Source: Candidatus Atelocyanobacterium thalassa isolate ALOHA (lineage in GTDB: Bacteria > Cyanobacteriota > Cyanobacteriia > Cyanobacteriales > Microcystaceae). Taken from it: a stretch of 32,000 nt of DNA. A program made the translations under genes and the position numbers. Shown one piece after another: positions 1-32,000 of this stretch; position 1 is the first letter of the stretch, and each line of letters opens with the position of its first letter. The notes under the pieces were generated by a model. It searched no databases. It was given only the letters and a program-made list of their open reading frames with translations, and had not been told where the DNA came from. The DNA lies in assembly GCF_000025125.1 (NCBI RefSeq), contig NC_013771.1, positions 1,380,001-1,412,000 of the forward strand. The letters run 5' to 3'.

Positions 1-244
1 AAAATCCTGTAACAATTAATATAAAGGAGTGAAAAGGTATCATGAACATAAATATTTTTTTAAAATAATTTAGCTGTATTCCAGCTAAAATACAACCATA
101 TCCGATAACTAAACTTAATAAACCCTCAGTAAAAGGGCTTTCCCAAAGGAATGTAATTATAGTAACAACTATAATCATCAATAATTTGGTTCTAAAATCT
201 AAGTAAGTAAAAAACGATTTTTTATTAACTGTTTCAAATTTCAT
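1..244 (-). CDS. ECF transporter transmembrane (T) component, CbiQ/EcfT-like, N-terminal part (runs off window)
   Basis: Own translation of the minus strand from the ATG at 244: MKFETVNKKSFFTYLDFRTKLLMIIVVTIITFLWESPFTEGLLSLVIGYGCILAGIQLNYF... The start is CbiQ-like (LDxRxKLL) followed by hydrophobic helices. The start overlaps the stop of the upstream ATPase gene (ATGAAATTTGA, 234-244), which implies one operon. Confidence 0.6.
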   Translation of the reverse strand, partial: MKFETVNKKSFFTYLDFRTKLLMIIVVTIITFLWESPFTEGLLSLVIGYGCILAGIQLNYFKKIFMFMIPFHSFILIVTGF

Positions 245-1958
245 GATAATTAAAGCAATCTACTATTTCATCAGGTGTTAAAGCAAGATATTTATTGTCT
301 ATATTTCGATTTATTTCTTGCATCAAGAAAACTGCTTGAGGCGGAAAAAGATAAGTAGACTTTAATAGTTCTAGGTCATGATAGGCTTCATTGATGGAAG
401 TATCTAGTATAATTTTCCCTTCTTTCATAAGAATAACCCTCTCAGCATAGTTTGACATCAGATACAGATGATGGGTTATGACTATAATAGTTTTTCCGGC
501 TTCATGTAATTTACGAGTAATATCCAGGATTGAACAAGCACCTTTGTAATCTTGACCAGTTGTAGGTTCATCAAAAATAATTATTTCTGGTTCCATAGCT
601 AAAATTGCAGCAATAACGATTCGTGCACGATCACCTTTAGCTAATGAAAAAGGATGAGATTGAAGAAACCCTAGTAAACCAAGTTCTTCTAAGATTACAT
701 AAACTTTATTTTTAATTTGACTTTTATCATAACCTAAATCATTTAAGGCAAAAGCTACTTCATCTTCTACTGTCATGTTGAAAATTTGGTTGTCAGGATT
801 TTGTCCTACATATCCAATAATTTTAGATATATCACTGATAGATAAAATTTTCGCATTCTTGTTTTTTATTTGTACAGTTCCCTGTGTGGGTTGTAAAAGA
901 TTTAAGAAATGCTTAACTAAAGTACTTTTTCCTGAGCCATTTTGACCAGCAATTAAAACATACTCTCCTGAAAAAATATCAAGAGATACTTGATTTAATG
1001 CCTTTAACTTATTCTTATAATAATAAGTTAAATCTTTTGCAGATAATAAGCGTACTAAATTTTTTTTGAGTGTTTTATGATTTTTTTTGACAGTAGTTGG
1101 TATTGTAATATTGCTTTTTATCTTTTTTAAGATTCTAATTCCTTGTTCCAACGTAACAGGAATTTTAGATAAATTAATTCCTTTCGCTTTAATATCGTAG
1201 AATATTTTAGCTACTTGTGGAGGACGTAGATCGTGAGACTCTATTAAAGGAATTTTTGTATATATCTCTTGTGGAGATCCTATCTCAATTATTTCTCCAT
1301 GAGATAGCAAAGCTAAGCGATCGCTAAACTGAGCCATTTCTTCTGATGCATGAGATACCATTACAATTGTTATTCCTAATTCTTTATTCAATTCTTTAAC
1401 AACAGAAAAAACTTCTTGAGAACCTACGGGATCAAGCTGTGAAGTTGGTTCATCTAGTATTAATAGTTTCGGCTTTAAAGCAATTGCTGCAGCAATTGCC
1501 AAACGTTGTTTTTGTCCCCCTGATAATTCCTGAGGGTGTTTGTTTTCCATCCCTTCTAATCTAACTGCCGTTAAAGCAGATGAAATACAAGTGATAATTT
1601 CTTCACGCTTAATACATAAATTTTCTAATGCAAATGCTATTTCATTAATAACTGAAGTTGATACTAACTGAGTTTCTGGATCCTCAAAGACAGAACCTAT
1701 ATAGCGAGATAAATAGCTTACTGGATATTTTAGAGTGTCTAATCCTGCTACTTTGATATATCCGAAAAAGCGTCCCCCATAAAACTGTGGAATTATTCCA
1801 TTTAGTGTTAGACATAATGTTGTTTTTCCGGATCCGGTAGGACCTATAATTCCTAAAAACTCTCCTTTCTGAATATTTAAAGAAATATTTTTAAGGACGG
1901 GTTTTGTCGAATTAGGATAAACATAAGAAACCTTATCTAAACTGGCTATTATTTCCAT
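234..1958 (-). CDS. Fused duplicated ABC ATPase (EcfA-EcfA'/CbiO-like), energy-coupling module of an ECF transporter
   Basis: 574 aa with two ABC cassettes. Walker A motifs are GPTGSGKT and GQNGSGKS; Walker B motifs are LLILDEPT and IIIFDEPT; H-loops are VSHA and ITHH. The first signature is the canonical LSGGQKQR. The second is degenerate, SLAKGDRAR (nt 630-647). Confidence 0.9.
   Translation of the reverse strand: MEIIASLDKVSYVYPNSTKPVLKNISLNIQKGEFLGIIGPTGSGKTTLCLTLNGIIPQFYGGRFFGYIKVAGLDTLKYPVSYLSRYIGSVFEDPETQLVSTSVINEIAFALENLCIKREEIITCISSALTAVRLEGMENKHPQELSGGQKQRLAIAAAIALKPKLLILDEPTSQLDPVGSQEVFSVVKELNKELGITIVMVSHASEEMAQFSDRLALLSHGEIIEIGSPQEIYTKIPLIESHDLRPPQVAKIFYDIKAKGINLSKIPVTLEQGIRILKKIKSNITIPTTVKKNHKTLKKNLVRLLSAKDLTYYYKNKLKALNQVSLDIFSGEYVLIAGQNGSGKSTLVKHFLNLLQPTQGTVQIKNKNAKILSISDISKIIGYVGQNPDNQIFNMTVEDEVAFALNDLGYDKSQIKNKVYVILEELGLLGFLQSHPFSLAKGDRARIVIAAILAMEPEIIIFDEPTTGQDYKGACSILDITRKLHEAGKTIIVITHHLYLMSNYAERVILMKEGKIILDTSINEAYHDLELLKSTYLFPPQAVFLMQEINRNIDNKYLALTPDEIVDCFNYHEI
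1317..1324. repeat. Single copy of the cyanobacterial HIP1 octamer GCGATCGC
   Basis: Exact GCGATCGC inside the ATPase gene. It is the only exact copy I found in the window; a near copy, CCGATCGC, lies near 28630. Confidence 0.5.
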
Positions 1959-1963
1959 AATGG

Positions 1964-2794
1964 TTAATAGATTGCTGATTGAGGTTTAACAATACTGATA
2001 GCTCGTAATCCATAAATGACACGAATACCTATAAAAGTTCCCACTAAAGAACGAACTAAATTTTCTAAAGGCATTACTGGAATCAAAAATACCCAAACTT
2101 TTTCTGGCCAATTAAATATAGTGTAGGTAATAAAGACTTGGCTTAAATGATACATACCACTAATTGTCCAGCTTCCAAAAAATAAACCTAGTGACAATAA
2201 ATATAAATTCTTGCTGTGAATCCAACTTGCAAACAAAGTACGAGTAGGTAAAACGAAAAATAATAGTCCTGACCAGTCAATTAAAGAACCTTTAATAATT
2301 ATAGAGATCGGAACTCCATTATTGAATGCACGAAACATATAGAAAAATAAAATAATAATGAAGAAGACCGCCATGCCGATCCACCAATATCGACGGTGCT
2401 TTCCAATAGTCATAGTACCTGCTGCGAAACTACTGATTATTGCCCCAAAAATAGAAACAGGAGGTATTCCTGCAGTATGTGGAGCTAGAAAGACACCCAT
2501 CAAAGTTCCTATCCCGCTGGCCATTGCGCCACCAAATGGTCCTAAGATCCAACCCAAAAGAGGGAATATACCTTGACTTAGAGGGAAAATTCCTCCAGCT
2601 CCGATAGTAATGGAAAAAGGAATAAAATTTAAAACTGTTACAACCGCAGACATTACCATTATGTGGTTTATTGGAGTTCCATCTAAGGAAGCGCTTCCAA
2701 GAGATTTTACTTCTCGTTCTTCGCCCTGAAGTTCTTCTTCCATAACGTTTAGTGCATATGAATTTTTGGCTTGAGAGTTTTTATCCATATCCAC
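1964..2794 (-). CDS. Polytopic membrane protein, putative substrate-capture (S) component of the adjacent ECF module; substrate unknown
   Basis: There are about 6-7 hydrophobic helices after an acidic N-terminal extension. The gene ends 5 nt upstream of the ATPase gene on the same strand. The codon at 2794 is GTG and the first ATG is at 2788, so the start is uncertain. The S-component assignment rests on context and topology only. Confidence 0.5.
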   Translation of the reverse strand: MDMDKNSQAKNSYALNVMEEELQGEEREVKSLGSASLDGTPINHIMVMSAVVTVLNFIPFSITIGAGGIFPLSQGIFPLLGWILGPFGGAMASGIGTLMGVFLAPHTAGIPPVSIFGAIISSFAAGTMTIGKHRRYWWIGMAVFFIIILFFYMFRAFNNGVPISIIIKGSLIDWSGLLFFVLPTRTLFASWIHSKNLYLLSLGLFFGSWTISGMYHLSQVFITYTIFNWPEKVWVFLIPVMPLENLVRSLVGTFIGIRVIYGLRAISIVKPQSAIY

Positions 2795-2835
2795 TGAAAA
2801 GATAAAAAATTATAATATCAAAAACTTATTGAAAT

Positions 2836-2910
2836 AAATAATAAGATAATTGTTTCATTTAATCTCTTAATGCGCATTATAACTGATAGATAATAATTAT
2901 CTTATTATTT
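2836..2910 (-). terminator. Long nested inverted repeat between the 213-aa ORF and the ECF operon (terminator or RNA stem-loop candidate)
   Basis: The 16-nt arms AAATAATAAGATAATT (2836-2851) and AATTATCTTATTATTT (2895-2910) are perfect reverse complements. The 12-bp palindrome TAATGCGCATTA (2868-2879) is almost concentric with them. On the minus strand the structure is followed by a T-rich tract. Confidence 0.35.
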
Positions 2911-2946
2911 ATAGCCAAAATAGGTTTAGTAATAAAAAATGTATTG

Positions 2947-3588
2947 CTATAAAGTACCAACACGACAATCTCTTAGCCACAAGCGAATTCCTTGGCCAAC
3001 TGCACTATTAATAGAATTTCGAGAAGGTAATGATAATCCATTACTATTATCTATATGAGCTAGTTTTGAAGAAAGAGATATCAATCTCCAGCTATCAGCT
3101 TCTTTAGATAAAAATATTCGATAATGATTTTGTAAACGAAAAACTTCTTTATTACTATAATGCCGTTCTAAGGTGGTAAAAAATGCTTGCTTTGTATTAT
3201 TTGGAAGTAAAGATTTATACTGAGAGCTTCTTAACGGAAGAGCTTTTAGTTCTGGCTTCCCTGCTAAGATAATATAACTATATGTATTTATTTGATTACT
3301 CCTTCTTGATTTTTGGGCTACACGATTTGCATAACTAGGCAAGTCGTGTAGCAATTGTGTCATAAGGACCTCAAAACTTCTTGGACAGTTTTTTTTAACT
3401 GAATTAATAGATAAATACTTGTTGTTTTTCGCACTGTATAAATGATCAGAGTTTTGTACTGTCGTAATAGCATAGCCATTAGGCATACAAATTACATGAA
3501 AAACACTAATAATACCTAAAAAATAGGATTTTAATATAAATAAAGTTTTAAATTGTGATGTCATTAATAATACGGTTCCATGCTTCAA
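2947..3588 (-). CDS. Hypothetical protein with an N-terminal hydrophobic (signal-like) segment
   Basis: 213-aa ORF in an AT-rich background with no motif I recognise. An alternative ATG lies at 3564. Either start overlaps the 3' end of pyrF (3548). Confidence 0.55.
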   Translation of the reverse strand: MKHGTVLLMTSQFKTLFILKSYFLGIISVFHVICMPNGYAITTVQNSDHLYSAKNNKYLSINSVKKNCPRSFEVLMTQLLHDLPSYANRVAQKSRRSNQINTYSYIILAGKPELKALPLRSSQYKSLLPNNTKQAFFTTLERHYSNKEVFRLQNHYRIFLSKEADSWRLISLSSKLAHIDNSNGLSLPSRNSINSAVGQGIRLWLRDCRVGTL

Positions 3589-4246
3589 TTGGATTATCTG
3601 CCATGGTTATTGGACGCCCAATAACCAAATAATCTGCACCTGCTTCTAGAGCTTGTTTAGGTTGCATTATTCTTTTTTGATCTTTAACTTGAGACCAAGA
3701 AGGTCTTACCCCTGGACAAACTAATATGAAGTTTTCTCCACATAATTGTCTGATTTGAGAAACTTCATGAGGAGAACATACTGCTCCATCAATACCTAAT
3801 TTTTGTGCTAATAAAGCCATGTGCAGAGCATATTGTTCTAATTCTACTGAAATTTTCAGATCACAATTCAATTCTTTTGAATTTAAACTTGTAAGAAGCG
3901 TTACCGCTAAGATTTTGGTTGTAGAAGAACTAGAAGCAATAGCTTTGGCCGCAGCCTCCATCGCCTTTTGCCCAGCAGCTGCATGAATAGTTATTAAATC
4001 TACACCATGATTACTAGCAGATTTGCATGCTCCAGCGATAGTGTTGGGAATATCGTGAAATTTTAAATCTAAAAAAATTTTTTTTTGTCTATCCTTAAGT
4101 AAACTAAATATCTCTGGTCCCAGAGCAACAAATGCTTCTAGTCCCACCTTCCAAAAACTTACTTGAGGTAGTTTGTCTAGAAGATTAACTACAGCTTTCT
4201 TGTCAGAGACATCTAATGGAACAATTATTTGATTAGTAGAGAACAT
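3548..4246 (-). CDS. pyrF: Orotidine 5'-phosphate decarboxylase
   Basis: 232 aa. N-terminus is IVPLDV and the catalytic motif is DLKFHDIPNT (DxKxxDIxxT). Near the C-terminus is YLVIGRPI. The length is typical of the family. Confidence 0.92.
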   Translation of the reverse strand: MFSTNQIIVPLDVSDKKAVVNLLDKLPQVSFWKVGLEAFVALGPEIFSLLKDRQKKIFLDLKFHDIPNTIAGACKSASNHGVDLITIHAAAGQKAMEAAAKAIASSSSTTKILAVTLLTSLNSKELNCDLKISVELEQYALHMALLAQKLGIDGAVCSPHEVSQIRQLCGENFILVCPGVRPSWSQVKDQKRIMQPKQALEAGADYLVIGRPITMADNPIEAWNRIINDITI

Positions 4247-4621
4247 TGGTAAAAGGATAAGATTATTGAATTTTATTAAATGTAAAAGTTGGTTTCATAA
4301 AAATCTATTGCTAAAAATTGTTGTTTATACGTAAAACAACGTATAGAAGCATAACAAAATTAACAATGATCTAATATATTATCTTTAATTTGGTTCTTAT
4401 TAGTATATTTCTCTTATGTAGATATATTTTTTTATAAACGTAACCAAAATGTAGGCAATATTCCTGATCTGTGATACGAATCAATAGTATTTGCTTAGTT
4501 TCAACTATGGTTGAGGTATTTCACATTTCTAATGATCGATATTTTTCTATATAGTTATTTTATGATTTATGATAATCATATAAGAGAACTAGCTTGAGAA
4601 TTATTTTTTTATAAAATTAAT

Positions 4622-5071
4622 ATGCATCATGTATCTATTCATACAGCTAACATCCATAAAGCAATAGCTTTTTATCAGATTCTAGGTTTCACTATTCAGA
4701 CCCGTTTTGTTATAGGCTACACTTTGGCTTGTTGGATGGAAGGATTGGGAGGAAGGATTGAACTAATTGAAATTCCTGAGCCTAAAAAAAAATTAAACAT
4801 TTTTTATGATAATAGTCATGTTGGTTATTATCATATATCTTTTGATTTAACTCATCATACTTCAGGGCTTTCTGTATGGCTGAGTAAATTAAAAATCAAC
4901 TTTTCTAAATATGAATATGCTCAAGAAAACCTTGATGATTCTTCGTTCCCTATTATTTTACTTGAACCTAAAGAACAGGTTATTGGCGATAAACTTTATG
5001 AAATAGCTTTTATTCAAGATCAAGATGGACTGCCTTTAGAATTTATTCGAATTTTAAAGAATAATATTTAG
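4622..5071 (+). CDS. VOC/glyoxalase-family protein
   Basis: 149 aa. The N-terminus HHVSIHTANIHKAIAFYQILGF has the typical glyoxalase/dioxygenase beta-alpha-beta start, and LPLEFI lies near the C-terminus. Confidence 0.65.
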   Translation: MHHVSIHTANIHKAIAFYQILGFTIQTRFVIGYTLACWMEGLGGRIELIEIPEPKKKLNIFYDNSHVGYYHISFDLTHHTSGLSVWLSKLKINFSKYEYAQENLDDSSFPIILLEPKEQVIGDKLYEIAFIQDQDGLPLEFIRILKNNI

Positions 5072-5104
5072 TTTAACTACTTCTGATGCATTAAAAATAT
5101 AGTA

Positions 5105-5158
5105 AAAATCCTATCAAATGATTTTCTGCTTAAACAAAAAATCATTTGATAGGATTTT
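5105..5158. terminator. Bidirectional rho-independent terminator between convergent genes
   Basis: A perfect 21-bp stem is formed by AAAATCCTATCAAATGATTTT (5105-5125) and AAAATCATTTGATAGGATTTT (5138-5158) with a 12-nt loop. The A/T runs at both ends give a U-tract in either orientation. Confidence 0.8.
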
Positions 5159-5167
5159 GAATGATTT

Positions 5168-5755
5168 TTAGAGTAAGTAAACTAATACAAAAAGAATAAT
5201 CCAAACTACATCGACAAAATGCCAATAAATCTCTGCTGCTTCAACACCAAAATGAGATTCACTTGTATAGTGCCCTTCTTTAGAAGAACGCCATAAAACT
5301 GCTAATATCATAAAAAGTCCGAAGGATACATGCAGCCCATGAAAACCCGTTAAAACATAAAAACAGCTAGCAAATAAATTTGTAGTTAATCCCATCTCCA
5401 AGTGGAAATACTCATACATTTGACCTGCTAGGAATACAAAACCCATTAGAGCTGTTACTCCAAACCAAAGTTTTAATCCAGAAACATCGTTCCTTTTGAT
5501 AGCTGCTTTCCCTTTATGCATAACGAAACTACTAGAAACTAAGATAAGAGTATTAATTCCTGGTAATAGTAGTTCCAGCTCTGGTGTTCCTGTGGGTGGC
5601 CAAATAGGCATTATAGTTTTATAAACTATAAATGCACTAAATAATCCTAGAAAGATAGAACTTTCCGCTATTAAAAATAGGACTAGACCGAATAATCTAT
5701 GATCATGATGAACATGAGTCGTTTCATGAGATTTTTGAATCGCTGAACCTTGCAT
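5168..5755 (-). CDS. ctaE: Cytochrome c oxidase subunit III
   Basis: 195-aa polytopic protein with the conserved C-terminal WHFVDVVW motif. It lies immediately downstream of ctaD. Confidence 0.92.
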   Translation of the reverse strand: MQGSAIQKSHETTHVHHDHRLFGLVLFLIAESSIFLGLFSAFIVYKTIMPIWPPTGTPELELLLPGINTLILVSSSFVMHKGKAAIKRNDVSGLKLWFGVTALMGFVFLAGQMYEYFHLEMGLTTNLFASCFYVLTGFHGLHVSFGLFMILAVLWRSSKEGHYTSESHFGVEAAEIYWHFVDVVWIILFVLVYLL

Positions 5756-5804
5756 AACAAATTAAATATTGAAATAATTTAATGAAAAGTATGAACAAAA
5801 TAGA

Positions 5805-5826
5805 CTATCTTTTATTGGAAAGATAG
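5805..5826 (-). promoter_or_regulatory. Intercistronic stem-loop between ctaD and ctaE
   Basis: An 8-bp stem, CTATCTTT (5805-5812) with AAAGATAG (5819-5826), has a 6-nt loop. It sits in the 80-nt ctaD-ctaE gap and may be an mRNA stability or partial termination element. Confidence 0.3.
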
Positions 5827-5835
5827 AAATACGAC

Positions 5836-7503
5836 TTACTTAGAGTTAGAACTCGTTTCAGTAGGGGTATCTCCAAAAACCTTTTCAAAATCAAATTCTT
5901 CAGAATTTAAACCGTAATCGTACGGTCCTGCCCATAGGACAGGTTTTCCATCAAAATTTTCAATTGCGGGAGGAGATGATGTTTGCCACTCTAAAGTATA
6001 TGCTCTCCAAGGATTTCGGCTAACTTTTTCACCACTAGCTAAACTTAGGAATATATTTATAACGAAAGGTAAGGTTGACAGACCAAGTATATAAGCTCCT
6101 ATAGTAGCAATTTCATTTAAAGGCTGAAATTGAATATCGTATAATGCAATACGACGATTCATTCCTAATAGTCCTAATTCATGCATAGGCATAAATGATA
6201 CATTCAAGCCTATGAATAATAAAAGAAAATGAGCTTTTCCAAGAAATTCATTGAACATCCTTCCCGTCATTTTTGGGAACCAATGATAGAAGCCTGCAAA
6301 TAAACCCATAGATGCTCCTCCAAAAAGAACATAATGGAAATGAGCTACTACAAAATAGGTATCATGAACGTGAATGTCAAAAGGTACTGCAGATAACATT
6401 ACTCCGGTCAAGCCACCTAACGTAAAAATAGTAAGAAAACCAAATCCAAAAAGGAAAGGAGTATTTAAGTTTATTTTGCCTCCCCAAATTGTTGCACACC
6501 AGCCAAATACTTTAATGCCTGTAGGAATAGCGATCAACATTGTAGCGGCCATGAAAAACATCCTTAACCATCCAGGTATACCACTAGTAAACATGTGGTG
6601 AGCCCAAACAATCAAACCAAGAAAACTAATTCCTAAACTGGAATAAGCAATAGCTCGATAGCCAAAAATAGGTTTTCTTACATGTACAGGTAAAACATCA
6701 GAAATAACTCCAAAAAAGGGCAAAATCATAATGTAAACTGCCGGATGTGAATAGAACCAAAACATATGTTGATAAAGTACCGGATCCCCGCCACCTGCAG
6801 GGTTAAAAAAGCTGGTTCCAGCAATCAGATCAAAAGATAAAAGAACCAATGCTGCAGCCAACACAGGAGTAGATAATAAAATCAAAGTCGAAGTTGCTAG
6901 CATAGACCAACAAAACAATGGCATGCTATGCAGATCCATTTCTTTGATTCGCATTTTTAATATAGTAGTTAGAAAATTTATAGATCCTAAAATTGAAGAA
7001 GTTCCTATTAGAAGAACACTTAAGATCCAAATTTCTTCGCCCCATATTCCACTAACTAAGCTTAAAGGTGGATAAGAAGTCCATCCAGCTTGTGCAGCTC
7101 CTCCGTCAACAAAAAAGCTTAATAGTAACAAAATACCTCCTGGTGGTGTTAACCAAAAGGCTAATGCATTAAGCGTAGGAAAAGCCATATCTTCAGTCCC
7201 TATCATTAAGGGAATTAGATAATTAGCAAAAGCTGCCCCAGCTGGTACGATCCATAAAAAGATCATAATCGTACCATGCATAGTTAAAACTTGGTTGTAC
7301 AAGAAGGGAGTTATAAAGTCAGGTTCAGGAGTAGCTAATTCTGTTCTAAGAACCTCTGCAAGAGCTCCACCTATGAAATAAAAAAGAAATGATGTAACTA
7401 GGTACTGAATTCCAATAACCTTATGGTCTGTACAAAAGGTAAAGTAATCGGTCCATTTCCTTTGTTGATGTTGTGTTTTGGTTGATTCGATGATGGTTGT
7501 CAT
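5836..7503 (-). CDS. ctaD: Cytochrome c oxidase subunit I (heme-copper oxidase)
   Basis: 555 aa with 12 or more hydrophobic helices. Conserved histidine motifs WAHHMF and HFHYVL are present, along with GGGDPVLYQH. Confidence 0.97.
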   Translation of the reverse strand: MTTIIESTKTQHQQRKWTDYFTFCTDHKVIGIQYLVTSFLFYFIGGALAEVLRTELATPEPDFITPFLYNQVLTMHGTIMIFLWIVPAGAAFANYLIPLMIGTEDMAFPTLNALAFWLTPPGGILLLLSFFVDGGAAQAGWTSYPPLSLVSGIWGEEIWILSVLLIGTSSILGSINFLTTILKMRIKEMDLHSMPLFCWSMLATSTLILLSTPVLAAALVLLSFDLIAGTSFFNPAGGGDPVLYQHMFWFYSHPAVYIMILPFFGVISDVLPVHVRKPIFGYRAIAYSSLGISFLGLIVWAHHMFTSGIPGWLRMFFMAATMLIAIPTGIKVFGWCATIWGGKINLNTPFLFGFGFLTIFTLGGLTGVMLSAVPFDIHVHDTYFVVAHFHYVLFGGASMGLFAGFYHWFPKMTGRMFNEFLGKAHFLLLFIGLNVSFMPMHELGLLGMNRRIALYDIQFQPLNEIATIGAYILGLSTLPFVINIFLSLASGEKVSRNPWRAYTLEWQTSSPPAIENFDGKPVLWAGPYDYGLNSEEFDFEKVFGDTPTETSSNSK

Positions 7504-7577
7504 AGAATTTTAATCAATAAATTAAGCTAAGCTTAGATAAAGGATTACAAATAAAATTCCGAGTTAAGATTTTAATC

Positions 7578-8516
7578 TTAAGAATCCTGATGAGAATAAT
7601 TATGAGTTAACTCAGCTACAGTATCTTTTTCTGTATCCATATTCTCAATATAAGAAGTTAGGAATTTTTCATTAGAAGAACTATCGTCAACAGTTAAAGT
7701 TTTTTCAAGATATGCTTCTTGAACGGGTTGATTGGATTTTATCCATTCTTCATAAGAATCTTGATCTTCAACATGAAGAACAGACTTCATACCCCCATGG
7801 TAAGGACCACACAACTCTGCACAAACAATAGGATAATCCCCTTTAAGAGAAGGAATAAAAGAAATAATACTTTGACGTCCTGGAATAGTATCTTGTTTTA
7901 AACGCAGCTGAGGTACCCAAAAAGCATGAAGTACATCTTTAGCAGTCATATTAAGTTGAACTGGCTGATTATTAGGAACATGAAGCTCACCAGAAACAAT
8001 ACCTGTTTCTGGATATGTAAATAGCCAAGCATATTGCATGGCTTGAACATTCACTTGTAAAGCCTCTTTCCCAAATGACTTTCCAATCCCCAAGGCTATT
8101 TGATCATCGTTATTATCTATTGCTATTTGTTGAGGAGGAACATTTCTACTATTGACGGGATCTAGTCCTCCAAGCTTGTTATAAGTTTGAAAACTGTAAA
8201 AAGCAAGGATGAAAACAATCACCGTAGGAATAGCTGTCCATACTATTTCTAAGGCAACATTTCCTTCTATATGAGGCCCATCGCTAGTGTCTCCTTTTTT
8301 ACGACGAAATTTGATAAGACTATAAACTAAGGCACCTTCTACTATAAGAAAAAGTCCTGTAGCGATAGTCATCATAAAGTTAAATAATTTATCCACTTCT
8401 TTTGCATTTTCAGAAGCGGCTACTGGCATCAATCCATGATTCTGACCATACCAGAGGCTGATTAATGTGATAAGAACACCAGCTATAAGGGTGATAATAC
8501 TACGTTGGATGTTCAC
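7578..8516 (-). CDS. ctaC: Cytochrome c oxidase subunit II
   Basis: 312 aa with the CuA site CAELCGPYHGGM (CxExCGxxHxxM). The N-terminus, SLWYGQNHGLMPVAAS, is typical of cyanobacterial CtaC. The start codon at 8516 is GTG and no nearby in-frame ATG exists. Confidence 0.95.
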   Translation of the reverse strand: MNIQRSIITLIAGVLITLISLWYGQNHGLMPVAASENAKEVDKLFNFMMTIATGLFLIVEGALVYSLIKFRRKKGDTSDGPHIEGNVALEIVWTAIPTVIVFILAFYSFQTYNKLGGLDPVNSRNVPPQQIAIDNNDDQIALGIGKSFGKEALQVNVQAMQYAWLFTYPETGIVSGELHVPNNQPVQLNMTAKDVLHAFWVPQLRLKQDTIPGRQSIISFIPSLKGDYPIVCAELCGPYHGGMKSVLHVEDQDSYEEWIKSNQPVQEAYLEKTLTVDDSSSNEKFLTSYIENMDTEKDTVAELTHNYSHQDS

Positions 8517-8834
8517 GGCTATTAAATAAATTAGACGATTACCTATTTAATAACATTAAAGCTAAGTCTTAAAAAAAAATTAGTTTTTTATAACAGTTTT
8601 ATTAAATCTTTTTTTTTCTTTAGGATCTAACTAAGTAATGACCCATATGATTTAGGAAGATACAACTAAAAACAAATGCTAAATTTTTTAGACCTGGAGA
8701 AATCATAAGATAGAATCAAGAGGTTAAACTTATATTTAATAATTATAAGAAATTTTAGCAATAGCTAATTTAGCTTAAAATATAAATTAATTACTTTGAA
8801 ATATTTTTTGTTTATTGACTTTATGATTTAGGAT

Positions 8835-9596
8835 ATGGAAACCAAACAAGACAGATTGAACTTAATTACTAACGTTACTGGAGAACCTTATCAACCAGTT
8901 AGGCTTTATTACAACATATCTAATAAAGAATCAGTTTTAAATATTTTTCGTAAGTTACAATGCCTAGAATTTCATTCTCCAAGTGATCGTTGGTATTGGT
9001 TTTATTCCGAAGAAGCAAAAAAAATAAGATTTGAAAAATCTTACAATAAAATTTCTAAAGAAAATGGCAATATTTCTTTGGGATATTTTATTTTTCTTGA
9101 TAATGAGAAAATGATTTTGGAAGTTCGTTCTTTCGAACGAGTACTAGCAGCAATAAGTTTTTTTAAAACTAGGCTTAATTGGCGTATTGCAGAACCAGTG
9201 AAATTACGCCTAGTCAACAAATTATCTAGTTGTTCAGTTGACGAGAATCCGAAGCCTCCTAGTTCTTTTGCCGATTTTTTTGATCAAGATAATAATGTTG
9301 TTGTACACGACCCTGAAGGTTTAACAAAAGAAATAGAACTTATAAGCAGTCAATATGCGACTGAAATAGAGAAGAACGAAGCAATAACTAGCTATATGGA
9401 AAATAAATCTAAATATCCTCTATCTGAAATTGAAGAAATTCCCGTTAATATTCATGGTCATGGATTATCAATTTTGGAAATGGCATTAAAAATGAGACAA
9501 ATTGAAGCTTGGGAGCATTGGGAAGGAAATAAAAGTTTTACTCAGTATGATTTAATCCAAAAAATACTAAAACATGTTCCGGAACATACTTCTTGA
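8835..9596 (+). CDS. Hypothetical protein
   Basis: 253-aa ORF, long for this AT-rich background. It is soluble and rich in charged residues, and I recognise no motif. Confidence 0.55.
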   Translation: METKQDRLNLITNVTGEPYQPVRLYYNISNKESVLNIFRKLQCLEFHSPSDRWYWFYSEEAKKIRFEKSYNKISKENGNISLGYFIFLDNEKMILEVRSFERVLAAISFFKTRLNWRIAEPVKLRLVNKLSSCSVDENPKPPSSFADFFDQDNNVVVHDPEGLTKEIELISSQYATEIEKNEAITSYMENKSKYPLSEIEEIPVNIHGHGLSILEMALKMRQIEAWEHWEGNKSFTQYDLIQKILKHVPEHTS

Positions 9597-9662
9597 AAAA
9601 TGATAAAAAATTAATGTTTCATTATTATTTTGTTTAATACCAAATTGTAAAAATTATAGTTT

Positions 9663-11015
9663 ATGTATATGAATCAACAGAATAATAATCTTATAAAACT
9701 AAATATAGTTGATATAAATAACGATGGAGAGGGAGTAGGCAAGTTCGAAGGAAAAACTATTTTTGTCCCTAATACAGTTACTGGAGATGTTGTTTTAGTA
9801 CAACTAAATTTTATTAAACAAAAATACGCGTACGGAAAAATAAAAAAAATTATTCACTCTTCTCCCTACAGAATTCGTCCAAGTTGCATTGTTGCAGATA
9901 AATGTGGTGGTTGCCAGTGGCAACATATATCTCCTGAATATCAGCTTTATATTAAACAAAATAAAATTATTCAATCTCTACAAAGAATAGGCAGATTTAA
10001 AGATGTCTTCGTTTTACCAATTTTGTCATCTTCACAAATATTTGGTTATCGAAACAAAGCTACTTATCCTTTAGGCTACTCAAAATTTGGAAATGTAAAT
10101 GCAGGATATTATCAGCGTTATAGTCATAAACTAATCAACCTTAACCAATGCCCAATACAGGATTCTCGTTTAAACTCTTTTCTGGCTGAGATTAAAGTAG
10201 ACATAGAAAAGCAAGGATGGAGTATTTACAATGAGAAAACTTATCAAGGACATCTGCGTCATCTAGCTTTGCGTATTGGTCAAAACAGTGGCGAAGTTTT
10301 GCTAACTCTCATTAGTACCACTGGTAATATTACGAAAATTAAAGAACAAGCAAAATTGTGGTTAGAAAGATATCCAAACTTAGTTGGAGTTTTAGTCAAT
10401 AAAAATTCTGAAAAAAATAATAAAATTTTTGGGAATCAAACTTTTAGTATTGTTGGAAAACCTTTCTTAAAAGAAAGGTTTTTCAACATTGATTTTAAAT
10501 TAAGACCTGATACTTTTTTTCAAGTTAACGCTCAAAGTGCAGAGACATTATTACATTCTTTATTAGATAACCTAATACTAACTGGCAAAGAAAAAATAGT
10601 TGATGCTTACTGTGGAATTGGTACCTTCACCTTGCCTCTCGCGAAAAGAATTAGCCACGCTATTGGAATCGAAATTAGTCATGATTCTATCGAACAAGCC
10701 AAAGCTAATGCTGAATTAAATAACATAAACAATGTAGAGTTTTATCAAGGTGCAGTGAAAGATATATTGCCCACATTAAATATTTTTCCTGATATTGTTT
10801 TACTAGACCCTCCACGAAAAGGTTGCGATGATAGTGTTATAGAAACATTAAGAGAAATTTGTCCCCCTTTGATAATTTATATAAGTTGTCAGCCTTCAAC
10901 ACTAGCTCGTGATTTGAAGAAGATATGTTATCAGAATTTATATAAAATCTTATGGGTCCAGCCAGTTGACTTTTTTCCCTCAGACATCTCATCTAGAGTC
11001 AATTGTAGCAATTAG
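9663..11015 (+). CDS. 23S rRNA (uracil-5-)-methyltransferase, RumA/RlmD family; the 3' end is frameshifted as sequenced (the corrected frame would end at 11028)
   Basis: An N-terminal TRAM-like domain is followed by the Fe-S Cys cluster CIVADKCGGCQWQH plus NQCP. The SAM motif is VDAYCGIGTFTLPLA, with LDPPRKG and the catalytic Cys motif ISCQPSTLARD. The family C-terminal motif DxFPxTxHxE appears only in the +1 frame after the T6 run at 10971-10976. Confidence 0.85.
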   Translation: MYMNQQNNNLIKLNIVDINNDGEGVGKFEGKTIFVPNTVTGDVVLVQLNFIKQKYAYGKIKKIIHSSPYRIRPSCIVADKCGGCQWQHISPEYQLYIKQNKIIQSLQRIGRFKDVFVLPILSSSQIFGYRNKATYPLGYSKFGNVNAGYYQRYSHKLINLNQCPIQDSRLNSFLAEIKVDIEKQGWSIYNEKTYQGHLRHLALRIGQNSGEVLLTLISTTGNITKIKEQAKLWLERYPNLVGVLVNKNSEKNNKIFGNQTFSIVGKPFLKERFFNIDFKLRPDTFFQVNAQSAETLLHSLLDNLILTGKEKIVDAYCGIGTFTLPLAKRISHAIGIEISHDSIEQAKANAELNNINNVEFYQGAVKDILPTLNIFPDIVLLDPPRKGCDDSVIETLREICPPLIIYISCQPSTLARDLKKICYQNLYKILWVQPVDFFPSDISSRVNCSN

Positions 11016-11208
11016 ACGTATAATTTAATATGGTGTTACATTAAACAAAATTAGCTAAATAATATTTCTCATTGATAACAATTTATTATTAGATTTATTG
11101 CTCGAAAAATTAGTAAAATGAAGTTAGATAAAGTAAGTAACTATTGAGAGAGAATTACAATTAGTTAAAGGTTAGATTCGTAATATATTATTTAAGAGGT
11201 AACAGTAC

Positions 11209-11700
11209 ATGGTTGCTATTTCCCTACCATCAATAAAGCGATATAGCCGTACGATGACTTTTACATCAACATTATATTTATTTCCAGTTCTTGATTTGTT
11301 GTTAACTGAAGTCCCGGATGAATTGAAACCAGAAATAAGGCTAGGTTTGCAAGAAGCACTTGTTAATGCTGCAAAACATGGAAATAAACTGGATCCATCA
11401 AAATCTATTATTGTTCAATTTTTTGTTAACGACAACGATGGATATTCGTGGATCATATCTGATCAAGGAGTAGGATTTACCTCTTGTAATAATCATAAAA
11501 ATCCTACCAAGAAAAAATTTCCTCCTGATGATTCTGAAAATGGTAGAGGTTTTTATGTACTGAATGAAATTTTTGATCATGTCTATTGGGATCAAAAGAG
11601 AACTCAGCTAAAATTGTCTAAACAAGTTAAAAAAGTCAAAATAACGATTTTCTCTTTTTTGACGTTATTTCTAAGTAGCTTCAAGTCGAAAATTTATTAA
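11209..11700 (+). CDS. RsbW-like anti-sigma factor / serine protein kinase (HATPase_c fold)
   Basis: 163 aa. The N-box is EALVNAAKHGN, the G1 box is DQGVGF and the G2-like box is GRGFYVLNEIF. A GAGG Shine-Dalgarno-like sequence lies upstream of the ATG. Confidence 0.7.
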   Translation: MVAISLPSIKRYSRTMTFTSTLYLFPVLDLLLTEVPDELKPEIRLGLQEALVNAAKHGNKLDPSKSIIVQFFVNDNDGYSWIISDQGVGFTSCNNHKNPTKKKFPPDDSENGRGFYVLNEIFDHVYWDQKRTQLKLSKQVKKVKITIFSFLTLFLSSFKSKIY

Positions 11701-11892
11701 CTTAGCTTCAAAAATATACAACTATTAATATAAATAAACAATATGCAATCTATATTGAAGATTAAATTTTTATAATCCAATGTTTATTAATTAATATTTA
11801 AGAATAAATTATCTAAAAATCAATCTTAATTCATTATATTCATACGTTACAATAAAATGATATTAAATTTAAAGATAAATAAAACTAGTTAA

Positions 11893-12882
11893 GTGGCAAA
11901 GATATTAGTAACAGGAGCGGCTGGTTTCATTGGATTTCATTTAAGTCAATATCTCTTAAAAAATAATAATACTATTATTGGTATTGATAACTTAAATTCT
12001 TATTATGAAATTTCACTTAAAAAAGCGCGTCTCGATCAACTTAAAACTGAAAAAAAATTTACTTTTTGTCTAGTAGACATAGCTGATCAAAAGCATATTT
12101 CTCAAATATTTACTGAACATCAATTTGATTATGTAATTCATTTAGCTGCTCAAGCTGGTGTCCGTTATTCTATAGAAAACCCATATACTTATGTAGATAG
12201 TAATTTAACTGGTTTTATTAATATTCTAGAAGGATGTCGTCATGGGAATATTAAGCATTTAGTATATGCATCATCCAGTTCTGTATATGGAGCAAATAAA
12301 AAAATTCCTTTTTCCATTTCAGATAATGTCGATCACCCCTTAAGCTTATACGCAGCCACAAAAAAGGCTAATGAATTGATGGCATATACATATAGTCATC
12401 TATATAATATTCCTACAACAGGGCTACGTTTTTTCACAGTTTATGGTCCTTGGGGAAGACCAGATATGGCGTACTTTTTATTTACAAAATCAATACTGTC
12501 AGGTCAACCTATCAATGTTTTCAATCAAGGCAATATGAAGAGAGATTTCACATATATTGAAGACATTGTTGAAGGAATTGCAAAAGTTATAGATAGGATT
12601 CCTATGAGTTCTAAAACTAATGGATTAGAATCGCAAGTACCTCATAAACTTTATAATATTGGTAATAATAAACCAGTCAATCTTGAATACTTTATTGAAG
12701 TACTAGAAGAATGCTTAGGATGTAAGGCCGTTAAGAACTACTTGCCAATGCAGCCAGGAGACGTACCGATAACTTATGCAGATATAGATGATTTAGAAAA
12801 GGATATAGGATTTAAACCTAATACTGACTTAAGAGTGGGTTTAGAAAAATTTGTAAGTTGGTATCAGGAATATTATATGTAA
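11893..12882 (+). CDS. NAD-dependent nucleotide-sugar epimerase (UDP-glucuronate 4-epimerase-like, SDR family)
   Basis: 329 aa. The Rossmann motif is VTGAAGFIGFH and the catalytic motif is YAATKKANE (YxxxK), with an SSSSVYG serine region. The start codon is GTG with no nearby in-frame ATG. Confidence 0.85.
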   Translation: MAKILVTGAAGFIGFHLSQYLLKNNNTIIGIDNLNSYYEISLKKARLDQLKTEKKFTFCLVDIADQKHISQIFTEHQFDYVIHLAAQAGVRYSIENPYTYVDSNLTGFINILEGCRHGNIKHLVYASSSSVYGANKKIPFSISDNVDHPLSLYAATKKANELMAYTYSHLYNIPTTGLRFFTVYGPWGRPDMAYFLFTKSILSGQPINVFNQGNMKRDFTYIEDIVEGIAKVIDRIPMSSKTNGLESQVPHKLYNIGNNKPVNLEYFIEVLEECLGCKAVKNYLPMQPGDVPITYADIDDLEKDIGFKPNTDLRVGLEKFVSWYQEYYM

Positions 12883-12886
12883 ATAA

Positions 12887-13909
12887 TTAATGGTATTTAA
12901 AATATTGATAAATAGTTTTAGAAAAATTTTGAATTAATTCTCTACCAGCAGGATCATCATAATCTCTTTCTACAAAAATTGCTCCAATATAACGTCTCCC
13001 TGTAGGCATATCAATGATACCTGCATCTGCGATAATAGTACCAATGTCTCCAGTTTTATGAGCAATACTTGCATTTCTTTCTAATCCTTTTGGCAATAAA
13101 GTTTTTGTTTTTGTCTCTCTCATAATATTCAAAAAGCGATCACGCGATCTTAAGCTAATTAGATTTCCTTTTTCTATTTTTAACAAGAGTTTAGCTAAAT
13201 CTTCAGGACTAGTTCTATTTGTACCATCTAAATCTGGCAAAGAATTATTAATAACTGTTTGCCTCATTCCCCACTTTTTAAAACGTTCATTTAGAAACAA
13301 TTTTCCACCGATTTGTCTTATTAGTAACTCAGTAGCTGTATTATCACTAATAATAATCATTTTTCTGGCGATTTCCAAAGCAGTGAATTGTTTTCCTGTC
13401 TCCATATATTGCATATTCCCTGAACCACCAACAATTATCTCTTTATCCATAGTGATCATTTGATCAAGAGATATATCTCCGGCATCAACCTTTTCAAAAA
13501 AAGCTACTAAGATAGGAATTTTAATAGTACTAGCTGCAGCTATGGATTTAGTACCATTAAAATTTACATAGGTATTACTATCTAGGTCAAGAAACCATGC
13601 TTTAGGCTCAACATTTGGGTATTTTGTATTAATACTTTCTAATTGCTTTTTAAGATTGATCAACTCTCTTGCAGCAAATTTTTTAGTGTCACTATTAAGG
13701 AACTTTTCACGAAAAAGTAAATTATTATTGAAATATGTTGTCGAATAAGAAGAGGTTCTATATTTAGAATTTAAAACAGGAAGTATCACACCTGTAGTTA
13801 TTACAATACCTACCCCTATAATACTAAAGCGTATAGCGTATATAGCAATTTTGCTTAATTCTTTGAAAGAAATTTTTGTAAGTAATTTACGGTATTTTAA
13901 ATTATTCAT
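12887..13909 (-). CDS. Membrane-anchored class A beta-lactamase-like serine hydrolase
   Basis: 340 aa with an N-terminal TM anchor. It carries an SxxK motif (ASTIKI), an SDN motif (ISDNTA) and a KTG motif (HKTGDIG). It converges on the epimerase gene with only a 4-nt gap. Confidence 0.75.
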   Translation of the reverse strand: MNNLKYRKLLTKISFKELSKIAIYAIRFSIIGVGIVITTGVILPVLNSKYRTSSYSTTYFNNNLLFREKFLNSDTKKFAARELINLKKQLESINTKYPNVEPKAWFLDLDSNTYVNFNGTKSIAAASTIKIPILVAFFEKVDAGDISLDQMITMDKEIIVGGSGNMQYMETGKQFTALEIARKMIIISDNTATELLIRQIGGKLFLNERFKKWGMRQTVINNSLPDLDGTNRTSPEDLAKLLLKIEKGNLISLRSRDRFLNIMRETKTKTLLPKGLERNASIAHKTGDIGTIIADAGIIDMPTGRRYIGAIFVERDYDDPAGRELIQNFSKTIYQYFKYH

Positions 13910-14274
13910 AAAAACTTTTTTAGCTTGTAACTTAATAAAATAATTATATTCGTATTCAGTTAAGTCATTAAATTAAAATCTATAAGTTGTTTAATTTAAG
14001 TTAAAAATCTTATATATTTAAGAAACTTATATTAAATAATTTAAAATTTTATAAAGAACTAATTTTCAACTCACATAAGCAAAATTTAAGACTTGTATAG
14101 ATTAATTACTAGTATGATTTTTAAATTTAACATTAGCAATGTAGCCTAATTATAGCGTCGCTTATTAAAAATAAATGAGTTAAGCGTTAACTAAAAATTA
14201 CTTAGATCAAAAAATAAAATATATTTAATTATTATATTAAAAACACAAACATTAATTGAATAAATATGATTGAA

Positions 14275-14293
14275 GCCCATATTGAAAATGGGC
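14275..14293 (-). terminator. Candidate ndk terminator hairpin
   Basis: GCCCAT-ATTGAAA-ATGGGC forms a 6-bp GC-containing stem about 50-70 nt downstream of the ndk stop. It is preceded on the transcript by the 15-bp palindrome CCAATTATTAATTGG (14294-14308). The U-tract is weak. Confidence 0.35.
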
Positions 14294-14342
14294 CCAATTA
14301 TTAATTGGTTAATTTTAAATTAAAAACTAAACACAAAAATCT

Positions 14343-14792
14343 TTACTCACATAACCAACTCTTTAATGTGGGTTCCCAACTAATTAACTCTTGTTCATTA
14401 AACCAGAGATTTATTTCCCCTTTAGCAGTTTCAATAGCATCAGAACCGTGAATTAAATTACGGCCCACATTTATACCAAAGTCTCCACGAATAGTTCCTG
14501 AATCAGCTTCTAATGGATTCGTGGCTCCAATTATTTTTCTGGAAGATGCGACGACCCCTTCACCTTCCCATACCATCGCCACAACAGGAGAAGAGCATAT
14601 GAATTGAACTAAGTCTTTAAAAAAAGGACGCTCTTTATGAATACCATAATGCTCCTCTGCTAGTTCTTTATTAACTGACATTAATTTTAATCCTAGCAAA
14701 GTGAATCCTTTAAGTTCAAAACGACTTATGATTTCGCTGACTAATTTTCTCTGTACACCATCAGGTTTGATCATAATAAATGTACGTTCCAT
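14343..14792 (-). CDS. ndk: Nucleoside diphosphate kinase
   Basis: 149 aa. The N-terminus is [15 protein letters not shown] and the active-site His motif is NLIHGSD. Confidence 0.97.
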
Positions 14793-15177
14793 TCAGTTAC
14801 TCCTTTAAATCAAATAAAAATAATAATTGTTCCTTAAAATTCTATAGTAATATCTAAATATTTAGGTAGTTTTTATATAAATAATAATTTTTTTAAAATT
14901 TCATAATTAATTGAATCTGTTAATTTTATTCGATAGTAACCATATCAAAATACTGTATAAATAAAAAACTATTTTGCACATCATTATATAGTCTTTAAAA
15001 TTGTAAAATCAGTAACTATAAAGCGAGTTTTTGATTTTTCACAAGAAGAGATGAGTACAATTCAATATTGAGAAGATCTAGTCAAAATATTTAATTTTTA
15101 AGTGAATCTATAAAATTAAATATCTCTCTCTTCGCATATATGGTGATAATATTTATAATTCTATCAATTATCTAACA

Positions 15178-16467
15178 ATGCTTAAGTCTTTCAAGTTAAA
15201 TATAGTTATATTTTTTGGATTATGTGGACTAATTGTGAGCGGGATTACTGGTTGCAGTTATAACAATGTTCCTGCGACTGACAAAAAACTAGAATTTTGG
15301 ACAATGCAATTAGAACCCAAGTTTACTTCATATATTACTAATCTAATTGAAGAATTTGAAGAAAATCATGAAAATGTAACCATTCATTGGACTGATATTC
15401 CTTGGGAGGTAATGGAAAATAAAATCTTAACAGCAGTCCTTTCAAATACTACTCCAGATATAGTTAATCTTAATTCTAGCTTCGCTGCAAAATTAGCTAA
15501 CCGTAATGTCTGGCTAGATTTTAATCAATATATTCCTCAAAAAATTAAGAAAAGTTATCTTCCAAATATTCAAAATTCTAGTAGTATAGATAATTCTATT
15601 TTCGGATTACCATGGTATTTAACTACTCAAATTACTTTATATAATAGAAATTTATTTGAAAAATCTGGTTTAACTAGCCCACCAAAAACTTTTAATGACT
15701 TAGTAAATGTTGCAATTAAAATAAAAAAAGAAACTGGAAAATATGCTACTTTTTTTACTTTTGTACCTGGAGATTCTGGAGAAGTTTTAGAGTCCTTAAT
15801 TAAGATGGGAGTTACATTAATTGATGACGAGGGAAAGGCAGGATTTAATACACCTGAAGGGGTAAAAGCTTTTCAGTACTGGGTTTTTTTGTATAAAGAA
15901 GGTTTGCTGCCTCCAGAAGTTTTAACACAAGGACATAGACATGCTCTTGATCTATATCAGTCTGGAGAAATCGCATTAATATCAACGGGTGTAGAGTCAT
16001 TTTCAATGATTCAAAAGAATGCTCCAACTATTGCAGCAATCTCTGGTTCTGCTCCACAGATTACTGGTAGTACTGGAAAGAAAAATGTTGCGGTCATGAA
16101 TCTATTTATTCCTCAAAGTACTAAAAAAGTAAAAGAAGCAATAAGATTTGCAGAATTTGTAACTAATACTAATAACCAATTAGTCTTTGCAAGGCAGGCT
16201 AATGTTTTGCCTTCAACTATAGATGGGATTAAAGCTTATACATCTGAACAAAAAAAATTACAATCTTCGACTCCTTTGTCTGATGCGATTACTATCAGTG
16301 CAAATCAACTAAAAAATACAGAAACATTAATACCTATACAAAAAAATATGAATCAATTGCAGAAAATTATTTATGAGCATTTACAATATGCGATGTTAGG
16401 AAAAAAATCTGTTAAGCAGTCTTTGTCTGATGCCGCCGAGGATTGGAATAACTTTATTGTCAAATAA
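15178..16467 (+). CDS. ABC transporter extracellular solute-binding lipoprotein (family 1, sugar/oligosaccharide type)
   Basis: 429 aa. A signal peptide with a lipobox (SGITGC) is followed by a sequence organisation typical of family-1 binding proteins (LEFWTM..., LPWYLTTQ). No permease or ATPase gene is adjacent. Confidence 0.8.
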   Translation: MLKSFKLNIVIFFGLCGLIVSGITGCSYNNVPATDKKLEFWTMQLEPKFTSYITNLIEEFEENHENVTIHWTDIPWEVMENKILTAVLSNTTPDIVNLNSSFAAKLANRNVWLDFNQYIPQKIKKSYLPNIQNSSSIDNSIFGLPWYLTTQITLYNRNLFEKSGLTSPPKTFNDLVNVAIKIKKETGKYATFFTFVPGDSGEVLESLIKMGVTLIDDEGKAGFNTPEGVKAFQYWVFLYKEGLLPPEVLTQGHRHALDLYQSGEIALISTGVESFSMIQKNAPTIAAISGSAPQITGSTGKKNVAVMNLFIPQSTKKVKEAIRFAEFVTNTNNQLVFARQANVLPSTIDGIKAYTSEQKKLQSSTPLSDAITISANQLKNTETLIPIQKNMNQLQKIIYEHLQYAMLGKKSVKQSLSDAAEDWNNFIVK

Positions 16468-16573
16468 ACAATAAGAAATCATGGCAGAAAATAATTAATT
16501 TCAGCTTGCGAAATAAACAATTATTTTTTTGCTTAATATTGTACACATATGTCAAATATGGATGATTATCATT

Positions 16574-16579
16574 TATAAT
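16574..16579 (+). promoter_or_regulatory. Candidate -10 box (TATAAT) for the tRNA gene
   Basis: A perfect TATAAT lies 14 nt upstream of the tRNA 5' end. The -35 region at 17-nt spacing is poor (GTCAAA). Confidence 0.3.
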
Positions 16580-16593
16580 GTGATGTTAATAAT

Positions 16594-16922
16594 GGGGCTA
16601 TAGCTCAGTTGGATAGAGCAAGCGCCTCCTGAAGTTCGGGCATTCTGATTGGAAACATCAGACATGAATGTGGTCAAATTCAAGGAAACCTAAGTTCTTA
16701 TTGGGATAAGGCAATCTTGAGCCAAGCTCTAAACCCCTTTTTAGAGAAGGTGCAGAGACTGGTTATCAGCATTTAGGGAAAAGTTTTAATTTAAAAAGCT
16801 GATAGCATTACGGCCACCACCTAAGGATAAATACTATCTAGGGTGAAGGGATAGTCCAGAGAGTAAGGAAACTTACACAAATCTGAAGCGCTAGGTCGCT
16901 GGTTCGAATCCAGCTAGTCCCG
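16594..16922 (+). tRNA. tRNA-Arg(CCU), split by a group I intron between positions 36 and 37 (exon 1 16594-16630, exon 2 16886-16922)
   Basis: The cloverleaf was folded by hand. The acceptor stem is GGGGCTA/TAGTCCC and the D arm is GCTC-AGTTGGATA-GAGC, with A20. The anticodon stem is AGCGC/GCGCT with loop CU-CCU-AA after splicing. The T arm is GCTGG-TTCGAAT-CCAGC and the discriminator is G. CCA is not encoded. Confidence 0.9.
16631..16885 (+). ncRNA. Group I self-splicing intron (IC3-like, Azoarcus-type core), 255 nt, no ORF
   Basis: U precedes the 5' splice site and the intron ends in G. Core strings resemble the Azoarcus tRNA-Ile intron: GTCAAATTCAAGGAAACCTAAG, GAGCCAAGC, GAAGGTGCAGAGACT and CCACCACCTAAGGATAAATACTATC. 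A P2-like hairpin pairs 16644-16649 with 16657-16662, and an extended P8-like hairpin pairs 16762-16770 with 16798-16806. A GAAA-tetraloop hairpin, GTAAG-GAAA-CTTAC, lies at 16863-16876. Confidence 0.88.
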
Positions 16923-17035
16923 CTAATATATTATAAGTTCATAATCTCACATAGCTGAATATGTAACTTATTATTTTTTATTTATTTCGTAAAATTAAAA
17001 AAATAACTTAACTTATTTTAGGATCTACTTATAGA

Positions 17036-17494
17036 ATGACTTGTTTGTACAATAGGCCTTACTTTTGTTTATTAAAAATTAGCTTGTTTTCATTTCTATA
17101 TTTGACAAATTCTGTTTATGCTCAAGGAAAACAGCGTATTTATAATCCTATCCCATTAGAATATCATTCAGAAATGTATGATCGTCTGTCTGACCAAGAT
17201 ATTCCTACAGGAGAAGGGGGTTTTGCTAAAGACTACTGGGTAAAGCTTGATAAAGGAGATCAGGTAGCAGTTGATCTTATGTCTGATGAATTCGATAGTG
17301 TTGTATTGTTACTTGGGTCTGATGGGACAACAATAGCAGAAAATGATGACGGTCCTGATGGTAGTACTAATTCTCTTCTATTTTCTCGTATCACAGAAAG
17401 TGGTAGATATATTATTCGTGTTCATGCCTTTGGAGAAACAGGAGGAGGAAACTTTAGATTAAAAGTTACGAGGCTACGTCCTGTTAACCACTAA
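17036..17494 (+). CDS. Small secreted protein with a pre-peptidase C-terminal (PPC)-like domain
   Basis: 152 aa. A signal peptide ends in VYA-QG. The mature sequence follows the PPC-like pattern L..D....G.FAKDYWVKLDKGDQVAVDLMSDEFDSVVLLLGSDGTTIAENDD...GRYIIRV...GNFRLKV. Confidence 0.65.
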   Translation: MTCLYNRPYFCLLKISLFSFLYLTNSVYAQGKQRIYNPIPLEYHSEMYDRLSDQDIPTGEGGFAKDYWVKLDKGDQVAVDLMSDEFDSVVLLLGSDGTTIAENDDGPDGSTNSLLFSRITESGRYIIRVHAFGETGGGNFRLKVTRLRPVNH

Positions 17495-18236
17495 AATACA
17501 AAACTAATACACATAATATTAAAGACTCTGTCCACTCTACTACTGCGCCATAGGTGTCTCCTGTATGGCCTTCAAATTGTTTATTAAAAAAATAACTTAT
17601 TCCAACAGAGATTATTATGCCAGTTATCATAATAATTATGCCTAATATTTCTTGGTGCGAAGTAAATATCATCCAAAGTATATTTATTATTAACAAATTT
17701 ATGGTCCCAAACAATAAATCGTTAGGGTAGTTTATATATTGTTTATGAAAAAGGCCTTTTCCAGCTTTTTTTAAGTAAGTATAAAAAGTTATTGAAAAAA
17801 GTTGTGCCCATCTGCCCCATGCATAAGTAATCATTAAAATCCATAAACGATAACTATCAATAGCACTTAGAGCAACAACCTTTAACAAAATTACCATTAT
17901 TCCAGCAATTACTCCAAAAGCTCCAACTGAGCTATCTTGCATTGCCATAAGCTTCTTTTGAGGATCGCTTAATGTTATCCCATCAGCACTATCAATAACC
18001 CCATCTAAATGTAATCCTCCAGTTATTAAGATACCCAAAAAAACTATCAAAGTACTTCTTATTAAGATGGGAAATCCGATAAATATTAATAAATAGTCTA
18101 CTAGTCCTAATATTGTTCCAATTAAAAGACCTACAACAGGAGACCAAGCTGCAATAGATTGAAAACTTTTCTCCCAATTATTTGGTAACGGAATAATAGT
18201 ATAGAAAGTAATTGATCCTAGTAAAGACTTTAACAA
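17484..18236 (-). CDS. cobS: Adenosylcobinamide-GDP ribazoletransferase (cobalamin synthase)
   Basis: 250-aa polytopic membrane protein with a CobS-like N-terminus (ITFYTIIPLP) and an HLDGVIDSADG motif. The start codon at 18236 is TTG. The 3' end overlaps the convergent PPC gene by 11 nt. Confidence 0.85.
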   Translation of the reverse strand: MLKSLLGSITFYTIIPLPNNWEKSFQSIAAWSPVVGLLIGTILGLVDYLLIFIGFPILIRSTLIVFLGILITGGLHLDGVIDSADGITLSDPQKKLMAMQDSSVGAFGVIAGIMVILLKVVALSAIDSYRLWILMITYAWGRWAQLFSITFYTYLKKAGKGLFHKQYINYPNDLLFGTINLLIINILWMIFTSHQEILGIIIMITGIIISVGISYFFNKQFEGHTGDTYGAVVEWTESLILCVLVLYFSG

Positions 18237-18351
18237 GGTACTAGATAGTTATTAAAGAACATTTGATTTATTTTAAGTCTAAAACTTTAAAATAGATAAC
18301 TTAAGAATAATATTAATTTTAAATTTAAGGAACTATAAAACGCTTCCAGAA

Positions 18352-19239
18352 TTAATTTATTATTAATAATATTATAGGTAAAGTAAGAAAACTTAAGAAA
18401 GTAGTTAAAATAATTGTGCGTGCAACTTGGTTTACTTCTCCTCCAAACTCTGCGCTTAAAACAACTGTATTAATTGCTGTTGGCATTGCACTTTGTAAAA
18501 TCAAAACCTGTAAATCTAAACCTCTAAGGCCAATAATTTTTCCTACACATAGGGCTATAACAGGAGCTGCTATCAATCGGAGACTTGAGGATAATAACTC
18601 TAAATTAGTTATTTTAAATGTAGTACTTCTTAATTCCATCCCTAATATGATGAGAGCAATAGGAATAGAGGACCTACCTAAAATATTTAATACTTCATAT
18701 AAGTTAAAAGGAAGCTCTATTCGTAATACTCTGAGTGTTATTCCTAATAACATTGCCCATATTAATGGCAATTTTAAAATTACTTGTAGACTATTTTTAA
18801 GATTAGTCCCAGCTAGAAGAGCTGGCATAATGACGAAAAGTAATACACTTGAGCCTATCATATATATAACAGCTCTTTCTAACCCAGAAGATCCCAATGC
18901 AAATTCTATTAAGGGTAGCCCCATATTCCCATTATTGGGATGCAAAGTAGTAGCTATTAAACTTTTATGGATTGTTGTTGAAATCTCAAAATATTTACTA
19001 AATAAGCTAACTAGAATGTATAAAACTAAGGCAATTACGAAAACCCCTAACAGAATTTGCAACATGCTATGGTTAGACATGTTAGTAGTATATAAACTAT
19101 CAGTAACTAGAGCTGGAAATAGAATATAAATAATTAACTTGGATAAAGTCGTCTTATGAAGTTCTAATTTTTTTCCTGCAGTAGCACCAATAATAACAAT
19201 ACAAATAATAGGTAAAATAGCGGACAAAAGAGCAGTCAT
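18352..19239 (-). CDS. Auxin efflux carrier (AEC) family permease
   Basis: About 10 hydrophobic helices. The AEC-like N-terminus MTALLSAILPIICIVIIGATAGKKL starts at the ATG at 19239. The ORF-track start at 19293 is a TTG and adds 18 atypical residues, so I prefer 19239. Confidence 0.75.
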   Translation of the reverse strand: MTALLSAILPIICIVIIGATAGKKLELHKTTLSKLIIYILFPALVTDSLYTTNMSNHSMLQILLGVFVIALVLYILVSLFSKYFEISTTIHKSLIATTLHPNNGNMGLPLIEFALGSSGLERAVIYMIGSSVLLFVIMPALLAGTNLKNSLQVILKLPLIWAMLLGITLRVLRIELPFNLYEVLNILGRSSIPIALIILGMELRSTTFKITNLELLSSSLRLIAAPVIALCVGKIIGLRGLDLQVLILQSAMPTAINTVVLSAEFGGEVNQVARTIILTTFLSFLTLPIILLIIN

Positions 19240-19297
19240 TGATAAGATATAGGTTGCATAACATTGACTGACTGTACTAAAAAATAGTCCCAATCAA

Positions 19298-19324
19298 AGA
19301 GCATTGTCACTCAACTAGTGCTCT
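19298..19324 (-). terminator. Candidate stem-loop downstream of the RNR beta gene
   Basis: AGAGCATT (19298-19305) pairs with AGTGCTCT (19317-19324) over 8 bp including one G-U, with an 11-nt loop. On the minus strand it is followed by TTGATTG, a weak U-tract. Confidence 0.3.
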
Positions 19325-19466
19325 CTAACTTTTTCAAATAGAGACTAAATTAATTTTAAATAAAAATTATATTGCTTAACATTTATAGTCAAGAGGACTT
19401 ATAGATATATATTTGTAGATCTATTTTTACCTTTCAGAAACTAACAAAAATAAAATCAGCAATATT

Positions 19467-20531
19467 TTAAAATTCATCCCATCCACTAACCCCAGAAGAC
19501 ATGACATAACTAGTTACTGTAGACTCAAAAAAGTTCGCCTTAGTATGTCCATCTTTTTTAGTATCAGAAAATCTTTCTAAATGACTGTAAGGACTTTTAG
19601 TGAATTCTTCCCCGGTATAAAGTGGTTCTAGTCCTATGGATCGTAGTCGAATGTTAGCCAAGTATTTTGTATATTGTTCCGTACTTGACTCAGTGATACC
19701 CAATATATTACTGCCCACTATGTGATTAGTCCATCGACATTCATGATTAACAGCTGTGTCAAACATCTCATAAATTTGTTCAGTAGAGTGAGGAAAAACT
19801 TTTCTCGCTTCAGGTATAAGCTTTTGATAAAGTCTCACGTGACTTAACTCATCTCTATTAATCATTTTAAAGATGTCTGCTGATCCTGGCATTAACATTC
19901 TAGAAGCTAAATTATAGAAATAAATGAATCCATTGTAAAAGTACAATCCTTCCAGTAAAAAATCCGCCATTAGCGCTGTAAAGTAATTTTCTGCGGTGGG
20001 ATCATCAATGTATTTTTGATATATTTTTGCAATAAATTCACATCTACTTCTTAAGACTTTATCTTCACGCCAAAATTCATATACTTGGTTTCTTCTGTCT
20101 GGAGGAACAATTGTCTCTATTATGTATTGATAACTTTGATTGTGCATACCTTCTTGAGATATCTGTTCAGCCATACATAAGCTTACTTCTGGAGCTGTAA
20201 TACTATTTTTGAGATGAGGAATATTACAAGTTTGAATGGAATCTAAAAAAGTCAGATATGACAATATGCCGTCATAGGCATAGCGTTCATCTTCCGTTAA
20301 ATTAGAATAATCTGTTACATCTTGAGTTATATCCAGTTTTTGAGGAATCCAAAAATTTTCCCTCATTTGTTGATATAAACCAACTGCCCAGGAATAACGT
20401 ACATCATTTAACTGCATTAAATTAGTAGTATTGCCAAACCAGATAGCTCTATTTTCAATAGCATCGTCTCCATCCGGATTAAAGATAGGATTAGTTGACA
20501 TCACTGTTCGTTTATCTATAACCATTTTCAT
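19467..20531 (-). CDS. nrdB: Ribonucleoside-diphosphate reductase beta subunit (class I, diiron-tyrosyl type)
   Basis: 354 aa. The iron ligand and radical motifs are FLDSIQ (Asp), QEGMHNQSY (ExxH plus Tyr at the radical position), LLEGLYFY (Glu) and RDELSHV (ExxH). The acidic aromatic C-terminal tail is SGWDEF. An alternative start is the Met at residue 11. Confidence 0.9.
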   Translation of the reverse strand: MKMVIDKRTVMSTNPIFNPDGDDAIENRAIWFGNTTNLMQLNDVRYSWAVGLYQQMRENFWIPQKLDITQDVTDYSNLTEDERYAYDGILSYLTFLDSIQTCNIPHLKNSITAPEVSLCMAEQISQEGMHNQSYQYIIETIVPPDRRNQVYEFWREDKVLRSRCEFIAKIYQKYIDDPTAENYFTALMADFLLEGLYFYNGFIYFYNLASRMLMPGSADIFKMINRDELSHVRLYQKLIPEARKVFPHSTEQIYEMFDTAVNHECRWTNHIVGSNILGITESSTEQYTKYLANIRLRSIGLEPLYTGEEFTKSPYSHLERFSDTKKDGHTKANFFESTVTSYVMSSGVSGWDEF

Positions 20532-20759
20532 TACATAATAAGTTCTTATAAAGTAATTATATATGATTTAAATATCCACCATTTAACTTCTAGTACTGAC
20601 TTTTTAAGTATTGAGTTATATTCACTTGAAATATACTAATAAAATGGTTTTTCTAGATATAAATAGAATAATTAGAATATAAAGTATATTTTTCATATTA
20701 TTTCTTTTTAATAGAAACGAGATAATATTTTTTTCGCAGATCAAAATAGTTATCATATC

Positions 20760-20795
20760 AAGTTAACTAATATGTCTAAATATATTAGTTAACTT
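20760..20795. repeat. Perfect 14-bp inverted repeat (8-nt spacer) in the nrdB upstream spacer
   Basis: AAGTTAACTAATAT (20760-20773) and ATATTAGTTAACTT (20782-20795) are exact reverse complements. The repeat lies about 230-265 nt upstream of the nrdB start. Confidence 0.6.
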
Positions 20796-20934
20796 AATTA
20801 GAATATTTTAAAGAAAAATTATTCGATAGTAATAAAACAATCATTTATGACTGTTTTATTACTTCTCAAAGATTTTATATTTCTTCTAAGATAGATATGA
20901 TTAGATCTCCCTTCCAAAAAATATTTATGTAGTA

Positions 20935-20976
20935 ATTTAGTGTTCTATATTTTTTTCAAAATATAGAACACTAAAT
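20935..20976. repeat. Perfect 19-bp hairpin or inverted repeat with a 4-nt loop
   Basis: ATTTAGTGTTCTATATTTT (20935-20953) and AAAATATAGAACACTAAAT (20958-20976) are exact reverse complements with loop TTTC. It is the longest perfect hairpin in the two long spacers. Confidence 0.65.
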
Positions 20977-21452
20977 ATTATGATGTCGAGTAAGATTTCT
21001 TTATGTTTTTTATTTAAGGCTTTAACTATACTGTAGCTAATATCCATCTTTCTTTTCTTCAGTAGATAGTTCATACTTATAAGTTTTCCTTTCCCTTTAT
21101 AGTGATGTAGAGATTATTTTTTATGAGATAAGAAAATGTGATTAACATCTTCTCATTGTTTCAAAAATTTCAAATAGTTATTACACCAAATAGAACAATC
21201 TACTAAGATGTTATCAGCACTTTTCAATAAGAAATATGATATTTTTTCTAAAATTTTTCAATTAGATTGAAAGATAAATAATTTTTGGTGAAGGATGAGG
21301 TAATTTAGAACTCTTAAATCTTTTTGAACTTCATCTATCTTAAAATTTTATTTACAATAAAGATCAAATATTACTTTGTTGCTTTTTTGAATTAGTGAAA
21401 TTTATTTTCAAAAGAGTATTTATTCAAAATTCTTTAATATAATTTTTTAAAC

Positions 21453-22925
21453 ATGTGGTTATTAGTACTTATTTTAGGCACAATTACATACTATCTAATA
21501 AAACGAACGGTCGCTCCTATTACGGACACTCCTGTATGGATTGTTTGGTTGATAATGATGGGACCAGCCTTGATATGGACAATTTGGTATGAAATAGTGG
21601 GAGGAGATAAGCCCATACCTACTTTACTAATAGTGATACCTTTAATAGTTTGTTTGATTTTATATTTATATGTTATCAAAATAGGTAAAGTTAAAACATT
21701 ACCCAAGCAAGAAGCCCAAAATTTAGTTTCTCCTCATGAAACTGGGAAAAATATAAATGATACTCCAGCAATACTTCCCATTACAGCTATTGAAGAAAAA
21801 GCTCTAAGAGAGTGCTTTCCTTGGAGAATTTATCATCTACAAGACATAAACTATCGCCCTCAAACTATTTTGTGTCATGGCAAATTAAAAACTCTTCCAG
21901 AAAAAGCCTATAATTTCGTAAAAAATAATATTGAAAAAATATTTGGTGATCGTTTTTTAGTACTTTTTCAAGAAGGTTTAAAAGGAAATCACTTTTTTGC
22001 TTTAGTTCCGAACCCTCATTCTAAAAAAGAAATAGAAAAATCTTTGAAAAAGCCAATATTAGCTTTTGGACTATTATTGCTGACTTTATTAACAACAACA
22101 ATGGTTGGTACCTTTCAAATAGTTAATATTGAGCAAGAATTTGTAGGTAATAATCTTGTCATATTTCTTGAAGGACTACCTTATAGCTTAGGTCTAATAT
22201 CTATTTTAGGAGTTCATGAATTTAGTCATTATTTAACGACTGTTCGCTATAAAGTTGCTGCAACCTTTCCTTATTTTATTCCTATTCCTTTTTTCCTAGG
22301 AACTTTCGGAGCATTTATCCAAATAAAATCTCCGATACCACATCGTAAAGCTTTATTTGATATAGCTATTTCTGGCCCTTTAGGCGGATTCTTAATCACT
22401 CTTCCATTATTAGTCTGGGGAATATCGTTATCAGATGTTGTTCCATTGCCAATAGAAGAAAATATTTCCCTTCTAAATACTAAAGCTTTAGATCCAAGAT
22501 TTTCAATGCTATTTACTATGTTGGTTAAATTAGTTTTAGGAAGCCATTTTATAGCAGGAAAAGTTATTTCCCTTCATCCTCTAGCCGTAGCAGGATACGT
22601 TGGGCTCATAGTAACAGCACTAAACTTAATTCCTGTAGGACAATTAGATGGTGGTCATATTGTTCATGCTATGTTTGGACAAAGAATTGCCATTATGATT
22701 GGTCAATTAACTAGAATTTTAATGTTAATCTTAGCTATGAACAGGCCAGAGTTTTTGATTTGGGCGATCCTATTATTTTTAATGCCTATTTTTGATCAAC
22801 CTGCTTTAAATGATGTAACTGAATTAGATAACACAAGAGATTTTATCGGTTTGTGTACCTTAACATTATTATTATTAATTTTATTACCAGTACCTAGCTT
22901 TATAACTCATTGGTTACAAATTTAA
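21453..22925 (+). CDS. Site-2 protease family (M50) membrane zinc metalloprotease
   Basis: 490-aa polytopic protein. The HExxH motif is HEFSHY and the second metal-ligand motif is LNLIPVGQLDGGH (NxxPxxxLDG). Confidence 0.88.
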   Translation: MWLLVLILGTITYYLIKRTVAPITDTPVWIVWLIMMGPALIWTIWYEIVGGDKPIPTLLIVIPLIVCLILYLYVIKIGKVKTLPKQEAQNLVSPHETGKNINDTPAILPITAIEEKALRECFPWRIYHLQDINYRPQTILCHGKLKTLPEKAYNFVKNNIEKIFGDRFLVLFQEGLKGNHFFALVPNPHSKKEIEKSLKKPILAFGLLLLTLLTTTMVGTFQIVNIEQEFVGNNLVIFLEGLPYSLGLISILGVHEFSHYLTTVRYKVAATFPYFIPIPFFLGTFGAFIQIKSPIPHRKALFDIAISGPLGGFLITLPLLVWGISLSDVVPLPIEENISLLNTKALDPRFSMLFTMLVKLVLGSHFIAGKVISLHPLAVAGYVGLIVTALNLIPVGQLDGGHIVHAMFGQRIAIMIGQLTRILMLILAMNRPEFLIWAILLFLMPIFDQPALNDVTELDNTRDFIGLCTLTLLLLILLPVPSFITHWLQI

Positions 22926-22974
22926 GGCTAATAGTATGCAAAAAATTGAATAATTTCGTTGAGAAAAAATTCTA

Positions 22975-25578
22975 TCAATTTTCAATAGCGATTTTTGTAA
23001 AAATTAAAATTTCGTCTTTAAGATCTACAAAGATTGTATCTTCTCCTACGAATTCCCCTTTAAGAAGTAGTTTAGCAATAGGGGTTTCCAAATATTTTTG
23101 AATCGCTCTTTTTAGAGGTCTAGCTCCATAAACAGGATCATAGCCAACATTAACGATAAAGTCTAAGGCAGAATCTGATAATTGAATATATATATTTTGT
23201 TCTTCTAGACGATTACTTAACAGTTGAGTTTGCAGCTTAACAATGTCTCTTAATTGAGACCTTTGTAATCCATGAAAAATTATCATTTCATCAATGCGAT
23301 TAAGGAATTCAGGACGAAAATTATTTTGTACAGTTTTGACAACACGCGAGTACATTTCACTATAACGAGAATCATCATCCACAACATCTAATATATATTG
23401 TGAACCTATATTGCTAGTCATAATAATAATAGTATTTTTAAAGTTTACGGTACGTCCTTGAGAATCGGTTAATCTACCATCATCAAGAATTTGTAACATA
23501 ATATTAAAAATATCAGCATGAGCTTTTTCTATCTCATCAAAAAGAATTACAGCATATGGATGACGACGAATAGCTTCACTTAATTGTCCTCCCTCATCGT
23601 AACCAACATACCCTGGGGGTGCTCCAATCAAGCGAGATATAGTATGCCTCTCCATATATTCAGACATATCAATACGTACTATCGATTCCTCAGTATCGAA
23701 TAAACTTTTTGCAAGTGCTTTTGCCAATTCAGTTTTTCCAACTCCTGTAGGTCCAAGAAAAAGAAAACTAGCAATAGGGCGTTTTGGGTCTGCAAGGCCA
23801 GCTCTTGATCTTTGAATAGAGTCTGCAACAGCAGTTACAGCTTCTTCTTGCCCCACTATCTTTTCATGAAGGTCATCTTCTAAATTTAATAATTTTTCTT
23901 TTTCCGATTGTACTAGTTTGTTAAGAGGAATTCCTGTCCATCGAGATATGATTTCAGCTATATCTGATGGTACTACTTCTTCCCTAAGTAAAATTTTATT
24001 TTGATTGTTTACAGTTTTATCTTCTAATTCTTTTATTTGCTTCTGTAACGTTGACAATTTGCCATATCTTAACTCAGCAGCTTTGTTGAGATCGTAATCC
24101 CTTTCAGATTGTTGAATCTCTAAGTTAACTTGATCAATAGTTTTTTTTAATTTTAGTATTTGATCGATTAGTGTCTTTTCTGTTTGCCATCGTGAATTAA
24201 GATCAAATTGTTCTTGCTTTAAATCAGAAATCTCTTTCTCTAAAATTTTTAATCTTTCGCAAGACAGATGATCTTCCTCCTTATTTAAAGACAGGCGTTC
24301 CATCTCTAGTTGAAGAATTTTACGATCAATTTCATCTAACTTTTCTGGCTTAGAAGTAATTTCTATTTTAAGTTTAGCAGCAGATTCATCTATTAGATCG
24401 ATAGCCTTATCGGGCAAAAAACGATCACTAATATAGCGATCAGACAATACTGCTGCAGCTACTAATGCTGTATCTGCTATCTTTACTCCATGATGAACTT
24501 CATAGCGTTCTTTTAATCCACGTAAAATAGAAATTGTATCAATTACGTTAGGCTCGTCTATTATGACTGATTGAAAACGTCGTTCTAAAGCAGCATCTTT
24601 TTCAATATATTTTCGATATTCATTAAGTGTCGTTGCTCCGATACATCTGAGTTCGCCTCTTGCTAGCATAGGTTTAAGTAGATTTCCAGCATCCATCGCT
24701 CCCTGAGTAGCGCCTGCTCCAACTACGGTATGTATTTCATCAATAAACAAAATAATGCTACCTTGAGAATCGATAACTTCTTTTAAGACTGCTTTTAATC
24801 GTTCTTCAAATTCTCCTCGATATTTTGCACCTGCAATTAAAGACCCCATGTCTAAAACAATAAGTTTCCTATCTCGTAAAGATTCAGGGACATCTCTATT
24901 AATTATTCTTTGAGCCAAACCCTCAACGATAGCTGTTTTTCCTACTCCAGGTTCTCCAATTAAAACAGGATTATTTTTAGTCCTGCGAGACAAAATTTGG
25001 ATAGTACGACGAATTTCATCGTCTCTTCCAATAACTGGATCGAGTTTTCCTTCCTCAGCTAACTTTGTTAAATCTCTTCCATATTTTGTTAATGCTTCAT
25101 AATTAACTTCTGGATTTTGATCGATCACTTTTTTTTCCCCTCTAATTTCTTTTATAACTTTTTCTAAATGTTCTTTGGATAGGTTGATTTGCTTAAATAA
25201 GTCTATTCCGAAACGATTATCGTAAATATATGCCAAAAGTATGTGTTCTATAGAAATATAATTATCTTGAAATTCTTGTCGAAAGTTTTCACTTTTATCA
25301 AAAAGTTTGTCTAAACTGTATCCTAGATAAACAGATTCTATAGAATTGGATACTTTCGGTTGATTAGAAATAAATTTTTCAGTAATATCTTGTACTTTGT
25401 TTATATCAACATTTGCCTTATTAAATACTCTTATAGATAATTCATCTTTCTTTATAAGAAATTTCATCAAATGCTCAGTTTCAATTTGTTGATGTTTGTT
25501 TTCTTTTGCAATTTTTGGAGTTTCAACGATTGCTTCCCATACTTTTAATGTAAACTTGTTAGGATCAGTAGGTTGCAT
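22975..25578 (-). CDS. clpB: ATP-dependent chaperone (disaggregase) ClpB
   Basis: 867 aa. The two AAA+ modules have Walker A motifs GEPGVGKT and GPTGVGKT. A long coiled-coil middle domain lies between them, and the ClpB-type N-domain and C-terminus are present. Confidence 0.97.
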
Positions 25579-25700
25579 TTTTCAAGGTACATTGATTAAC
25601 TTATATTTTTTATAATATCTTAATTGAAAAAATAACGAAGGACGGATCTCCTCACTATTTAGGGTTTATTTGTTAATATATGAAACATGAAAAAAATTAA

Positions 25701-25720
25701 TATAACTATCTATAGTTATA
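25701..25720. promoter_or_regulatory. 20-bp palindrome upstream of clpB (operator candidate)
   Basis: TATAACTAT-CT-ATAGTTATA has 9-bp perfect arms and is centred about 130 nt upstream of the clpB ATG (25578). It is AT-only, so chance occurrence is not negligible. Confidence 0.25.
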
Positions 25721-26531
25721 TATTTTATACAGTAGAAGCTATACAGATATACATAAAATTTTTATCAAAGTATGACTAGCATACTCTTGCAAGTCACAAT
25801 CAACTGGGATTCTTCACAAAGTCATCAAACAGTATGGATAGAAAATAACTTATTATATTGGTTTTAAATATTAAAGTTTTATCTATATTTGGAAAATTAA
25901 TATTTTGGCAAAAATTATTTTCCCCGCTTGTATGCTGTGATTAAATATATAAAAATCTTAAAGAATAAAAACTATATTTTTTAGGATTGTAGTAAAGTCT
26001 TTTAACTGTTTGAAATATTCATTAAAGTATTTTGTATTGTTAAAAGAAGCATAATATATCTCGCATTAAAATATTTTATGGAAGCTTGTTTTCCTGCTAA
26101 TTATTATTTATTAACTATGAAATTGTTAGGGGTAAAACTTTATCTATAAGATTATTTTTTACTTTATCATCACACAGATAATAAGTATTAAATCAATATA
26201 ATTTTTAATAACCTGAAACAATCAATATACATTTATGGTCAACTTATACAAATAATTACAAAGTTCACAAAATCATGTAGTATTGTTAAGGAAGTAAATC
26301 GGAACAATTAGGAACTTTTATTTAGAGCATACATTAAGTTTCCTGTAATATAAACCTTCAAAGTTCCTAGCATTAACGGAAGCACTGAGGCTTCATATTA
26401 ATATCTCGATAAAACAATAACTATAGCTAATATTTCGCTATCGTAAATTCTACCTAACATACTATTATCAATTACTCTTCATTTCGTGATACCATCCCCG
26501 AATTAAACTACTATTACGTAAAAATCGTATT

Positions 26532-27488
26532 ATGAAGCTAACTAAAAGTAATCTTGATCCTGTCCGTTCATACCTAAGAGAGATTGGTCGTGTCCCTTTA
26601 CTAACTCATGAGGAAGAGATTCTTTATGCAAAACGTGTACAAAGATTTGTAGATTTAGAAAAATATCGTGAACTTTTCACTAAAGAAACAGGAAAAGAAC
26701 CAACAGAGACCCAATGGGCTCAAGCAGCAAGAATATCAAGAAGAGAACTGCATTCTGCGATAGCCTCAGGTGAAGCTGCCAAGCGTAAAATGGTTGAAGC
26801 AAATCTTCGTTTAGTTGTATCAGTCGCGAAAAAATATCTCAAACGAAATTTAGATCTATTAGATCTTATTCAAGAAGGAACTATTGGCATGCAGAGGGGA
26901 GTTGAAAAATTTGATCCTACAAAAGGATATCGTTTTTCGACTTATGCTTATTGGTGGATTCGCCAAGCAATTACTCGTGCAATTGCTGAAAAAAGCCGTA
27001 CTATACGTCTTCCTATACATATCACTGAAAAACTTAATAAAATTAAAAAAGCGCAACGAGAACTTTCGCAAGCGAGAGGAAGAGATGCAACTATTGCTGA
27101 ATTAGCTGAAGAATTGGATCTTACTCCTAAACAAGTTAGAGAATATTTAGAAAGGGCTCGTCAACCATTATCATTAGATTTAAGAGTAGGAGATAATCAA
27201 GATACAGAACTGGGAGATCTTTTAGAAGATGATGGTCCCTCACCCGAAGATTTTGCCACTCATTCTTCTCTACAATTTGATCTAGAAATACTTATGGAAG
27301 ATCTAACAACTCAGCAAAAAGAAGTTATTGCTTTGAGATTTGGATTAACTGATGGGCAACCTTTAACATTAGCTAAAATTGGTTGTCGCCTAAATATCAG
27401 TCGTGAAAGAGTTAGGCAAATTGAGAGAGAAGCTCTTTCTAAACTTAGAAAACGTAAGGCAAATATTCAAGAATATTTAGCTAGTTAA
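26532..27488 (+). CDS. RNA polymerase sigma-70 factor, group 2 type
   Basis: 318 aa. It starts at region 1.2 ([16 protein letters not shown]) with no region 1.1 extension. The region 2 rpoD box is [40 protein letters not shown]. The region 4.2 HTH is [25 protein letters not shown]. Confidence 0.93.
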
Positions 27489-27521
27489 GCTACAAAAATA
27501 TTCTTAAGTAAAATATGAAGA

Positions 27522-27556
27522 TTACGGTTTTACTATCTTAAATTTACGGTTTTACT
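27522..27556 (+). promoter_or_regulatory. Two copies of TTACGGTTTTACT, 22 bp apart
   Basis: Exact 13-mers lie at 27522-27534 and 27544-27556, between the sigma gene stop and the DUF760-like gene start (27643). Confidence 0.35.
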
Positions 27557-27642
27557 GGTTTAGATATTTTTCAAAACTTGTTATTCTAAGATGAAGTAAT
27601 ATTTATAATATGAAATATTAATCTAGAGACAATGTGAGGTAA

Positions 27643-28002
27643 ATGATGAGTAAGGAATTAGATCGCTCTCAAGATTTTTTTAGTAGTGAAAACGAGACTG
27701 GAGACGCTTTATGGAAATATGTTCAATCTCTTAGTTCAGAAACTATTTCTCAACTATCTAAACCTGACTCTATAGAAGTTTTTCAGGTTATGGAGCAAAA
27801 TGTCATTGGTTTACTAGGTAGTCTTCCCTCTGAACATTTTAATGTAACCATTAGTACAAGTAGAGATCACTTAGGAAAGTTATTAGCCTCAGCAATGATG
27901 AGTGGCTACTTTTTACGGAATGCAGAACAAAGACTAAATCTTGAGCAATCTTTACAAGCAATTGATAATAATTTACAAAATGATAATCAATCTCATATCT
28001 AA
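27643..28002 (+). CDS. Small conserved cyanobacterial/plastid-lineage protein (DUF760-like)
   Basis: 119 aa. The pattern LWKYVQSL...EVFQVMEQNVIGLLGSLPSEHFNVTISTSRDHLGKLLASAMMSGYFLRNAEQRL matches my recollection of DUF760 proteins. A GAGG sequence lies 7 nt upstream of the ATG. Confidence 0.6.
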   Translation: MMSKELDRSQDFFSSENETGDALWKYVQSLSSETISQLSKPDSIEVFQVMEQNVIGLLGSLPSEHFNVTISTSRDHLGKLLASAMMSGYFLRNAEQRLNLEQSLQAIDNNLQNDNQSHI

Positions 28003-28415
28003 TTTATAAAAAACTTTAAAAAAATTAAATCCAACTCTATAAATATTATTTTATAGAATTTCTGATATGTAAGTTGAGATAATAGCTTTATTTTATTCAT
28101 TCTAATAAGAATCAAAACGTGCTTAGCTCAATAATTTAGAATCACAATTACTCAAAACCATGTTATTTTGAAGCATGGTTAGTATAGCTACAATGATTAA
28201 ACAAATTTTACTGTATCATTGATATAATTAAGTAGTTTTAAAATAATAGAAGCCTTAAGTAAAGTAAATTTCAAAAATATTATATGCAAAATTGATCTCA
28301 TATATAGCTTGTTTTTAGCTCAATATGTCAATTAACTATAAATGAATTTGAGAGATATTTAATACAATTAGACGCTCACTAAAGCTTTACAGTAACTAAT
28401 TTTTATTTTTATTCT

Positions 28416-29126
28416 ATGGATGATTCTAATTGGGTAGATAGCGATGAATTGATTCAACATTCATCATCTTCTAAGTCGAAAGTTTTATATTCACAACCTA
28501 AATCTTTTAAATTTCAACAGACCTTGGCTATGGTAGAAACTGCTTTTTTAGCAAGTGCAAGTAGCTTGATTTGGTTAATTAATACTTATGTCCCTTTGGG
28601 TATAGTATTGCGAGTTTTTTTCCCTATTCCGATCGCAATCTTGTGTCTAAGATGGGGAAGTCGCTCAGCTTGGATGGGATGGTTAGTATCTGGACTACTA
28701 TTGACAGTTTTAATGGGTCCTATTCAAAGTATTCTTTTTATAACTAATTATGGTTTACTAAGTATACAATTGGGAGCATTTTGGCGTAAAAATATCAGCT
28801 GGGAATTTTCAATATTTATAGGCGCTATAATCTCTATTTTTAGTTTTTTCTTCAAATTTTGGTTATTTTCAATTTTGACAGGAGAAGATTTATGGCAATA
28901 TTCTATTAATCAAATGACTAGTCTTGCTGAATGGTTATTTTTAAAATTCGGAACTTTAATACAACCAAGCTTTTTATTAGTTCAATTATTTACATGCTTA
29001 TTAATATTTATCAATAGTATCATCTATTTATTTGCTGTACATGTAGTAGCATTAATGGTGTTGGATAAATTAGGCAATCCTATTACACGCCCACCAAAGT
29101 GGGTTCAAATAATTTTAGATTATTAA
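28416..29126 (+). CDS. Polytopic membrane protein (DUF2232-like), function unknown
   Basis: 236 aa with about 6 hydrophobic helices after a hydrophilic N-terminus. The family assignment is from memory only. Confidence 0.5.
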   Translation: MDDSNWVDSDELIQHSSSSKSKVLYSQPKSFKFQQTLAMVETAFLASASSLIWLINTYVPLGIVLRVFFPIPIAILCLRWGSRSAWMGWLVSGLLLTVLMGPIQSILFITNYGLLSIQLGAFWRKNISWEFSIFIGAIISIFSFFFKFWLFSILTGEDLWQYSINQMTSLAEWLFLKFGTLIQPSFLLVQLFTCLLIFINSIIYLFAVHVVALMVLDKLGNPITRPPKWVQIILDY

Positions 29127-29175
29127 TATATCCAATACATATAGGTTAATTGATAAATTTTTTCAGACCCTGATC

Positions 29176-30447
29176 TCAAAGGTCAATATTATCAGATTGT
29201 TCAATAACACCTTTTTCAGTTGTGTAAACTAATTTACTATCACTAACTTCATGTTTCCCTTGATTTAAAAACTGAGCTACATAACGCAGTTTATGTTTTA
29301 TTACTTCGTTTTCCCTATTAAAAACAGATGACCTTTCTTTTCTTTTAGAGTTTCTTATATTAATCTTAGTATTTCTTGATTGGATAACAAAATAGCGAAT
29401 TAAAGGTAATCCTAGAAATAAGGATGCATAACTAAATAAAAACCAATAAAAGGAGTTTATAAAGCCAATAAAACCATCAAGCTCTAAAATAATATTTTGA
29501 TCTTTTAACAATGAACCTAATACTAAAACTAATATAAAGTTAATTACACCTAAACTAACAACCGAAACTTTTTGACTACTACTGATACGAGTGAAGTTGT
29601 ATAGTTTTTCCTCAAAATTTGTATTAACGTGCTTTTCAGGCAAGCTTTCAGTAAATGTTTGTAATTCAGGAAAACTATATATTAATTCACCTTTTGATGT
29701 AACATTTGGGATACCAGCGAATCTTTTAAGCACTGGTAAAACATAATCTTCATTATCTTCATTGTATTTGTTAATACCATCAAGATAAGGTGCTAATTGC
29801 TCTGCAATCACAACTCCTTTATTGTTATAAATAACTCTACTAATTATTTCCCAACGAATTTCTTCTAAATTTAAGTTTGGATTTCCATCTCCAAAAAGAA
29901 AAGAAAAAACTGCTTCTAGAAAAGTAATTTTTTCGGATGTCGTATCTTCCTTATATTTAGAAGAGGAAAAAGAATTATAACTACGAGTAGGGTAAAAAAT
30001 CCAAAATAAATCACCAAAGTTAGGTAAGAAAAAAAAGCTTATTCCTCTACTTTGATTGGAGTATCTATTATTTTCTTCTCTATCAGATTGTAGACTTGTA
30101 ATAATAATAACTATGGCAGCAAGTACTACTAGAATTGAAGAAATTAAAATAACTCCGAAAGAAATTCTAATTAAATAAAACAAAACCGCCCAAACTTTTA
30201 TCCAAATTACGTTTAACCTTGAAATTAAATTTTTTTTAAAAAAAATAGTACGAAGGTTTTTGGAAAAAATATAAATAATTGTTCCTGATTCAGTTACTTG
30301 TAAATTACCGAATGTGTCTGATGCTAAGCTAAGTAATTCTTTTTGTACTACAGAAGGACTAATCCCAGAATATGAAGCTACATCTCCAACAGTAACGCGA
30401 TAGTCTAGTTTTTCAACAGAATCAATAATTTTTAACTGAAGAGCCAT
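29176..30447 (-). CDS. Conserved membrane protein of unknown function
   Basis: 423 aa. A soluble N-terminal region of about 75 aa is followed by a TM segment and a loop containing FSFLFGDGNPN. C-terminal TM helices and a basic tail follow. Confidence 0.55.
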   Translation of the reverse strand: MALQLKIIDSVEKLDYRVTVGDVASYSGISPSVVQKELLSLASDTFGNLQVTESGTIIYIFSKNLRTIFFKKNLISRLNVIWIKVWAVLFYLIRISFGVILISSILVVLAAIVIIITSLQSDREENNRYSNQSRGISFFFLPNFGDLFWIFYPTRSYNSFSSSKYKEDTTSEKITFLEAVFSFLFGDGNPNLNLEEIRWEIISRVIYNNKGVVIAEQLAPYLDGINKYNEDNEDYVLPVLKRFAGIPNVTSKGELIYSFPELQTFTESLPEKHVNTNFEEKLYNFTRISSSQKVSVVSLGVINFILVLVLGSLLKDQNIILELDGFIGFINSFYWFLFSYASLFLGLPLIRYFVIQSRNTKINIRNSKRKERSSVFNRENEVIKHKLRYVAQFLNQGKHEVSDSKLVYTTEKGVIEQSDNIDL

Positions 30448-30868
30448 ATGATAAATACCTTATTACAAATCCTATCTCTCAATTACTAGTTATATGATGA
30501 AGAAGTTTTTAATTTATGAATATAAACTACTGTCTTACTATATTATATATAGAATTTATATTATTAACAGTAAACTAGTATTTTAGTTTTTATTAAAAAA
30601 ACACTAAAAGTTTTCATAGTATACTTTATTGTCTTATTAGACATAGCGTACTAAAGTTGCATTGAAAGATTAGGCATAAAAATTATATAAAATTTATTTT
30701 AAGATAATACTTTTTAAAAATTACTTTTATTTTTTCAATTATTTAATAAATCATATCATTTAAAATTTTGGTAATTAATTAGTCTTAAAAACTTATACAA
30801 GAAATTAATTTATACTTCTTTTTATTACTATAAAATTGATATGTACTTGATTTTTGAGATAATTATTC

Positions 30869-32000
30869 ATGAAATCGCTTGAAGCAGAAGTTCATAAATC
30901 TCTAAAAGAATTTTTAAAACAATGTCGAAAACCTTTTGGAGAAAGTCACTTAACAATGGCTAGACTAATTTCACATATTTTATGTCTTCAACGTTCTGCG
31001 ATTATTCAAACTAATAGTTCTATTTCTTATTATGGTTTAAGCTACTTGTTCCCATCTTTATTATTTAACAGGCCAATTTTACTAGTTGCACCTTTAAGTA
31101 TTCAACATAATTTTAAAAGACGAGAAATACCTTATTTACGGCAATGGTTAAAGCAACACAATATTATTTTTAATGAGACATGTGAGAAACGGCTAAATAA
31201 CTTTCATGGATTACTTATTGTTTCCCCACACATCTGGTTACATAGTTATTTTAAAGAGCAAAAATACTTACTTTCCAACACTTTAACTTTAATTGATAGA
31301 GCTGATCACTTAGAAAAATGGACAAGAAATTACTTGACAGTTACTATTACTCCTAGAAGTTGGAAAAACCTAGAAGATAATTATTTGTATTTTAGTACTT
31401 TAATTTATAAAGTAAAATCTTTCCTTAAATATTCTATTTCTAATTATTCTGATAATCCTTATCAACAATATCTATTAGGTTTAGAAGAAAAGAAAAGTCT
31501 ACTAACTCTCTGTAAAAGTATTCCTCAGGATAGTTTTTTAAATCTTGTTGAGGAGAAAATTTTAGATGATAACTACTTTTTATGGGCATCGATAAGTCGT
31601 CAAAAACGTACTTTTTTGATTCATCTAAGTCCTCTTGATCTCTTTTCTACTTTATCTCCATTACTTCATAGCTTTAACACTATTTTTATTGGAGAAATTC
31701 TAGATTATAATAAATCTGCTCTTATATACAGGAAAAATGTTGGTATTAGGGAAAAACTTTTGTGTTTAAAACTTTCTCAAAATCAACTAAGTAAAATAGT
31801 CAATCTATATATCTACGATCGTCTACCAATGCCTAATACTTCAAGGTTTCAAGAAACTTTAATACTACACATAAAAAAGATCGTTCATGGTAGTTATAGT
31901 CAATTAAAACCTATCTTAATTATTATTGATGATATTCCCCTTAAAAAGAAAGTTGCAGTTTCTCTAACTTCAGAATTTGGATCAAAAATAAAAATAGAAA
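30869..32000 (+). CDS. DinG/Rad3-like helicase-family protein, N-terminal 377 codons (runs off window); ATPase motifs look degenerate
   Basis: This ORF is not in the supplied track because it is open-ended. My translation from the ATG at 30869 has no stop through 32000: MKSLEAEVHKSLKEFLKQCRKPFGESHLTMARLISHILCLQRSAIIQTNSSISYYGLSYLFPSLL...LIDRADHLEKW... The layout resembles DinG motif I and II regions, but GxGKS/T and DEAH are not intact. Confidence 0.5.
   Translation, partial: MKSLEAEVHKSLKEFLKQCRKPFGESHLTMARLISHILCLQRSAIIQTNSSISYYGLSYLFPSLLFNRPILLVAPLSIQHNFKRREIPYLRQWLKQHNIIFNETCEKRLNNFHGLLIVSPHIWLHSYFKEQKYLLSNTLTLIDRADHLEKWTRNYLTVTITPRSWKNLEDNYLYFSTLIYKVKSFLKYSISNYSDNPYQQYLLGLEEKKSLLTLCKSIPQDSFLNLVEEKILDDNYFLWASISRQKRTFLIHLSPLDLFSTLSPLLHSFNTIFIGEILDYNKSALIYRKNVGIREKLLCLKLSQNQLSKIVNLYIYDRLPMPNTSRFQETLILHIKKIVHGSYSQLKPILIIIDDIPLKKKVAVSLTSEFGSKIKIE

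Follow-up and report, generated by a model that had tools for sequence, protein, structure and literature searches.

The tRNA-Arg(CCU) locus

The window analysed in this study is a 32-kb stretch of the genome of UCYN-A1 (Atelocyanobacterium thalassa isolate ALOHA), a marine symbiont that fixes nitrogen, and it is the reference for all positions given below. Proteins encoded in it proved identical to ADB95905.1 and ADB95904.1 of this isolate. The locus comprises a tRNA-Arg(CCU) gene in two halves, the insert that separates them and an upstream promoter-like box.

16574-16579 (+): TATAAT box (-10-like), 15 nt before the 5' end of the mature tRNA (sequence readout)
16594-16630 (+): tRNA-Arg(CCU) exon 1 (ARAGORN on spliced and unspliced DNA)
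16631-16885 (+): group I (IC3-type) intron, 255 nt, no ORF (Rfam, P1-P9 model, covariation, RNAalifold)
16886-16922 (+): tRNA-Arg(CCU) exon 2 (ARAGORN and sequence readout)

Exon 1, the 3' end of which reads ...GCGCCTCCT, contains the 5' strand of the acceptor stem, the D arm, the 5' strand of the anticodon stem, C32, U33 and the anticodon C34 C35 U36. The insert runs from GAAGTTCGGG to CACAAATCTG. Exon 2 starts with AAGCGCTAGG... and contains A37, A38, the 3' strand of the anticodon stem, the variable loop, the T arm, the 3' strand of the acceptor stem and the discriminator G; CCA is not encoded at its 3' end. The insertion point is therefore in the anticodon loop, between U36 and A37.

An earlier note on this DNA had proposed that two 37-nt halves form a cloverleaf with the anticodon loop CU-CCU-AA when 16631-16885 is excised. 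Sequence readout showed that all its coordinates for the split tRNA are exact, and ARAGORN agreed with the proposal: the joined segments 16594-16630 and 16886-16922 were recognized as a canonical tRNA-Arg(cct) with this loop, the predicted spliced junction being ...GCGCCUCCU joined to AAGCGCUAGG.... When the intron search was enabled on the unspliced DNA, the same program reported tRNA-Arg(cct) i(38,255). The proposed insertion after a U, with a G at the end of the insert, was also borne out. Moving the junction by -1 to -4 altered the anticodon, and shift 0 alone gave both the U before the intron and the terminal G, as in 20 of 20 homologues. At default settings, ARAGORN found no tRNA across the whole 32-kb window, the part of the UCYN-A genome that the tRNA search covered. 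Standard annotation would therefore miss this gene.

The insert has stop codons in all six frames of 16631-16885. In agreement with the ORF-less reading of the 255 nt, it contains no usable ORF and encodes no homing endonuclease. The UCYN-A copy can be counted among the mobile group I introns at most as a past or passive member.

A TATAAT box is located 14-18 nt 5' of the tRNA also in UCYN-A2, Crocosphaera chwakensis, Cyanothece BG0011 and the Crocosphaera-like contig L132. The box at 16574-16579 is probably the promoter of the pre-tRNA, a role that we infer, since a consensus promoter scan at the locus gave no excess over the shuffle background.

Identification of the insert as a group I intron

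The Rfam model RF00028 (Intron_gpI) matched the insert with 69.7 bits (E = 6e-16; gathering score 50), and this was the sole Rfam match in the window. The matched span, 16543-16878, is offset from the true intron because the P1/P2 portion of the model fell on upstream DNA. Homologous introns from other genomes and contigs gave similar scores (UCYN-A2, labelled L005, 70.4; L128, 65.2; L024, 63.9; L119, 62.5 bits). The Azoarcus core strings that the earlier note had named are present, namely GTCAAATTC...GAAACCTAAG, GAGCCAAGC, GAAGGTG[C/T]AGAGACT and CCACCTAAGG, and they match the Azoarcus ribozyme sequence as printed in PMC8890501, which was used for the comparison. In the MAFFT alignment the identity to the Azoarcus intron was 67% over 191 aligned positions, a few N positions of the printed sequence being filled in.

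The architecture is that of the IC3 subgroup: P2.1 and P5abc are absent, and there are a single P2, a P9.0 and a short P9. The sole extra element is a hairpin, P7.1. The catalytic hallmarks, which are the U·G pair at the 5' splice site, the GGG guide, P7 with its bulged A and the terminal G, were found in 20 of 20 homologues. On the sequence evidence, the element is thus confirmed as an ORF-less group I intron of the IC3 (Azoarcus-like) type, inserted in tRNA-Arg(CCU) 3' of the anticodon. It is a real intron and probably a functional one.

Secondary structure

The structure was tested by MAFFT, RNAalifold and explicit pair counts over an alignment (A2) of 20 tRNA-Arg(CCU) introns. The elements of the model are as follows (in the last line, the slash marks the splice site).

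16628-16640 (+): P1, exon C-C-U paired with the guide G8-G9-G10 (16638-16640)
16641-16666 (+): P2 hairpin, L2 GAAA tetraloop at 16652-16655; compensatory changes at 7 of 10 pairs
16670-16675 (+): P3 5' strand, GUGGUC, pairing with 16812-16817
16680-16720 (+): P4 (16680-85 with 16715-20) and the enclosed P5 and P5a
16689-94 with 16707-11 (+): P5, 11-nt-receptor-like CCUAAG...UAAGG (structure model)
16695-98 with 16703-06 (+): P5a, three covarying pairs
16721-16751 (+): P6 (GCC/GGU) and the P6a hairpin (16727-33 with 16740-46) (structure model)
16755-16760 (+): P7 5' strand, G-A(bulge)-G-A-C-U, invariant in 20 of 20 homologues
16762-16806 (+): extra hairpin P7.1, between P7 and P3' (structure model)
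16812-16817 (+): P3 3' strand, GGCCAC (structure model and pair counts)
16820-16843 (+): P8 hairpin, second 11-nt-receptor-like motif CCUAAG...UAGGG (register from RNAalifold)
16853-16857 (+): P7 3' strand, AGUCC, with J8/7 (GUGAAGGGAU) directly before it (structure model, Azoarcus comparison)
16858-16884 (+): P9.0 (AGA 16858-60 with UCU 16882-84), enclosing P9 (structure model, RNAalifold)
16863-67 with 16872-76 (+): P9 hairpin, L9 GAAA tetraloop at 16868-71 (structure model, RNAalifold)
16885 (+): terminal guanosine (omega-G) and 3' splice site; ...TCTG/AAGCG invariant in 20 of 20 homologues

All 72 proposed P1-P9 pairs, including those of the P3-P7 pseudoknot, are canonical in the window. 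Over the 20 introns, standard pairs occupied 93.7% of the cells, against 30-42% when the partners were slid by 1-3 columns, and 33 pairs showed compensatory double changes; none of 500 shuffles reached any of these measures. RNAalifold independently recovered P1, P2, P3, P4, P5, P5a, P6, P6a, P8, P9.0 and P9. The single-sequence fold was only moderately better than those of shuffled sequences (z = -2.16). An initial register of P8 with two bulges was dropped in favour of the receptor-type register given by RNAalifold, which raised the paired cells from 92.2% to 93.7%.

The helices contribute differently to this result. P1, P6, P7 and P9.0 are invariant, so that covariation is uninformative for them; in addition, the 22-nt pattern of the homologue search spans the 3' strand of P7 and the 5' strand of P9.0, where invariance was thus forced. 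In P1, U36·G8 forms the wobble pair at the 5' splice site and G1-C7 closes a 5-nt loop; its four pairs are the same in 20 of 20 homologues. All 20 sequences have six standard pairs in P3 (100% paired), three of which are double-changed, including a G-C to A-U change in UCYN-A2. P4 is 99% paired with three covarying pairs (CAAG/CUUG vs CGGU/ACCG), and P6a covaries at 6 of 7 pairs. In P8, the pairs that close the helix are standard in every one of the 20 introns, and three distal pairs covary; in P9 all cells are paired (100%), one pair covarying and another varying by wobble. P7 (16755-16760 with 16853-16857) would form the guanosine-binding helix, pseudoknotted with P3.

The P2, P8 and P9 hairpins and a GAAA tetraloop had been noticed before. 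There are in fact two GAAA tetraloops, and the hairpin between P7 and P3' (16762-16806) had been overlooked. This hairpin, P7.1, has a 9-bp stem (16762-70 with 16798-806) and a 27-nt A/U-rich loop without coding capacity. It was found in 15 of the 20 homologues, which form a clade with 99% bootstrap support, and is missing from five short forms and from Azoarcus.

The L2 and L9 GAAA tetraloops would, according to the model, dock into the P8 and P5 receptors, respectively. Each receptor motif, UAAGG in P5 and UAGGG in P8, is one position off the canonical UAUGG, and the deviant position is one at which the homologues, too, differ (U, A, C, G). A search for a P10 helix joining exon 2 to the guide region yielded no convincing candidate.

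Comparison with known tRNA introns

Among the known systems, a close one is the intron in pre-tRNA-Ile(CAU) of Azoarcus sp. BH72, an IC3 intron that serves as a model ribozyme with crystal structures. It is likewise inserted immediately 3' of the anticodon. Both introns have a 3-bp P1 with the guide about 7-8 nt into the intron (GUG in Azoarcus, GGG in UCYN-A), lack P2.1 and P5abc, and share the L2 GAAA/P8 receptor and L9 GAAA/P5 receptor pairs and P9.0. P7 is identical (GAGACU/AGUCC), and J3/4, J6/7, J8/7 and the P9.0 region are nearly so. The host tRNAs, however, are Ile(CAU) and Arg(CCU). The Azoarcus intron is about 205 nt in length, compared with 255 nt in UCYN-A, which is longer because of the 45-nt hairpin between P7 and P3'. 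The UCYN-A intron is also A/U-rich (40% G+C), and each of its receptors has one changed position. The tree, which covers Arg(CCU) and tRNA(CAU) introns, places Azoarcus among the latter and shows the Arg(CCU) family as a cluster apart from them.

The introns of Agrobacterium tumefaciens and Bartonella bacilliformis (BbgpI), compared here by their published descriptions only, reside in the same host gene with the same anticodon and are also ORF-less. The interrupted alphaproteobacterial tRNA-Arg(CCU) is likewise missed by tRNAscan-type annotation; the host phylum differs. According to the literature these introns are inserted beside CCU, and PMC7717549 gives CCT at the junction.

The introns of cyanobacterial and plastid tRNA-Leu(UAA) and of cyanobacterial tRNA-fMet are also of the IC3 type, sporadic and located in tRNA anticodon loops, but they reside in other tRNAs and at another position than the Arg(CCU) intron. 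Endonuclease ORFs occur in some of the tRNA-fMet introns. The tRNA-Leu intron also became part of an organelle, the plastid, which parallels the retention of the present intron in UCYN-A, the nitroplast. According to PMC5733544, the cyanobacterial tRNA introns reported until then were those of Leu(UAA) and fMet only. The 22-49-nt "group I introns" listed for cyanobacterial tRNA-Arg(ACG), Gly and Lys in the same paper are unrelated and too short for group I ribozymes.

Distribution of the intron in cyanobacteria

UCYN-A2 carries the same intron at the same locus, with the same gene order: SBP, tRNA-Arg (with intron), PPC-domain gene and CobS. A survey of Crocosphaera/Cyanothece relatives showed that the locus is polymorphic. 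An intron-bearing tRNA-Arg gene lies directly 3' of the same SBP (transporter) gene in C. chwakensis CCY0110 and in the Crocosphaera-like contig L119, while an intron-less one occupies this position in Cyanothece BG0011 and in L132. The exon sequence in BG0011 is the same as in the intron-bearing alleles (74/74), and in L132 it is almost the same. BG0011 adjoins the intron-bearing C. chwakensis in the SBP tree. The earlier view that the intron is unusual for a reduced genome was thus not upheld: the intron sits at the orthologous locus in UCYN-A2, CCY0110 and a Crocosphaera-like contig, and the family is wider still.

In the neighbour-joining tree of the introns, the UCYN-A pair was grouped with 100% bootstrap support and the pair plus the Crocosphaera introns with 61%. 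The four SBP-linked introns (UCYN-A1, UCYN-A2, CCY0110 and L119) are mutual nearest relatives in this tree. No SBP-linked tRNA was present at that locus in C. subtropica 51142, the Crocosphaera MAG L129, Rippkaea PCC 8801 and the endosymbionts of Epithemia turgida and Rhopalodia gibberula; a search with an nhmmer intron profile detected no intron remnant at these five tRNA-less SBP loci.

Introns of the same family were found in about 27 metagenome contigs and, among named taxa, in Leptolyngbyaceae, Oscillatoria acuminata and Coleofasciculus chthonoplastes. In L010, L049, O. acuminata PCC 6304 and Coleofasciculus PCC 7420 (loci labelled L010, L049, L135 and L136), P7.1 contains a LAGLIDADG_2 ORF (E = 1e-30 to 1e-37), and antisense HNH ORFs are present in seven other loci. 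The introns of PCC 6304 and PCC 7420 share with UCYN-A the site (CCT/GAA...ATCGGGC ... TCTG/AAGCG), the core and a P7.1 stem that begins with GGTT and ends with ...AAC(N)4-5ACGGCC. They are 868-917 nt in length, with a 206-211-aa LAGLIDADG_2 ORF looped out from P7.1, whereas the UCYN-A stem closes on a 27-nt loop. In NCBI, these two ORFs are annotated merely as 'LAGLIDADG / DNA endonuclease'. The states of the family are therefore LAGLIDADG-bearing, HNH-bearing, empty-stem, minimal and intron-less. We call the family mobile because homing-endonuclease genes, of the LAGLIDADG or the HNH type, occur in some of its introns; all copies seen in the UCYN-A/Crocosphaera group lacked such a gene. As judged from the sequences, a tRNA-Arg(CCU)-specific intron family is widespread in cyanobacteria.

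A scan of the genome collection with GTCAAATTCNNNGRAAACCTAAG, which is too strict a pattern (C. chwakensis has GGAAGCC there), returned a chance match in Proteiniclasticum with no Rfam signal. The same pattern had no match in the viral contigs, and a blastn search of the plasmid collection gave none. UCYN-A2 contains GTCAAATTCNNNGRAAACCTAAG yet was not returned by the scan; the stretch is probably masked in, or absent from, the collection.

Conservation between UCYN-A1 and UCYN-A2 and codon usage

Between UCYN-A1 and UCYN-A2 the exons are 100% identical, and the introns, of equal length, are 91% identical. The corresponding values are 84-88% for the neighbouring coding sequences, 74% for the third codon positions of the SBP gene, and 58% and 81% for the flanking intergenic DNA. 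Several of the substitutions that separate the two introns, located in P2, P3 and P5a, are compensatory; a U-A pair of P2 in UCYN-A1, for example, is replaced by G·U in UCYN-A2 with the pairing kept.

AGG accounts for 30 of the 285 Arg codons in the window (10.5%; 3.9 per 1000 codons) and is used in 17 of the 22 long ORFs. The suggestion that AGG is rare and its tRNA potentially dispensable was somewhat too strong: AGG is a minor codon, but not a negligible one, and there is a demand for tRNA-Arg(CCU).

Proposed splicing mechanism

From the structure model, we infer that the UCYN-A intron is spliced and that it is capable of self-splicing. The pre-tRNA would be transcribed from its own TATAAT promoter, and the P3-P9 catalytic core would then fold, with the L2 GAAA in P8 and the L9 GAAA in P5 acting as clamps. 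The final bases of exon 1, CCU, would pair with the internal guide GGG, the U·G wobble marking the cleavage site. A free guanosine bound in P7 would attack 3' of U36. The terminal G255 would subsequently take the same pocket, and ligation of the exons would restore the anticodon loop CU-CCU-AA. RNase P and the CCA-adding enzyme would complete the tRNA.

History of the intron

The presence of the intron in UCYN-A1 and UCYN-A2 suggests that it predates their divergence. It was most probably already present in the common ancestor of UCYN-A and Crocosphaera, as suggested by the linked SBP gene and the intron tree. The case for vertical descent consists of one linked gene, one node with 61% bootstrap support and a single-gene host tree. 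The UCYN-A copy would then be an endonuclease-free form, which keeps an empty P7.1 stem where its relatives hold a LAGLIDADG gene. It would have been kept through genome reduction by purifying selection, because the tRNA could not be made without splicing. Taken as a whole, we consider this explanation, which combines the identity of the intron, the proposed splicing mechanism and the proposed history, to be highly probable. The more specific proposition is that the Arg(CCU) intron represents a third, as yet undescribed class of cyanobacterial tRNA group I intron, which goes through a full homing cycle in free-living cyanobacteria, and that the empty-stem copy of UCYN-A was inherited from the Crocosphaera lineage and kept into the nitroplast; for this we see an even balance.

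It is worth noting that the same intron could have a different history. Lateral transfer and endonuclease-driven homing may have brought it separately into the UCYN-A stem, C. chwakensis and L119, with the endonuclease being lost afterwards. Its presence at one orthologous locus is patchy among close relatives, the exons of the intron-less BG0011 and L132 are identical or nearly identical to those of intron-bearing alleles, and BG0011 stands beside the intron-bearing C. chwakensis in the SBP tree. Moreover, members bearing homing endonucleases exist in the family, the empty P7.1 stem of UCYN-A is the insertion site of LAGLIDADG genes, and the clade of UCYN-A and Crocosphaera introns is supported at just 61%. 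This history, however, needs at least three independent gains of closely related introns in one gene of one clade, where the alternative needs two precise losses and rearrangements. In addition, the four SBP-linked introns are nearest to one another in the tree, and the UCYN-A/Crocosphaera group showed no copy with an endonuclease. Repeated loss and repeated homing would explain the intron-less alleles of BG0011 and L132 equally well. Under either history, the intron is older than the split between UCYN-A1 and UCYN-A2. We regard separate lateral gains as a tentative alternative, on the unlikely side.

A second possibility concerns splicing and refines the favoured explanation as a whole without displacing it. 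The intron may be functional but non-autonomous, needing in vivo a protein cofactor such as an aminoacyl-tRNA synthetase or an RNA chaperone, possibly supplied by the host in the nitroplast. The low G+C content of the intron (40%, against about 60-70% in the very stable Azoarcus ribozyme) and a fold just modestly more stable than shuffles are consistent with this idea. Long-range tetraloop-receptor clamps, however, make IC3 introns self-sufficient, and both are retained in UCYN-A. Group I introns are generally protein-assisted in vivo according to a review cited in PMC7717549, but the same paper describes self-splicing in vitro for the related tRNA-Arg(CCU) intron of Bartonella. A dependence on a cofactor seems to us unlikely.

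Finally, it is very improbable that the intron is a decaying relic, spliced inefficiently in what has become a tRNA pseudogene with AGG read by tRNA-Arg(UCU): the genome is strongly reduced (about 30% G+C), AGG has a minor share of the Arg codons (10.5%) and both tetraloop receptors are off the canonical 11-nt motif, but the exons (100%) and intron (91%) are conserved above the intergenic DNA (58-81%) and third positions (74%), the substitutions between UCYN-A1 and UCYN-A2 keep the pairing in P2, P3 and P5a, every catalytic hallmark is intact, and the receptors deviate at the one receptor position that varies among homologues.

Significance

In our literature search, no published description of a cyanobacterial tRNA-Arg(CCU) intron family was found. 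The present analysis adds Arg(CCU) to Leu(UAA) and fMet as intron-bearing tRNAs of cyanobacteria. A recent Prokka-based comparison of UCYN-A genomes gave 35-37 tRNAs and did not mention the intron (PMC12234771). As default tRNA finders overlook this gene, gene lists and codon-capacity analyses probably lack the AGG decoder of UCYN-A and of many other cyanobacteria.

The SBP-linked locus offers alleles with and without the intron whose exons are identical, and endonuclease-bearing forms exist elsewhere in the family. Together they make a compact system for the study of how bacterial group I introns are gained, lose their endonuclease and are precisely lost. In a nitrogen-fixing, organelle-like symbiont, the expression of tRNA-Arg(CCU) would hinge on RNA self-splicing, in parallel with plastid trnL. 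If the proposed reading is true, UCYN-A would be the second independent case, after plastid trnL, of a self-splicing intron of bacterial origin that became fixed in the genome of an organelle.

Identification of an interrupted tRNA-Arg(CCU) gene

Default ARAGORN detected no tRNA in the whole 32-kb window. The earlier note had proposed that two halves form a tRNA-Arg(CCU) cloverleaf once an insert, an ORF-less group I intron, is removed. When 16631-16885 was excised, ARAGORN indeed returned, at exactly these coordinates, a canonical 75-nt tRNA-Arg with the anticodon CCT and the loop CU-CCU-AA. On the intact DNA, its intron search gave tRNA-Arg(cct) i(38,255). The gene is composed as follows.

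16594-16630, forward strand: exon 1 of tRNA-Arg(CCU)
16631-16885, forward strand: group I intron, 255 nt
16886-16922, forward strand: exon 2 of tRNA-Arg(CCU)

The junctions read GCAAGCGCCTCCT / GAAGTTCGGGCATTC ... CACAAATCTG / AAGCGCTAGGTCGC, with the slashes after 16630 and 16885. The anticodon changed when the junction was moved by -1 to -4, and the group I rule invoked in the note, under which the insert follows a U and ends in G, holds only at the unshifted junction. The sole Rfam match in the window was RF00028 (Intron_gpI), which scored 69.7 bits (gathering score 50; E = 6e-16), in agreement with the proposed intron class. Its span, 16543-16878, is offset from the true intron because P1 and P2 of the Rfam model were placed too far upstream; it is the tRNA that fixes the true boundaries. 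All six frames of 16631-16885 contain stops and no ORF was found there, as the note had stated. The identification of a tRNA-Arg(CCU) split by a group I intron is therefore practically certain.

Since default ARAGORN is blank and the Rfam boundaries are wrong, automated annotation would at best record an "intergenic" ribozyme and would miss the tRNA-Arg(CCU). A Prokka-based comparison of UCYN-A genomes gives 35-37 tRNAs and does not mention the intron (PMC12234771).

ADB95905.1 and ADB95904.1 of A. thalassa isolate ALOHA are identical to the proteins flanking the feature, which makes the window UCYN-A1; the same sequence is also present on Tara Oceans scaffolds. The G+C content of the window is about 30%. 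AGG, called rare in the earlier note, is a minor codon (30 of 285 Arg codons in the 22 long ORFs of the window), yet it is in use, occurring in 17 of these 22 ORFs. Each of the five loci linked to the SBP transporter gene has a TATAAT box 14-18 nt upstream of the tRNA, which suggests that the tRNA gene has its own promoter, but the signal in a consensus promoter scan was not above background.

Structure of the intron

The Rfam alignment was combined with the sequence of the Azoarcus ribozyme given in PMC8890501, in which a few N positions were filled in, to build a P1-P9 model. The model is complete, including the P3-P7 pseudoknot expected in the earlier note, and all proposed pairs are canonical in the window. 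No convincing P10 pairing was found. [quoted passage not shown]

Elements of the intron model (window coordinates)
P1: exon C-C-U with G8-G9-G10; U36·G8 at the cleavage site; loop closed by G1-C7
P2: 16641-51 with 16656-66; GAAA tetraloop cap
P3: 16670-75 with 16812-17; GUGGUC with GGCCAC
P4: 16680-85 with 16715-20
P5: CCUAAG...UAAGG inside
P5a, P6 (GCC with GGU) and P6a: after P5
P7: 16755-60 with 16853-57; G-A(bulge)-GACU with AGUCC; pseudoknot with P3
P7.1: hairpin at 16762-16806, between P7 and the 3' strand of P3; 9 bp, 27-nt A/U-rich loop
P8: second motif, CCUAAG...UAGGG
P9.0: AGA with UCU
P9: GUAAG-GAAA-CUUAC
Terminal G: 16885

The P7 sequence is identical to that of the Azoarcus tRNA-Ile intron, and the two GAAA loops and two 11-nt-receptor-like motifs match its L2-P8 and L9-P5 clamps. 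We infer by analogy that the loops would actually dock into these motifs. In a MAFFT alignment, the two introns were 67% identical over 191 positions (a few Azoarcus N positions filled in), which bears out the Azoarcus-like (IC3) core recognized in the earlier note. P7.1 is the only element missing from the Azoarcus intron, and this hairpin accounts for the length of 255 nt as against about 205 nt. On all features that could be tested, the element is a group I intron of subgroup IC3. The Azoarcus intron is its nearest characterised structural relative. Its nearest functional analogues are the alphaproteobacterial tRNA-Arg(CCU) introns. Bartonella BbgpI self-splices, and its host tRNA gene is likewise unannotated (PMC7717549).

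According to PMC5733544, only Leu(UAA) and fMet introns had been reported in cyanobacteria; the 22-49-nt "introns" of that study itself are a different matter from the present element. The searchable, incomplete literature yielded no account of a group I intron in a tRNA-Arg(CCU) gene of cyanobacteria, which is absence of evidence only, and the papers in it that treat UCYN-A together with introns do not mention the present one.

Covariation among homologous introns

Homologues were collected by a metagenome scan with the J8/7-P7-P9.0 string common to the window and Azoarcus introns, which yielded at least 120 loci. Among the matches listed, the ARAGORN intron search gave at least 50 loci of tRNA(CAU), at least 17 of tRNA-Arg(CCU) with short introns and about 10 more with long introns, and at least 3 of tRNA-Arg(UCU). 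Twenty tRNA-Arg(CCU) introns were aligned, namely those of the window, UCYN-A2 and C. chwakensis and 17 metagenomic copies, including a Crocosphaera-like contig (L119).

The junctions CCT/G...TCGGGCA and ...TCTG/AAGCG are common to all 20 introns. Standard pairs occupy 93.7% of the cells; shifting the 3' partners by 1-3 columns lowers this share to 30-42%. Two-sided changes were found at 33 pairs (151 cells), and none of 500 shuffles matched the real structure on any of five measures. The covarying helices are P2, P3, P4, P5a, P6a, P8 and P9; P4, for example, is CAAG/CUUG or CGGU/ACCG, and P3 pairs change between G-C and A-U or between U-A and C-G. Covariation is silent on P1, P6, P7 and P9.0 because they are invariant, with an ascertainment bias in that the 3' strand of P7 and the 5' strand of P9.0 lie inside the search string. 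RNAalifold, run without a supplied model, missed only the P7 pseudoknot and P7.1, which is poorly aligned; it recovered all other helices and suggested the receptor-type P8 register adopted in our model. The single-sequence fold recovered P2, P3, P4, P5, P7.1, P8 and P9 (z = -2.16).

Conservation between UCYN-A1 and UCYN-A2

UCYN-A2 (AP024987.1) has the same gene order as UCYN-A1: NDK, SBP, tRNA-Arg(CCU) with a 255-nt intron, the PPC-domain gene and CobS.

Identity between UCYN-A1 and UCYN-A2
Exons: 100%
Intron: 91%, net length change 0
NDK coding sequence: 88%
PPC coding sequence: 86%
SBP coding sequence: 84%
SBP third codon positions: 74%
Downstream intergenic DNA: 81%
Upstream intergenic DNA: 58%

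Pairing is preserved where the two introns differ in P2 (U-A to G·U), P3 (G-C to A-U) and P5a. Together with the identities, these facts indicate that the intron is under stronger constraint than the adjoining genes, as would be expected if tRNA production needs splicing. The intron is probably functional, and it very likely splices.

Orthologous loci and history of the intron

Orthologous loci were reached via the SBP gene, in the survey of Crocosphaera/Cyanothece relatives advised in the earlier note. In C. chwakensis CCY0110, SBP is followed after 45 nt by tRNA-Arg(CCU) with a 263-nt intron. L119, with an SBP that shares 94% identity with its counterpart in a 'Crocosphaera sp.' MAG, has the same layout with a 264-nt intron, 81.6% identical to the window intron. 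The tRNA-Arg(CCU) directly downstream of SBP is uninterrupted in a Tara Crocosphaera-like scaffold (L132:3914-3987) and in Cyanothece sp. BG0011 (L133:3851-3926), and the BG0011 exons are identical (74/74) to the intron-bearing C. chwakensis and L119 alleles. The SBP-linked tRNA-Arg(CCU) thus shows an intron presence/absence polymorphism at one locus. At the position downstream of SBP, and for that position only, the tRNA and any intron remnant are absent in C. subtropica 51142, another Crocosphaera MAG, the Epithemia and Rhopalodia endosymbionts and Rippkaea 8801.

In the Epithemia turgida endosymbiont, more than 2 kb after SBP contains no called genes, and the corresponding stretch of more than 2 kb in the Rhopalodia gibberula endosymbiont contains two short ORFs (54 and 58 aa); these may be decayed DNA of reduced genomes. 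On the intron-less Tara scaffold, an IS605 OrfB/TnpB (Cas12f-like) gene (L132:317-1582) lies just upstream of the ABC_tran-SBP-tRNA-Arg cluster.

A neighbour-joining tree was made of 74 introns (189 columns), with metagenomic members from the matches listed. The two UCYN-A introns are sisters (bootstrap 100%), and this pair joins the introns of C. chwakensis and L119 at 61%; all Arg(CCU) introns form a group at 69%, and the P7.1-carrying forms one at 99%. Azoarcus is placed among the tRNA(CAU) introns. In the simplest reading, the common ancestor of UCYN-A and Crocosphaera would already have carried the intron in its SBP-linked tRNA-Arg(CCU), and some lines would later have lost it precisely. 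Vertical inheritance from a Crocosphaera-like ancestor is the reading we favor, with some reserve. Repeated homing of the intron into empty tRNA-Arg(CCU) alleles is a serious alternative of lower probability. Under either vertical inheritance or homing, the intron is older than the UCYN-A1/A2 split.

Endonuclease genes and the P7.1 hairpin

Short forms without P7.1 (202-242 nt) were found in a Leptolyngbyaceae MAG (L110) and in a contig (L024) that encodes a large WD40 protein and tocopherol cyclase. Two long metagenomic introns, L010 (843 nt) and L049 (922 nt), carry a sense-strand LAGLIDADG_2 ORF between P7 and P3' (E = 2e-30 and 7e-37, respectively). Many cyanobacteria have named homologues of this protein that are 55-93% identical, among them Desmonostoc, Symploca, Lyngbya, Laspinema, Phormidium, Spirulina and Oxynema. 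Two loci with such homologues were retrieved and both are tRNA-Arg(CCU) genes split at the site of the window intron: Oscillatoria acuminata PCC 6304 (CP003607.1; L135:1226-2218, 917-nt intron) and Coleofasciculus chthonoplastes PCC 7420 (DS989841.1; L136:1275-2219, 868-nt intron). The ORFs in these four introns (206-233 aa) are looped out of the P7.1 stem. In PCC 6304 and PCC 7420, the stem starts with GGTT... and closes with ...AAAC(N)4-5ACGGC, and it is the homologue of the hairpin at 16762-16806. Since the LAGLIDADG ORFs of relatives sit in the homologous stem, UCYN-A P7.1 is best interpreted as a docking stem for a homing-endonuclease gene that is empty here. The gene may have been lost from it or else never acquired; the 27 loop nucleotides are compatible with both.

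Antisense HNH ORFs (125-169 aa) lie between P3 and the 3' strand of P4 in at least seven loci (L016, L053, L067, L094, L111, L116 and L127), with introns of 649-708 nt. Five of the seven HNH-bearing tRNA-Arg(CCU) loci have another exon type, GCCCCAGTAGCTCAAAGGATAGAGC...CTCCT/AAGGCCGAGG.

In two filamentous-type cyanobacterial loci (L024 and PCC 7420), tRNA-Arg(CCU) has tocopherol cyclase on one side and a DUF218 gene on the other; in PCC 6304, too, DUF218 is downstream of it. This second conserved neighbourhood is distinct from the SBP linkage of Crocosphaera/UCYN-A, and of its two loci one has a 223-nt intron, the other the 868-nt endonuclease-bearing intron.

The tRNA(CAU) genes, at least 50 within L008-L127, have Azoarcus-like introns of 193-232 nt, among which Azoarcus nests; the contig names suggest mostly freshwater or sediment metagenomes. 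In one of them (L037:2790-3157, Ga0256341_1003160), the terminal G of the IC3 intron directly abuts a second near-identical copy, inside which the contig ends; the two copies are either a tandem intron arranged head to tail or a product of faulty assembly. In three loci (L032, L042 and L065), related introns of 200-327 nt interrupt tRNA-Arg(UCU) on the 3' side of the anticodon; they stand beside the Arg(CCU) cluster in the tree at a weak bootstrap of 18%. An interrupted tRNA-Arg-TCT is known from Beggiatoaceae (PMC4853749).

Implications

The window intron is a further example of a known intron type, not a new type. Owing to the annotation gap, the AGG-decoding tRNA is probably absent from UCYN-A gene lists. 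Across cyanobacteria, the Arg(CCU) family covers the whole range of states: introns with an endonuclease gene, with an empty stem or of minimal form, and genes that lack the intron. UCYN-A has kept its intron even as its genome moves towards that of an organelle.
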